The notes beneath the pieces were generated by a model. The model was not told the DNA's origin, ran no database searches, and saw nothing but the letters and a program-made list of their open reading frames with translations. 60,984 bases of DNA from NCBI GenBank assembly GCA_039208735.1, contig JBCCQY010000047.1, positions 1-60,984 on the forward strand, in the 5' to 3' direction. Shown in pieces: positions 1-60,984 of this stretch (positions are counted from its first letter, which is position 1; the number at the start of each line of letters is the position of its first letter). The stretch comes from Myxococcota bacterium. GTDB lineage: Bacteria; Myxococcota_A; UBA796; GCA-2862545. Position numbers and translations under genes: made by a program.

Positions 1-695
1 GCATCGACGCGGCCGAAGCGAGCGTCCGAGGCCCATCGGGAGAACCGCATGGCACCTTGCGCATGACCGTCCCCGAGGCCTTCGGTCGGCATGTTGTGTT
101 GCCGGTGGTGCAGCGCTTCCTCGAGACGTGGCCGGAGGTTCGGGTTGACATCGATGTTACCGATCGCGCCGCAAACCTCGTAGAAGAAGGGTTCGACCTT
201 GCGTTCCGGTTGGGCGATCGCGTACGGGCCGACCCGGGGCTGATTTCGCGCATCATCGCTCGGTACCCCGTCGGCCTCGTCGCGGCGCCCGACTACCTCA
301 GGGTACGGAACAAACCACAAACGCCGGAAGACCTCCTGCACCACGAAACCCTGCTGTTTCGAGGGCGGGGAGGGGTTCAGCCATGGCGGTACCGCGACGG
401 AGGGACGCGGTGGGTCCGCCTACCGGTCCGCGGCCGGTTGCAAATGAGCAGCGGTACGGCGCTACGGGATGCGGCCGTCGCGGGGCTTGGGGTCGCGTTT
501 CTGCCTTCGTTCGTCGTCAAGGACGACGTGGCGGCCGGGCGCTTAGCGCGAGTACTTCCCGATCTCGATCTCGGGGAAGCGGTCATCGCAGCCCTCTACC
601 CCAGCCGCCGACTCCTCCCACCGCGCGTCCGCCGCTTCATCGACCTCGTCTTCGAAACGACGTCCGATGCCCCGACGAACCCCCGTTCGTCGTGA
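1..695 (+). CDS. LysR-family transcriptional regulator (5'-truncated; substrate-binding domain, CrgA-like)
   Basis: GTLRMTVPEAFGRHVVLP...NLVEEGFDLAFR...AAVAGLGVAFLP...YPSRRLLPPRVRRFID. The HTH lies upstream of the window. Confidence 0.9.
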   Translation, partial: IDAAEASVRGPSGEPHGTLRMTVPEAFGRHVVLPVVQRFLETWPEVRVDIDVTDRAANLVEEGFDLAFRLGDRVRADPGLISRIIARYPVGLVAAPDYLRVRNKPQTPEDLLHHETLLFRGRGGVQPWRYRDGGTRWVRLPVRGRLQMSSGTALRDAAVAGLGVAFLPSFVVKDDVAAGRLARVLPDLDLGEAVIAALYPSRRLLPPRVRRFIDLVFETTSDAPTNPRSS

Positions 696-716
696 GCGGA
701 GGCGCAGCGGGCGCAG

Positions 717-3700
717 TCAGTTCTCGCGGAAGACGATGGTGCAGTCGCCGCCCGAGGGAAGCACCGGATTGAGCTTGGTCGTCGCTCCTGCCGTCGCGCC
801 CGACAGCGCGGTGTAGTAAGCCTCGTCGACCGCATCGGTCTCGGCATCCGCAATGTAGGCCACCGCTTCGCCATCTCCGATGATGAACCAGTCGCTGCTC
901 GTGATGGACGTGTCAACGTCACCACTCGCGACCAAGGGCAGATTGGCGACATTTGGCGCACCCGGAACCGCACCCGTGAGGTCGATGGCGAACAGCTGAT
1001 CGACGTCTACCGTAGGATCACCGTTGTACATCACGATCGAGCCGTCCTGAGACACGAGGAAGCTGTTGACGTCACTCGAGGAACTCGTCAGGTTGGTGGA
1101 CAGCAGGGTCGAGATGCCGGGGTTGCCGAAGGCCACGAAGAACAGATCTTCGCGGGCGTCCGTGATCTCGTCAGCGGCATAGAACACGCCACGATTCTGG
1201 GGATCGATGAGCGCGTCGTTAACCGAAGGAACCGTCGTTTGACCGATGTCACCGCCTGACACCATGGGCCCACTGAGCCGCAGGGGACCCGTGGTCAGCG
1301 TACCTGTTGCATCGCCGATGAACAGCTCGGTTTCACTTAGGACCAGTCCATCGCTCGCAAAGACAAGCGACCGTGAGTCTTGGGTAAACTTGGCAAACTC
1401 GACGTCCTGCGACGTGCTGGTCAATCCGGGATGGCTCACGAGCCGCGCGGTGCCAAGCGTCGCCGCATCCACGACAAACAGCTCGAACAGCCCATCGAGA
1501 TTGGCGTCGGCGATGTAGAAGATCAATTCGCCGTCGGGCGAAAACCCGTAGTCATCGTTGACCGTGTTGACGTCCGCGAACGAAGGTAGCGCGGCGTTCA
1601 CGCGAACCGCAGGCCCGGGCACGCCGGCCGTGATGATCGAGCGGTAGAGTTCATTGACCCCATCGGTGTTGCTGTCGCTCGTGAAGAGCAGCGCTTGCGA
1701 GTCATCCGACCATTCAAAGGTCAACGTGTCCGCACTCGGGCCATTGTTCGACACGTTGACGGGAGCGGGCGCAACCGCGGTCAGATCCACGACGAATACG
1801 TCAGTGACGTTGGTGGTTGAGGTGTCCGCCTCGTAGGCAAGCAGCGTGCTATCCGGCGAGAACGCAAAGCCCGAGAACACGTCCTGGTCCGTCTGAAGCG
1901 TAGGATTGACCTGCACCGCGGTAGGCATGGGAGCGGCCGTGTCGACCAGGAACAGGTTGAGCTCGCTATCATTCACATCATCGGCCAAGTAGGCAAGGAA
2001 ACGTCCATCGGGCGACCACTCGTGGGCCGTGACGTCCTGCGTGGTGGCCGTGAACGCCACATTGGCCTTCTGGGCCACGCCCGGGGTGGGACCCGAAAGG
2101 TCGACCCACCAGATCTCTTCGGCTCCATCGACATCGAAGTCGCCGAGGAACGAAATCCGATCCCCATTCACCGAGAACTTGACGTCCGAGATGGACGCCG
2201 CGGTGGTTTGTCCGAGGTCGCCGTCCATCACCGGGGCCGGATTGAGCGTCGTGGTGGCGCCGACCACACCGCCAAAGATGCTGTTGAGGCCAAGTTCGTT
2301 CACGGCATCGGTGTTGAACTCGCCCCCAAACGCGGCCCAACGTGGCTCGTCGTGGAACGTGAGGCGAGTGGCGCGCGTCGTGCCAGCGGCATCCTGCACG
2401 GTAATGAGCACCGTGGCCGGCAGCCCCCCCATCGGCGTACCCGAGACCTCACCCGAACCCGCACTCAGGGTCAAACCCGCAGGCAACGTCCCTTCGGTGA
2501 TCGACCAGGTGTAGGGGGCAGTGCCTCCAGTGGCCGAAAGCGTTTGGGAGTATGGCGCCCCCAAGATGGGCCGCGGAACCGCAAAGGTCCGCACTTCGAG
2601 GAGCGGCGCGGCGACTTCAAGGGTGTACGAGGCGTCGGCCGCCTGCCCAAAGAAGTCCGAAACCTGCACGGTGAAGGTGAAGGTTCCGCCGACGGCCGGG
2701 GTACCCGACAACGTGGTGGTCGGCGTACCGTTGGGGTCGAGGGTCAGGCCGGGGGGCAATGCACCCGCCGAAATGGTCCAGACGTAGTCCCCGCCGGTCC
2801 CTCCGATCGCCGTGAAGTCCGCGGTATAGGGCGCGTTAGCCAACCCATCGCTCAGTGCTCCCGTCGTGATGGCGAAGGGCACCGAAGCCAAGCCATTGCA
2901 CACAAACGTGCTCGACGAGACCTCGCCCATGTCGAGGACCCCGTTCGAGTCCGCATCGAGGCCCACATCGATGCGCTGTCCACCATTGACACAGTCCGCA
3001 CCTGGTGCCACCGGCGTCACGTCAACCAAGCTGGTCAGACCAATGCCGTCCGTGCCGTTCGTGCCGTCTTCACCGTTGCAGGTGAAGCTCGTGTCGGTGA
3101 CTTCGCCCGCGTCGAGGACATCGTTTCCGTTGACGTCGAGGCCCCCTTCAACCCGCGTACCTCCTCCCGCACAGTTGGCTCCGGGCGGCTCGGTCGCCAC
3201 GCGGACCAACGCGCTGCTGCCGTCGAGCCCGTCGGTGCCGTTGAGACCGTCTGCACCGTCCACACCATCAATGCCATCACAGATGAACTGGGAGCTCGTG
3301 ATTTCATCGATGTCGAGCGCGTCATCTTCGTTGAGATCAAGCCCTGAATCCACCCGGCTGCCCCCACTGGCGCAGTTGTCTCCGGCCGGCTCTTCGCTCA
3401 CCACAACGAGGCTCGCAAGCCCATCGTCGCCGTTGCATACGAACGTCGTGGTCGCGATCTCGCTCGCTTCGAGGGTCCCGTCCCCGTTAAGGTCAAGGCC
3501 CGCCTCGATGCGGCTTCCGCCATCGGGACAATCGGTGCTCACTCCTTCGAGTTCGGGCGAGACCGTGACGAGGTTGGCCACCGGGTCACACACGTAGACC
3601 ACGTCATCGATCTCAACGCCTTCGAGAAGGCCGTTGCCGTCTTCGTCAAGGCCGCTCGTCAGCTGCTGACCGCCTGCGGTGCAGTTCGGCCCTGGCGCTT

Positions 3701-4301
3701 CGGGAACGACCTCGAGCAGGGAGTTCACCCCGTCCTCGCCGTTGCAGATCACCTGTTCGTCGTCGATCTCGGACTCGGAGAGAACCCCGTCCCGGTCGTC
3801 GTCGAGGCCCGAGATGATCGTGATACCACCAGCGTCCCCACACGAGGCCGCATCGGGCAACGTCGCCACAAGCGAGTTGAGGCCCGCAATCCCTTCCGCG
3901 CCATCGCACACAAAACTCGTTGCGCTGATCTCTTCTGTATCCAGCGTGCCATTGCCGTTTTCATCGAGGCCCACCTCGATCTTCACTCCACCGTCCGGAC
4001 AGTTCTCGCCCTCCGGTTCATCCGAGGTCCGAAGCAGCGCGTTCGTGCCTGGGATGCCTTGATCGCCATCCACCCCGGGAGCCCCGTTGCAGACCGGCGT
4101 CGCCACATCCACCTCGTCGGTATCCAGCGAGCCATTCTCGTTTCGATCGAGCCCGGTGATGACAACCTGACCACCCGAAGCACACTCCTCGGTTGTGGCC
4201 TCTCTGAAGTCAACGAGGGATTGAAACACCTCCTCGCCGCATCCTACAGTTCCAAGAACTGTAATCGCCATGATCCACGTCATGTGGCGTTGCATTGACA
4301 A
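717..4301 (-). CDS. Large surface lipoprotein: 8 Cys/Ca-loop repeats (DUF7151-like), short Gly-X-Y linkers, 2 putative Ig domains, TolB/PD40-like beta-propeller
   Basis: Lipobox TVGC; 8x C-x2/3-GG...GLDxNGNGxLDxxE...VCNG; GGTAPYTWSITEGTLPAGLTL (He_PIG-like); repeated WSPDG/FSPDS blades. Confidence 0.8.
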   Translation of the reverse strand: MSMQRHMTWIMAITVLGTVGCGEEVFQSLVDFREATTEECASGGQVVITGLDRNENGSLDTDEVDVATPVCNGAPGVDGDQGIPGTNALLRTSDEPEGENCPDGGVKIEVGLDENGNGTLDTEEISATSFVCDGAEGIAGLNSLVATLPDAASCGDAGGITIISGLDDDRDGVLSESEIDDEQVICNGEDGVNSLLEVVPEAPGPNCTAGGQQLTSGLDEDGNGLLEGVEIDDVVYVCDPVANLVTVSPELEGVSTDCPDGGSRIEAGLDLNGDGTLEASEIATTTFVCNGDDGLASLVVVSEEPAGDNCASGGSRVDSGLDLNEDDALDIDEITSSQFICDGIDGVDGADGLNGTDGLDGSSALVRVATEPPGANCAGGGTRVEGGLDVNGNDVLDAGEVTDTSFTCNGEDGTNGTDGIGLTSLVDVTPVAPGADCVNGGQRIDVGLDADSNGVLDMGEVSSSTFVCNGLASVPFAITTGALSDGLANAPYTADFTAIGGTGGDYVWTISAGALPPGLTLDPNGTPTTTLSGTPAVGGTFTFTVQVSDFFGQAADASYTLEVAAPLLEVRTFAVPRPILGAPYSQTLSATGGTAPYTWSITEGTLPAGLTLSAGSGEVSGTPMGGLPATVLITVQDAAGTTRATRLTFHDEPRWAAFGGEFNTDAVNELGLNSIFGGVVGATTTLNPAPVMDGDLGQTTAASISDVKFSVNGDRISFLGDFDVDGAEEIWWVDLSGPTPGVAQKANVAFTATTQDVTAHEWSPDGRFLAYLADDVNDSELNLFLVDTAAPMPTAVQVNPTLQTDQDVFSGFAFSPDSTLLAYEADTSTTNVTDVFVVDLTAVAPAPVNVSNNGPSADTLTFEWSDDSQALLFTSDSNTDGVNELYRSIITAGVPGPAVRVNAALPSFADVNTVNDDYGFSPDGELIFYIADANLDGLFELFVVDAATLGTARLVSHPGLTSTSQDVEFAKFTQDSRSLVFASDGLVLSETELFIGDATGTLTTGPLRLSGPMVSGGDIGQTTVPSVNDALIDPQNRGVFYAADEITDAREDLFFVAFGNPGISTLLSTNLTSSSSDVNSFLVSQDGSIVMYNGDPTVDVDQLFAIDLTGAVPGAPNVANLPLVASGDVDTSITSSDWFIIGDGEAVAYIADAETDAVDEAYYTALSGATAGATTKLNPVLPSGGDCTIVFREN

Positions 4302-4541
4302 CCTCCGTACAACTGCCGTTAGAAAGCGCCGTCGCGACTGCGAAATTCGCGACTTTGGGGCACGGCGCGCAGGTATTGAGGTCAGGTTGAACAGACCAGC
4401 CCTCCAAAGTCAACAAGAGCAAAGGTTCGCCAAGGACCTCGTTTTCCGCATGGTCAACTTCCGTCTCGGATCCCGCTCCAAGAACGCTTGACTTCCAACC
4501 CTGCAATTTGCCAAGATCGCGCAAGGGCAGAGGAGGACCAG

Positions 4542-5723
4542 ATGATTCAGCAAGGTTCAGGCTTCGTCGTAGCCATCATGCTCACGGTGGGATGTGCGCC
4601 CCCTGCCGATGAGGTCTCGGCCAATCAGCGTCCTCAAGTGACACAGTCTCCGTTCTTCACCGACGAAGACATGACGCTCACCGACGAGCTCCTTGCGATG
4701 GACGCCGAGGGTGATCCCATCGAATGGTCGTTGGAGGCAGGCGCCACCAACGGCATCTTGGACCTTCAGGTCGATGGGACCTTCACGTACGAACCAGCGG
4801 CCAACTTCTACGGCCGAGACGCCTTCATCGTCATCGCTCAAGACCCCTTCGGTGCCTCAGACCCAACCTCCATCGAGATCGTCGTGGGTGACATCAACGA
4901 CGCGCCGGTGCTGCAAGGGGCCATGTTCGAGGTTCTGGAAGACGAGACCCTGACCGAGTCGTTCACCGCCTTCGACGTCGATGGCGAAGGCGTTGGCTAC
5001 GAGTTGACGGCGTTGCCCGTTTCAGGTTCGGTGGTTCTGGGCCCAGAGCCCAATACCTTCCGTTACACGCCAAACCCCGAATACTGCGGACCCGACGAAT
5101 TCCGGGTGCGGGCCTTCGATGCAGTGACCACCTCGTCTGACGTGTGGATCGGCATCACGGTTCGGTGTGTAAACGACCCCATCCCCACGCCTCCGAGCGT
5201 CAACGTGCAGACCGAAGAAGAGGTTGCTGTGACCGCTCCGTTAGGGGTCATCGACCTCGATGGTGATGTCGAAGTCGTCGTGCAGGACCCACCTCGGAAC
5301 GGCACAGTGACCCTGAACACCGACGCCGGAACGTTTACGTATGTGCCAGACCCGAACACGAACGGGACCGACGACTTCACGTTCTTCGCCCAGGACGCAC
5401 AGCACGAAACGCTGCCCACTCGGGTGACCCTCTCGGTCCTACCGGTCAACGACCCCCCAACGGTGGCGGCCACCTCCTTGACCACGAGCGTCGGTCAACC
5501 GGTGAGCGAGCAGCTACTCGCCACCGATATCGAAGGAGATCTCTTGACGTTCCGCGTCGACACGGCGCCCAGTCACGGCACGGTCACGTTGAACCCCGAC
5601 ACGGGAGCCCTGACCTATGCGCCGGATACCGGCTACACGGGCCCTGACGCCTTTGTCATCGAAGTCTCCGACGGAGTGGCGGCCATCCTCGCCTCGATTC
5701 CGGTCACCATCCTCGCCAACTAG
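4542..5723 (+). CDS. Lipoprotein with 4 tandem cadherin-like/Ig (tandem-95/Big_9) repeats
   Basis: RBS GAGGAGG before ATG 4542; lipobox TVGC; repeats of GTFTYxPxxNxxGxDxF and VND(A/P)P. Confidence 0.85.
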   Translation: MIQQGSGFVVAIMLTVGCAPPADEVSANQRPQVTQSPFFTDEDMTLTDELLAMDAEGDPIEWSLEAGATNGILDLQVDGTFTYEPAANFYGRDAFIVIAQDPFGASDPTSIEIVVGDINDAPVLQGAMFEVLEDETLTESFTAFDVDGEGVGYELTALPVSGSVVLGPEPNTFRYTPNPEYCGPDEFRVRAFDAVTTSSDVWIGITVRCVNDPIPTPPSVNVQTEEEVAVTAPLGVIDLDGDVEVVVQDPPRNGTVTLNTDAGTFTYVPDPNTNGTDDFTFFAQDAQHETLPTRVTLSVLPVNDPPTVAATSLTTSVGQPVSEQLLATDIEGDLLTFRVDTAPSHGTVTLNPDTGALTYAPDTGYTGPDAFVIEVSDGVAAILASIPVTILAN

Positions 5724-6721
5724 CTTGCGACGCGGGCCTCGCTGCTCTGCAGTCTCGCCACCAGCGACTCAAGGTAGTTCCCCACCGCGGCCACGAAGGC
5801 GTCGTTCGAGAGCAACGGCTGGTGAGCCGGGTCTTGCAAGACCAGCGTGCCGCTCATGTGGGGAAAGGGGCTCGCGTAGTAGCCACCGTTGACGAGGCTC
5901 TGGTCATCGAGCCCCTTTACGTATCGGGCGGCGCCGGCCTCCACGCCGTGGGCCCGCCCCATCAGCCGGAAGGTGGGGAACATGACGTACTTCATCATGA
6001 GACCCATCAAAAACGGCATGTTGTTCGCGCCCGAGGTCCCCGCCGACGCACCCGGACTAATGGCAAACGCCCGAATCCGGTTCCCGTGCGTCTTGGCGAG
6101 GTGCTGCATCCACGCCGTGCCGATGAGCTTGGCCAAGCCATACTCGTCGAAGGGATCGGCCTTGCCCGTGAGGTGGTCCCCACGCGCCGCCGCGGCGATG
6201 CGTTCTTCGAGTGAGCCAGGGCCCTCGGGAAGCTTGGCCGCAGCGGCGTTCATCGCAGGGATGCCCCGCGTCACTTCGCTCGCCGCAAAAACGATGGTCG
6301 CCCCGTCAGCGACCCGTCCTGCGTCGAGCAGTCCATGGACCAACTGGGCGTGACCGCTGACGTTCATCGCGAACATCGACGTCAACCCACTCGGCGTACG
6401 TGGATAGGTGCCTCCCTCCTGCTTGGCCACTCCTCCGGCATTCAGGACGATGGCATCCAACGTGACGCCCTTCTGTTTCAAGTCGGAAAGCGCCCGCGAC
6501 ACCGTCTCGGGGACCATGTAGTCCGCGAGGACCGAGTCGATTCGGTCGGGCTCGGCTCGGGTTCGCCGAAGGAGTTCTGCAATGGCCCGATCGGCCTTCG
6601 CCTGCGAACGAGCCGTGATGATGACGCGTTCGTTGCGGCGCGCCAGGAGCTGACGGGCGGCTTCCAAGCCGAGGCCAGAGTTCGCGCCGGTGATGAGCGT
6701 GGTTCGATGGGTGGGTTTCAC
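5720..6721 (-). CDS. SDR-family NAD(P)-dependent oxidoreductase
   Basis: LITGANSGLG, VLNAG, YGLAK (YxxxK); GTG start after CAGGAGG. Confidence 0.9.
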   Translation of the reverse strand: MKPTHRTTLITGANSGLGLEAARQLLARRNERVIITARSQAKADRAIAELLRRTRAEPDRIDSVLADYMVPETVSRALSDLKQKGVTLDAIVLNAGGVAKQEGGTYPRTPSGLTSMFAMNVSGHAQLVHGLLDAGRVADGATIVFAASEVTRGIPAMNAAAAKLPEGPGSLEERIAAAARGDHLTGKADPFDEYGLAKLIGTAWMQHLAKTHGNRIRAFAISPGASAGTSGANNMPFLMGLMMKYVMFPTFRLMGRAHGVEAGAARYVKGLDDQSLVNGGYYASPFPHMSGTLVLQDPAHQPLLSNDAFVAAVGNYLESLVARLQSSEARVAS

Positions 6722-7137
6722 GATGCCTCCTGATGAACAGGTAGGGACCAACCTGCGGACCAGTAGGACCTATTCCGGACATGGACCGTGTCACTCCCCG
6801 ACACGCGTGCCGGCGCTTGGAGCGCCCACCACATCCCATAAACCGCCCCCCAAGCCGCACTCGGCGTTGGGATCGGCCGGCCAACCCGAGAGACGCGAGC
6901 CTCGCGCGCACCTTCTTTGATGGGCGGAACCCAACAACGGTCCCGTCTCAAAGAACCTAGAGTTGCCCAACCAGAGAAAGGCGCAAGGCGATTGTCGCTT
7001 CAGGAGTCCCTTTGCCTAACCCATGGGCGGCCCTTGACGATCGCGTAGACAAACCCAAACGGTACAACTGTACGCTTTTGCGCAAGCACCTTGGCGACAA
7101 CGCGCTGTGGTAACGTTTTCGGACCCAAGGAGTGCCC

Positions 7138-9276
7138 ATGCCGCGAAACCTAGTAGTGAGTTCGCTTGTCTCGGCCGCCGCCTGGTTGGTATTGACCGGA
7201 TGTCCGGCCCAGGAAGAGGCCGCCTCACCCGAGAAAGTGGAATCCGCACCCGAGCCCATCACGGCGGCTCGGCTGAAGAAGGCCGACACCGAGCCTGGGA
7301 ACTGGATGTCGCACGGACGGACGTACAGCGAGCAACGGTTCAGTCCGCTCGACCAAATCGACCAATCCAATGTGTCCGAACTTGGACTTGCTTGGTACTA
7401 CGACATTCCGGTCGAGCGAGGCATGGAAGCGACCCCGCTCGTCATCGACGGTCGGATGTACACCACCTCGGCATGGTCCTGGGTATATGCGGTTGACGCA
7501 AAGACCGGCGCAGAACTTTGGAAGTTCGACCCAAAGGTTCCGAAAGAAGCAGGCAAGAACGCCTGTTGTGACGTGGTGAACCGCGGTGTGGCCGCCTGGG
7601 GCGACAAGGTCTTCGTGGGCACGATCGACGGCCGCCTCATCGCGCTCGACCAGATGACGGGCGAAGTCGCCTGGGATGTGGTCACTGTCGATCAGTCCTG
7701 GCCCTACACGATCACCGGCGCTCCGCGCGCGATTGACGGCAAGATCATCATCGGCAACGGTGGCGCCGAACTTGGCGTCCGTGGCTACGTTTCGGCCTAT
7801 GACGCGGAAACGGGCAAGATGCTCTGGCGTTTCCACACAGTACCCGGAAACCCGGCCGATGGTTTTGAAAACGACGCGATGAAGAAAGCCGCGGAGACGT
7901 GGAACGGGGAATGGTGGAAATACGGCGGCGGTGGCACCGTGTGGGATGCCATGGCTTACGATCCCGAGTTGAATCTTCTCTACATCGGCGTGGGCAACGG
8001 TTCGCCGTGGAACCGCGACATCCGCAGCCCAGAAGGTGGAGACAACCTTTTCCTCGCCTCGATTGTGGCGCTCAACCCCGATGATGGTTCGTACGTTTGG
8101 CACTACCAGGCCACGCCGGGCGACACGTGGGACTTCACCTCAACGCAGCACATCGTCCTCGCCGACCTCATGATCGACGGGAAGATGCGCAAGACGCTGG
8201 TTCAAGCGCCTAAGAACGGCTTCTTCTATGTGATCGACCGCACCAGCGGCGAGCTGCTGTCGGCAAAGAACTACGTGCCGGTCACCTGGGCCGAAGGCTA
8301 CGACCCGGAAACGGGGCGTCCCATCGAGACTCCCAACGCGCGCTACCCCGACCCGAACAACCCGAACGTCCAGATGCCAGGTCCGTTCGGCGCGCACAAC
8401 TGGCACCCCATGGCCTTCAGCCCGAAGACCGGACTGGTCTACTTCTCCGCCCAGGAACTTCCGTTCGTCTACAAAAAGGACACGGGCTTCGAGTTCAAGA
8501 AGGGATGGTGGAACCTCGGCGCGACCTACACCGCGGCCGCCCTTCCCGAGGACCCCAAGGCCCTCGCCGAGTTGATGCCCCTCCTCAAGGGCCGCTTGCT
8601 CGCATGGAACCCCGCGACCAACGAGAAGGCCTTCGCAGTCGAGCACCCCGGACCCTGGAACGGCGGGGTTCTCGCAACGGCCGGTGGCCTCATCTTCCAG
8701 GGGACGCCTGGCGGCGAATTTTCGGCTTATCGGGATGACAATGGTGAAAAGCTCTGGTCATTCAAGGCAGACACGGGCATCGTGGCTGGCCCCATCTCCT
8801 ACAGCATCGACGATGAGCAGTACATCGCGGTCTCTGTTGGCTGGGGCACCGTCTTCGGCATGATCGTGCCGGGCGCCCAGCGCTCGATCTCGCGGATGCT
8901 CGTGTTCAAGAAGGGCGGAACCGCCAAGCTCGAGCCTCGCGTCGCGGCCAAGGACGGCAACAAGTGGCCGGCGAAAGAAGCGATGCCCACGTTCGCGGGT
9001 ACCACTGAGCAGGTCGCTGAGGGCAAGGACATCTACATGAAGCGGTGCGTCTGGTGCCATGGCGACCTCGCGATGTCGGGCGGCGTGCTTCCGGACCTCC
9101 GGTTCCTCGACAAGGACAAGCACGGGGTGTTCAACCAAGTCGTGCTCGAAGGCATCTATTCCGCGAAGGGGATGCCCGGGTTCAGCGAAGTGCTGGACGA
9201 AAAGCAAACGGCCGCAATTCAGCAGTACATCGTGAAACGCGCCGTCGACACCTTTCCGGCCACCGAGGGAGGCTAG
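7138..9276 (+). CDS. PQQ-dependent quinohemoprotein alcohol dehydrogenase (type II) with C-terminal cytochrome c; lipoprotein
   Basis: Vicinal CC in ACCDVVNRG; GNGGAELGVRGYV; WDFTSTQH; GAHNWHPM; heme motif CVWCH; lipobox LTGC. Confidence 0.95.
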   Translation: MPRNLVVSSLVSAAAWLVLTGCPAQEEAASPEKVESAPEPITAARLKKADTEPGNWMSHGRTYSEQRFSPLDQIDQSNVSELGLAWYYDIPVERGMEATPLVIDGRMYTTSAWSWVYAVDAKTGAELWKFDPKVPKEAGKNACCDVVNRGVAAWGDKVFVGTIDGRLIALDQMTGEVAWDVVTVDQSWPYTITGAPRAIDGKIIIGNGGAELGVRGYVSAYDAETGKMLWRFHTVPGNPADGFENDAMKKAAETWNGEWWKYGGGGTVWDAMAYDPELNLLYIGVGNGSPWNRDIRSPEGGDNLFLASIVALNPDDGSYVWHYQATPGDTWDFTSTQHIVLADLMIDGKMRKTLVQAPKNGFFYVIDRTSGELLSAKNYVPVTWAEGYDPETGRPIETPNARYPDPNNPNVQMPGPFGAHNWHPMAFSPKTGLVYFSAQELPFVYKKDTGFEFKKGWWNLGATYTAAALPEDPKALAELMPLLKGRLLAWNPATNEKAFAVEHPGPWNGGVLATAGGLIFQGTPGGEFSAYRDDNGEKLWSFKADTGIVAGPISYSIDDEQYIAVSVGWGTVFGMIVPGAQRSISRMLVFKKGGTAKLEPRVAAKDGNKWPAKEAMPTFAGTTEQVAEGKDIYMKRCVWCHGDLAMSGGVLPDLRFLDKDKHGVFNQVVLEGIYSAKGMPGFSEVLDEKQTAAIQQYIVKRAVDTFPATEGG

Positions 9277-9282
9277 GCCTAA

Positions 9283-11289
9283 GTGATCATCGCCTTGTCG
9301 ACCATCCTCGGCGCAGCCTACGCGGCTGACGACGAGGAGGACGACGCCACACCAGAAATTGTCGTGACCGCGTACCGGATTTCGGATGCGCCGGAAGATG
9401 CCCCGGTAAGCACGTCGGTCCTCGAAGAAGACGACATTGCACTGGGTCGGCCTACCCTCGAAATGGGGGAAGCGCTGGCCCAAGTGCCTGGTGTGTTCGT
9501 CGCCAACCGTTCCAATTTCGCCCAAGACACGCGCTTGTCGATTCGCGGGTTCGGGAGCCGTGCGGCTTTCGGGATCCGGGGGTTGCGGGTGTTCCTCGAC
9601 GGCATTCCCCTCACCCTCCCTGATGGCCAAAGCCAGGTGGACAGCCTGGATTTTGCCAACATCGGCCGCATCGAGGTTCTACGAGGCCCCGCAGGCAGCC
9701 TGTACGGCAACGCCGCGGGCGGTGTCCTGACCCTGCAGACCCGACGCCCCACCGACTCCCCAGAAGCCGAAGCGATCACCACCGTTGGTGCGTTCGGACT
9801 CCTCAAGACCGCAGTGGGGGGCCGGGTGCGAGCTGGTGACACCGATGTGTCCCTGTTCGCGGCCCGAACGGCGATGGCCGGCTGGCGCGACCAGTCCAGT
9901 GTTGAACACGTCACCGTCCAGTCGCACGTGGCAACCCCCTTGGGGCCCCGGGCGCGCTGGTCGGCCAACGTTCACTACGTGCGCGCCCCGGTCGCCGATG
10001 ACCCGGGTGGACTGAACCCTGAAGACTTCGAAGCCAACCCGCAGTCGGCGGCGCAGACCAACCTCGACTTTGGAACGGGCGAAGACCTCACGCAACTACA
10101 AGTGGGCACCCGACTCACCGCAGATCCGAGTGCCGCCCATCGCGTCGAGGTCACGGGTCACGCAGGAACGCGCTCGTTTGTGGGCAGCATTCCCTTTGCC
10201 GTCACGAGTTTCGACCGTGACTTCTTCGGTGGCATGGCGGTCTACCGCTGGCGGGCCGACACAGGTGCCGTGCAAAGCCAGCTTGCGGCTGGGCTCGAAG
10301 TCCAAGGACAACAAGACTTCCGGCGTCGAGAAGGCAACGATGCAGGGCGCCCCAATGGCGTGGCCACCAACGTTCAGGACGAACGGGTCACCGGATTGGG
10401 GGTCTTCGTCCAAGAGCGCCTCGACCTCGCAGAGCGGCTCCATCTCCTTGGCTCGGCGCGCTACGATCGAGTCGATTTCCGACTCATCGACCTGTTGCTC
10501 GACAAGAAAGGCGGCAGCGACCTGTCCGGGACCCGCTCCTTCGATCAGGTGACCGGGCAAGGCGGATTGCTGGTCGACATCAGCAATCCCGTTTCGGTGT
10601 ACGCCAACGTTGCTCAATCGTTCGAAACCCCCACCCTCTCCGAACTCGTCAACTCCTCGGGGGACGGAGGGCTGGACCCCGATCTCGCCGCCCAGCGCGC
10701 GTTGTCCGTCGAAGGTGGCATCAACGTGCGGACCGATAACGTCGCCGTGCAGGCGGCGATCTTCGGCATGAACCTCGATAACGAACTCCTTCGCCAAGAG
10801 AACGATGAAGGACAGGCCTTCTTCACCAACGCAGGACAATCCCGTCGGTTCGGGGCGGAACTCTACACTCGGGCGAAGCCTCTCGAAATCTTGGAGCTTC
10901 TCGGCAGCTACACTTGGTTGCGAGCCGAGTTTCGTGAAGAGGCCCGACGAGGTCAACGTTTGCCGGGGCTGCCCGAGCACCGTGGCTTCGTACGGGCCAG
11001 GGTCGTGGAGCGTGGCGTGCACGTCGCGGCCGAGGCCGAAATCGTAAGCACGTTGTTCGCGGATGACGCCAACCTGATCACGGCACCGGCCTACGGCCTG
11101 GTTGGCCTGCGCGCGGGCTACACCCTGACCCAACTCGACCCCGTCGAGATCGACCTGACGCTGGGGGTTCGCAACCTCCTCGATTCGAACTACGCCGACA
11201 ACACGCGGAGCAACGCGTTTGGCGATCGGTTCTTCGAGGCCGGATTGCCACGACACTTCTACGGCCAGCTCACGGTCGCGTACCGCTAA
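9283..11289 (+). CDS. TonB-dependent receptor, PqqU/YncD-like (probable PQQ importer)
   Basis: Plug NRSNFAQDTRLSIRGFGSRAAFGIRGLRVFLDGIPLTLPDGQSQ...EVLRGP...LYGNAAGGV resembles E. coli YncD/PqqU as recalled; FETPTLSEL. Confidence 0.85.
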   Translation: MIIALSTILGAAYAADDEEDDATPEIVVTAYRISDAPEDAPVSTSVLEEDDIALGRPTLEMGEALAQVPGVFVANRSNFAQDTRLSIRGFGSRAAFGIRGLRVFLDGIPLTLPDGQSQVDSLDFANIGRIEVLRGPAGSLYGNAAGGVLTLQTRRPTDSPEAEAITTVGAFGLLKTAVGGRVRAGDTDVSLFAARTAMAGWRDQSSVEHVTVQSHVATPLGPRARWSANVHYVRAPVADDPGGLNPEDFEANPQSAAQTNLDFGTGEDLTQLQVGTRLTADPSAAHRVEVTGHAGTRSFVGSIPFAVTSFDRDFFGGMAVYRWRADTGAVQSQLAAGLEVQGQQDFRRREGNDAGRPNGVATNVQDERVTGLGVFVQERLDLAERLHLLGSARYDRVDFRLIDLLLDKKGGSDLSGTRSFDQVTGQGGLLVDISNPVSVYANVAQSFETPTLSELVNSSGDGGLDPDLAAQRALSVEGGINVRTDNVAVQAAIFGMNLDNELLRQENDEGQAFFTNAGQSRRFGAELYTRAKPLEILELLGSYTWLRAEFREEARRGQRLPGLPEHRGFVRARVVERGVHVAAEAEIVSTLFADDANLITAPAYGLVGLRAGYTLTQLDPVEIDLTLGVRNLLDSNYADNTRSNAFGDRFFEAGLPRHFYGQLTVAYR

Positions 11290-11312
11290 GCCTCCCATCA
11301 GGGGCTACACCC

Positions 11313-11349
11313 GGGGGCCGAGCCGTTCTGGCTCGGTCCCCTCCTTTTT
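11313..11349 (+). terminator. Rho-independent terminator
   Basis: GGGGCCGAGCC-GTTCT-GGCTCGGTCCCC hairpin followed by TCCTTTTT. Confidence 0.8.
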
Positions 11350-11370
11350 GGGGCATTCGATCGCTCGGAC

Positions 11371-11430
11371 TTGACGTGCGAACCGGGGCGATTACTCTAT
11401 GACTACCCAGTCATATGACTAGGTAGTCAC
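11371..11430 (+). promoter_or_regulatory. Sigma70-like promoter with tandem TetR-type operators
   Basis: TTGACG-N16-TACTCT, then ATGACT-ACCC-AGTCAT and ATGACT-AGGT-AGTCAC back to back. Confidence 0.75.
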
Positions 11431-11441
11431 TGGAGGCGAAC

Positions 11442-12077
11442 ATGAGGCTCCTCGACAACTCGCGGCGTGCCCGCGAGCTAATGGCCAAGGGAATGGACGA
11501 CCACATCGGCGACATCGCCATCCTGAAAATGGATGCGGTGGCGATGCAGGCTCGGCCAGAGCACCGTCCGGCCCTCGAGGCGGTGTCGGACTACACCCCC
11601 AATGTCGATCTGGACCGGCTCGCCACCCTTCCCGAGGGCACCTTCGGCCGGGCCGTTGCCACCTTCATGCGCGACAATGACATTCAGCCGTTCCTGTTCA
11701 CCGACGAGATTTCGCCCGAGATGCGTCGGCGCAACCAGTTCGGCATCCGACTTGCTCAAACCCACGACCTCATCCACGTGCTCACGGGCTTCGACACAAG
11801 CTGGCCAGGCGAAATGGGTGTTTACGCCGTCCAATACGCGCAGCGGTGGAGCGCTTGGTCGCCCTGGTTGGCCCTCGCCACCTGGCTGGTCTACCCGATC
11901 CTCACGGGCTTCCAGCTCGGCAAGTTGTGGCGAGCGTGGCAGCGTGGTGTCGCCCAAGGTCGTCGCGCTCCCTTGCTTCTCGCGGAGCGCCTTGAAGATC
12001 ACTTCGAAGCGCCGCTCGATGAGGTGCGTGAGCGTTACGGTCTGCTGGACCCTGCCGAGTCTGCTCGCGCCGCCTAG
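11442..12077 (+). CDS. Coq4-family protein
   Basis: LPEGTFG; metal motif HDLIHVLTGF-x6-E. Confidence 0.85.
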   Translation: MRLLDNSRRARELMAKGMDDHIGDIAILKMDAVAMQARPEHRPALEAVSDYTPNVDLDRLATLPEGTFGRAVATFMRDNDIQPFLFTDEISPEMRRRNQFGIRLAQTHDLIHVLTGFDTSWPGEMGVYAVQYAQRWSAWSPWLALATWLVYPILTGFQLGKLWRAWQRGVAQGRRAPLLLAERLEDHFEAPLDEVRERYGLLDPAESARAA

Positions 12078-12085
12078 ACCCCCTG

Positions 12086-12754
12086 ATGCCCAAGCCCACG
12101 TTCCTCCAGCTCCCCGACGAAAAGCGCCAACGCTTCACCCATGCTGCCTTGGTCGAGTTCACCGATCACAGCTACGACGTCGCTTCGGTGAGCCGGCTGG
12201 TATCGACGCTTGGCATCGCCAAGGGATCGCTCTACCAATACTTCGGCGACAAGTTTGAGCTGTTCGAGTGGCTGCTTCAGGAATCCGGACGCCGCAAAGT
12301 CCAGGCCATTGAAGCGGGGCTCGCGCCAGACCCCGAGGCAGACGTGTTGGCTCGACTCCGCCAAATGTACTGGCACGGGCTTGCGTTTTGGCAGGCTGAA
12401 CCGCGCTGGGCGAGCCTTGGCCTCCGGGTGCACGAACCCAGCCGAGAACCGCGGTTGGCCGCCCTCCGTCAGGCCGTGGCCCTTGGCGCGCACGCCTTCG
12501 TCCGGGGCCTATTGGCCGAGGGGCAATCCACGGGCCAGCTCCGCGCCGACGTCCCGCTCGACGCAACCGCTCACCTCGTCACCTCGCTGCTCTCAGTGGG
12601 GCTCCGCGATGCGTTGCTTGCCAAAGTCGGTCTCGCTCCAGGCACCTTGCCCGATCATCCACTCGACGTTCGGGACGCGGACCTCGAACAGATCGTTAAT
12701 GCCACCATGGGGCTGCTCGAACGAGGACTGCAACGGCCCGAACCCTCCGGCTGA
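12086..12754 (+). CDS. TetR/AcrR-family transcriptional regulator
   Basis: MPKPTFLQLPDEKRQR...GIAKGSLYQYFGDKFELF. Confidence 0.92.
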   Translation: MPKPTFLQLPDEKRQRFTHAALVEFTDHSYDVASVSRLVSTLGIAKGSLYQYFGDKFELFEWLLQESGRRKVQAIEAGLAPDPEADVLARLRQMYWHGLAFWQAEPRWASLGLRVHEPSREPRLAALRQAVALGAHAFVRGLLAEGQSTGQLRADVPLDATAHLVTSLLSVGLRDALLAKVGLAPGTLPDHPLDVRDADLEQIVNATMGLLERGLQRPEPSG

Positions 12755-12906
12755 CGAAACGCCCAACCGAGCCGTTGCGATTCGATCAACTGCGTACCAT
12801 GGCATTCGCATCGTCATACCCAAGCTTAGCTGCGCCTCCAGACTTCCCGAGGACACCGCCTCTGAAATGCAGGTAGGGTCTGGCTCCCCCTTGCCAGGAG
12901 CTTCGC

Positions 12907-13947
12907 TTGTCCCAGCCGGCCGTCCTCGTCCAAGATCCGCGCGATCGTATGCGCCCGTTGTGGGGCCCCCTCGGTCGTTTTCTCGACGATAAGCTGCACG
13001 ACCAACGGGACGCGATTCTCGTCCAAGACGCCCTCATCTCGACGATGCTCATCCCTTTCGGGCTCCTGCTTTTCGTCCCGAACGTGTTTTCGTGGCCTCT
13101 CGGCATTGTCTACTTGGCGCTAATCATTCCCCGGCTGGGACCTACCGCCGTGCTCCTGCATATGGTCTCCCACCGTCCTTTGTTCAACAAAACCTGGTCA
13201 CGCCTGAACCATTACATCCCTTGGTTTATGGTTCTCTTCTACGGAATGGCCCCTGCGGGCTACATCACGCACCACGTGGGGATGCATCACGTCGAAGAAA
13301 ACGTCGGTCCAGATACGAGCGCTACGCTCCGTTACCAGCGGGACAGCCTGTGGCATTTCTGCCTTTATTGGTGGCGTTTCCAGCTCATCGGCAAGCTGGA
13401 GCTCATGGTGTACTTGTGGCGTAAACGACGGTTCAAGTTGCTCCGCCGTTTGATCACAGGCGAAGTGATTCATAAGTCGGTGCTCCTGATGGGGGCGTTG
13501 ATCAGCCTGCCGGCAACGCTGCTGGTGTTTGTGATTCCGTACGTCATCGTGCGGTGGGGGCTCATGATGGGCAACTGGTGTCAGCACGCGTTCATCGAGG
13601 ATTCGGACCCTGCGTGCGCCTACCGCAACTCGGTGACCCTCATCAATTGCTCCTACAACGAGCGGTTCTACAACGACGGGTACCACTGCGGCCACCACAT
13701 CAAGGCCACGGCGCACTGGGCGGATGCCCCCGCGCAGTTCGAAGCCGACGTTGGCAACTACGCGCGCCACCATGCCGTGGTCTTTGACGGAATCCGAGGG
13801 TTTCAGACCATGTGGACCTTGCTGATGCGCCGCCGCTACGATGTACTCGCCGAACATTTGGTGCCGTGGCCAGGCGGGCCCCAGACCCTCGAAGAACGCA
13901 TGGCGTTTTTGAAGGCGCGCACGCACCCCATTCGTGAAGCCACCTAG
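12907..13947 (+). CDS. Membrane fatty acid desaturase-family protein
   Basis: His boxes HMVSHR, HHVGMHH, YHCGHH; GNWCQHAF; TM segments; TTG start after CAGGAG. Confidence 0.88.
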   Translation: MSQPAVLVQDPRDRMRPLWGPLGRFLDDKLHDQRDAILVQDALISTMLIPFGLLLFVPNVFSWPLGIVYLALIIPRLGPTAVLLHMVSHRPLFNKTWSRLNHYIPWFMVLFYGMAPAGYITHHVGMHHVEENVGPDTSATLRYQRDSLWHFCLYWWRFQLIGKLELMVYLWRKRRFKLLRRLITGEVIHKSVLLMGALISLPATLLVFVIPYVIVRWGLMMGNWCQHAFIEDSDPACAYRNSVTLINCSYNERFYNDGYHCGHHIKATAHWADAPAQFEADVGNYARHHAVVFDGIRGFQTMWTLLMRRRYDVLAEHLVPWPGGPQTLEERMAFLKARTHPIREAT

Positions 13948-13997
13948 CGGCTCGCCATTCCCTCCTTGCCGTGTGAACGAACCTGCAGGGAGAATCG

Positions 13998-14306
13998 ATG
14001 TCGATACTCGTATTGCTCGGGGTCATGGCCCTCGTCGCGTGGCTCGTGTGGCGAAGTCAACGCACGCTATGGGTGGTTGACATCCGCAACACCGACGTCT
14101 TTGTGGTTCGAGGCCAACCGCCCATCGCCTTGCTCACGGCAATTCGCGAAATCGCAGAGCGTGACGCGATTGCCCATGCCCGACTCACCGCTCGGCGCGG
14201 CCAACATGGTGGCATTCTTCGCACTTCGGGACTGGAAGAGGGTCCACGCCAGCGGCTCCAGAACGTCTATCGCCTGCAGCCCGAGGCCCGACTTCGCAGC
14301 TCCTAG
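13998..14306 (+). CDS. Small membrane-anchored protein (DUF3634-like)
   Basis: N-terminal TM, VVRGQPP, C-terminal RQRLQNV. Confidence 0.6.
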   Translation: MSILVLLGVMALVAWLVWRSQRTLWVVDIRNTDVFVVRGQPPIALLTAIREIAERDAIAHARLTARRGQHGGILRTSGLEEGPRQRLQNVYRLQPEARLRSS

Positions 14307-15445
14307 GCGGTTACGGACTTCGGTTCGCGCGTGAGCGTCGTGGGGAGTTCGACCCAGGCCGTCACGGCATCGCGAGCGGCCCGTCCGCCCAGAAACACCG
14401 CCAGTCGCTCGCAAACATCCCAGGCGATGACCGCATCCGCAGCTTCCACCCGATGCGAAGGCAATGCCTGCTCGGCCACCAAGCGGAACGCGGTGGGACG
14501 ATGGCGCTCGGCAACGATGCGAGTGGGCCCTGCATCCACGCTCTCGGCCAAGGCATCGACCAATTGGGCCAGCACCGCCTCATCGACTTCCACCACTTCA
14601 TCGACAAAATCGGACGGCGCGACTTGGGCTCCCGTCCGCTGAATCGCTTCGGCCAAGGGCACCTGCACGGGCCGAATGGCCACCCGACCCGCCTCGATGC
14701 GCGCCAGTTCCAGGACGCGGTTGACCCGCCGCAGCAACTGCCGAGCGGCGACCGCGACGGTTGCGAGATCGGTTTCTGCGTCGGGTTCGAGTTCGTCATC
14801 TTCGCGAAGCAACTCGGTGTAGCCCAAAATCGCGTTGAGCGGCGTGCGCAAATCGTGGGAGCAGTTCGCTAACAGGCGACTCTTCGCCAGGTCGGAAGCA
14901 TGGGCGCGGGCTCGTGACGCATCGAGGTCGCGGTCGAGCCGATTGAGGCGCGCGGCAACCCAGGCCCCAAGCCCTCCCACCGTGGCCACGATCATCCAGC
15001 GGGGAAAGCCACTCGCCGCAATGTCCGTCACACCGAACTGGATGCTGCCGGTGTTCACAAGACCGATGGTGGCGGCTGCCCCCAAGCCAAGGAGCAATCC
15101 GAAGCTCCCCATCCTGACCCCACCCGAAAGCGCACCGTACAGCGGCATGAAGGCAAGGTACGGGACGATGGGCCCCACCAAACCACCCTCGAGGATGCTG
15201 GCGAGCGATGTCACCCCGCCAAGGCCCAACATCGTGATCCACGCCCCCCATCGGGCCCGTCCGACGACGGCCAACGCCGACCCCACCAACCCCAACGATG
15301 CGGCGACCGCGGCCAACGTCGATCCATCGGAATACCCTTGCACGAAGAGCACGATGGCAAAGCCCCCAAATCCGCCTGCGGCAAGGAGACCAAAGCTTCG
15401 AACAAACCCACTTCGCCGAAGCTCAACTGCACCCAGCGGATTCAT
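14303..15445 (-). CDS. Membrane histidine kinase-like protein with intact HisKA and degenerate HATPase domain
   Basis: Multiple TMs; SHDLRTPLNAILGY; no recognisable N, G1 or G2 boxes downstream. Confidence 0.8.
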   Translation of the reverse strand: MNPLGAVELRRSGFVRSFGLLAAGGFGGFAIVLFVQGYSDGSTLAAVAASLGLVGSALAVVGRARWGAWITMLGLGGVTSLASILEGGLVGPIVPYLAFMPLYGALSGGVRMGSFGLLLGLGAAATIGLVNTGSIQFGVTDIAASGFPRWMIVATVGGLGAWVAARLNRLDRDLDASRARAHASDLAKSRLLANCSHDLRTPLNAILGYTELLREDDELEPDAETDLATVAVAARQLLRRVNRVLELARIEAGRVAIRPVQVPLAEAIQRTGAQVAPSDFVDEVVEVDEAVLAQLVDALAESVDAGPTRIVAERHRPTAFRLVAEQALPSHRVEAADAVIAWDVCERLAVFLGGRAARDAVTAWVELPTTLTREPKSVTA

Positions 15446-16734
15446 GTGGGATCGCCCGGCACGTCGACCCAGACCATCGTTCCCTTTCCCGGTTTACTGT
15501 CCATCTGGATGTGCCCGCCCATCGCTTCGAGAAGCCGGCGGCAAATAGCTAGTCCCAACCCAGTTCCTCCGTACTTTTGCGCGGTGTCTGGGGTGGCCTG
15601 TTCGAAGGGAGCGAACACTCGAGACAGTTGTTCGGGATTCATCCCAATGCCCGTGTCGGACACTTCAAACCGTATCCAATGGCCATCGAGGCGGACCGCA
15701 CGCAGCACGATGCGTCCATCTTCTGTGAATTTGCAGGCATTCCCAAGCAGATTCAGGAGGACCTGACGCAGTCGGCCCTCGTCGAGTCGAGGCACGAAGG
15801 GCAATTCAGGAAACAAAACTTCAAACTTATTTCCTCGCCGGTGGGCCAGCGGTTCGACGGTGGCCCGGAGTTCGTCCTCCAACACGTCAAGGTTGATGGG
15901 CCCTGGACTAAGCTCCAGGTCACCGTCACGCGCAAGGTCGAGTACATCGTCGAGGATGGCGAGCAACGCGCTCGATGCGAGTCGGATCCGCTTTAGATCT
16001 TCGCGGGCGCTTGCCTCGCGGGCGACTTCTTCGAGGTCTTCGGTATAGCCCATGACCGTGGTCAGCGGCGTGCGGAACTGATGGGACATTCGTGCGAGGA
16101 ACGCTCCCTTTTCTGCGTTGGACTGATGGGCCGCCGCCTGAGCTTCCGCGAGTGAATCGGTGAGCCGATCCGCCGCCAACACCATCCCGAGGCCCACCAT
16201 CCCAATCACTGCGATGAACCCGAGGTTAGACGCGACGGCCACCGCGTTGATCCAGGGCTGAATCGGCTCGGGAACGCCCGTAACGCCGACCGCCAGGAAC
16301 ACACAGGTCAAGCTCGTAATCCCGAGCCAGACCAACGTGGATGCCGTGGAACTTACGCTCGCGGCCACGAGCACGACGATGGCAAACCAGCCAGGTGAGG
16401 CGCCAAACACGCCCCCCGTGACCGGCGCCGTCAATGCAAGCATCGCGTAGATCGAGGCGCAGAAGACCTGAGCCGCGAGGCCAAGCCGACCCCGATGCAA
16501 CCACCACCACGCCAGGGCAACGGGAGCCAGCGACAAGACCAAGCCGACGCCCACTTCAAACACCCCCGCCGTGAGGTGAAAGAGCGCAAATGGTGTATTG
16601 GCCAAGGGTGCCACCAAGATCGCAGCGCGAAGCGACCCGGCCCTGCGCTGGTCGACGGGGTCGGGGTACGGCAATTCACGAGTCAGCAAGTCAAGTGGCA
16701 ACACCGTGCAGACGATAGCCCGCAGCGCATCCAC
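15442..16734 (-). CDS. Membrane sensor histidine kinase
   Basis: SHQFRTPL; NLLGNACKFT; DTGIG; GGTGLGL; G3 box GKGT. Confidence 0.92.
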   Translation of the reverse strand: MDALRAIVCTVLPLDLLTRELPYPDPVDQRRAGSLRAAILVAPLANTPFALFHLTAGVFEVGVGLVLSLAPVALAWWWLHRGRLGLAAQVFCASIYAMLALTAPVTGGVFGASPGWFAIVVLVAASVSSTASTLVWLGITSLTCVFLAVGVTGVPEPIQPWINAVAVASNLGFIAVIGMVGLGMVLAADRLTDSLAEAQAAAHQSNAEKGAFLARMSHQFRTPLTTVMGYTEDLEEVAREASAREDLKRIRLASSALLAILDDVLDLARDGDLELSPGPINLDVLEDELRATVEPLAHRRGNKFEVLFPELPFVPRLDEGRLRQVLLNLLGNACKFTEDGRIVLRAVRLDGHWIRFEVSDTGIGMNPEQLSRVFAPFEQATPDTAQKYGGTGLGLAICRRLLEAMGGHIQMDSKPGKGTMVWVDVPGDPT

Positions 16735-16743
16735 CTGCAGGCG

Positions 16744-17205
16744 CTACGAAATCTCCTCGAGAAGATGACGCACGACATCCGTGGTGGTGAGGATGCCCAC
16801 GAGCTGGGTCCCTTGATCGACGACGGGCACGGCGTGAAACTGTCCCTCCGCCAACAGTTCGAGGGCCTCGCGCAGCGTGGCGGATTCGTCTACGGTGGTG
16901 GGCTCGCTCATCAGCTGGGCCACCGTGATCGTGTCGTCGAGCACGGCATTGGTCTGTCGCTGATCGATGCCGTACTCGTAGCTGACCCGCAGCAGGTCGG
17001 TCGACGACAGGATGCCGACCAACTTGGAGCCCTCCACCACCGGAACGTGATGAAAGCCATGCTCTTGCATGAGCGCGTTCACCTCGGACAACTTCTGCCC
17101 GACCTGAACGCTCCGCACCTCGGTCGTCATCCACTTTGACACTCGTTCACTTCGACGCACGGGACCTCCTGCGGGCAGCTTGTACGTTCGCCCTTCTGGG
17201 GTCAT
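16744..17205 (-). CDS. CBS domain pair protein
   Basis: HHVPVV...LVGILSSTD; HAVPVV...LVGILTTTD. Confidence 0.9.
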   Translation of the reverse strand: MTPEGRTYKLPAGGPVRRSERVSKWMTTEVRSVQVGQKLSEVNALMQEHGFHHVPVVEGSKLVGILSSTDLLRVSYEYGIDQRQTNAVLDDTITVAQLMSEPTTVDESATLREALELLAEGQFHAVPVVDQGTQLVGILTTTDVVRHLLEEIS

Positions 17206-17308
17206 CGGCAGATCGGAACCCTACCCGCAGGGTGGTTTTCATCCACGATTCACCTCGGAACGGTGGACTCCTGGTGTGCGCCGGACCACCTGAGGAATCG
17301 GAGGATGC

Positions 17309-17950
17309 ATGGAGAGCCTACTCAGCGTGAGCGCCGACCCTGAAGTGAATCGGCTCGTCGAGCATACGGGCTACGCGACCGCCGCCCTGACGCTGTTGCC
17401 GATTCCCGGCTCCGAAATCCTTGGAGTCATGCCGCTACATGTCGGCATGGTGCTCGGCATCGGTCACCATCACGGTCGTCAGCTGACCCGCGACGGCGCC
17501 TCGGAGCTGCTGGTGCAAATCGGAACCACCGTGGGGGCTTCGATCCTCGGCTCGCGACTCGCCACCACGGCGGCCAAGTTCGTGTTGCCAGGGCTTGGGG
17601 GCCTCATTGCGGCCCCGTTCATGTTCGCCTCGACGCTCGCCATTGGCGCGGTCGCGGACACCTGGTTTCGCAGCGGGGGCACCGTGTCGGACGCCGAAAT
17701 GCGCGATCTGTACAAGCGAACCATGAAGCGAGCCAAATCGGGTTTCGACCCGAGCCGGGCCCGAAACGCCGATGCCCGCGATGCGGCAAGCCAGGCCGTC
17801 CACGACGCCCAATCCACCGACGCCCCCACGCCGCAAAAGACGGAACTGCCGATGGAACGGCTCCGCAAGGCCAAACGCATGCTCGAAGAGGGCCTCATCG
17901 ATGAAGCCGAATTCGCCGCCGTAAAGGAGCGAATCCTCTCCGAGTTGTGA
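17309..17950 (+). CDS. DUF697/YcjF-like membrane-associated protein with C-terminal SHOCT domain
   Basis: LLPIPGSE...KFVLPGLGGLI; C-terminal LRKAKRMLEEGLIDEAEFAAVKERIL. Confidence 0.7.
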   Translation: MESLLSVSADPEVNRLVEHTGYATAALTLLPIPGSEILGVMPLHVGMVLGIGHHHGRQLTRDGASELLVQIGTTVGASILGSRLATTAAKFVLPGLGGLIAAPFMFASTLAIGAVADTWFRSGGTVSDAEMRDLYKRTMKRAKSGFDPSRARNADARDAASQAVHDAQSTDAPTPQKTELPMERLRKAKRMLEEGLIDEAEFAAVKERILSEL

Positions 17951-19390
17951 CTACCTGCGCAGTCCCGCGACCTCGCCTCGGACGTCACCCAACCGATCCT
18001 GCGACACGCCGACCGCGCGCATCGCGGTGACGGGCACCTGCGCGGCATGGGTGCCGTTGGGCGCAACCACATGCTCTCCTCGCACCAGCCCTCCGGCCCC
18101 TCCGGCCATCAGGAAGGCCATGCCTTCGCTGTTGTGGCTGCCTTCGAGCGCATCCGCGGTGCCGCCTTCATTGAGCAGCATCACCGCGCAACGATCGAGC
18201 ACGCTGCCCGACCCTTCGGGCGCCCGACGTAGCCGATCGACGAGGCCCCCGAAGATGCCCACGTGCCAAGCCACCACATCTTCGAGCTGATGGGTCTCGC
18301 CGTTGTGGTGCATGTCGTGGCAGTTGAAGCCGTGCCCCGTGATGGGACGTGCGTTCATGAACGACTGCCACATCGTGATCATCCACGTGACGACTCGGGT
18401 CCGATCGCACACCAACGCCATCGTGATGAGGTCGGCGAAGACCTCGGCCCGCGCCTCCTCGTCGGAGTAGCCGAGGTTTACCGCATTGCCCTCCGGACCG
18501 TCGAACGACCCGCCGAGCGCGGGGTCTTGACCCGGATCGATGAGCCGCTCACACCCTTCCGACGGGTCGGGAGCCAGTGCCTGCAGCCGCTTCTCGAGGG
18601 TGCGAACGTGATCCCAATGCGCGTCGAGGCGAGCGCGATCGAAGGACGACAGCTTGTCGCGCACCGACGACATGCGCCAATCGACCAAGTCGAGGACACT
18701 GGCCCGCTTCTGCAGTTCGGCCAACGCCGCCTGGTCATCGCCTTCCCCGACAAACCCCGTGAACAGGGTCTGCCAGGCCAGTCTTGGCGAAACGGTTGGC
18801 ACGACCGGCACGATGCGGTTGCCCTGCTGGGCAAACGAGAGCGTGTCGCGATTGTCGGGCACATCGATACCGCCCCCCAGATTGTAGAACAACGCTTGCG
18901 TGCGGTAGTTCAGCGAGGGGAACACCGTGCTGCCGGCGAGCGTTTCCATCACGATCTGGTCGGAGGTGCGAGCCGTCATCGTGGCATCGAACGGCGCAAC
19001 CGTGGAGACCCCCGCCAGCAACGGCGGACCATGCCAATGGAACTCGGCGTAGCCCTGGGGCGGAGGGGTGGCCTCCTCGGGAGACGAGGGGATGTGCAGG
19101 TTGCTCACCACCGTCACCTCATCACGGAGGCCGAGCGCCTCGATGGGGCCAAGGGCCGTAGGGACGTCGTAGCCCGGCCCCGTGGCCTCGGGGACGAAAC
19201 GCACGGCCGGACCTCGGTCGGTGCGCAGCGAGTGACCGGCAAAGCACAGGAGATAGCGCAGAGGCAGCGGCGTTCCAGCCGCCAGCGCTTCGCCATGGGG
19301 CCCGAGCATGCATTCCAGTGCCGGAAGCCCCACCCCGACTCCACCCAGCCCCCGAAGCAGACAACGACGAGACAGACGAAATCGATTCAT
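17951..19390 (-). CDS. DUF1552-family protein (Tat-like N-terminus)
   Basis: LSRRCLLRGLGGVGVGLPALECM; SVLDLV...DRARLDAH...LEKRL; CDRTRV; MAGGAGG. Confidence 0.85.
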   Translation of the reverse strand: MNRFRLSRRCLLRGLGGVGVGLPALECMLGPHGEALAAGTPLPLRYLLCFAGHSLRTDRGPAVRFVPEATGPGYDVPTALGPIEALGLRDEVTVVSNLHIPSSPEEATPPPQGYAEFHWHGPPLLAGVSTVAPFDATMTARTSDQIVMETLAGSTVFPSLNYRTQALFYNLGGGIDVPDNRDTLSFAQQGNRIVPVVPTVSPRLAWQTLFTGFVGEGDDQAALAELQKRASVLDLVDWRMSSVRDKLSSFDRARLDAHWDHVRTLEKRLQALAPDPSEGCERLIDPGQDPALGGSFDGPEGNAVNLGYSDEEARAEVFADLITMALVCDRTRVVTWMITMWQSFMNARPITGHGFNCHDMHHNGETHQLEDVVAWHVGIFGGLVDRLRRAPEGSGSVLDRCAVMLLNEGGTADALEGSHNSEGMAFLMAGGAGGLVRGEHVVAPNGTHAAQVPVTAMRAVGVSQDRLGDVRGEVAGLRR

Positions 19391-20970
19391 GGGGTCACCT
19401 CGCGGCGGAGTCGAAATGCAGGGTCGGTCACGAGATCCAACAGCAGTCGATCGAAGCGACCCGCTTGTTCTGGGGCTCGGAACGCATTGAGGAGCCGATC
19501 GGACAGTTCGACGTCCGCCGTCGAAAGCTCACGGCCCAAGGCAAATTGCAGCACATGGTCCACCGCACACGCATCCAGCTGGGCGGTCAAGGCCAGTCGT
19601 GCCAACTCCGCCGGACCCGAGAACGGCCCGTACGGCACCACTTCCCCCTGGCCTGAGATCGTGCACTCGGGATTGCCGTCGTCGTGCCTGCGTCGGCGGC
19701 CTTCGCGATCGTAGGTCTCAAGCCCAAACCCGATCGGATCCATCAACGAATGGCAGCCCGAACACGCGGGGTCATTGCGGTGCTGGATGTAGCGGTCTTC
19801 CTTGCATTCGGCGAGGGATGGATCGGGAGGTTCATCCACGGCGACGCCGGGAGGTGGAGGCTCGACCGGACTGCAGAACAAACGCTCCCGAATCGCTTTG
19901 CCTCGCCGGGTCGGGCTTGTGTCGGCCACGCCCGACCCCACAGAAAGGAACGCGCCCGTCCCCAACAGCCCTGCACGCTCGACAGGCACGGCGACCCACG
20001 CGGGCTCGTCACCCTTGATCGGATCGTAGCCGTAGTGCTCGGCTAGCGCTGGATCAACGTAGCTCTCCGGGGAGGTCCACAACTCGTCGTAGGGCCTCGC
20101 TTCGTCGAAGATCACCCGCTCGATGAGGGCCCGGGCTTCTCGGCGCATCGCCGTCGTGAGCCAGGCATCGTGGGGGAGTTGATGGTATCCGAGCCACATC
20201 GCGTGGAACCGGTCGATCTGGGCCCGGGCGCGAGGGTCGGCCAGCATGCGCTGCGCCTGGTCGCGAACCCCCTCAGGAGTATCGAGTGTCCCGGCTTCGG
20301 CACTGTCCAACAGTGCATCATCGGGAGGAGACGCCCACAGCAGGAACGCCATGCGGGTCGCCACCTCGTAGCCATCCAGTTCGTACACTTCAGGGGCCTT
20401 CTTGAATGGCGTGCCAGCCTCGACCCGGTACAGGAACGCGGGGTCCTGCAACAGGGCGCGCACCACGATCTCAACGCCGGTCTCGAACCGCCTTTCCTCG
20501 GCCGCGTAAAACTGCGCCGCCTCTACCAGCCTGTCCAGATGCTCCGCATCGAGGGGCCGTCGCAGCAGTCGACGACCGATGACCCGCGCAAAGTCCTCGA
20601 GGCAAGCCGCGTCCGATGGACCATCCGGCGAGCATGGAAGCAGGTCGTTGAGCCGTCCCTGGTCATTCACCAGTCGCGCGGCCGCATCAGCGGCGATGGA
20701 CTCCAAGGCCTCCACCAACACCAAGCTCGGATCTTGAGTCGGCGCGGCATTGTCAAAGGGCCGGTAGCGGTCGGCGGGCAACAGGCGAGAACCGGGCCGG
20801 GTGTCATCGCGCAGCACGTCGGCCAGCGTGTTGTCGAACTCGTGGATCGACAGTCGACGAAGCTGAACTTCGACCGCCGCCTCACCGCGATCCCGACGGC
20901 ACCCGAGGCCCAGGCAAAGCGCGACGCAAAGCACAGCCAGCCAACGCAGCCTGCTGCGGTTCGAAACCAT
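19387..20970 (-). CDS. DUF1587/1595/1592/1588/1585 multi-domain protein with CxxCH
   Basis: LRRLSIHEFDNT; LLQDPAFLYRVE; SPTRRG; CSGCHSLMDPIGFGLE; RBS GGAGG. Confidence 0.88.
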   Translation of the reverse strand: MVSNRSRLRWLAVLCVALCLGLGCRRDRGEAAVEVQLRRLSIHEFDNTLADVLRDDTRPGSRLLPADRYRPFDNAAPTQDPSLVLVEALESIAADAAARLVNDQGRLNDLLPCSPDGPSDAACLEDFARVIGRRLLRRPLDAEHLDRLVEAAQFYAAEERRFETGVEIVVRALLQDPAFLYRVEAGTPFKKAPEVYELDGYEVATRMAFLLWASPPDDALLDSAEAGTLDTPEGVRDQAQRMLADPRARAQIDRFHAMWLGYHQLPHDAWLTTAMRREARALIERVIFDEARPYDELWTSPESYVDPALAEHYGYDPIKGDEPAWVAVPVERAGLLGTGAFLSVGSGVADTSPTRRGKAIRERLFCSPVEPPPPGVAVDEPPDPSLAECKEDRYIQHRNDPACSGCHSLMDPIGFGLETYDREGRRRRHDDGNPECTISGQGEVVPYGPFSGPAELARLALTAQLDACAVDHVLQFALGRELSTADVELSDRLLNAFRAPEQAGRFDRLLLDLVTDPAFRLRREVTP

Positions 20971-21107
20971 GGACACCTCCGCGTAGGAACTGTGCAACGC
21001 AGCGGAGGCTGGATCGAGGCGCGTTTCTTACGCCAAGGCTAAGGGATTGGCGATCCGGCGGCCTTCACCGAACGGATCGTCGAACTCGTTCTCGCACTTC
21101 AGAAGGG

Positions 21108-21890
21108 CTAGGCGCTCGCCAGTGCCTGGGTCCAATCGCGCCATGCTGCGGCTTGAGCGTCGGCGTGAGACCGCCCATCGCCATAGGCAAACTGCCGCCA
21201 CGCCAGCAACCCTTGCTCACCCATGGGTAAAGCCTCGAGGTGCACAATCATGGAGCCGGGCGACCGGAGTCGCAAGAACACGGAGTGTTCGAGGCGGGCT
21301 TCGATGATCCCCTCGCCTTGCGGAGCGCCCTCGGGCGAGACCCAGTTCTCTTCGGCGGCCTCCAGGCCGAGGCCCGCAACCACACGGTCCCATACCGTGT
21401 CAAGATCCGCTCCCAAAGGAAACATGGCCTGCGCCACCGCCGCGGGCTCCCCCGCGAAGTGGGTGAGGCGAAGCTTCAGAACGCGGAAGTAGTTGGCCCA
21501 GCCACCGGTCGTCCCTTCGAGCTGCTCATCCCACTCGGTGGTGCTCGCAAACAGGGAGTGCACGACCCGAACGACACAGGTTCCCCCTTCGCGAGCCTCC
21601 ACCGACCATTCGGTGGCCACCGGGGGTGAGCCCTCGCCCCAGGAGCCTTCCGCCACGAAGCGGCGCGGTGGATCCCAGCTCTGGATTTCGGACTTGGAAT
21701 CCATGCCCTCTCCAAAAGAGACGACCACCGACGTTGGAGTCGCCGCCCCCTCGGGCTCAAATCGCGTGGGCACAAACCAGGACGAAATCCCGGGCCCGCT
21801 CGCAATGGCCTCCCAGACCTCCTCAGGCGTACCTGGAACCTCAACTTCCGAGGACACCCAGCGGCGGCCATCGGTTTCGTTCACACTCAT
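21108..21890 (-). CDS. SRPBCC/AHSA1-domain protein
   Basis: EVEVPGTPEEVWEAIASGPGISSWF...WDPPRRF...VRVVH. Confidence 0.88.
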   Translation of the reverse strand: MSVNETDGRRWVSSEVEVPGTPEEVWEAIASGPGISSWFVPTRFEPEGAATPTSVVVSFGEGMDSKSEIQSWDPPRRFVAEGSWGEGSPPVATEWSVEAREGGTCVVRVVHSLFASTTEWDEQLEGTTGGWANYFRVLKLRLTHFAGEPAAVAQAMFPLGADLDTVWDRVVAGLGLEAAEENWVSPEGAPQGEGIIEARLEHSVFLRLRSPGSMIVHLEALPMGEQGLLAWRQFAYGDGRSHADAQAAAWRDWTQALASA

Positions 21891-22483
21891 GGGGTCTCCT
21901 CATCAGCAGGAAAAGGATGCGCGGCAAGGACTACCCGATGATCCCGCCCGTCGACCGCCTGGGGATCGTGGTAGCGAGCCACCAGGTTCAAGATGCTGTC
22001 AACAAGCTCGCGCGCGAACGCCGCTCGCTCGCGGGGCGATCGAAATCGGACGGTGGTGTCCAACGACAACGTTGCGAGGCGTTTGCCTGCGTCATCGGCT
22101 TCGCGCGCAAGGCCCCCGACCTCTCGCACCACCCGGCCGGCCAAGGCTAGCAAATAGCCGGCCGAAAGTCGGTCTTCTGTGGTAGCAGGATTTGCCGCAA
22201 CCGGCCCCATCGCCTCAGGGGACACGAGATAACCAAGGGCATTCGCAACCATTCGTCGTTCCTTGATCCCTCCCCAGCGCCGGTGGCTGGCCTCCTTGAC
22301 CAAGCCCCGGCTCTCGAGATCATCAAGGTGATACCTTATTTTTTGCCTTGAAACCCCCAGTTGAGGGGCCAGTTCGGCCGCGGAGCGAGGTTCCGAGAGC
22401 GCAGAAAGGAGCTGGGCACGCAACGGCTTGAGCGCCGCAATGGCCGTATCAGGCTCCGAGATCACGTGAATGGCATCGTCCAT
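21887..22483 (-). CDS. ArsR-like winged-HTH transcriptional regulator
   Basis: PLRAQLLSALSEPRSAAELAPQLGVSRQKIRYHLDDLE; ATGA overlap with the SRPBCC gene. Confidence 0.88.
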   Translation of the reverse strand: MDDAIHVISEPDTAIAALKPLRAQLLSALSEPRSAAELAPQLGVSRQKIRYHLDDLESRGLVKEASHRRWGGIKERRMVANALGYLVSPEAMGPVAANPATTEDRLSAGYLLALAGRVVREVGGLAREADDAGKRLATLSLDTTVRFRSPRERAAFARELVDSILNLVARYHDPQAVDGRDHRVVLAAHPFPADEETP

Positions 22484-22490
22484 GGTTTCC

Positions 22491-22520
22491 AGCGTAGGCT
22501 TGACAAGAAAATCTGTCAAG
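22491..22520 (-). promoter_or_regulatory. Sigma70 promoter with overlapping palindromic operator
   Basis: Minus strand TTGACA-N17-TACGCT; inverted repeat CTTGACA-N8-TGTCAAG (22499-22520). Confidence 0.75.
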
Positions 22521-22613
22521 GCGAAAATCCAGCCCGAAGATAGACACAATTCAACCGCTGACCCACACGTGAGACCCGAAGGAGCCCAACATCCAGTTTG
22601 ACGTTCGGGTACC

Positions 22614-24380
22614 ATGGGTTCCACGATGTTGGACCGTCTCGTCCCCCTCGCCGACCGCTTCGTACCCCCCTGGATGCAGGCCGCGGGCCCTGAAATGGTG
22701 CGACGTGGGCGCACCGCCGTTCTCATTGCCTGGCTGATGGGCGTGATGTTTGGCGGCGTATTGGTGATGCGGCTTCTGGCCGCAGAGTGGTTCTCGGCGC
22801 TCGTCGACGTGGGTCTGGTGACCGCCTGTTTTGCGGGCCCCTTCCTGCTGCGTTGGACGGGCGCCTACATGCTGATTGCCAATTCGGTACTTGGCGCAGT
22901 GTTTCTATTGCTCGTCGGACTGGGCGCAACCAATCCGAACCCCGGCTTGAATGCTGCCACCGTCGCATTGGCAGAAATTCCCCTCTTCGCCATCCTCCTG
23001 TTTGGACCCAGGCTTGGGTACCTTTGGAGCGGGGCATGTGCGATGGCCGTCCTCGGGATCGGCCTGTCTCGATTTACGGATTTGGCCCAGCCCACCGCAG
23101 CCGAACAAGCGGCGTTCAACGAGTACTGGGCCGCCGTCATCATGTCGCTCACGCTCGTTTCGGCGGGCCTGTTCTACGAGCAGGCGCGAAACGAGAGCCT
23201 CCGTCGCATTCAGCAACTCGAAACGCAACGGCGGGAGTCAGAACTCGCGGAGATTCGCGCAAAATCGGATGCCAAGCTTCAGCAAGCCGAGCGGTTTGCC
23301 TCACTGGGTCGGTTGGCGGCTGCGGTAGCCCACGAGATCAACAATCCGCTGTCTTATGTTCAGGGCAACCTAAGCTACACGGCTCGGGAACTTCGCGACC
23401 CCAACCTGCAGGAAGCACTGGAAGATGCGCTGGAAGGGGTCGATCGCATTCGCCACATTGTGAAGGACCTGCAGGGCCTTTCCCGCCCGCCCGAAGATCG
23501 AAACCCCGAAGCCGACATCCATCGCACGATTCGGTCGGCCGTCGCCATCGCTTCGGCACACCTCCGGGCGAAAGCACGGCTTACCGTGTCGACGGCACCT
23601 CGATTGTACGCCGCATGCGATGAACCTCGATTGTCCCAAGCGATCTTGAACCTCCTCATCAATAGTGCTCAGGCCCTCCCGGACGGACAACGAGACCACC
23701 ACCTCATCGAAGTTCGCGCGCAACGCGTGGAGGAGACCATCGAAATCGAGGTGCAAGACGACGGGCCAGGAATTCCATCGTCGATCCTACATCGCGTTCG
23801 CGAGCCCTTCTTCACCACGAAGCAGGTGGGGGAAGGCACGGGGCTCGGGCTCGCCCTGGCCGATGGCATCGTAAGAAGTCACGGTGGCGCACTCGACATC
23901 GAAAGCCAACCCGGACACACAGTGGTGCGCATCACCCTACCTGCCCTCGACGTATTGCATGACCAACGGGTGGCCCCACGCAGCGACCCGTTTCCGCTTC
24001 GGCGCCTGCGGATCTTGGTGTGTGACGACGAACCGTTGGTCGCGCGAGCCCTCTCACGTCACCTAGCCCCCCACGAGGTCCACGCCGTATCAGGGGGCCA
24101 AGAGGCCTTGCTTCAGCTCGAGCACGATGACGCCTTCGATCTGGTCCTTTGCGACCTGATGATGCCCGTCATCTCTGGGATGGATGTGCATGACCACCTG
24201 GCCCAAACGCAGCCCGAGTTGCTCTCCCGCTTCGTGTTCATGTCGGGCGGTACCTTTACCGAGCGCGCCCAATCCCTTCGCGAAACGCAGGGAATCCGGT
24301 TCCTGGACAAGCCGGTTCAGCCCCAGGTGCTACGTCGCCTGCTCCAGGACGTCATGCGCCGGAACGGGCTAGCCGGCTAA
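22614..24380 (+). CDS. Hybrid membrane sensor histidine kinase / receiver
   Basis: TMs; AHEINNPL; DDGPG; FFTTK..GEGTGLGL; receiver CDDE...DLMMP...KP. Confidence 0.93.
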   Translation: MGSTMLDRLVPLADRFVPPWMQAAGPEMVRRGRTAVLIAWLMGVMFGGVLVMRLLAAEWFSALVDVGLVTACFAGPFLLRWTGAYMLIANSVLGAVFLLLVGLGATNPNPGLNAATVALAEIPLFAILLFGPRLGYLWSGACAMAVLGIGLSRFTDLAQPTAAEQAAFNEYWAAVIMSLTLVSAGLFYEQARNESLRRIQQLETQRRESELAEIRAKSDAKLQQAERFASLGRLAAAVAHEINNPLSYVQGNLSYTARELRDPNLQEALEDALEGVDRIRHIVKDLQGLSRPPEDRNPEADIHRTIRSAVAIASAHLRAKARLTVSTAPRLYAACDEPRLSQAILNLLINSAQALPDGQRDHHLIEVRAQRVEETIEIEVQDDGPGIPSSILHRVREPFFTTKQVGEGTGLGLALADGIVRSHGGALDIESQPGHTVVRITLPALDVLHDQRVAPRSDPFPLRRLRILVCDDEPLVARALSRHLAPHEVHAVSGGQEALLQLEHDDAFDLVLCDLMMPVISGMDVHDHLAQTQPELLSRFVFMSGGTFTERAQSLRETQGIRFLDKPVQPQVLRRLLQDVMRRNGLAG

Positions 24381-24414
24381 TCAAGGCGCGTACTTCGTGG
24401 GCCGGCCGGTAGGT

Positions 24415-24867
24415 TCACTTCTTTCCGTCACGAAGTTTCGGCCAATTGGCGTCGGCTTGCTTGATGTAGGCGTCTCGATCCGCACGCCACGTCTTTTCGA
24501 TGGACTTGCTGTAATTGAGGTAGAGCTTGTCCCCGACGACGGTGAACGCATTGGGGTCGATCGACGCGGTCCGGCCCTGCGAAACGGCGTAAGCGCAATA
24601 GCCACCGTACTGGGGGGCGTAGCGTTCGGGAGAGGCCACAAACCGATCCCGGTGCGCTGCGCTGGTAAATCGCCACACCGCCCCCCTCCACTTCGTGGTG
24701 AACTCGGACAAGCCTGCTTTGTAGGCACCCTCGGTGAAGTACGCCACCGGATCGGCGCCTCGAATCGCGACCCCCTTGTCCGCAAAGATGGGGTCGAGCG
24801 CCCAACTCGTCGAGGGAAGCCACAGCGCTACCGCCAAACCCAACATCACCGCGCGTCGATCGATCAT
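24415..24867 (-). CDS. YHS-domain secreted protein (Cys form)
   Basis: AIRGADPVAYF...PERYAPQYGGYCAYAV...DKLYLNY...ADANWP. Confidence 0.88.
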   Translation of the reverse strand: MIDRRAVMLGLAVALWLPSTSWALDPIFADKGVAIRGADPVAYFTEGAYKAGLSEFTTKWRGAVWRFTSAAHRDRFVASPERYAPQYGGYCAYAVSQGRTASIDPNAFTVVGDKLYLNYSKSIEKTWRADRDAYIKQADANWPKLRDGKK

Positions 24868-24934
24868 CTTCCAACCTCCACGGCCTTGGGTGTCACGGAG
24901 CCTGCGACCGTTACGCGATCGACCGTGTGAAGGA

Positions 24935-26263
24935 CTACAGGCTGGTCGTGCGAAGAACGAGATCGTCCCAGAACACCGACCCTTCGCATGTGTCGTCGTA
25001 GGACAATTCGGCTCCGGCCTGCAGGATCGTCGTCCCGACCGGGACCGTGCTCCGCATGCTGATGGGCAGCCAGGTGTTCGTCTTGGACTTGAGGTCGATG
25101 AGATCGGACGTATCCCAGTCGATAAAATTGAATTCAAGGCCAAAGTACTTGATGGTCAGGAACCCAAGGCAATTCTCGTCGAGTGGAACCTCACTCGAGA
25201 CGTAGGCCCAACCTGTGAGTTCGAACTCCTGACCCACCGAGAAGCCCGTGGTGTGCTCCTGGTAGAGCGTCGTATTGCCGGCGATGGCGCCAGGCGGAAA
25301 CAGATGGAGCGAGGCGTAGCCCGTACGCGCGGTGAACGTTTCGGTGGAATCTGGGAAGACGTCGCCCGTGAACGCCACCGGACCATTGGTCGCGCCGATC
25401 GGAAACACGAGCCAGTCGTTGGGCGTGCCGAACGTTTCCTCTTCGAATCCTTCGTTACCGAAGTCCAGACTCCGCCCGTTGCCCCGAATGTCAACCGCAC
25501 CGGTGACCACGATGTTGGATTCGAGGGCTTGGGCGGACTCATCGGACAGCGATCCATTGTCGATCACCTCGAGGTCGCCGCCTACCCGCAACAACGCTGG
25601 CGTGCTCCCCCCGACCCGCCGCAGTGCAGGATTGTTCGCCACCCGCAGCGTGCCGTCGATCTCGACGAGCCGTTCGAGACCCGTCAGCTCCTGAAGTTCA
25701 GGCTCTCCTTCGATCGTGACATCGCCTCGAATGCGCGTGAGCGGCTCGAGCCCCTCCAACGTCGTGACCCCGGAGCCGCCGAGGTTCAACGACCCCGCCA
25801 CTTCCGAAACGCAGGACATGCCCGACAAATCCGTCACAGGACCGACCAATTCAACGTTTCCTTGCAGCACGGTCATGCCCGCGCAGCGCCCATCGCAGAG
25901 GGTGGGCACCTGACCGCTGCTCACCACGCCAGCGACCAAGGGGCCGGCCAACGTGACCGTACTGTCTTGGTCGTCACAGTCATTGATCAGCGGCACCCCA
26001 TCGCCATCGAGGTCGTCATCGGGGGTCGTGGGATCGCAATCGTTGTCGATGCCGTCGTACGGGGTCTCCATCGCCGCCGGTGGATCGACCTCACAATCCG
26101 AAGTGGCCATCGTCGGCACCGAGCAGTAGCCATTTTGACCACAGGTGCTGCCTGAACCAAATGTCAGTTCGCACTGGATGTTGTTCGAACATTGTTCGAA
26201 GGAAGTGTTGTCGAGACTGCAGCTCAACGCCAACAGGGCCGGCAGCCCGTATGCCAGGTTCAT
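24935..26263 (-). CDS. Lipoprotein: Cys-rich/MopE-like repeat, receptor-L-like leucine-rich repeats, CBM-like C-terminal domain
   Basis: Lipobox ALSC; YDGIDNDCD...DDDLDGDG..DCDD; LEGLEPLTRIRGDV repeats; NEGFE...W...FWDDL. Confidence 0.7.
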   Translation of the reverse strand: MNLAYGLPALLALSCSLDNTSFEQCSNNIQCELTFGSGSTCGQNGYCSVPTMATSDCEVDPPAAMETPYDGIDNDCDPTTPDDDLDGDGVPLINDCDDQDSTVTLAGPLVAGVVSSGQVPTLCDGRCAGMTVLQGNVELVGPVTDLSGMSCVSEVAGSLNLGGSGVTTLEGLEPLTRIRGDVTIEGEPELQELTGLERLVEIDGTLRVANNPALRRVGGSTPALLRVGGDLEVIDNGSLSDESAQALESNIVVTGAVDIRGNGRSLDFGNEGFEEETFGTPNDWLVFPIGATNGPVAFTGDVFPDSTETFTARTGYASLHLFPPGAIAGNTTLYQEHTTGFSVGQEFELTGWAYVSSEVPLDENCLGFLTIKYFGLEFNFIDWDTSDLIDLKSKTNTWLPISMRSTVPVGTTILQAGAELSYDDTCEGSVFWDDLVLRTTSL

Positions 26264-27054
26264 CGTTGTCCCCCGAGTTGCGGTCGTACGGCCCGTTTGG
26301 GCACGGCAGACAAGACCAACTGCGCTCCGCCCGGTCGCCAGGACGGAACCAGCGACACCCGCGTGCCATCCGACTGGCGTCCCTTCCGCCCCGCTCGGGT
26401 GGCGAAATAGACGACGGTGGCCGTGCCTAAGGCCGCGGTCGCACCGATCGAAATGTCGGTGGCAAGTGACAAGTTTCGCTCACGTTCGAGTGGCGCCACC
26501 GCGTCAGCCCGGCACAAGGTGACCCCTTCGGGACTTGCTCCACACAGGGTCGCGGCTTCAAGACGCGCATCGTTGGTGAGCAAGCCAAACGTCACCGCAC
26601 TGACCGCAGCCCCTGCCGTTGCTGCTCCAAGCACCACTCCAGGCCAGGGCGGGGAGCGCACGGGCTCTGATGCAGGCGGAAACGTTTCGGGAGGGCCGGT
26701 TTCGGGGCGAGCCGTCGAAATGGTCAGCTCGAGTCGCCGGAGTCGCTCGCGCACCGAGACCACATCGTGCACCTCGGAACTGTCCAGATAGCGACGGAGG
26801 CAATCTGCGGCCGACACATAGTCCGACATCCGCTCGTAAACGTTGGCGAGGTTGTAGAGCAGGACAGGTCGGCCGGAAAGGTTGTAGGCCTGCTGGAAAT
26901 GTTGGGCCGCCTCTTCGTAGCGACCTGCCGCATAGTGCGCGTCGCCTTCGATGTAGAGCTGCCTTGCCTGGGCCTCTACCTCGGCCGACCCATCCGGTGC
27001 CGCGAAGGTGGGTTGCACAAGCCACGTGAGCACAAACATCCATCCCGCGGCCAT
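26260..27054 (-). CDS. Secreted/membrane TPR protein
   Basis: ARQLYIEGDAHYAAGRYEEAAQHFQQAY...LLYNLANVYE; two C-terminal hydrophobic segments. Confidence 0.85.
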   Translation of the reverse strand: MAAGWMFVLTWLVQPTFAAPDGSAEVEAQARQLYIEGDAHYAAGRYEEAAQHFQQAYNLSGRPVLLYNLANVYERMSDYVSAADCLRRYLDSSEVHDVVSVRERLRRLELTISTARPETGPPETFPPASEPVRSPPWPGVVLGAATAGAAVSAVTFGLLTNDARLEAATLCGASPEGVTLCRADAVAPLERERNLSLATDISIGATAALGTATVVYFATRAGRKGRQSDGTRVSLVPSWRPGGAQLVLSAVPKRAVRPQLGGQR

Positions 27055-28592
27055 CAGGGCGTCTCCCAGGGGTCGAGGTTGTCGGTGAGGCGCCGAATCT
27101 CCGACGGCGTGGCGGGCTCCTCGGCATCCTCGCTCGGCTCGACCGGCGGAACCTCAGCCAAGGCAGGCGCGTCGGTCGGAACGGGCTCTCTCCCTCGGTC
27201 GGGCTCTGGCTTGGCCTCTTGCGGCGGTGTCTTGGTCCGCAGCTCTAGAAGTTTGGGCTTTGCTGTCTCTTTCTCGGGCACGTCGTCGAGCGCAGGCGGT
27301 CCCGCGACCGACTCGACCAGCGTCCCGACTTGAGCCGGGGCCTGGGCGGCAACGTCCACGATGGGTTCCAAGCCTGGCGTGACCGCAACCGGCTGCATGG
27401 CCTCGCGGATCAAGAATCCCACCGTCACCAGGAGCAGCGCAGAGGCAGCTCCCACCCCCAAAGCGACGGCAAATCCCACGGGCGTCAAGTCGCGACGTCG
27501 GCGTCGAGGCAGGTTCGTAACGGGCGTTCGCTGGTCTACCATCAGCGCAGACACAGAGCTGTTCGACGCCGAGCTGTGAAGCGCGGCTGGCGCGCTTGTG
27601 CGGGGCACCACCGAAGGCGTGACCTCAAACGAGCCGGACAACTCCGCTGGTGCGGTGCGAGTGTGGCGCTCGATGGCTTGGCGCTCGCGATGCCGCTCCG
27701 GAAACTGGGTCGTCATGAAGCGCTGCATCATGTGCTCGGAGACCGTGCCGTACAGGTCCTGGGTGAACGACTGCAACTGGTCGGAAAACGCGCGTGCCGA
27801 GGGACACCGTTTCTCGATGTCGTGCTCGAGGGCCCACATGACGAGGTCATCGAGTTCCGAAGGCACCGTTTTCTCAATGCGCCGGGGCCGCTCGATGTTG
27901 CCTTGGCAAATTTGGACAATGGCCTCGGCCGTGTTGTTTGGAAAGAGACGCTTTCCTGTCAGCATCTCCCAGCAGAGAATGCCAAGTTGGAAGATATCTG
28001 AGCGCTGATCGAGCGGCTTGGACAACACTTGCTCGGGCGACATGTAGGAGGGCTTTCCCTTCACCATGCCGATTTGTGTTGGCTCTTCCTGATTTATTTT
28101 GGCCACACCAAAGTCGAGTAGTTTGACTTGCCCGTTGTAGCAACACATCACGTTTGAAGGGCTCACGTCGCGGTGGACGACGTTCCAAGGCGTTCCGTCG
28201 GGGAGCGCGAGGCGGTGCACGAAATCAAGGGCCGAAGCAATGGAGCCCGCAACCCTTGATACGAGCTGAAAGGGCATGAGCGCGCCACGCTTCCGCAACG
28301 CCGACAGCACGTACGACAGCGGCTCGCCGGACAGGTATTCCATCACTAAGAAGGGGCCTTCGTTGTCTTCCCCCACGTCCAGCGTGGTCACAATGTTGGG
28401 GTGGTTCATGGTCGCGGCCACCCGCGCTTCGCGCATGAAGCAGTCGACGTAGTCTTCATCGCTACGCGCGAACGCCGCGATGCGCTTGAAGACGACCAAG
28501 CGTTCAAACCCGCCAAGGCCCTTCTGAAGCGCAAGAAAGACATCGGCCATCCCACCTCTGCCGATTCGATCATGGATGTGGTAGGTGTGCAC
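27054..28592 (-). CDS. Transmembrane Ser/Thr protein kinase (start uncertain, ORF open to 28703)
   Basis: IGRGGMADV, VFKRI, HRDVSPSN, DFGVAK, YMSPEQ; one TM. Confidence 0.95.
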   Translation of the reverse strand: MHTYHIHDRIGRGGMADVFLALQKGLGGFERLVVFKRIAAFARSDEDYVDCFMREARVAATMNHPNIVTTLDVGEDNEGPFLVMEYLSGEPLSYVLSALRKRGALMPFQLVSRVAGSIASALDFVHRLALPDGTPWNVVHRDVSPSNVMCCYNGQVKLLDFGVAKINQEEPTQIGMVKGKPSYMSPEQVLSKPLDQRSDIFQLGILCWEMLTGKRLFPNNTAEAIVQICQGNIERPRRIEKTVPSELDDLVMWALEHDIEKRCPSARAFSDQLQSFTQDLYGTVSEHMMQRFMTTQFPERHRERQAIERHTRTAPAELSGSFEVTPSVVPRTSAPAALHSSASNSSVSALMVDQRTPVTNLPRRRRRDLTPVGFAVALGVGAASALLLVTVGFLIREAMQPVAVTPGLEPIVDVAAQAPAQVGTLVESVAGPPALDDVPEKETAKPKLLELRTKTPPQEAKPEPDRGREPVPTDAPALAEVPPVEPSEDAEEPATPSEIRRLTDNLDPWETP

Positions 28593-28759
28593 GGCGTTTC
28601 CCCAGGTCGCGTACGAGGTGGCCAGTGTGGTGCGTGGACGTACTTGATACACCCCGAACGCGCAACGCGAACCCCCGGATCCTAACGATCCGCTTTCGAG
28701 CAATCACCTCGTCGAGGCCCGCCGGGCGCTGACCTTTCGAATTGTGGCGCCGCGAGCCC

Positions 28760-29581
28760 TTACAGGATCACCCCCCACAGGGCGGCGACCGGAGCGATGT
28801 CGCCATGTCGCCGCGGGCGTTCCTCGAGCAAAGCCCTCCAAAAGGCGTCATCGAGCATGCCTTCGCGCACGAGCAGATCCACCGAATCCGCCGCCAAGCC
28901 AAACAACGATCCCCCCTCCGGAAGTCGGTTGACGATCCGGCTCGCGTCGGGGAGCCATTGAATGAAGCGACGAAGCTCAGACGCAGAGAAGCAGCTCACC
29001 AACAGATCGACCAACCGGCGGACGTTGGCCTTGGGCGGAGGATCGGTGGAGCTTAGCGTAGACGGAGGATTCGTCCTCGGCGTCGGGGACGCGGTGGCGC
29101 TCGCCTGACCAATGATGTTGGCAATCTCATCGGAAAGGACGTTCAACTGCCTTCGTTTTACGGCATTTCCCCATGGCTCCGCTCGTACCGGCCGCCAATC
29201 GAAGTACTGCAGCTCCTTCAGGATCCGGCCCGCGTCACTCGTCGGGTTCTCCAACTCGTTGGACTGCACCCAGTAGATCGGTAGGATTCGCTGGTCCTCG
29301 CCACCCATCCGCGCATGAAAATCCGTCAGTTCCTGCACACACCAGTGACTGGTGAAGAACAGCGGTTGGACGATCGGCATGAGAAACGGGACCTTGTCGA
29401 GTTCCCGTTCGAGACGAGCCTGCCAGGACTGGCCAAGGGCAATCGCCTCTTGATCCTGGAAAATCGCCAGCTCACGGTCTCCCGTCTTCATGCGCAGCTG
29501 GTTTTCGAGTTTCTTCCGAAACTCCGTGATTTCCCCATCCTGATCGGCACCGGTGGGGTAGCTGAGGAAGATCTTGTACAT
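28760..29581 (-). CDS. TIR-domain protein with C-terminal helical EAD1/Death-like domain
   Basis: IFLSY...IFQD..IALGQSW...FFTSHWCVQE; P/S/T linker; LVDLLVSCFSASELRRF...G.LDDAFWRALLEERP. Confidence 0.8.
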   Translation of the reverse strand: MYKIFLSYPTGADQDGEITEFRKKLENQLRMKTGDRELAIFQDQEAIALGQSWQARLERELDKVPFLMPIVQPLFFTSHWCVQELTDFHARMGGEDQRILPIYWVQSNELENPTSDAGRILKELQYFDWRPVRAEPWGNAVKRRQLNVLSDEIANIIGQASATASPTPRTNPPSTLSSTDPPPKANVRRLVDLLVSCFSASELRRFIQWLPDASRIVNRLPEGGSLFGLAADSVDLLVREGMLDDAFWRALLEERPRRHGDIAPVAALWGVIL

Positions 29582-29834
29582 GCGTCAAGGGTACGGCGCC
29601 GCGGGACGAAGTCAACCGTGAGAGGAGTCGCGGCCGTTTCCAGCCTGTGACGTTGGCCCGCTGGGCGATCGCATCTGACCCCGTGCCCCGCACAGACGAA
29701 CGCGCCTCGCATTCCGCACGAAGAGCAGGTTTGAATTCAAGTCGCCCCATCAGTGGCACGAGCGTGAGACGACGGTGCCGCCCTTAAAGGACGCGGTTCA
29801 GCTACAACCGGGGGCCGTCACGACAGGGGGGAAC

Positions 29835-31280
29835 ATGGAGACAACGAAACTACAACAGTTCCTGAGCTTTCGATACCAAGTTGCCCTGGCTCTGATTGCA
29901 CTGCTCATCGTGGTTTCCTTTGGGTTGGTGAACTGGGTTCTTTCGGCACAGTTGGCGGATGCGCCAACGATCAATGTCACGGGTCGCCAACGGATGCTTT
30001 CCCAGCGGGTTGCCTTGTTTACGCTTCGGGTGTTGGCTGAGCCGGATGCGGCCATCCGCGACCGTCACCTTGCCGCACTCGAACGCGCAGTGGACGAGAT
30101 GGGTTGTGATCACAGCGCTCTCATCCAGGGCGATGCGGCTCGAGGGCTTCCTGCCGCGCCCGATCGCGTTCGCGACCTGTACTTTGGCGAGACCCAGCTC
30201 GATGCCCGGGTACGGAGCTACCTCGAGGATGCACGGGCCGTGGTGGCTCTCCAAAGGCAGAGAGGGACGTCCGAGCAGCCGCAAGCAAGGCTTCCGCGAA
30301 GTGAGAATCGCGAGTCGGATCCGACGGCAGGTCAAGCGACCGCGCTGCTTCGTGACCTCGACAAAGTGGTGACCCAACACGAAGCCGCGGGTTCCGAACG
30401 CGTCCGGTGGCTGCAAGTGGCCCAGTTCGCGCTGCTTATCTGCACCTTCATCTTGCTCTGGCTCGAAAGCCGCACGATCTTCCAACCCATGGTGCGGTGG
30501 GTCAGCACCTACACCGACACCCTGCAAAAGGAAGTGGAGGATCGACGAGCCGCGGAGGCCCGAGCGTCCGAAGCCACGCGGGCGCAAGGGCGGTTCTTGG
30601 CCAAGATGAGCCACGAACTCCGCACCCCATTGAACGCGGTCATTGGTTACGCCGAACTGCTATCGGAAACGCAGGATCCCATTGAGCGCAAAGAATGTAC
30701 GGATCGGATCCTTCAGGCGGCTAGCCACCAGCTGAACATGATCAACGATCTGTTGGATCTGGAGCGGGTTGAACGCGGAGGCTGGACCTTCGAGATTCGA
30801 GAGATCAACGTCTCAACCTTGATTGACGACGTCGTCAACACCACCCAGCCCCAGTGTCAGGCCAATGGAAACCGCCTCGTGGTGGAGGTTGCGCCGAACC
30901 TGCCTCCCCTGCACTCCGATCGCGTCCGGCTCTCCCAGATCCTGATGAACCTCGTTGGCAACGCGGGGAAGTTCACCGAAAACGGTCTCATCCAACTGCA
31001 GGTGCGCTCTGCGACGTCGAACCCTCGGCTCCTCGAATTCACGGTGCAGGACACGGGCCCAGGAATCCGAGAGGAAGATCGACGACGAATCTTCGAGAAG
31101 TTCATTCAGGTCGATGACTCACCGACCCGTCGGCAGACAGGGGCGGGACTCGGTCTGGCCATCTCGAAGGAACTGGTCGAAGCGTTGGGAGGCTCCATCC
31201 GAGTCACCAGCGAGTTGGGAACAGGCTCGGCGTTCACCGTCCTTCTTCCGTTCGAACGAAAGAAGAACGAGCTGAAATAA
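29835..31280 (+). CDS. Sensor histidine kinase with PilJ/NarX-type periplasmic domain
   Basis: INVTGRQRMLSQR; SHELRTPLN; NAGKFT; DTGPG; GAGLGL. Confidence 0.93.
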   Translation: METTKLQQFLSFRYQVALALIALLIVVSFGLVNWVLSAQLADAPTINVTGRQRMLSQRVALFTLRVLAEPDAAIRDRHLAALERAVDEMGCDHSALIQGDAARGLPAAPDRVRDLYFGETQLDARVRSYLEDARAVVALQRQRGTSEQPQARLPRSENRESDPTAGQATALLRDLDKVVTQHEAAGSERVRWLQVAQFALLICTFILLWLESRTIFQPMVRWVSTYTDTLQKEVEDRRAAEARASEATRAQGRFLAKMSHELRTPLNAVIGYAELLSETQDPIERKECTDRILQAASHQLNMINDLLDLERVERGGWTFEIREINVSTLIDDVVNTTQPQCQANGNRLVVEVAPNLPPLHSDRVRLSQILMNLVGNAGKFTENGLIQLQVRSATSNPRLLEFTVQDTGPGIREEDRRRIFEKFIQVDDSPTRRQTGAGLGLAISKELVEALGGSIRVTSELGTGSAFTVLLPFERKKNELK

Positions 31281-31327
31281 GGCGGCGAGTCCCGCGAAGA
31301 ACCGGTCTCCTCTCTCAAGGGGCTTAC

Positions 31328-31711
31328 ATGAACGCCCACGCGATGAAAGACCTCGGTGTCCTCCTGTTGGGGGGACTTGGTGTGCTCGCCGCCATGGTGC
31401 TCGGACCCAGCGTGAGCGCACGCAGCGGGATTGACCCCATCTGGGTCATCCTCTTCGGCCTGTTCTCGTTTTCGGTCGCCTTTGCGGTACGAGGCCCCAC
31501 CGGGAAACGCGAACGACACGATGGGCCGTGGTGGCCACAGATGCGCAGCGACCTCGGCGCCGTGTGGCTCGTTGGTGGAAGCCTCGGCCTCGCATTGGGG
31601 GTCGGGTTTCTGCTCTTGGCGAGTTCGGGCAGCATGCGAGCCGACGGCATCGGACCGTTCCTCGCAGGCAGCGCTCTGGCCCTTGGCGCAGGCATCGGCT
31701 TACAATGCTGA
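31328..31711 (+). CDS. Small hypothetical membrane protein (about 4 TM)
   Basis: Four hydrophobic stretches; fills the gap between genes. Confidence 0.5.
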   Translation: MNAHAMKDLGVLLLGGLGVLAAMVLGPSVSARSGIDPIWVILFGLFSFSVAFAVRGPTGKRERHDGPWWPQMRSDLGAVWLVGGSLGLALGVGFLLLASSGSMRADGIGPFLAGSALALGAGIGLQC

Positions 31712-31845
31712 CCAAACCCTCGAACGACTAGCAGGGGTCAGCGGATTTCCCCTCCCGAGAGGCTTGCCCTTCGTCGATCCAGGGCGGGAACACACAGGGT
31801 TCATCGGCTTGGGCGTTAAGGGAGTCGGCCAAGCAGGAGGGTGAC

Positions 31846-32379
31846 ATGTGGTGGATCTGGATGGCGTGCGGAGCGCCTGAGACGTCGAACAACACCGAAC
31901 CGGTCAAGGCGGCGGGTGACGTCGCCAAGGTGGCAGCCGCCCAGCCCCAGGTCGACGTGAAGTGCGACGTGGAACTGCATCCGTTCACCCAGGTCGACGT
32001 CTACGAAAAGCCCGTGAAGGGTGCCACGGTCGTGGGGCAGTACCCGGAAGGCACGCTCCTTCGCGTCGAGGGCATCAAGGGCCCCTGGGCCGCCGTGACG
32101 CCGACCGATCCGAGCGGAGCATTGCCCTCAGGCTGGATGGGCATTCAGCTCCTCACCACGAACCTGCGCACCACCGACGACTACCCCAAACGCAGCGAAT
32201 TCCGGGGAAGCCCCACCGCGACGGAACGCAAGCCCATGCCCGAGGTGGCCTCCCTGACGGTGGAAGCCTGCCAAGGCGAATTCCTCCGCGTTTCGTGGGA
32301 GAAGGAGGGGGGTGGAAACGGCGAGGGCTGGCTGTCGCCCACTGACCACTGCCCGCTTTCCAACACCACCTGCCCCTGA
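31846..32379 (+). CDS. Putative lipoprotein with SH3b-like domains
   Basis: RBS GGAGG; WMAC; VYEKP...VVGQYPEGTLLRV...GPWAAV...GW; second GW motif. Confidence 0.65.
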   Translation: MWWIWMACGAPETSNNTEPVKAAGDVAKVAAAQPQVDVKCDVELHPFTQVDVYEKPVKGATVVGQYPEGTLLRVEGIKGPWAAVTPTDPSGALPSGWMGIQLLTTNLRTTDDYPKRSEFRGSPTATERKPMPEVASLTVEACQGEFLRVSWEKEGGGNGEGWLSPTDHCPLSNTTCP

Positions 32380-32391
32380 TCTGGGGTTGCT

Positions 32392-33945
32392 GTGAAGTGG
32401 TTCGTACCCGGTGACCTCGACGGATTCTTCGGTCTTGCCCTCGACAACCTGATCCAGCTGCTCGTCATCGACGCACTGTGTCGCTTCGTCCTCGGCCTGC
32501 CCGACGACCTTGTGTATGGCCGCATCCTTCCCGGAGCGGCAGTTTCACTGGTCGTGGGCAATGTGTTCTATGCGCGCCAAGCGATGGCGTTGGCCCAAAA
32601 AACCGGCCGAACCGACGTCTGCGCGCTGCCCTACGGCATCAACACGGTGTCGTTGTTCGCCTACGTCTTTTTGGTCATGCTGCCGGCCAAGCTCGTGGCT
32701 GAAGCCGCGGGGGCCGACGACCCCGCCCGCGTGGCCTGGCAAGCGGGGCTGTTCGCGTGTTTCGGCAGCGGAGTCATCGAACTGTTGGGTGCGTTCGTCG
32801 CCGATCGCATCCGGCAGCTCACTCCAAGAGCCGCACTCCTTTCCACCCTTTCGGGCATTGCCCTTGGCTTCATCAGTCTCGGGTTCTTGTTTCGAACCTT
32901 TGCCAATCCCATCGTGGGACTGGTCACCCTGGGCGTGGTGCTACTGACCTACTTCGGTCGGGTCCACTTTCGCGGACGAATCCCCGGAGGCCTCGTTGCC
33001 GTGGCCCTTGGAACCACCCTCGCGTGGGTCACCGGATTGGCCCCGGTGGGCGATTCCCCGATGACGGGGCTCGGGCTCCATCTGCCGATCCCGGTGGTTG
33101 GCGATCTGTGGGCCGTGGTGGCCAATGGCGGTTGGGTCGCAACGCTGTCGGTGGTGCTGCCCATGGGGATTTTCAACGTGGTGGGGTCGCTACAGAACAT
33201 CGAGAGCGCAGAAGCGGCCGGCGATGCCTACGATGCGGCGCCGAGCCTCGCGGTCAACGGAGCGGGGACCATGGCTGCGGCGTTGTTTGGCAGCTGCTTT
33301 CCCACCACCATTTACATCGGCCATCCCGGGTGGAAGGCGATGGGTGCACGAGCTGGCTACTCGGTGCTCAACGCCATTTTCGTCACGATTCTGGCCCTCA
33401 CAGGCTCCCTCGCGGCAGTCGCATGGGCCGTTCCCGTCGACGCGGGCATGGCCATCGTGCTCTGGATTGGCATGGTCATCACGGCCCAGGCCTTTCAGGC
33501 CACCGAGACCAAGCATGCTCCCGCCGTTGTGATGGGCCTTTTGCCGGGCGTCGGCGCGTGGGGCGCCCTCATGGCGAAGAACGGCCTAAGGGCGGCCGGC
33601 CTCGGCACCCCTGACGCCCCGTTCGATGCATCGCTCATCGACCGGTTCCTCGCCTCGGACACCTGGATCCACGGTGCCTTTGCGCTGGAGCAGGGCTTCA
33701 TCTTCACCGCGATGGTCCTCGCTGCAATGACCGTCGAGATCATCGAGCAGCGGTTCCTTCGTGCTGCGGCCTGGAGTGCGGTGGGAGCCGGCCTGTCGCT
33801 CACCGGACTTATGCATGGCTACGCGTTCACCGTGGGCGACACGGCGATGGCGTTGGGGCCAGCCTGGCCCTGGGTCACAGGCTACACCGCCATGGCCGGC
33901 CTGTTCGCCGTGGCTCCGTGGATCACGAAGCCCTCGAGCGAGTGA
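32392..33945 (+). CDS. NCS2/AzgA-like permease (xanthine/uracil family)
   Basis: GDLDGFFGL..DN; ALPYGIN; QNIESAEAAGDAY; PTTIYIGHPGWKAMGARAGYS. Confidence 0.85.
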   Translation: MKWFVPGDLDGFFGLALDNLIQLLVIDALCRFVLGLPDDLVYGRILPGAAVSLVVGNVFYARQAMALAQKTGRTDVCALPYGINTVSLFAYVFLVMLPAKLVAEAAGADDPARVAWQAGLFACFGSGVIELLGAFVADRIRQLTPRAALLSTLSGIALGFISLGFLFRTFANPIVGLVTLGVVLLTYFGRVHFRGRIPGGLVAVALGTTLAWVTGLAPVGDSPMTGLGLHLPIPVVGDLWAVVANGGWVATLSVVLPMGIFNVVGSLQNIESAEAAGDAYDAAPSLAVNGAGTMAAALFGSCFPTTIYIGHPGWKAMGARAGYSVLNAIFVTILALTGSLAAVAWAVPVDAGMAIVLWIGMVITAQAFQATETKHAPAVVMGLLPGVGAWGALMAKNGLRAAGLGTPDAPFDASLIDRFLASDTWIHGAFALEQGFIFTAMVLAAMTVEIIEQRFLRAAAWSAVGAGLSLTGLMHGYAFTVGDTAMALGPAWPWVTGYTAMAGLFAVAPWITKPSSE

Positions 33946-33955
33946 CCAAAAGCAT

Positions 33956-36349
33956 CTAGGGCTGTCCTTGGTCGGCATCACGAGCGTAGGTGTCGGCCCA
34001 CCGGAACATCTCCCACAGGGCGTGGCCGACACTCTCACGGGCCCGGTAGCCATGATCTTCGTGAGGCAACACGACCCACCGCACCACGCCCCCATTGCCC
34101 TTGATGGCTTCGTACAGCCGCTCGGATTGAACCGGGTAGGTGCCCGAGTTGCTGTCGTCCGCCCCATGAAGCAGGAGCAACGGCTCGTCAATGGCATTCG
34201 CGTGGGTGAACGGCGACATTTCCATGTAGGTGTCGCGGGCTTCCCAGAACGTCCGGTCCTCCCCTTGAAACCCAAACGGCGTGAGAGACCGGTTGTAGGC
34301 TCCCGACCGGGCAATGCCTGCACGGAAGAGATCGGAGTGGGCGAGCAGGTTGGCGACCATGAACGCGCCGTAGCTGTGCCCCCCAATCACGGTGCGATCG
34401 GGGTCCGTCACCCCCATGTCGACGAAGGTTTGGACTGCAGCCTCGGCTCCCGCCACCAGTTGCTCGCGGAACGTGTCGTTGGGCAACTCTTCGCCCTCTC
34501 CCACAATCGGCATTGAAGGGTCGTCCACCACCGCGTAGCCGTGCAGCAGGAAGAACAGCACGGAGCTGCCTCCGGGACGGGTGAACCAGTTGGTCGTCGA
34601 ACTGACCTGCCCTGCGTCACTCTTCCGTTTGAACTCGAACGGATAGGCCCAGAACACCGTTGGGAGCGGTCCATCCCGGCGCCGGTAGCCGGGCGGGAGG
34701 TAGAGCGTAGCCGTCAGCTCGACACCGTCTTCGCGCTGGTACTTGACGAGCTTCTTCTCGACTTTTGAGAAGGCCGCGGCCCAGTCGGCGAATCGCGTGA
34801 GGGGCTGGGCTCGAGAACGTCCCAATCGCCGCAAGAACAGGTTTGGCGGCGACTTCGCGCTCTGCCTGGAGGTGATGAAACGCTCTCCATCGGGCATCAC
34901 GTCGACGACCCGCTCGTAGTACGGGTCCCGAGACTGCCACAGCCGCTCTGTGGTCTGGCCCGCCACATCGTAGCGGTCGAGGAACGGAAAGACACCTTTG
35001 GGCGAGTAGCCTCGGCCACTCAACCAAAGCTGCCGGTCCTCGGTGATGCGCATCACGCCCCACCCGTAGGGACCGGTTTCGTACACGGGCGTCCCGGGGT
35101 CGCTGTAGCGGTCTTGGCTCGACCGGTCCCAGTGCAGGATGGGCTTGGTATCCGGGTTGCTCGGATCGAGCTGCCAGACCCGAAGCTGCCGGGTCGCTCG
35201 CCAGTATTCGACGCCCAATGCCAGCTGATCATCGCCCCACATGATGCGGCTAAAACGCAACGCGGTCGTCCACAGCGGTGCCGGGTCGGCCGCAAAGGGG
35301 GCAGGCCACTGATAGATCTGGTCCCGTTCTTCGGCTTCGACCGAACCATCGCCGCCGTCAAGGGCTTCGGCCCAGTACAACGTGGCCGGCTCGTCGCCCC
35401 GCCAGTAGATGCCCCGCCGCCCCGTTCGAGTGGACCCAAAGGCCGTGGGAATATCGTCGGCAAGGGGCAAGTCAGCGACCTCCACCCGCTGCCCCGTCGT
35501 GAGTTCGTGCACTGCGATGGTGCGGGGGAACCGACTTGCCGGCACCGATCGACTCCATGGCGGGTGCATCACGTCGACAAGTAGCCACTTGCCGTCGGGT
35601 GATGGGGTGGCCTCGTCGACAATCGCAGGTTCGAGCACGGTACGGGTGGTCCCGTCGAGTGCCACGTGAACGAGCTTGGACGTGAAGTAGTAGGCGAATG
35701 CGGCTTCGTCGTGCGCATCGGTCAGCAGATTCTGATAGGTCCGCGCCGGCCGCTTCCCCCCAAGGTTCTCCTCGACCCGGGGTCCCCCTGCGACGGTGGG
35801 GGGCAACGGAGCGGGGCCTTGGTCGTCGGGGACCACCTTGCAGATCAGGCCCTCATCCCCGGGAAGCCAGTCGCAGGGCGCTCCGTAGGCCGCATTCAAC
35901 ACCGGACCGAGCAATCGACGCGGCGTCGGGTCTTCCACGTCCACGACCCACAGCTCAATGCCATTGGGTCGGGTCATCGTGTACGAAAAGCGCCGGGATG
36001 ACGTGTCCCAGTCGAAGTTGCGAATTCGGGCCCCCTCGCCTACCTCGAGCGTGCGGCCCTTGCGGGCCGTGGTCTTCCGAAGGGTCAAAGCGGTGTACGC
36101 GTACTCACGAGCCGGGCCACGCGTCGCAGGATTGAGTTTGACGCCCGCCAACTTCAGGGAAGGCTCGGCCAGCTCTGCGAGCGGAGGCAGGCTGGGACGT
36201 TCTCGCTCCACGAGCCACGTGTTGTCGGGGCTGAAGCTTACCGACGGAGGGCGACGCGCATCGAGGATGGTGGAAACATCGTCGGGTGGGTTTTCAAAGC
36301 GCTCCTGGGCTTCGGCAGGAACGGTAAGTAGCGACGCGAGCAGAATCAT
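33956..36349 (-). CDS. S9 prolyl-oligopeptidase-family peptidase (glutamyl peptidase-like), secreted
   Basis: GGHSYGAFM; ARSGAYNRSLTPFGFQ; HGADDSNSGT; LPHEDHGY; signal peptide from ATG 36349. Confidence 0.92.
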   Translation of the reverse strand: MILLASLLTVPAEAQERFENPPDDVSTILDARRPPSVSFSPDNTWLVERERPSLPPLAELAEPSLKLAGVKLNPATRGPAREYAYTALTLRKTTARKGRTLEVGEGARIRNFDWDTSSRRFSYTMTRPNGIELWVVDVEDPTPRRLLGPVLNAAYGAPCDWLPGDEGLICKVVPDDQGPAPLPPTVAGGPRVEENLGGKRPARTYQNLLTDAHDEAAFAYYFTSKLVHVALDGTTRTVLEPAIVDEATPSPDGKWLLVDVMHPPWSRSVPASRFPRTIAVHELTTGQRVEVADLPLADDIPTAFGSTRTGRRGIYWRGDEPATLYWAEALDGGDGSVEAEERDQIYQWPAPFAADPAPLWTTALRFSRIMWGDDQLALGVEYWRATRQLRVWQLDPSNPDTKPILHWDRSSQDRYSDPGTPVYETGPYGWGVMRITEDRQLWLSGRGYSPKGVFPFLDRYDVAGQTTERLWQSRDPYYERVVDVMPDGERFITSRQSAKSPPNLFLRRLGRSRAQPLTRFADWAAAFSKVEKKLVKYQREDGVELTATLYLPPGYRRRDGPLPTVFWAYPFEFKRKSDAGQVSSTTNWFTRPGGSSVLFFLLHGYAVVDDPSMPIVGEGEELPNDTFREQLVAGAEAAVQTFVDMGVTDPDRTVIGGHSYGAFMVANLLAHSDLFRAGIARSGAYNRSLTPFGFQGEDRTFWEARDTYMEMSPFTHANAIDEPLLLLHGADDSNSGTYPVQSERLYEAIKGNGGVVRWVVLPHEDHGYRARESVGHALWEMFRWADTYARDADQGQP

Positions 36350-36454
36350 GAACGCTCCGGTAAACGCAGGCATCTTAGCCCCATCAAGCAACCGCACTGC
36401 CACGACAGGCCGTCCTTGGGCTGGTAAGCTGCGCGCTCTCGAAGGCACGATCGC

Positions 36455-37699
36455 ATGAGCAGTTCCGACCGACCCGCAACCCTGCAGGCCCCTGACGTCA
36501 CCGAAGCGTGTGACCCTCCTTCTTGCGACCGCTTCGTCGACCACGGGCTCCTTGGAAAAGGGGGGAGTGCGATGGTCCGGGATGCGTTCGACACGCGCCT
36601 GCTGCGTCACGTGGCCATCAAGCGGCTCACCGCCCAGGGCACACGGGCCCACGCGCGTTTTCTGACGGAAGCCCAGATCACCGCGCAACTGCAACATCCA
36701 CACATCGTGCCGGTGCACGAGCATGGAGAAGACGCAGACGGCAACGTGTTCATGTGCATGAAGCGAGTGTCGGGCCGAACGCTCTGGGCCCGCATCGTGG
36801 AACTCGGCCCGCGCCGGCTCGAACCGGACGCCCTGGCGGATCTCCTCGGGGTGCTCGGCCAGGTGTGCGATGCCGTTGCGTACGCCCACAGCCGCGGGGT
36901 CATCCATCGCGACCTCAAGCCAAGCAACATCATGGTGGGGGAGTTTGGTCAGGTCTACGTCATGGATTGGGGCATCGCCCGGCTCACCCCCGACGCCGTT
37001 GCGCGACCCGTCGAAACGACCGCGGAACTCGCCGCCCATACCGGCGTAAGCGGGACTCCGGCCTACATGGCCCCCGAACAAGGCTGGGACGGTGAACCTC
37101 CCGACCCCCGCATCGACGTCTACTCCCTCGGCGGATTGCTGTACGCCATCCTCACCGGTCGAGCTCCCCATGCGGGGGGATTCCTACGTCGGTTCCGTGA
37201 ACCGATCGTCTCGCCCGACGAACTCGTCGAAGATGGCCTGGTGCCGACTGGGCTTTCGCGAATCGCGATGAAGGCGCTGTCCCGCGAGCCCGACGACCGC
37301 TACCCCGATGTCCGCTCCTTCAAGGCTGCCCTGCTGGCGTTCCAGAACGGAACCTGGCAGCTCCCGATCCGTCGGGCCGCCAAGGGCGAAGCGATCATTT
37401 TGGAAGGGGAGTCCGGCGACGAGGCCTTCGTCGTGGTTCGAGGACGGTGCCGCGTGGAACGCAGTGGCGTGGGGTTGGTCGGTGAGATCGGACCGGGTGG
37501 GGTGTTCGGAGAACTCGCCGTGCTGACCGGCCGGCCCCGGGACGCCACGATTCGGGCGGCGACCGACGTGGTCCTGCAGATCGTAAATCGAGACGCCCTC
37601 AACGAAGGGCTTGGTCTCCAATCCTGGGCTGGCCGCTTCGTGCAGGCCTTGGCGAAGCGGGTCGTCGGCCTCCACAGCGGAGAGGAACCTCCCGAGTGA
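36455..37699 (+). CDS. Ser/Thr protein kinase with C-terminal cyclic-nucleotide-binding domain
   Basis: LGKGG, VAIK, HRDLKPSN, DWGIA, GTPAYMAPEQ; FGELAVLTGRPRDATIRA. Confidence 0.93.
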   Translation: MSSSDRPATLQAPDVTEACDPPSCDRFVDHGLLGKGGSAMVRDAFDTRLLRHVAIKRLTAQGTRAHARFLTEAQITAQLQHPHIVPVHEHGEDADGNVFMCMKRVSGRTLWARIVELGPRRLEPDALADLLGVLGQVCDAVAYAHSRGVIHRDLKPSNIMVGEFGQVYVMDWGIARLTPDAVARPVETTAELAAHTGVSGTPAYMAPEQGWDGEPPDPRIDVYSLGGLLYAILTGRAPHAGGFLRRFREPIVSPDELVEDGLVPTGLSRIAMKALSREPDDRYPDVRSFKAALLAFQNGTWQLPIRRAAKGEAIILEGESGDEAFVVVRGRCRVERSGVGLVGEIGPGGVFGELAVLTGRPRDATIRAATDVVLQIVNRDALNEGLGLQSWAGRFVQALAKRVVGLHSGEEPPE

Positions 37700-37701
37700 G
37701 G

Positions 37702-40700
37702 CTACCCGACGCGGGGGAACCACAGTTCAAATCGGGTTCCCTGGTCGAGGCGCCTCACCGAGATGTCGCCCCCATGCTCGCGACAAATGCGACGCGCAAT
37801 GTGCAGACCTAGGCCGTGGCCGCCCTCGGTGCCCTTCACCTGGACCCCAACCTGGAAGATTTTCTCCGCGTCCACATCGGAGATGCCAGGTCCTTCGTCG
37901 TCGATTCGAACGCCGACCCGCGCTGCATCACCAAACAGCGACACCCGGACCGTGCCCTGGGGCGGACTGAACTTGATGGCGTTGCCCAACACGTTGCCAA
38001 TGGCCCGCCGAAGCTCCGTCGCTCGCGCCAAGACCTGCCCATTTCCTCCATCGTCTTCGACGGCCAGCTCCACACTCGCGGCCCGGGCCTGCGGAAGGAG
38101 CGAACGGGTCCAGGTGCGGACCGCAGGTGCAAACGGAAAGACCTCCGGAGGCGCCTGGCGAGCGTGCAAGGTGGCTTCGACGAGGGCAAGCGCGTGCCGA
38201 ACGTCGGCCGCGGCACGATTCGCCTCGTGGGATTCGATGATCTCGCCCTCGGCCAGGTCCTCGAGCAACATCAACACGCCCGAGAGGGGGTTCCGCAGGT
38301 CGTGGGCGACCTCCCGGGCCAAGCGCGCCTGCATGCGCACGCCGTCGGTCAGGCGGGCATTCCGCAGTGAAACCGATCCGTGCGCGGCAAGGCACCGCAC
38401 CAAGGCGAGCGCCTCGCCGAGCGTGGCAATCGGCTGTTGGCGACTGTCGAGGTACAGCACACCTTCGACCACCCCGTCGACAAAGAGCGGTGCACACATC
38501 ACCGCCTTAAGGTCCATGGCCACGACGCTTGCGGCCCGATTGAGATCGGCACGCTCTTCGAGATCGGTGACCACGATTTCGCGGCCCAGCGACAGCGCCC
38601 GACGGACGATCGATTCGGCCGGGCGTGCCTCACCGGAAGGATCCCCCGCCCGAGCCCGGATTCGCAGGTTCGAGCCCTCGAGCAGCATCACGAAGGACCG
38701 TTGGGCCTCGATGAGTTCGAGGGAGGCCTGGGCTAGTTCATCGAGCACTTCATCGAGGCTGGTTTGGCTGCATACCCGAACCGACAGTTGCGTGAGCCGG
38801 TCCAGCTTTTCGAGGGGGCCAAGATCTGCGAGCTGGGAAGCCGAAAGCATGGCGTCCGCCCACATGCGCAACGGCACTCGGCCGATCTCGATCGCGTACT
38901 GCTGGACCTCGACGCAGAGCTGTCGGGCTTGCTCGGGCTTGCGAAGTTCGAGAAGCGTCTCGGCGGCCCACAGTCGCGCAATGGCGAGGATGTCCGGTCG
39001 CTGGCTGGGACGAAGAACGTCGAGGGCTTCCGTGAGCACGGCCTTGGCCTCGCTCGACCGACCGGCACGGGCCAATCCGACCGACAACACCGCCTTTGCC
39101 CGGGCCGCCTCGATGGGATCGATGGTGTCTCTCGCCACCGCGATGGCGCGTTCGGCCCATGAGATGGTCTCGATGGACCGCTGGTGGGCATGAAGTTCCG
39201 CCCAACGCCGCAAGCCTTCGGCACTGGGAGGCGCGTCGGTCATCAAGGCTTCCACCTTTCGATACCGCTGTTCGGCCTGGTCGAATTCGCGCCGCCACAA
39301 CGCGACATCGCCCAAGTTGCCCTCTGCCACCGCTTGAAGGGCATCGTCGCCCCGCGCTTGGGCGAGCCGAACCGCTTCTTCCCCGGACGTCGTGGCTTGT
39401 TTCCAACGTCCCAGGTCGCAAAACCCTTGGCAGAGGTTGACATGGACGCGCAGGACCTCAAGGGTCGCGCCGATGTCTTCGAACGACAGCAGCGCGGCTT
39501 CCCAATCCGCAACCGCGCGCTCCACATCGCCCGCGACATACCAGCACACGGCAGCGTTGTTCTGGAGTCGGGCCTGATCGACCGAGGGAAGCGCCGTCCA
39601 CTGGGTCGCCGCCTGCTGCATGGCCATCGCGGCTTCTCGGGGTTGACCGTTGAGCCACAACAGCCGGCCGCGAACCCCCTCCACCGTGGCTCGCGCCCGG
39701 GTTCCCCTTCCGAGTTCCTCGGGCAAGTCAAGCGTGGCAAGGCCGTCTTGCACCGAGGTTTGTTCGGCTCGAATCTGGGCCAGCAAGGCCCTGGCCTCGA
39801 GCCACGATTCGACATCGTCGATGGCATCGTCGGGGCACAACGGCGCACACCGTTGCAACGCCGCCGAATGGTCGGTCCCCCGAAAGTAGGCGCGGGCCTC
39901 GATCAGACGCAGGCTCCGCGGCACCGGCCCTTCCCCGATGACCCCTCGGGCTTCTTTGGTGTAGCGAAGCGCCCGTTCCGCATCCTCGGTGGTCATGTCT
40001 TCGAGGCGGGCCATCGCGAGGAGAAGCGGCAGGTCCTCCTGCGTGGCCGTGCGATCGCTCATCCAGGTCTGGGCTGCATCCCGTGCCCGCTCAACCTCTC
40101 CCGCGGCAATCCAGGCATCGATGGCAGCCACCAGGACCGTACGGGAGTTGGGGCACATCTCCACCATGCGGGTCGCGAGGTCTCCGGCATCGTGAACGTC
40201 AAGGCGGGCTGCCGCCTGCAGGCACGTCGGACCGTCCGTCAACACGCCACGGCGGTCCTCGGCGCCCACGAGCGCCCATCCCAACGCGCCCTTCTGCTCG
40301 GGCGCGTGGGACCATAAGTGCGCCGCGATTTGCGCCCACAGGGCTCGCGGCGTGTCGACCGCTCCCAGCAAGCCCGTCGCCACGCGTAGGTTCGCACACC
40401 GTAGCCGCTCCCGGCCCGACACCAAGCGTTGCCGTCGGAGCGGCATGACAGCCGAGGGGGCGACTTCGGCCACTCCTGCCGCCACGCTGAGGGGAACCGG
40501 TTGAAGCACCCCGATGACGGCCCCGAGGCGGAGGCTCTCTTGCGGCAAAGCATTGAAGGGCACCGCATTGAGGTCGGTGAGATCAATCCGACGGAACGGC
40601 CCCTCCGCGAGTAGCCAACGCCCTCGGCGGTGGCTGAGGGCGCCCGTCTCGACCGCGCGAAGGAGGAGTTGGACGAAGGGGCCCGGCCATCCGCCCACGA

Positions 40701-42033
40701 GGCGCCGGGCCTCAGCGACCACCCGCTCCGCATCCACCTCGCCCAGAATTCCCCGGCACAGGGCCTCCTGCTGGGCCACGTTGAAGGGAGGAAGCGCCAG
40801 GTGGTTGGGAATCCAAGACGGTGGGTGCTTGGTCGCGGCCAACACCGCGGCTCCCCGTTCCACGAGGTTCCGGACCGTGTGGCGCGTCCCTACATCGAGC
40901 TGGTCGAGGTCGTCGACAAGCACGTGCAGTCGGCCTGAGGTTCGTTGCAAAAGCCGCATGGCCGCTTGCCGAGCCCGTGCGAGCCGGTTTGCCCCGGCGG
41001 GCATCGCTTCGGGCGGGCCCCCCAACCCCGGATCCGCCAAGGCAGCGGCAATGGGTCCCCACGGCCTCGACGTCGGAACGAGCGAGACGAACGGAATACC
41101 CCGGGCGCGCAGCTCGCTGCCTACGCGTCGCAAGCCATGCGTGCGCCCCGAACCCGACGGCCCATGGAGGACCAAGGGGAAGGGACGGTCGAGCCACCGT
41201 TTGAGGGTCGGGTCGACCGCTTCGCACGACACCATGACGACGCCCGCGTGTTCTCGCAGGTCCGCAACATCGCGCGGTGGAGGGGCAAACCCCTGGGCGG
41301 CAAGCGTATCGACACACCGGTGGGCTCGCCGTCGGCGCTCGGGGTCAGGCTCGAGCATGCTCTGCAGCAATTCCCGAAACCACGCTGGGCCTTCGGTCAC
41401 TACGGGAGGAGCTTGGCTTCGTCGGCTCGCGGCGAGGGCCCAGTCAAGCTCGGCATCGGGTAGGGTCCCATGCCAAAGCTGGTAGGCCACGAGGCCCAGG
41501 CTGTACACATCCGACGGAGGACCGCCTCGGCCCTGCGCAAGCACCTCGGGGGCTGCGTAGTCGGGCGTTCCTCCCAGCCCTCCCGCAAGCCCAAAGTCCA
41601 CGAGCATGGGATGCCCTTGATCATCGACGATGATGTTGTCGGGCTTCACATCGCCGTGCGTGATCCCGGCCCGGTGGCAGGCCTCTAGGGCATCGAGCAG
41701 CGTCGCCAACAGCAAAAACCGCGTGGTCGGCGACGACGTGGACCACTGCGACAACGTCACGCCAGGGGCGAGCTGCATCGCGATCCACGGCGTAGGCACC
41801 GTACCGGAGCCCGTGAGGCGCACCACCGCAGGGTGAGAGACCCTCGACAACGCTCGAATCTCATTGCTCGGCAACTGCTTGAGAAGCTTGACCACGGCCG
41901 GCCGCCCTTCGTCGTCCTCGGCCCGCCACGTAGTCCCAAACGAACCCGCCCCGATAGGCTCGGACAAACGCCACCCGCCTACCCTTGCAGGCGCGTTCGC
42001 CGCAGTGTTCGGGGCTTCGCTGGAGCGCTCCAT
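37702..42033 (-). CDS. Fusion of Ser/Thr kinase, P-loop ATPase, TPR-like region, GAF and histidine kinase
   Basis: IGAGSFG, HGDVKPDN, DFG, APE; GPSGSGRT, VLVDD; helical repeats; GVLYLDS (GAF); AHDLRNPL, NAIKFS, DEGPG, GHGLGL. Confidence 0.88.
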   Translation of the reverse strand: MERSSEAPNTAANAPARVGGWRLSEPIGAGSFGTTWRAEDDEGRPAVVKLLKQLPSNEIRALSRVSHPAVVRLTGSGTVPTPWIAMQLAPGVTLSQWSTSSPTTRFLLLATLLDALEACHRAGITHGDVKPDNIIVDDQGHPMLVDFGLAGGLGGTPDYAAPEVLAQGRGGPPSDVYSLGLVAYQLWHGTLPDAELDWALAASRRSQAPPVVTEGPAWFRELLQSMLEPDPERRRRAHRCVDTLAAQGFAPPPRDVADLREHAGVVMVSCEAVDPTLKRWLDRPFPLVLHGPSGSGRTHGLRRVGSELRARGIPFVSLVPTSRPWGPIAAALADPGLGGPPEAMPAGANRLARARQAAMRLLQRTSGRLHVLVDDLDQLDVGTRHTVRNLVERGAAVLAATKHPPSWIPNHLALPPFNVAQQEALCRGILGEVDAERVVAEARRLVGGWPGPFVQLLLRAVETGALSHRRGRWLLAEGPFRRIDLTDLNAVPFNALPQESLRLGAVIGVLQPVPLSVAAGVAEVAPSAVMPLRRQRLVSGRERLRCANLRVATGLLGAVDTPRALWAQIAAHLWSHAPEQKGALGWALVGAEDRRGVLTDGPTCLQAAARLDVHDAGDLATRMVEMCPNSRTVLVAAIDAWIAAGEVERARDAAQTWMSDRTATQEDLPLLLAMARLEDMTTEDAERALRYTKEARGVIGEGPVPRSLRLIEARAYFRGTDHSAALQRCAPLCPDDAIDDVESWLEARALLAQIRAEQTSVQDGLATLDLPEELGRGTRARATVEGVRGRLLWLNGQPREAAMAMQQAATQWTALPSVDQARLQNNAAVCWYVAGDVERAVADWEAALLSFEDIGATLEVLRVHVNLCQGFCDLGRWKQATTSGEEAVRLAQARGDDALQAVAEGNLGDVALWRREFDQAEQRYRKVEALMTDAPPSAEGLRRWAELHAHQRSIETISWAERAIAVARDTIDPIEAARAKAVLSVGLARAGRSSEAKAVLTEALDVLRPSQRPDILAIARLWAAETLLELRKPEQARQLCVEVQQYAIEIGRVPLRMWADAMLSASQLADLGPLEKLDRLTQLSVRVCSQTSLDEVLDELAQASLELIEAQRSFVMLLEGSNLRIRARAGDPSGEARPAESIVRRALSLGREIVVTDLEERADLNRAASVVAMDLKAVMCAPLFVDGVVEGVLYLDSRQQPIATLGEALALVRCLAAHGSVSLRNARLTDGVRMQARLAREVAHDLRNPLSGVLMLLEDLAEGEIIESHEANRAAADVRHALALVEATLHARQAPPEVFPFAPAVRTWTRSLLPQARAASVELAVEDDGGNGQVLARATELRRAIGNVLGNAIKFSPPQGTVRVSLFGDAARVGVRIDDEGPGISDVDAEKIFQVGVQVKGTEGGHGLGLHIARRICREHGGDISVRRLDQGTRFELWFPRVG

Positions 42034-42130
42034 GGCCTGGCTATCGGCCGGTATCACGACGGCTTCAGGGTCGTTCAACCTTCGTGGGAGGGATCCGAGA
42101 TGCCGACATTCGCTCGTCTTGGAGGACCCC

Positions 42131-44524
42131 ATGAAACGAGGTTTTGTCGCGGCCACCCTGCTCGCAGGAGCGGGCGCCGCCTACTTGTGGGCCCCGTCGG
42201 TCTCGCCGTCTGGGCTCGCGACCTCTCCCACCGCTGACTCTCCCACCGCTGGCGTCGTGCACCCATGGATTGAGGCCGACGCGGGATCGGACTCGTTCGA
42301 ACTCGCGCCCCCTAGCGTGGCTTCCGAGGTTGTGCCGAAGGGGGCGGTTCCCGCCGTCGAAACCCGCATGTTGCCGTACTTCGACACCCAGTTGCTCGTC
42401 GCCCCCCCTGACGGCCAGTCCCTCGAAAGCGTCGCCCAGGCGCTCAACGCTCGCGTCGTGCATCACGTGGGCCGGAGTGGGTTTGGCGTGATCGAAGTGG
42501 ACCAACCGGACTCGGCGTCCCAACGGCTCACCGCGATGGGGGCTCGGCTCGCGCCGCATGCGCGAACCGTGGGGGCCTCGAATTGGCGCTCGAGACTCAG
42601 TGCGTGGTTTGGCGGTCAAAGCAGGGCTTCCGAAACGATCACCCCCACCGCCCTTCCCGAAACATGGCACCTCGACCAACTGGGGATCGAAGGCCCCGGA
42701 TCGTTTGCCCAGTACGTCGTGGCGGTGCTCGACACAGGTATTGCCTACGAGGAACGTGGGTCCTACCGAAAGGCCACCGGGCTCGCCGGCGTCCGATTTG
42801 TTGCTCCCGCGGACTTCATTGAGAACGACGGGCACCCCAACGACGACCATCAGCACGGCACCCACATCGCAAGCCTCATCGCGAGCGAAGGGGCTATGCC
42901 TGGGGTTGCGCCTGGGGTTTCATTGATGCCCGTCAAGGTGCTCGACGAACACAACCAAGGCACCGAGTGGAGCCTCGTGGAGGGCCTGCATCACGCGATC
43001 GACGAAGGGGCCGACGTCATCAACATGAGTCTGTCGTTCCCGCTGGGGTACGTGCCCAGCCCTGCCCTGCGAGAGGCGATCGAGCGAGCCCACCTCGAGG
43101 GCATGGTGCTCGTCGCCGCCGCGGGCAATGACGGAGCGAAGGACGTGACGTGGCCCGCCGCCAGTCGCTTGGTCGTCGCCGTGGGCGCTTCCGAATCTGA
43201 CGATGTCAGTTGGTTCGCCCACGCCTCGTACACCAATCGAGGCCCAGCGGTTGACGTGCTGGCCCCTGGTGGTTCCCTCGATCGGGACGCGAACCAAGAT
43301 GGTCACCCCGACGGGCTACTCGCCGAGACGATCGACCGAAATGATCCGTCTTCGCTCGGCTATTGGTTCTACGAAGGGACGAGTCAATCGGCGGCTCTGG
43401 TGTCAGGCGCGGTGGTCCGTCTCCTCGCGGACGGAATCGCCCCTTCCGACGTGGCGACGACGCTCCAAACCAGCCGTGAGGAATTCAGCGTCCTCAAGGC
43501 ATTGATCGATGGCTCGGGCACGGTGCCGTTCGACCTGCGCGCCGCGCGCGAGCGTGCCGTGGCGTCCCAAGACGTGTTCGTCGGCCTGTTGCCCTACGTC
43601 GTCGATACCGACTACCTGCCGTTGCCGCGGGCCCAAGTCGTGGTCGTCGACGATGCCTACCAGCCGCTGGCCGGCGTCGATGTGGTTGCCACAACCCGGT
43701 CTGCCGCAGGGCACTCCTGGCTTACCTGCCGCTCTGACGAAACCGGCACTTGCACGCTCCATGCACCGCCATGGAATGCGTCCGCGTGGTCGTTCACCGT
43801 CGATGCGGTGGTGATCGACAACGTGGCTCACCAACCATCCCGATTGCTGTTCGCCTCGGACGGCGCTGAGGTCTTGCTGAAGGCCGTCGAGGACGCGAAC
43901 CTCGAAGGGCCGGCCTCTGTCGCGGTGCACTGGTCGGCCGGTCGCGATCAAGAACTCGACGAGGACCTCGCCGAGGCGTGGGCGGTGATGGACACCGGAA
44001 CCGGCTTGCTCACGAGCCCCTTGGGCCTCGTCTTCTTGCCCTCGCATGTGGATGGCCTGGGCACCGTCGAATCGATCGACCTCGATGTCGATGGCACGGG
44101 TCTGCTCACCAGTCCTCTGGGCTTCCGTCCCCGGGTGCCCTTGCTCGCGCTCAATCAAGGAACGCTCGTGGGATTGGACGGATCTGGATTGCTGACCAGC
44201 CCCTTGGGCTTCCATGCCTCACATCTGTTCGCGCGTCCGCAGCTCGCACTGCAGGCCATCGACGGATCGGGACTCCTCACCAGCCCACTCGGCTTCCGGG
44301 GCCAACCGATCCTCATGGATCGAGCCCGGTCGGCCGCCTCGCTCATTGGTTCGGCACTGGGCGATGCCTTGCTTCCCGGCGGAGGCATCACACCGGATGG
44401 CTCTGATGTCTCGGCGCTGCTTTCGGGAAGCGGCGTGGTGGACGTGGGGCTGTCCGCGCTAGATGAACAGTCAGGAACTCTCCAATCGTCTGCGGTTCGC
44501 CTCGATACCGTGACGCCAGAGTAG
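42131..44524 (+). CDS. Secreted S8 subtilase with C-terminal repeat region
   Basis: RBS GGAGG; signal/TM; triad VAVLDTG, HGTHIA, GTSQSA; oxyanion AAGND; 4x G[TS]GLLTSPLG. Confidence 0.9.
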   Translation: MKRGFVAATLLAGAGAAYLWAPSVSPSGLATSPTADSPTAGVVHPWIEADAGSDSFELAPPSVASEVVPKGAVPAVETRMLPYFDTQLLVAPPDGQSLESVAQALNARVVHHVGRSGFGVIEVDQPDSASQRLTAMGARLAPHARTVGASNWRSRLSAWFGGQSRASETITPTALPETWHLDQLGIEGPGSFAQYVVAVLDTGIAYEERGSYRKATGLAGVRFVAPADFIENDGHPNDDHQHGTHIASLIASEGAMPGVAPGVSLMPVKVLDEHNQGTEWSLVEGLHHAIDEGADVINMSLSFPLGYVPSPALREAIERAHLEGMVLVAAAGNDGAKDVTWPAASRLVVAVGASESDDVSWFAHASYTNRGPAVDVLAPGGSLDRDANQDGHPDGLLAETIDRNDPSSLGYWFYEGTSQSAALVSGAVVRLLADGIAPSDVATTLQTSREEFSVLKALIDGSGTVPFDLRAARERAVASQDVFVGLLPYVVDTDYLPLPRAQVVVVDDAYQPLAGVDVVATTRSAAGHSWLTCRSDETGTCTLHAPPWNASAWSFTVDAVVIDNVAHQPSRLLFASDGAEVLLKAVEDANLEGPASVAVHWSAGRDQELDEDLAEAWAVMDTGTGLLTSPLGLVFLPSHVDGLGTVESIDLDVDGTGLLTSPLGFRPRVPLLALNQGTLVGLDGSGLLTSPLGFHASHLFARPQLALQAIDGSGLLTSPLGFRGQPILMDRARSAASLIGSALGDALLPGGGITPDGSDVSALLSGSGVVDVGLSALDEQSGTLQSSAVRLDTVTPE
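43997..44296 (+). repeat. Four intragenic copies of the peptide motif G[TS]GLLTSPLG[LF]
   Basis: Copies near 43997, 44093, 44180 and 44264; peptide conserved, codons synonymously diverged. Confidence 0.9.
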
Positions 44525-44534
44525 GACGTCGAGA

Positions 44535-44578
44535 CTCGCGCGTCGCGGACGCCGCGTTACGAATGCGCGACGCGCGAG
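44535..44578. repeat. Perfect 13-bp inverted repeat (stem-loop) between subtilase and helicase
   Basis: CTCGCGCGTCGCG-N18-CGCGACGCGCGAG; no U tract. Confidence 0.75.
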
Positions 44579-44640
44579 ACTAGACGATTCGGTACTCGCA
44601 ACTCGCCCCTAGGGGGGCCTCCTTCGGATCCAGGATCCAC

Positions 44641-45897
44641 GTGACGACGTTTGCATCGCTCGGGCTCGCCGAGCCCTTGCTTCGAGCTTTGGCGCGGTGT
44701 GGCTACGAGACGCCCACCCCCGTCCAGGCTCTTGCGATTCCCCCGCTCCTCGAGGGGCGGGACCTGCTGGGCTGCGCACAGACGGGGACCGGCAAAACGG
44801 CTGCGTTTGCCCTGCCCGTCCTGCACCGACTGTTTACCGAGACCCCGCGTCGCAATGGAGCCATTCGCGCTCTCGTGCTCACGCCCACGCGGGAACTTGC
44901 CGCCCAGGTCGAACAGAACTTCCAAAGCTACGGCACCGGAACCCGACTTGCGCACACCGTGGTGACGGGGGGCGTCAATCCTCGCCGCCAGATCGAGGTG
45001 TTGCGAAACGGCGTAGACGTGCTGGTCGCCTGCCCGGGCCGGCTGCTCGATTTGCATGGTCAAGGTCATGTCGACCTGTCGCACATCGAACAGTTCGTGC
45101 TCGATGAGGCCGACCGCATGCTCGACATGGGGTTTGTGCACGACGTGCGCAAGGTGATGGCTCGTCTGCCGAGCCAGCGTCAGAACGTGCTCGTGTCGGC
45201 GACGTTGCCCAAACCGATTGTGAAGCTTGCTCACGAACTCCTCACCGACCCGGTCGAGGTCTCGGTAAGCCCTGAAGCCCCGACCACCGACGCGATTGAC
45301 CAGCGCGTGATGTTCGTCGAAAAGTCCGACAAGCGTCGCCTACTGTCCGACATCATCAAGACGGGCGACATCGACCAAGCCATCGTCTTCACCCGCACCA
45401 AGCACGGGGCCAATCGCCTGGTCAAGCAGCTCGACCAAGCTGGAATCGAAGCCCGCGCCATTCACGGGAACAAGAGTCAAAACGCTCGGACCAGAGCGCT
45501 CGAGGCGTTTCGTAGCGGTGAACTTTCGATTCTCGTCGCCACCGATGTGGTGAGCCGTGGCATCGACGTCGAAGGGGTCTCGCACGTGGTCAACTTCGAC
45601 CTCCCCAACGATCCCGAAAGCTACGTACACCGCATCGGACGAACCGGCCGGGCAGGCCGAACGGGCACCACCATTGCGTTCTGCGACCCCTCCGAAGTGG
45701 AGTACCTGCAGAACATCGAGCGACTGCTCGGCGCGCCGGTGCCCGTTGACCGAGATCACGCTTGGCACAGTGACAATGTCGTGGTTCCCGCCGCCAAGCC
45801 TTCCCGACCCAAGAATCCTGGGCGGTCGCGGCGCCCATCGCGGCGACGGTCACGAGGACGTCGGCGTTCTGGAGCGTCCAAGCCGTCCGCGCCTTAG
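44641..45897 (+). CDS. rhlE: DEAD-box RNA helicase, RhlE-like
   Basis: Q motif, AQTGTGKT, PTRELA, DEAD, SAT, HGNKSQNARTRAL, HRIGRTGRAG; basic tail. Confidence 0.9.
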   Translation: MTTFASLGLAEPLLRALARCGYETPTPVQALAIPPLLEGRDLLGCAQTGTGKTAAFALPVLHRLFTETPRRNGAIRALVLTPTRELAAQVEQNFQSYGTGTRLAHTVVTGGVNPRRQIEVLRNGVDVLVACPGRLLDLHGQGHVDLSHIEQFVLDEADRMLDMGFVHDVRKVMARLPSQRQNVLVSATLPKPIVKLAHELLTDPVEVSVSPEAPTTDAIDQRVMFVEKSDKRRLLSDIIKTGDIDQAIVFTRTKHGANRLVKQLDQAGIEARAIHGNKSQNARTRALEAFRSGELSILVATDVVSRGIDVEGVSHVVNFDLPNDPESYVHRIGRTGRAGRTGTTIAFCDPSEVEYLQNIERLLGAPVPVDRDHAWHSDNVVVPAAKPSRPKNPGRSRRPSRRRSRGRRRSGASKPSAP

Positions 45898-45915
45898 CGA
45901 CTTCGAGAGCTGAGC

Positions 45916-46944
45916 CTACGACTGGCGCAGTAGGTAGCGGTTCGAGATGACCTTGAAGGACAGGCGCTTGCCAAGGGTAGGACTCGTGATGCCCTGGCGC
46001 GAACGAACCACGAGCCCCTCACGTTCATTGCGGGTGCCGGGGTAGCGCCCTTCCGCCAATTCGAGCAACGACGCCTGGTCGTGAGCGAACGCCTCGCCCT
46101 CTTCGATGACGGGCACCGATACAAGATCGAGCTGCTCGCACAGGGCGACGCGCTCGTCGTGCTTCAGGTGCCGGTGCTCGACTAAATCGTAGGCATCGAA
46201 GACGAACCAGGCGAGGTCGTCCAGACCTAGACGGTTCTTGTGTACGCCCGGACCGCACAACTCTCCCTGCAAGGCATACCGTCCGTCGACCGAACGAATC
46301 CGCGCCTCGAGCTCGAGCGCATCCGCCACTTTCCAGTAGCCCCCTGCGCCTTGGCGAATGGAGTAGTTGCGACTGCACGCGTGAAACTCCCCGTCGTCGG
46401 GGTCGATGAGAAACGTCGCGCTGGCCCCGTCACACTTCAGGGTCACGACGTAGGAAAGGCCGTTCAGCTCCTCAACGATGCGGGGCATGGATTGAATGCG
46501 CATTTCCTCGGTGCGAGGCACCCCAGCGGGGAATGGCCCCCGGATGTCGGTCGCCCCAGAGGGCAGCGGGGGCTCATACTTGCCCACCCCCAGCTGGTCG
46601 GTCACATCCGTGCCTTCGTCGAGATCCGTAGGCAGTCCCACCACGCGCAACGGCATCAGCAGTCCCTGCGACAGGCAGCCCCGGAGCCGCATCGTGCGAA
46701 TGCGAAACCGCTCCGGGCGAGGCACCGAACCCAACGCTTCCCCTTTGGGCGTCCAAAGGAACTGGAAGGCCTTCTCGTCAGGGGGAATGGCGTCGATCTC
46801 GAAAAACACCCCGAGATCACCTGGGGAAAACTCCCCTTTCTTGGTCACGCACTGCCAACCGTTGATGCGGGTGGCCACAATGACATCGGCACCCGGGATG
46901 GGTTCGACAGCAAGAACGCGTTGGATGGATGCAAGCTTACGCAT
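45916..46944 (-). CDS. RNA ligase (ATP), DRB0094/Rnl5 family
   Basis: MRKLASIQRV..VEPIPGAD (OB-like N-terminus); KCDG motif I; QGE; EGLV; SFKVISNRYL. Confidence 0.9.
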   Translation of the reverse strand: MRKLASIQRVLAVEPIPGADVIVATRINGWQCVTKKGEFSPGDLGVFFEIDAIPPDEKAFQFLWTPKGEALGSVPRPERFRIRTMRLRGCLSQGLLMPLRVVGLPTDLDEGTDVTDQLGVGKYEPPLPSGATDIRGPFPAGVPRTEEMRIQSMPRIVEELNGLSYVVTLKCDGASATFLIDPDDGEFHACSRNYSIRQGAGGYWKVADALELEARIRSVDGRYALQGELCGPGVHKNRLGLDDLAWFVFDAYDLVEHRHLKHDERVALCEQLDLVSVPVIEEGEAFAHDQASLLELAEGRYPGTRNEREGLVVRSRQGITSPTLGKRLSFKVISNRYLLRQS

Positions 46945-47015
46945 GGGATGCGCCCCGCGACACGGATGGACTGCGGTTTTGCGTAGTCGGTCCATCCCCC
47001 TCCGTCGAGTGAGGT

Positions 47016-47588
47016 CTACGGCGTGGCGTTCAGGGGGCATCGCGACCGGGCCATGGCGAGCATCTCGGCCTGGTCCGAAAACACGTCATCAAGCTGTCCC
47101 AACGCAAAGGTGTCGAGCGAGGGCCCCCACCATCGGCAGCCTACGGCACGGTCGCGGTCATCGTAGGCAATGGCGGAGAACACGCCTCGGTACCGGGTGC
47201 ATTCTCCATGACTCCAGCGCGTTTCGAAGCGCGTCCACAACGATGAACCTGTCTCAACCTTGATCATTTCGAGGCTCGCGCCTCCCGCAGGAAGGGGATG
47301 GTCTTCATCCGGTTCAACCGCCACGACCACCTCGACCCGCTCCGCTCGGCCCGTGGTTTCGACGACCAATTGCCAATCTCGGCCGTCACACTCCAAGAAT
47401 GCCAAATCCAGTCGCGCGGGCGGAGCGGCTACGCCAGGCTCGGTTGAGTAGGGAGGATCGGTCGGGGAAACCGGGCCCTTGGGCAAGGGCGCGGTTGGGA
47501 TCGATGGGGGGCTCCAAGACGGCCCCGCGCCCGGAGCGACACTGTCATCTCCGCCTGAGCACGCCACCAGTAGGCTCAGCAGCACCAT
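47016..47588 (-). CDS. Hypothetical lipoprotein
   Basis: Lipobox LVAC; Pro-rich linker; Cys-containing domain. Confidence 0.6.
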   Translation of the reverse strand: MVLLSLLVACSGGDDSVAPGAGPSWSPPSIPTAPLPKGPVSPTDPPYSTEPGVAAPPARLDLAFLECDGRDWQLVVETTGRAERVEVVVAVEPDEDHPLPAGGASLEMIKVETGSSLWTRFETRWSHGECTRYRGVFSAIAYDDRDRAVGCRWWGPSLDTFALGQLDDVFSDQAEMLAMARSRCPLNATP

Positions 47589-47695
47589 GTTCCGTCCTCC
47601 GACCGTTCTCCCCTCTTTTCGACGCGAAACCGAGTTCATTTGCATGGCGGAGGTCTGGTCTGCGGGAACCCTCCGCTCAACCATCAAAACGACGG

Positions 47696-48058
47696 TCACA
47701 GCGGGGTGTCAGAACGAGCGTTCGCCTCCAGACGGTAGCCCGCCGTTCTCACGGTAATGAGCCAGCGCGGCTTCATTGGATCCACCTCGATCTTCTGTCG
47801 TAGCCGCACGATGGCGTGGTCGAGGGCCCGGCTCATGCGGTGCCGATGGTCCGCCAAAACTTCGTTGACCAATCGGCGCCGGGCCACCGTCTCTCCGCGG
47901 TGCGCGACCAAGACCTCGAGCAGATCGACCTCGAGGGCCGACAACAGGACGGTTTCGCCGTCGGACCGCTGGACGCTTTGGGCATCGAGGTCAACGGCGA
48001 CGGGTCCCAACTCAAGCAGGCCTCGAGATTCCACGGAGCTGCCTAACCACCGGGGCAC
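47696..48058 (-). CDS. Stand-alone OmpR/PhoB-type winged-helix DNA-binding domain protein
   Basis: LSALEVDLLEVL...RALDHAIVRLRQKIEVDPMKPRWLITVRTAGYRL; no receiver domain. Confidence 0.75.
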   Translation of the reverse strand: MPRWLGSSVESRGLLELGPVAVDLDAQSVQRSDGETVLLSALEVDLLEVLVAHRGETVARRRLVNEVLADHRHRMSRALDHAIVRLRQKIEVDPMKPRWLITVRTAGYRLEANARSDTPL

Positions 48059-48104
48059 AGCCGCCGCGGGGAGGCGCCCGCTCTAGGCGAGCGGACGCCG
48101 TAAA

Positions 48105-49352
48105 TCACGCAAGATCCATCGCTTCGACCTCGACCGACTCGAAGGTCTCCTTCACCGCTTCGCGAAGCTCCGCCGCGGTGGTGCTCCGCAACCAGTCCAG
48201 ACCCCGATCCCCGTGGAGGATGCGCGCCAACGGGACCTCGCGAATGGAATCGGCCTCGTACCAAAGTCGGACGAGGACGCGGCGATCTTGGTCTTGAAAC
48301 GCCTCAAGTTGACCCATTCGAGCGAAGAACGTGCGACGGAACCGATCCCTTAGCCCCTTCACCGCGGCCAGGAAGCGGTCCCGGCTCTCGGTGGCCCGCA
48401 AGCGATCGATCAGCGTGGTGAGCTGGGCCGCATTTAGCTCGGATGGCGACTTCCCTTGGACGTCATTCACGTACCAAACCACCTCATCCCATTCGAAGCC
48501 TTCACCCTCACAATCCTCCTTGAAGGTCTCGACATCGTACGGAGGGGCTTCTGCGCCATCCAACCAGGCGGTGAGGACGTCAGCCACGTCGGCCCCCGCC
48601 TTCGGGAACGAACGGTCGACCAACGCCGCACAGCGCGTCTTCGTCACCACCATCGTGTGGGTTTCTGGATCCACATCGGCGACAACCGTGAACTCGTAGT
48701 CGAGACCTTCACGCTGGATGGGCTGCAACCCAACCTTGCGCGGAACCGACTGGCCCTTTGCATCCTGCTCCACCACCCACTGCACCTTGGTCCGCAAGGT
48801 GGCAATGACGTGACCAGGATACGAGAGAATCGCCTCAATAAGACGATTATGGAGCGGGGTTGCGTCTCGCCATCCCGCAAAACTGTTCTTCGTCTTGGAT
48901 CGAATCGTTCGTTCGTGAACGAAATCGAGCAAGCCTCCTTCGCCCGCCCACGCATGGGAGAGCGAGTCGAGGATGAGCACGGGATACTCTGCTTCTGCAG
49001 CCGCACGAATCGCGGCAAGATACTTCTCGACGCTATACTTGCCGGCCCCCGGCATTGCCGCGAGATCGAGCACGTCGAAGTCGAACGTCCCGCCATCGGG
49101 GTTGATTTCGTCGGCGTAGAGATTCGAGCTCGCATGCTCGGTATCGATCACCGCAAAACGCTGATCAGATTCGCGCAAGCTTTGCTTGCTGCTGTTCTGA
49201 TTTCGCGCAAGCTTCGCTTGCCGCTGGTCAGGGCCAATGAGCCCATGCGCGATGCGCAGCGCGGTGAACGTCTTGCCACTGCCGGCGGGACCCAGCAACG
49301 CCAAACGAAGCCGGGAATCTGTACGGCGGGCCTTCTGGAAAAGAGTCAACAA
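48105..49352 (-). CDS. AAA_24 / Sak4-like P-loop ATPase with C-terminal extension and a 21-aa repeat insertion
   Basis: FQKARR...GPAGSGKT...VIDTE...ILDSLSHAWAGEGG...PIQREGLDYEF...KTRC; TTG start after GGAGG. Confidence 0.85.
   Translation of the reverse strand: MLTLFQKARRTDSRLRLALLGPAGSGKTFTALRIAHGLIGPDQRQAKLARNQNSSKQSLRESDQRFAVIDTEHASSNLYADEINPDGGTFDFDVLDLAAMPGAGKYSVEKYLAAIRAAAEAEYPVLILDSLSHAWAGEGGLLDFVHERTIRSKTKNSFAGWRDATPLHNRLIEAILSYPGHVIATLRTKVQWVVEQDAKGQSVPRKVGLQPIQREGLDYEFTVVADVDPETHTMVVTKTRCAALVDRSFPKAGADVADVLTAWLDGAEAPPYDVETFKEDCEGEGFEWDEVVWYVNDVQGKSPSELNAAQLTTLIDRLRATESRDRFLAAVKGLRDRFRRTFFARMGQLEAFQDQDRRVLVRLWYEADSIREVPLARILHGDRGLDWLRSTTAAELREAVKETFESVEVEAMDLA
49162..49233. repeat. 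Double-hairpin palindromic element, copy 1 (in frame inside the ATPase gene)
   Basis: 69/72 identical to 51307-51378; two GCAAGC-N3-GCTTGC hairpins. Confidence 0.92.
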
Positions 49353-49760
49353 CTTCCTCCGGATTTGGAGTCATGGATTGTGGTGGTTCGGAAGGCTCAC
49401 AGCTACCAACGAAACGCGTGCGGGACGCACCTCCAGGGTTCGACCTCTTGTCTTAATTATGTATCCTCGGATCCGGACAATAAATGTCCGAAAAACCAAG
49501 AGACCTAGGAGTGACCTCGTATTTGAAAAGACACGTCCGCCGAGAGCCACGGGGTCCCTCCATCCGTTCAGGAGGGAACCCTTTGTCCTTACCTTCACCG
49601 AAGGACCATTCAAGGCAAACCGTGCGGTCTATCGAAGCATCCCACGCGAAAGGCGAGCCCGTGGGGTTAGTTGGGGCCAATGGCTTACCTTTTCGAGGTA
49701 AGGGCCTAGCCAATGCGCCCTCAGGGTACCGGTGGTTCCTACCTTGAAGGAGAATCCATC

Positions 49761-50075
49761 GTGTTCCGTACCTTTCTCCCGCTGCTTTTCGCGGCCTGCA
49801 TCGACGGTGCGCCGTCGGGGCCGACCACGGCCACCACAGCAACGACCGCCGCCACCGGCGATACCGGGGCGACCGTGACGCTTCCTCCGCTGCCTGACAC
49901 GGGCTCGCCGAACCGTTCTCAATCGTGCTCGGCGGGAAGCTCAGTGAATGGCGAGAGTCGCAGCATGAGCTGCACCAATGGTGCGTGCACGTGCACCGAA
50001 AACGGCGTGGTGGTGGGCACCTGCTCCGACACCAGCTGCGACCTCGTCAACGGCTGCTGCGCGGCGTTCTTCTAG
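49761..50075 (+). CDS. Small Cys-rich lipoprotein
   Basis: RBS AAGGAG, GTG start; lipobox FAAC; Thr-rich linker; 8-Cys C-terminal domain. Confidence 0.7.
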   Translation: MFRTFLPLLFAACIDGAPSGPTTATTATTAATGDTGATVTLPPLPDTGSPNRSQSCSAGSSVNGESRSMSCTNGACTCTENGVVVGTCSDTSCDLVNGCCAAFF

Positions 50076-50079
50076 CGGG

Positions 50080-51150
50080 TCAGCGGACGACCGCGTTGTC
50101 CGGAATGACCGTGCCGGCCGCGACGACCACCCGGTCTCGCAGGATGGCACCATCGCCGATCTGGGCGCCATCGCCAACCACCACATCGTGGCCCAAGGTC
50201 ACATTCGACCCAATCTGAACGTTGTCGCCGACCTGAGTCCGGTCACGCAGCGTGGTGAGGTCACCCACGGTGGTGCCCGCACCGATGGTGGCGTCATGTC
50301 CCACCACTACGCCCTGTCCGAGGGTCACCTGGTTGCCCACATCGGCGCGGTCACGAACAACCGAGCCTTCACCCAACGTGGCTCCCGCTCCGATGATGGC
50401 GTCATGACCCACTCGGGCATGGGCCAGAATCACCGCACCGTCACCGATGTCGGACCGATCCCGCACCACCGCGCCAACCCCGACGACCACGTTCGCCCCG
50501 AGCGACACCCCACGGCCGAGGGATGCCGTAGGATCGATCAACAGCCGCTGACCGTTGATTTGGATGAACGGCGTAGAAAGGATGCCGAAGTCCGTGACCA
50601 CATCAGACCAGTTGTAGGGCGTTGTGGCGGCGTTGCTCCAGAAGTGCTCTCCCCCCATCGGCACCGCGGTCCCCTGGCCGCACGTCAGGACACACAGCGC
50701 ATCATCTTGCGCATCCGCCGTCATCTCGAACCCCACGAACACCTGCTCGTTTGGGGCCACGATGAAGTTGGGGATGTCCACTACATAAAAGTCGTTGGGC
50801 GCGCCAGGCGTGGGGGTTTGCGTCAACACCGTACTAAACTGCAAGACCGGGGTTGCATCGGGAAAGTCCGTGTTTTGCACCCAGACGTCCAACCGATGAC
50901 TCCGCGCCCCATTGCACAACGGGATTCCAAGCTGATCGACGAGACTATATACCAGGTTATCCACCTCAAAACGACTGATACCACCGACAGCGAGGCGCAC
51001 GCCGTAAACGTGGCTCACCTCGGAAGGAAAGATCGGAATGATCGCGTTGGCGACTTCACATCCCTGGAGTCCACTGGTTTCGAGAGCCTGCGCGGAGGCG
51101 GTAGGAACCAATGCAGCAACGACAAACCACGTCATGGAGTTCTCCCTCAA
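50080..51150 (-). CDS. Secreted protein with C-terminal left-handed beta-helix (hexapeptide repeats)
   Basis: Signal peptide ending ASA-Q; about 140 aa of [IV]Gxx[AV]x repeats. Confidence 0.8.
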   Translation of the reverse strand: MRENSMTWFVVAALVPTASAQALETSGLQGCEVANAIIPIFPSEVSHVYGVRLAVGGISRFEVDNLVYSLVDQLGIPLCNGARSHRLDVWVQNTDFPDATPVLQFSTVLTQTPTPGAPNDFYVVDIPNFIVAPNEQVFVGFEMTADAQDDALCVLTCGQGTAVPMGGEHFWSNAATTPYNWSDVVTDFGILSTPFIQINGQRLLIDPTASLGRGVSLGANVVVGVGAVVRDRSDIGDGAVILAHARVGHDAIIGAGATLGEGSVVRDRADVGNQVTLGQGVVVGHDATIGAGTTVGDLTTLRDRTQVGDNVQIGSNVTLGHDVVVGDGAQIGDGAILRDRVVVAAGTVIPDNAVVR

Positions 51151-51306
51151 AGCACCACCACCGTGTCACGCGATCCACCATGTGATTAGGTGAAAACCTG
51201 ATCCTGGACACCGTCGGACCAGTCGGGACAAATCAGCTTGCAGGAGCATCAGCGACGAAAGCTGAACCGCGTCGGCCTGCAGGCGCGTAGCGCCGAAGGC
51301 CAGCGG

Positions 51307-51378
51307 TGATCAGACTCGCGCAAGCCTTGCTTGCTGCTGTTCTGATTTCGCGCAAGCTTCGCTTGCCGCTGTTCAGGG
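51307..51378. repeat. Double-hairpin palindromic element, copy 2 (intergenic, overlaps stop codon of the vWA gene)
   Basis: 69/72 identical to 49162-49233. Confidence 0.92.
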
Positions 51379-53439
51379 TTTTTCGCAAGGATTTCCGTCG
51401 TCATCTAGCCAGACGACGCGCTCCTCAGCCCCTTGAACGAAGGTCTGCGCTAAACAGCGCCGTTCACCAGGCACACGCTTCGACCATCGCCTGGGCAAGC
51501 GTTCGACCTCACGGATGAAGTCGAGCAACGCTTGGTCTTCGACCCGAAACGGTTCCCTCATCGCGTCGTGGGCCATCCAGTAGACGTGCCTTGGGCTCAA
51601 CGGGCTGACCGGGCTGCCTTCGAGGGCCAACGCCAGGCTGGCCGCGGCGGCGGCCATTCGCGTATCTTGCGAGCCATGGCCGAAGCGCTCCTGCGGCGTG
51701 TTGGGCAAGGCCACGACTTGCTCAAACGCTCTTTGCCCCTCCCAGCCCGGGGGCTCCGCCCGCAGCGTCAGCGTACCCAAGTCCTTCGGTGCCCATCCGC
51801 TCGCGAGCTGCACCTCATAGAGCATGGTGACGCGGTGGCCAGGGCCCAGATCACCGGCGTCGACCGTGTCATCGCGAAACTCGGCATCGGCCAACTGTCG
51901 GTCGCCGTAGCCAACTTGGCGCCAGGCCCGAACCGCACGGGAGTTCCATCGAATCTGGGCCTTCGCGTCGCGGACGACCACCACGAAGTTCTCAACGAAT
52001 TGGTCCACCAGGAGGTGGGTTACCCAGTCCCGCCCATCGATGTAGGCGTAATTGCCATCGCTTGCGTCCGCGAACGCCTCCATGAGGGCATCGCGATACC
52101 CGTTGCGGCCGAACCCAAGCGCGGTCAAACCGATGCCCCTTTCCGACCAGGGCCTCACCAGGTCTGCAAGCTCGTTGCCATCTTGAAGGCCAAGGTTAGG
52201 CATTCCATCGGTGCAAAGCACGACCCGATGGGCTCCCTCACGGCCTAGTCGCTGCGCGGCCGTGGTGTAGGCAAGCCGTAGGCCGTCTTCAAGCTGCGTT
52301 CCTCCGCCCGCTTCGATGAACCCGATGGCCTGCGAAATGACCGGGGCGTCTCCTTGGGTGGGCGAAAGAACGACCTCCGCCGTCTCCGAGAACTGGACAA
52401 CCGCCACGCTATCCTCTTCATCCAGTTCCCCCGCAAGGGTCTCAAGGGTGTCCTGGACCAACGAGAGCGGATCCGCCATCGAGCCTGAAGCATCAACAAG
52501 GAGGGTGAGGTGCAACGGAGGTCGTTCGTCGGCGTCCATGGGCTCGGTCATCAGGCCAACGCGCAACAGGTGAAACCCCTCGGTCCATGGGCTCGGCACA
52601 AGCTCGACCTCCGCGCCGAACAAGTCGCCTTCTTCAGGATGGGGAAGCGTGTAAGGAAGCGCATTGACGAACTCCTCAACGCGCACCTGACCAAGCTCGG
52701 GCCACTTTCGATGGCCGACAAGCCCGCGGCTGAAACTGTAGGACGCGGTGTCGACATCGAGGGCGAACGTCGAGGTCGGACGACGACGCGTGCGCCACGC
52801 CTGGTTGGGCCCCCGGTCCGAAAGCACCCCGTGCGAAACGAACGACCGCAGAACCGGAGGCCCCTCGAGCCGGGTTCTCAGGCCAACGATGTCGACGCCT
52901 TGGATCGCGGCGATGGTGACGTCCAAGTCGTTGCGCAGCGAGATCACCAGGTCTCCCTGAGCAGCTGCCCGCTTGAGCGTGGCGTCCTGATCGGGGGACG
53001 TCAACAGCGCGACTCGGGGTGTCGAACGCGGGAAGACGTCGAGCACAAAGAGGGTTTGCAGTAGGGTTTGGGTCTGCCCCTCCTTGGTGAACAGTACATC
53101 GACGTAATTGCCAGGGTTGAGGAACCCGCCGAGCGCGGCACCGTCGGCCACATCGATGAGGGTTCGACGCATCCCGTCAGGGATGAGGAATTCGGGGGTC
53201 GTCCGATCATCGGGTTGGGGAATCGGCGGCACGGTAGCCGCGGTTATCGGCTGGGTCGACACTCGAGGGTTCGTTGGCCACAGGCCGTAGCCCAACCCAA
53301 GCGCGACCAACGCCGCAGCTACCACCCACCACGGACGGGGAGAAGGCACCACTACGGCCGGTCGGAGTCGCTCCAACGCCTCCGGCGAGAGCTGATGCAC
53401 GTCGTACCACGATGCAACGTCACGATCGTCGATGGTCAC
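51373..53439 (-). CDS. Membrane-anchored RcpC/CpaB + vWA (YfbK/DUF3520-like) protein, putative anti-sigma partner
   Basis: GTGA overlap with sigma stop; TM; IPDGMRR...GGFLNPGNYVDV...SLRN (CpaB); STFALDVDTASY, RVEEFVN, DASGSM, RQVGY..R...F.DD..DAGDLG.GH. Confidence 0.8.
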   Translation of the reverse strand: MTIDDRDVASWYDVHQLSPEALERLRPAVVVPSPRPWWVVAAALVALGLGYGLWPTNPRVSTQPITAATVPPIPQPDDRTTPEFLIPDGMRRTLIDVADGAALGGFLNPGNYVDVLFTKEGQTQTLLQTLFVLDVFPRSTPRVALLTSPDQDATLKRAAAQGDLVISLRNDLDVTIAAIQGVDIVGLRTRLEGPPVLRSFVSHGVLSDRGPNQAWRTRRRPTSTFALDVDTASYSFSRGLVGHRKWPELGQVRVEEFVNALPYTLPHPEEGDLFGAEVELVPSPWTEGFHLLRVGLMTEPMDADERPPLHLTLLVDASGSMADPLSLVQDTLETLAGELDEEDSVAVVQFSETAEVVLSPTQGDAPVISQAIGFIEAGGGTQLEDGLRLAYTTAAQRLGREGAHRVVLCTDGMPNLGLQDGNELADLVRPWSERGIGLTALGFGRNGYRDALMEAFADASDGNYAYIDGRDWVTHLLVDQFVENFVVVVRDAKAQIRWNSRAVRAWRQVGYGDRQLADAEFRDDTVDAGDLGPGHRVTMLYEVQLASGWAPKDLGTLTLRAEPPGWEGQRAFEQVVALPNTPQERFGHGSQDTRMAAAAASLALALEGSPVSPLSPRHVYWMAHDAMREPFRVEDQALLDFIREVERLPRRWSKRVPGERRCLAQTFVQGAEERVVWLDDDGNPCEKP

Positions 53440-53912
53440 AAGACCTCCTGATCGGGATGGTTGGCCCGCCAGGTAGCAAGCCGATGCCGCGCCCGCGCAA
53501 GCCAAGTGAGAACCGTGTTGCGAGGGCGCCCCACCAGCTCCGCGATTTCACGGGCGGTCCACCCCTCGACCACGTTGAGAAACAGGACCTCTCGCTCTGC
53601 CTCGGGAAGCGTGCCCAGCGCATGGCCCACTTCGTCATGGGCAACCAGTGCGGCCTCCGTCAACGGCCGACCCGCGACCTCATGATCGAGGGGCACCATC
53701 GGAACCACCGCCCGCCGACGTTGGAGGTCGATCCACAGATTGCGCAGGGTTGTGATGAGGTAGGCCGGTTCAACCGCCTGGCGACGCCCGTGCACTCGAA
53801 TCCACGCATCGTGGACCAAATCTTCGGCCTGCGTACGGTCGTGAGTGAGGGCCAACGCATAACGAAATGCGCGGTGGAGCACGGCGGGGTCGGGGGCGTC
53901 GCGTCCGGACAT
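53436..53912 (-). CDS. ECF RNA polymerase sigma factor
   Basis: AEDLVHDAW; RNLWID..RR; LPEAEREVLFL...EIAELVG..RNTV..WLARAR. Confidence 0.9.
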   Translation of the reverse strand: MSGRDAPDPAVLHRAFRYALALTHDRTQAEDLVHDAWIRVHGRRQAVEPAYLITTLRNLWIDLQRRRAVVPMVPLDHEVAGRPLTEAALVAHDEVGHALGTLPEAEREVLFLNVVEGWTAREIAELVGRPRNTVLTWLARARHRLATWRANHPDQEVL

Positions 53913-53980
53913 GGAACCTCGCGCGGAAGAACGAGAACAGTCTCCACTCCTTCACGAACGGCGGCATCGTTTGATTGTGT

Positions 53981-54808
53981 TCATCCCAAGATGGTCGGCA
54001 ACCATCGCGAAAGGCGCGCCCGAAGCGCGTCCGGCGCCTGAACCCGATCGCGTCCGAACGCGCTGGCGATCGCCCGGACCTGCCGAAGCTCGTGGTGCGC
54101 GGCTCGCAACGTGGCATCTGGAACTTCTTCGAAGACCTCGCGCAACACCGGTTTGCGTCGTAGCGGCGCAAGCAGCTGCGTCGCGGAGATCTGGCGGCGA
54201 CATTGGCAATTGGCCTGCTCATTCACCAATCCACACCGATTGACCAGGAATCCGCCGAGCCGTTGCCGAGCGCGGGACAGTCGCTTGCGCAGGGTTACCG
54301 CGGTCACCCCAGCAATCGCGGCCGCCTCGGGGCCCGGAAGGTCGAAAAGGTCGACGAGCACAATGGCCAAGCGTTCCTCTCGGGTGAGCCGCATGAGCAT
54401 GCCCTGCGTGCACGCAAGCTTGACCTCGCGCGCCAACACCTCGTCGTCAGGACTCGGGCGCGCGGCATCGATGGCCAAACCGAACTGGAGGCTCGCCGCC
54501 AACCCCAACTCCCCGAACGCCCGCCGCTCCGAACGCTTCCGCCGCAACGCTCCAAGATGTCGCACCGCTAGGGTGTAGACCCAAGTCGTAAGCTGACTTC
54601 GACCCTCGAATTCTGGCAGATGACGAACCACTTTCAGCAGGACATCCTGACACGCATCTTCGGCATCGAGAGGATCGCCAAGCATTCGCATGCAAAGCCG
54701 AAAGATCAGAGGTTGAAGGTGGTCGCAGAGTTCGGCGAGCGCACCCTCCTCGCCCGCCCGCGCGGCGCGCTGTAGAGCCTCGATTTCACCTGTGACGTGA
54801 TTGGGCAT
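53981..54808 (-). CDS. ECF sigma factor with Cys-rich C-terminal extension
   Basis: DAEDACQD; FEGRSQLTTW; CTQGML; RKRLSRAR; CGLVNEQANCQC. Confidence 0.9.
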   Translation of the reverse strand: MPNHVTGEIEALQRAARAGEEGALAELCDHLQPLIFRLCMRMLGDPLDAEDACQDVLLKVVRHLPEFEGRSQLTTWVYTLAVRHLGALRRKRSERRAFGELGLAASLQFGLAIDAARPSPDDEVLAREVKLACTQGMLMRLTREERLAIVLVDLFDLPGPEAAAIAGVTAVTLRKRLSRARQRLGGFLVNRCGLVNEQANCQCRRQISATQLLAPLRRKPVLREVFEEVPDATLRAAHHELRQVRAIASAFGRDRVQAPDALRARLSRWLPTILG

Positions 54809-54823
54809 GGATCTCCCTCACTG

Positions 54824-54906
54824 GTTTGGAGCCCAGCCGGCCTTAGGTGTGACCAAGAATCTTTCTTCGCAGCATGGTCACACTTGGCTTCAGGACGCCT
54901 CCAAAC
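54824..54906. promoter_or_regulatory. Back-to-back divergent ECF-type promoters GGTCACA-N16-CTCCAAAC
   Basis: Plus strand 54876-54906 and minus strand 54854-54824 carry identical -35 and -10 boxes with different spacers. Confidence 0.8.
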
Positions 54907-54934
54907 GAGTGCACCCTGGCCTGGAGTCCTTGTC

Positions 54935-55510
54935 ATGCCCTTGCTTCGTTTGCTGCCCTTCGCCCTCGTCGGCTGTGCCTCTGGTGCGGCTCGTGTGGGC
55001 ACCCTCGTTCTCAATGTCGATCCGGTTTCGACGGTCGATGCCCCCGATGGACTGCTCGAATCCACCACCCTACGCACCGAGACCTCTGAGGGCGCGTTGC
55101 TCGTCTGGCAGGACACCGATGCGGCCGAGGCAGGCCTTGCCGCCTTGGGACTGATCAACGCCGACGTGACCTGGCTCGATCTGCCCGTCGAGATGGTCGA
55201 CCCGAGTGAACCCGCAGCGGACGTCCCCTATGTGACCCTGGTTCGGGTTCCGGCCCCCTGGTACGCCACCCGAGGCATGGTCATCGGTCGAATGCAGAAA
55301 GCCATTCCAGAGTATGAAGCCGTCGAAGGCCTGATTCACAAGGACTTCGTGCTCACCGATGACCGTGAACTCGGCGGCCTCTACCGATGGGTCAACCGCG
55401 AAGCCGCCGATGCGTTCTACGATGAAGCCTGGCACGCTGACATCGAAGATCGGTACGGCGTACCTGCAGATCTGCTTCGTTTCGAGGCGGTGGATCCCGA
55501 TTGGCCCTAA
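54935..55510 (+). CDS. Lipoprotein with YdhR-like (ferredoxin-fold monooxygenase) domain
   Basis: Lipobox LVGC; YEAVEGLIHKDF...GGLYRWVNREAADAFY...RYG. Confidence 0.7.
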   Translation: MPLLRLLPFALVGCASGAARVGTLVLNVDPVSTVDAPDGLLESTTLRTETSEGALLVWQDTDAAEAGLAALGLINADVTWLDLPVEMVDPSEPAADVPYVTLVRVPAPWYATRGMVIGRMQKAIPEYEAVEGLIHKDFVLTDDRELGGLYRWVNREAADAFYDEAWHADIEDRYGVPADLLRFEAVDPDWP

Positions 55511-56550
55511 TTGTCAAACTGGACAATCGACAACACGGGCCGTGATGCCTCTCCACTGAAGTAGAGCACGTAGCTCCCATCATCGATGTCGCGCCAGTCG
55601 GCCACCCAATACGTCACCCCCGTCGTGGGCCGACGAAACGTACCGTACCGAAGCACCCCATTCCCTTGGAGGGGGGTGACGCCTTTTTCAGCACGATGGG
55701 TGAGGTGGACGCTCCACAGGTACGAAAACGCAGCGTAGACGCGTTCCCGGTTGCCGCTGGATAGCGGGCCCGACAGCTCCATCACGACGAGCAAGTCCGA
55801 AACCCCCCGCAAGGTCCCGATCTCGACCATCCCTTCCGCATCCGTCCAGTCGAGGGGTACCTGACCAGCCGCAGCACGCTCATCAGGCTCCGAAAGCCCA
55901 TCCTCGAACGCGGGTGGGTCCAGCGCGAGCAACCACGCCGCCAGGCGAACCTGGCGAGGGAAGGTGTCCCAACCGAGCAGCTCCCCCTCAAGCAAGGTTG
56001 CGCCTTCGAGCGTCGCCCCCGACGGGTCCAACACCTCGAGGGCTTGCTGGTTACCGTCGTTCGACACATACACCGCCCATAGATCGCGGCCCGCGAGCCT
56101 TCCTCGATGCAAGCTGACACTGGCAATGTCAGCTCGTTCCGCCCGATAGTAGTAGTCGAAGGCCTCTCGAACCGGCGTGGGCACCCGACGACGTCCCGGC
56201 TGCCCCGACCGCGCATCCACGCGTTTTCCCTCGGGTAGGCTCTCTTCCGAAAATCTCCGATTCACGAAGTCGAACGATTCAAACCACGCACGGATCGTGT
56301 TGGCCTGTGTGCCAAATGCCGTCGTGAGTTCCTGCGCCGCGCGCTCCACCAAATCATCGGCGCGCAGACGACTCCCTGGCCCAGCTTCGCGACGTAGTTG
56401 CTCGGCCATCGCGTCGAGGGCTGCCGGTAGACCTCGCTGTTCCTTGCGCGACACCCATCGGTTGCCGCTCGCCGCCCGGGCAACCTCACGACGGATGAGG
56501 GTGTGCAACAACACCTCAGCGTCGGAACGATTCAAGGAAGTACGGGACAT
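55507..56550 (-). CDS. Hypothetical protein
   Basis: 347-aa ORF with RBS GAGGAGG; no family recognised. Confidence 0.7.
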   Translation of the reverse strand: MSRTSLNRSDAEVLLHTLIRREVARAASGNRWVSRKEQRGLPAALDAMAEQLRREAGPGSRLRADDLVERAAQELTTAFGTQANTIRAWFESFDFVNRRFSEESLPEGKRVDARSGQPGRRRVPTPVREAFDYYYRAERADIASVSLHRGRLAGRDLWAVYVSNDGNQQALEVLDPSGATLEGATLLEGELLGWDTFPRQVRLAAWLLALDPPAFEDGLSEPDERAAAGQVPLDWTDAEGMVEIGTLRGVSDLLVVMELSGPLSSGNRERVYAAFSYLWSVHLTHRAEKGVTPLQGNGVLRYGTFRRPTTGVTYWVADWRDIDDGSYVLYFSGEASRPVLSIVQFDN

Positions 56551-56775
56551 TGGCCCTCCTCGGCCACTCTACCGCGCGCAAGGGCTCTGTACGCCGGCCT
56601 GGCGTCCCATTGTGCAGGGTCGAAACCTCACCGAAACGCTTGCGACTCCGTCCTTCGGGCGCAGTTTAATCCTTGCAAATCTCCCGCCAAACCCGGATGT
56701 AACCCTAACCTTCGTGAAACAACCGCAATAGAGGCGTCCTCCAACATTCCACAGATTGTGGAAGAGGAGGCTTTC

Positions 56776-57966
56776 ATGCGCTGGTGGCTTGGTGCGCTGT
56801 CGGCACTCATGGCAATGGGTTGCGGTTCAAGCACGTCGCCGGCCGACACGGGGACGACCGAAGCGTTCGAGGCTTGCGCAGAGGTGCAAGAAACGGCGAG
56901 CCGTGTGCCCGTCAACCTTCTGCTCACCATCGATCGCTCGGGCTCGATGAACGATGGGGATCCCGTTTCAAAGTGGGATGCCATGACGAGTGCGCTCGGC
57001 GCGTTCATCGAATCCCCCGAAGCCGAAGATCTGCGAGTTGGCCTGCGATGGTGGCCCGATGCGGATGGTTGCAACAACATGGAGTGCAATACGGACGCTT
57101 GCGGAATGCCGCAGGTCGACGTGGGCTCCCTTGCTGATGTCGAGCAACGCACGGCCTTGCTCGATGAAGTGGCGGGCACAAGTCCCGCAGACGAAGGCGG
57201 CACCCCCATGTCGGCGGCGCTCACGGGAGCCCGCGACTGGGCCCAGGACGTCCAAGGGGCGGTTCCCGACGAGCAGGTCGCGATCGCCCTGCTGACCGAC
57301 GGCATCCCCAACGGCTGCGACGAGACGGTGGATGGCATCGCCTCGATTGCCGAGGCGGCGTTCACCGACGGTGCGCCCACCTACGTGATGGGCATCGAAG
57401 GGTCCCGGGAAGCCGACGTGAACCAGATCGCACTGTCCGGCGGCACCGCCCAAGCGTTCTTGGTGGGCAGCGGCAACGCCGAGGCCGAGCTGTTGGAAGC
57501 GCTCGTCGCGATTCAGGGCCAGGCGTTGTCGTGCAGCTACGACTTCCCCAAAGGTGCCGAACTCGACCCCGCCCAAATCCGCATCGAACTCGACGTCGAC
57601 GGCATGATGATGCGCCTCACCCGGGTGGCCGATGAGGCGTCGTGCACCGAGGACGGCTTCTTCCTGTCCAAGGACGGCGCACGCATCACCTTGTGTGAAG
57701 CAACCTGCACCTCCCTTCGCGAGACCCTCGACGCCGAGATCGACATCGCCATCGGATGTGTCTGTGAGACCGATGACGACTGCCCCGATGACGAAACCTG
57801 CGAAGACAACGTCTGTGAGCCGCCCCCCACCGTCGACGACGCCGATCCCACGGCGGGACGCCGCGTCCAAGGAGGCGCCACCACGTGCGCCACGTCTCCA
57901 TCCGGAGCCCCTTGGGCGTTGGCCGTTGGACTGCTCGCGGTGCTTCGCCGGAGGCAGAACCGATGA
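56776..57966 (+). CDS. VWA-domain surface protein with lipobox, Cys-rich region and MYXO-CTERM-like tail
   Basis: RBS GAGGAGG; MAMGC; MIDAS DRSGS...GGTP...LLTDG; GGATTCATSPSGAPWALAVGLLAVLRRR. Confidence 0.85.
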   Translation: MRWWLGALSALMAMGCGSSTSPADTGTTEAFEACAEVQETASRVPVNLLLTIDRSGSMNDGDPVSKWDAMTSALGAFIESPEAEDLRVGLRWWPDADGCNNMECNTDACGMPQVDVGSLADVEQRTALLDEVAGTSPADEGGTPMSAALTGARDWAQDVQGAVPDEQVAIALLTDGIPNGCDETVDGIASIAEAAFTDGAPTYVMGIEGSREADVNQIALSGGTAQAFLVGSGNAEAELLEALVAIQGQALSCSYDFPKGAELDPAQIRIELDVDGMMMRLTRVADEASCTEDGFFLSKDGARITLCEATCTSLRETLDAEIDIAIGCVCETDDDCPDDETCEDNVCEPPPTVDDADPTAGRRVQGGATTCATSPSGAPWALAVGLLAVLRRRQNR

Positions 57967-59543
57967 TGCACCGCCTCCTGCTTGGCCTCGTCCTGATCGT
58001 GGCCCAATGGCTCACCGCCCCTGCGCTGGCCCAAGAGCCTCGCCAACCGATCGACATCGAACGGTTCAAGCCCGCCGCCACCCACGATGCCTTCGTCATC
58101 ACCGAGGGCTCGTCGGTGCGCAGCTACCTCCGCGACGATCCGCTGTACCTGGCCATCGACGGACAGATCGCGGCCAATCCCCTGGTCGTGTTTGAACCGG
58201 GAGGCGATGGCGTGGTGCGGCGCATCGTGGAACGCCGCTTCGGATTCGACTTCATCGCCGCTTATCGCCTGGCCGACCGATTCGAACTCGGCCTGGCCTT
58301 GCCCATCTTCGCGGGACAGGCGGGCGATGGCGACCCCATTCCCTCGGGACTGGGCGACCTGCGACTCGTGCCCAAGGTACGCCTGGTGGGGGGCGACCGC
58401 GGTGGACTGGCCATCTTGGGTGAAGTTCGACTTCCCACCCACACCGACAATCAGTTTTCGGGCGGAGACCGCAGCGCCATCTTTGCCCCGAAGCTCGCCC
58501 TCGACGGCCGCTTTGCCCGGGCGTTCCGCGTGGGCGGCAACCTTGGGATGTTGTTCCGCCAACCCACCCAATTCCGCAATGTGCGTTCGGCGAGTGAGCT
58601 GACCTACAGTGCAGGTGGCACCTATACCTTTGGTGGCCACGAAGGGGACGTCGATCTGGGCGTCGACGTGCACGGTGGCGTCGGACTCGCCGCGTTGCAG
58701 ATCGAGGAAGCCCCCCTCGAAGGACAACTCTTTGCCCGCTGGCGCATCCGCGACGATCTGGCAATCCAGGGTGGCCCAGCCACGGGACTCGTGCCCGGCT
58801 TTGGAACCCCCAACTTCCGGTTCTTCGTGGGGCTGACCTGGTCGCGGCAAGCCGACCCCACGACCACCGCCGACGCCGAGTGCTACGAATGCCCGCCCTG
58901 CCCCACCCTCGGCCCCGAGGGAGGCTTGGTGCGGGCCATCGTTATCGATGAGAACGACGAGCCTATCCGTCGGTCGTCGGCGCGCGTCGACGAGACGCCC
59001 GCCGCAAACACAGGGCTTGGCATTCATGAGGTTCGCGTCACCCCGGGGCGGCACACCCTTTGGGTACGGGCCCGCGGGTACGTGCCGCAGAAGATCGATC
59101 TTCGTGTGCCCCCGGGAGGCGAGGTCGAAAAGACCGTGGTGCTCGAACCGATCGAGTTCGTCGCAGATGGCGACCGCCTCGAGTACAACGGCATCGTCTA
59201 CTTCGCGTTCGACAGCGCCCGACTTCTCCGAGAGAGCTACGACCTGCTCGATGCATTGGCTCAGGTGCTGAACGCCTACCCATCGATCAAGCGCCTCTCG
59301 GTGCAAGGGCACGCCGACGCACGGGGCAGCGAGGACTACAACCAAGACCTGTCCGAGCGACGCGCGGCATCCGTCGTCAACTACCTTGTGGAACAGGGGA
59401 TCGAAGAGGACCGGCTCGAATCGGTCGGGTACGGCGAGCAACGCCCCGTTTCCGATCGGCATCGCGAGAACCGGCGGGTTGAGTTCGTAATTCTACGAGG
59501 CCGGGTGCCGGGCGCCAAGGTCCTCAACCGCGACGATCGCTGA
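57963..59543 (+). CDS. Outer-membrane beta-barrel + PEGA-like + OmpA peptidoglycan-binding protein (TraB-like architecture)
   Basis: ATGA overlap; signal peptide; ERFKPA, GLGDLRL.PK, G.GTPNFRFFVG; VYFAFDS...GHAD.RG...YNQDLSERRA...GYGE...NRRVEF. Confidence 0.85.
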   Translation: MMHRLLLGLVLIVAQWLTAPALAQEPRQPIDIERFKPAATHDAFVITEGSSVRSYLRDDPLYLAIDGQIAANPLVVFEPGGDGVVRRIVERRFGFDFIAAYRLADRFELGLALPIFAGQAGDGDPIPSGLGDLRLVPKVRLVGGDRGGLAILGEVRLPTHTDNQFSGGDRSAIFAPKLALDGRFARAFRVGGNLGMLFRQPTQFRNVRSASELTYSAGGTYTFGGHEGDVDLGVDVHGGVGLAALQIEEAPLEGQLFARWRIRDDLAIQGGPATGLVPGFGTPNFRFFVGLTWSRQADPTTTADAECYECPPCPTLGPEGGLVRAIVIDENDEPIRRSSARVDETPAANTGLGIHEVRVTPGRHTLWVRARGYVPQKIDLRVPPGGEVEKTVVLEPIEFVADGDRLEYNGIVYFAFDSARLLRESYDLLDALAQVLNAYPSIKRLSVQGHADARGSEDYNQDLSERRAASVVNYLVEQGIEEDRLESVGYGEQRPVSDRHRENRRVEFVILRGRVPGAKVLNRDDR

Positions 59544-59546
59544 CGC

Positions 59547-60029
59547 TTACCACACTTGGTCGACCCGCAGCCGGCGAATCCCTCGGGGGGAATCGACCTC
59601 GATTCCATCGCCGGCTTCGGCCTCATCGAGCGCTTCGCCGAGGGGTGAGGCGAGAGACGACAGCAAGACCGTTTGGCCGTCGACCTCTACGCTTGGCCCG
59701 CCCGTGGGCCCGACCAGCACCCACTGGGGCGGCCTCCCAGGCTCCGTAAGACCAACCAGGGCTCCGACCCCAACCTCGGCATGACGCGCCTGTGGGTCGA
59801 GCCCCTCGAGCCAAGCCGCCAGTGTTCGTAGACTTTCGAGTCGACGCCCCTGGCCTGCCGCCAAATAGGACGCCTCGGTCGCCCGGGTATCGTATTTGTT
59901 TTCGGCCCTGGATTCTTCGGCCGTGGCCTCGGCTCTTGCGTCCGCGGTCATCTGTGCGGCCGACCGCAAACGGTCTGCGATGGTCTTGCGCAACGCCTCA
60001 ACGACGTCACGCTTCGAGAGTGCCGTCAT
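59547..60029 (-). CDS. GreA/GreB-family protein (atypical subfamily)
   Basis: ESRAENKYDTRATEASYLAAGQ; SLASPLGEAL...GD. Confidence 0.85.
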   Translation of the reverse strand: MTALSKRDVVEALRKTIADRLRSAAQMTADARAEATAEESRAENKYDTRATEASYLAAGQGRRLESLRTLAAWLEGLDPQARHAEVGVGALVGLTEPGRPPQWVLVGPTGGPSVEVDGQTVLLSSLASPLGEALDEAEAGDGIEVDSPRGIRRLRVDQVW

Positions 60030-60033
60030 CGCA

Positions 60034-60534
60034 TCAGGGCATCAGCAAGGTTCGCAACGCCTCGCGATTGGCCTCAATCCCAAGGTCGTGCGTCGTGACA
60101 TTGACCACACCCTTGATCGCTCCTGCCTCATCGAGGACCACCACGTCGCGGTAGGCGATGGACCAGATGTTCCAGACATCTGCGGTCTCGGTGTTTTGCA
60201 GCCACGGCAGGTCGAGGCCGTCCGTGATGACGTCGTTCGCAGACTCGAACCCCACGTCATTCACCCCGAGGATGATGGCGTCACTCCTCTCGTCTTGCAG
60301 CTCGCCGAGGTAGCCAAACTGGCTACGGCAGTAGCCTCACGTCGAGTGGCCGAAGTACCACGCGCTGACGCGGCCTCGCTGATCGGACACCGAGACCGCC
60401 TGACCGGCCGTGGGTGAGGTCGCGTTTTCATCGACGAGGCTGAAGTCAGCCAACGCCTCACCTTGCCTGGTGAAATCTACGATGTCGTCGTCCACGGCGC
60501 AGCCGAGGAGCGCGACCGCCATCATGCCTCGCAT
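60034..60534 (-). CDS. Predicted selenoprotein: thioredoxin-fold (AhpC/TSA-like) lipoprotein with UxxC
   Basis: ORFs 60337-60576 and 60034-60264 are in frame; reads FSLVDEN...WYFGHST-(TGA)-GYCRSQF...ILGVN...LPWLQ...VWNIW...DVVVLD. Confidence 0.85.
60304..60336 (-). promoter_or_regulatory. Candidate bacterial SECIS element
   Basis: GTAGCCA-GTT-TGGCTAC stem-loop with loop G 18 nt after the UGA, flanked by GCC/GGC pairing. Confidence 0.65.
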
Positions 60535-60565
60535 GGGCCCTCCGAAGCTGGAGGATAGCCCACTC

Positions 60566-60984
60566 TCAGCCCGCATGGGCTTCGAGCCAGGTCACCACGG
60601 CGTCAGCATGGTGCGGCCCGATGATCTCGTCGGCGGCCGACTTCACCGCAGGGTCGGCATTCGCCACCGCCACTGCGTGGTCCGCAACTTCGAACATCGG
60701 GAGATCGTTGGTTTGGTCTCCAAATACAACCAAACGGTCGCATTCCGGCACGAACCGCGACCGCACCACACCGATGCCATGGCCCTTTGTGGCGGCCGCC
60801 GCGTGGATGGTGAGCCACTGAAACTCGCGGAAGTAGTAGTCGTCGTTGAGGTGGAGCGACAACACCGCTCCATGGCGCTCCTGCACCTGGGCGGTCAACG
60901 GTCCAAGTTTGGCCGCCGCATCGATGGCCACGACGCCGGTGACCTGGTCGGCGTGCAGCGCAGCCCGTACCTCATCGGGCTCCA
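60566..60984 (-). CDS. HAD-superfamily (Cof-like) hydrolase, C-terminal part (5'-truncated)
   Basis: ATKGHG...VFGDQTNDLPMF...AVAVANA. Confidence 0.88.
   Translation of the reverse strand, partial: EPDEVRAALHADQVTGVVAIDAAAKLGPLTAQVQERHGAVLSLHLNDDYYFREFQWLTIHAAAATKGHGIGVVRSRFVPECDRLVVFGDQTNDLPMFEVADHAVAVANADPAVKSAADEIIGPHHADAVVTWLEAHAG

Follow-up and report, generated by a model that had tools for sequence, protein, structure and literature searches.

A family of small hairpin modules at TGATCA-like sites in a Myxococcota genome, with some copies in frame in genes

A 63-bp palindromic unit lying in frame in an ATPase gene of a Myxococcota bacterium belongs to a family of small hairpin modules found at sites resembling TGATCA, with such a hexamer left at both ends; on balance, these modules are regarded here as likely moved in trans, as folded single-stranded DNA, perhaps by an HUH-type enzyme. 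The window analysed is a stretch of 60,984 nucleotides from a genome designated G000, which was compared with G001, G002 and G003 of the same genus (five genus genomes in all). The G000 assembly comprises 288 contigs and 9.4 Mb and is 92.7% complete, and that of G002 is 82% complete. A sequence-only reading of the window had proposed a dispersed palindromic element that adds peptide sequence in frame, similar in effect to Rickettsia palindromic elements, and this is borne out by homologues without the added residues and by 93 loci in G000. Beyond that reading, the TGATCA target is regenerated at both ends, other modules exist, the modules are associated with stop codons, and a single reading frame is retained.

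In the window, the unit (module P) occupies 49164-49226 on the minus strand, limits that assume a TG^ATCA cut, the exact cut falling somewhere within the GATC core. Its two predicted GCAAGC-N3-GCTTGC hairpins, 32 bp apart, were confirmed at 49175-49189 and 49207-49221, with an AAA loop and a C-GAA-G loop, respectively, on the minus strand; the motif has four exact matches in the window, and six with one mismatch, against 0.17 expected. The bounding repeats noted from the sequence, CGCTGATCAG (49159) and CGCTGGTCAG (49222), do lie 63 bp apart, but the boundary repeat is the hexamer TGATCA and not a 10-mer, the extra CGC match being unique to the window copy. The 5' junction reads TGATCA (49162-49167). 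The 3' junction is TGGTCA (49225-49230), and a related strain has TGATCG there; the two changes between them are synonymous, and TGGTCA is probably later drift from TGATCA.

The host gene (48105-49352, minus strand) encodes an AAA_24 (PF13479) ATPase with a predicted RecA/RadA-like fold. The insert of 21 aa occupies about residues 41-61, and both Walker A and the DxE strand on either side of it are preserved. The 63-bp unit is a real in-frame insertion. As had been expected of the 21 residues between Walker A and the next strand, the site is empty in 11/11 aligned homologues, the six closest being exactly 21 aa shorter; the nearest, P0002, has LIAPDQRLAVIDTE at this point, the G001 homologue is empty as well, and a close homologue carries the label Myxococcota. 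Walker A and DxE are separated by 40 aa in the protein of the window, vs 15-29 aa in the remaining 114 of the 115 proteins that could be parsed (five of 120 could not). At the DNA level, a metagenome search for empty ATPase sites in loci related to P0002 gave 218 candidates, with none confirmed. Run X2, which comes from a different study, contains a 288-nt contig that covers 49017-49303 with eight substitutions and without gaps, and the insert is therefore present in a related strain, about 3% divergent; run X1 was left uncounted, as it may be the source sample. In the AlphaFold model of the host (mean pLDDT 91), the insert lies between helix 26-37 and strand 65-69 and is a low-confidence excursion from the confident core of the predicted structure, its pLDDT of about 52 being due in part to alignment gaps.

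Genome-wide searches in G000 gave the 93 loci of this family, with full-coverage modules of types R75 (28), P (20), R77 (20), Q (13), U (5), S (4) and T (2). Measured from TGATCA to TGATCA, the modules are 31 (Q), 32 (T), 34 (S), 63 (P), 75-77 (R) and 106 bp (U) long; P looks like a pair of Q-like units (31+32) whose inner junction has changed, and only P and R75 have lengths divisible by three, R75 carrying stops in four of six frames. Modules occur alone or stacked into mosaics in either relative orientation (R+P+, R+P-, U+R+, Q-S-). The distances between paired TGATCA hexamers have a maximum at 63 bp (16 pairs, two of them in unrelated sequence), and nothing comparable is seen with six control hexamers. 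The nearby second copy pointed out earlier is real, with 51307-51378 aligning over 72 nt at 95.8%. This intergenic copy (51307-51375, minus strand) ends in a TGTTCA junction that contains the TGA stop of a vWA/YfbK gene (51373-53505, minus strand), and through a TGATCA junction it is joined to a 77-bp R module with GNA/GNNA-loop hairpins (51230-51312, plus strand). Two findings that would have spoken against an element, a 21-aa segment shared by all orthologues and a family of only two copies, were looked for: homologues lack the insert, the loci number 93, and the insert recurs in the related strain of the other study. A dispersed insertion family is thus almost certain. Among seven loci compared with Rfam, the sole match was a sub-threshold one to RNase MRP, and integron cassettes were rejected, the neighbours being ordinary genes in both orientations. 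R-like tandem arrays with locus-specific spacers, mostly without TGATCA, were also seen in G000 (C3, C20, C42, C79, C107, C127, C152, C169 and C231), many R-like arrays standing at contig ends or directly after a stop codon.

Insertion is very probably target-specific, with the site regenerated. Inner junctions are TGATCA in 24/25 cases, and outer 5' junctions deviate mostly at hexamer position 1 (3/15 in G000, 6/32 in G002); the deviation of outer 3' junctions is broader than on the 5' side, and module interiors have drifted by about 3% per site. At the C6 locus, GATCA stands at the insertion point in the DNA of both G001 homologues, and at C147 the position-1 mismatch stems from an ancestral Arg codon, so that the mismatched base is derived from the target. 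The form of the junctions, N-GATC-A...T-GATC-N, fits either a crossover within GATC or a 4-bp duplication. A 6-bp duplication signature was found in 0/7 deviating solo copies in G000 and in 1/16 in G002, where truncation or a shift of register accounts for some of the deviations; in one copy, L139, the two ends deviate identically, as duplication would give. At several G002 3' junctions the hexamer is CGATCA, CAATCA or GAATCA, contrary to one fixed cut, and a fixed TG^ATCA cut is weakened by these differing ends (positions 1-2) and by the TGGTCA/TGATCG pair of X2. The cut is placed no finer than within GATC because the mismatch at the window junction is probably later drift. Every insertion leaves two usable targets, and arrays therefore result; some R arrays lack TGATCA ends. 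The terminal repeat is a 7-bp inverted arm only, largely the palindromic target itself, vs the terminal inverted repeats of 15-30 bp of MITEs. TGATCA is neither over- nor under-represented in G000 (ratio 1.08). Another hexamer, GAGCTC, is strongly under-represented across this genome (ratio 0.34), perhaps because a restriction system recognises it.

Most modules lie outside genes: with coding assignments resting on the analysis's own gene caller (7970 genes, 90% coding), 74/93 G000 loci are intergenic, and 6/42 loci with both junctions are coding, vs 1432/1635 free TGATCA sites. A stop codon is found at the junction of 19/36 intergenic G000 loci, vs 63/203 (p=0.005), and of 20/35 G002 loci. 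Peptide addition is a minority outcome, with 6/22 full 63-bp units in frame in genes, plus one decayed copy in the window. In addition to AAA_24, with its empty sites and 21 aa, the in-frame hosts are an SDR oxidoreductase (C147; 20 aa absent in 15/16 homologues, with one partial), a sodium:solute symporter (C95; a decayed copy, 57 bp relative to its paralogue) and three proteins that have no Pfam match: C6 (21 aa absent in 2/2 G001 homologues), C190 (a native charged segment partly replaced, net +12 aa) and C27 (no homologue in four genus genomes). The decayed window copy (30272-30321, plus strand) lies inside a PilJ-sensor histidine kinase gene (29775-31280) and has an 18-nt in-frame deletion (SEQPQARLPRSENRESDP); its alignment score of 50.9 was reached by 0/5995 random windows, and the kinase insertion corresponds to a 14-aa gap in two homologues (net +9). 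Empty sites thus support every in-frame host except C27. In C172, by contrast with such in-frame cases, an FG-GAP gene, which also has a later stop, is truncated by a 108-bp Q+R insert, with an FG-GAP-like reading that resumes beyond it. C54 was removed from the count of hosts as a probable gene remnant, and the coding-overlap candidates C20, C36 and C95:23096 were discarded as weak or spurious. Two further observations concern coding copies: a possible decayed half copy in frame at G000:C87:19993-20031 (DPRQARGVRSQN), opposite a 13-aa gap in an internal repeat of that protein, and reciprocal insertions in paralogous symporter operons, in frame in a gene at C95 (33120-35302) and as an intergenic mosaic at C8 (20252-22550).

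Four of the six frames of P are open, and all seven full-length protein-profile matches (C54 included) fall in one of them, with none in the other three. The chance of such a single-frame outcome is 0.10-0.23 per event and about 1e-6 to 1e-4 for six events, before allowing for the post-hoc choice of frame. The retained frame is the most hydrophilic of the four (GRAVY -1.97 vs -0.51 to +1.08). Changes in the six coding copies are spread over codon positions 1, 2 and 3 as 9, 8 and 6, respectively, without a synonymous excess, and old coding copies erode by deletion. Since, in addition, the 62-bp sister family of G002 (see below) has no clear in-frame copy, tolerance rather than function is indicated, and peptide addition is read as a result of length plus selection; it is probably a tolerated by-product and not the element's purpose. 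Positive selection for the peptide in the role of a functional tag or linker would agree with the single frame used throughout, with the C190 insert partly replacing a native charged segment and with retention in the strain about 3% divergent, but is very unlikely given the codon-position counts, the erosion of old copies, the unrelated host proteins and a sister family of 62 bp.

Outside G000, a DNA search of 40 relatives gave a match in G002 only, and the P type was not found in the other 39. The family in G002 is a diverged sister (43 matches) with a unit of 62 bp in 22/30 spacings, often in tandem and with partial units at some ends; no clear in-frame copy was present among the 40/43 matches that were read. 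G003 has its own tandem arrays of a 51-bp hairpin repeat (57 matches over many contigs) without TGATCA ends, which share with module R a 19-base core, GGCCTGCAG..CCGAAGGCCA, found 16 times in G000 and 0 times in a reversed control; in a scan of 49 family genomes, the R core was found in G000 only. Over 154 genomes of the order, a short-unit pattern was enriched in G000 only. A pattern scan of genome contigs found 51 loci, 20 of them of the 62-bp type and from one Myxococcales MAG, which was not treated as independent of G002, the other 31 being singletons that lack the module interior. Matches in viral scans (5 and 1) were judged to be chance, and the R pattern was found 0 times in metagenomes.

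Several properties of the sequences suggest that they act as a folded single strand, chiefly their compensated stems and GNA loops. Folded as DNA, both sister families give z = -4.1 for the strand with GNA loops and about -3 for its complement. Over 25 aligned copies from two genomes, 94.8% of cells are paired and 3/16 pairs show compensatory change, a count matched in 102/500 shuffles and a covariation that is essentially one of two lineages. GNA loops occur in 52/53 G002 hairpins (20 loci, some overlapping) and in 21/25 cases at the second hairpin of G000 P. Of the R hairpins, 93/107 have a GNA or GNNA loop; the first hairpin of G000 P has non-GNA loops in 22/22. An internal ATCAG is conserved in G000 and G002 and pairs with the terminal CTGAT in predicted folds, a pairing that resembles the guide for target choice in HUH elements. 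In DNA, d(GNA) loops with a C:G closing pair are especially stable (PMC3201870). A single-stranded route is accordingly given slight preference, and an HUH enzyme is proposed tentatively.

The flanking RAYT/TnpA(Y1) gene that the sequence-only reading had envisaged was not found: G000 and G002, at 92.7% and 82% completeness, have no match to PF01797 or NF047646, PF01797 is matched in 0/5 genus genomes, and NF047646 has one match below its cut-off, in G003 only and without a module-like flank. The same reading's placing among REP/MITE-like elements is likewise not supported as stated, and no GTAG/CGTC tag is visible in the sequence. The divergent REP-tyrosine-transposase-like ORF of G003 (L248, 1078-2133 of C255), below the NF047646 cut-off, stands about 3.6 kb from a 51-bp array. 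Only partial matches to Y2_Tnp were obtained in G000 and G002; both genomes have IS110, tyrosine recombinase and RT genes, and G000 also has a resolvase gene. No module-like sequence was seen beside the IS110, integrase, resolvase and RT loci examined (best E 0.26), no IS with the ends of the modules was seen among these or the Y2 loci examined, and BLAST of neighbours, together with Pfam searches of 35/266 neighbouring proteins, revealed no recurrent or mobile gene and no transposase domain. In G003, an array at C576 (L257, L190) is split by a cassette with a tyrosine-recombinase (integrase) gene and an IS91-type transposase gene, and the IS91-type element ends in CCGCTGATC, as module P does (a 9-nt match). 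This cassette, the best lead to a mobiliser, was set aside as probably reflecting the insertion of an IS into an existing array, because 0/26 homologous loci carry such arrays (best single array match E 0.004) and G000 is without close homologues of the transposase, as is G002. Within this taxonomic order, GATC follows the stem in 4/20 parsed IS91-type ends, and downstream ends of the order's IS91-type elements (L300-L326) share YGTYCAA, a long stem and then TGGATCTT- or TTGAAGTT-like letters. A Dam-family methylase-like gene was also observed in G000 (C40:40748-41647), with orthologues (L269-L273), in all five genus genomes.

Put together, a unit of about 31 bp with one hairpin may be ancestral, and the 63-mer would be a fused dimer (31+32). 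Strand transfer within the GATC core would create two new targets per event; gene-breaking copies would then be purged, leaving intergenic copies, those at stop codons and those in frame, and the hydrophilic peptide of the last would fit a surface loop before eroding. Against this picture stand the failure to find a mobiliser, the non-GNA loops of hairpin 1 of G000 P and the variable G002 3' junctions. The contigs, the source of evidence on alleles, revealed neither an excised intermediate nor a same-strain allele with an empty site. The N-GATC-A...T-GATC-N junctions would equally well suit a minute MITE mobilised by a DDE transposase that prefers TGATCA and makes a 4-bp GATC target duplication, and so would the short terminal inverted arms (TGATCAG/CTGATCA), which pair in 93% of cells, and the deviation repeated at both ends of L139. 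However, monomers have only 25-28 bp between junctions, which is short for two transposase-binding ends; the internal hairpins covary and have strand-specific GNA loops, and a transposase domain is absent among the 35 neighbouring proteins scanned of 266, making this explanation unlikely. That the modules are instead a REP/BIME family whose RAYT (Y1) is missing from the assemblies or lost would account for the mosaics, the intergenic position and the stop-supplying ends, all of which, like occasional intragenic dimers of 20-30 aa, are known from REPs (PMC3733652). The completeness of G000 (92.7%) and G002 (82%) leaves room for such a gene, but the missing GTAG/CGTC tag, the lack of a PF01797 match in all five genus genomes and the one sub-cut-off NF047646 match, in G003, render it quite improbable.

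A route without a dedicated transposase, in which (methylated) GATC is nicked or cut and hairpin fragments are captured during repair or ligation, has been suggested for SDR5 at HIP1. In that case the repeat enters GCGATCGC after its third base, which directed cutting has been put forward to explain in part (PMC4390886). A D12-class methylase gene in 5/5 genus genomes, its G000 product scoring above the TIGR00571 dam cut-off, and a palindromic end that fits mixed-orientation mosaics agree with this; yet TGATCA is not depleted or enriched, the methylase also occurs in genomes without the element and so does not track it, and the gain in copy number and the conservation of hairpins are left unexplained, so that this route too has a low probability, about equal to that of the REP reading. 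Retron- or msDNA-derived cDNA inserted at TGATCA is more doubtful still: msDNA-like repeats exist in Nannocystis and RT genes in 5/5 genus genomes, but module similarity is absent near the 10 RT loci examined (best E 0.74). Local duplication or an assembly artefact might be suspected in a genome as fragmented as G000 (288 contigs), with arrays often at contig ends; it is refuted by the distinct flanks of the 93 loci, by homologues whose site is empty and by the gapless 288-nt contig from another study. Movement in trans as folded single-stranded DNA remains the preferred reading. An extension of it, in which 31-106-nt single-stranded hairpins rebuild their GATC-core target as self-templating minimal mobile DNA, moved by an IS91-type HUH or another host-encoded enzyme and not by a RAYT, is offered as a speculative and rather unlikely possibility.

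Among known systems, SDR5/HIP1 of the Nostocaceae is similar in its very small size, in its precise insertion into a palindrome with a GATC core and in having no known mobiliser or function (PMC4390886; PMC5861425; PMC13756078). SDR5, compared here from the descriptions in later papers, is a 21-nt repeat inserted at GCG^ATCGC (PMC4390886; PMC5861425; PMC13756078), whereas the present family comprises several modules of 31-106 bp, forms mosaics in both orientations, resides in a Myxococcota-like host and uses a target, TGATCA (ratio 1.08), that is not iterated, unlike the highly iterated HIP1 GCGATCGC. Rickettsia palindromic elements resemble P in placing a palindromic repeat in frame in unrelated genes with a conserved peptide (PMC10969869); P differs in its size (63 bp vs about 150 bp), its fixed regenerated hexamer target, its free-living 9.4-Mb genome, the location of about a quarter of full units in genes and a 62-bp sister that cannot stay in frame. 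REP/BIME/REPIN sequences with RAYT also form species-specific hairpins and mosaics, end at stop codons and yield occasional intragenic dimers (PMC3733652; PMC2817692), but the modules lack the GTAG/CGTC tag, have no RAYT found with them and carry the target hexamer at both ends. Terminal inverted repeats of 15-30 bp, as in MITEs, are also missing from them. IS91-family elements produce no direct repeats and have a single-stranded circular intermediate (PMC9330008); the sequence link of the modules to them is limited to the 9-mer, 0/26 other loci being array-flanked. In a full-text literature search, mostly without subscription papers and supplements, no TGATCA-bounded repeat and no such myxobacterial inserts were described; the main text of PMC3733652 does not contain 'Myxo', and for Sorangium, many repeats are noted (PMC3372372).

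A tractable system for the movement and peptide addition of very small repeats (RPE, SDR, CGTC REPs) has so far been lacking, and this family could serve as one, with its defined 6-bp target, its documented empty sites and minimal substrates of 31-34 nt, short enough for oligonucleotide synthesis. The 63-bp units of G000 and the 62-bp units of G002 form a natural comparison that separates transposition from selection at the protein level, while one frame of four is retained and inserts stand at successive stages of decay. If the self-templating reading is correct, one genome would show a series from fresh to eroded copies in which repeats become protein loops, and SDR5-type elements would gain a testable mechanism.

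Two other genes were observed near the phage-like AAA_24 gene of the window: one for an RNA ligase (PHA02142 and RNA_ligase domains) at 45916-47040, and one for a secreted-looking protein that ends in a hexapeptide-repeat beta-helix at 50080-51150.
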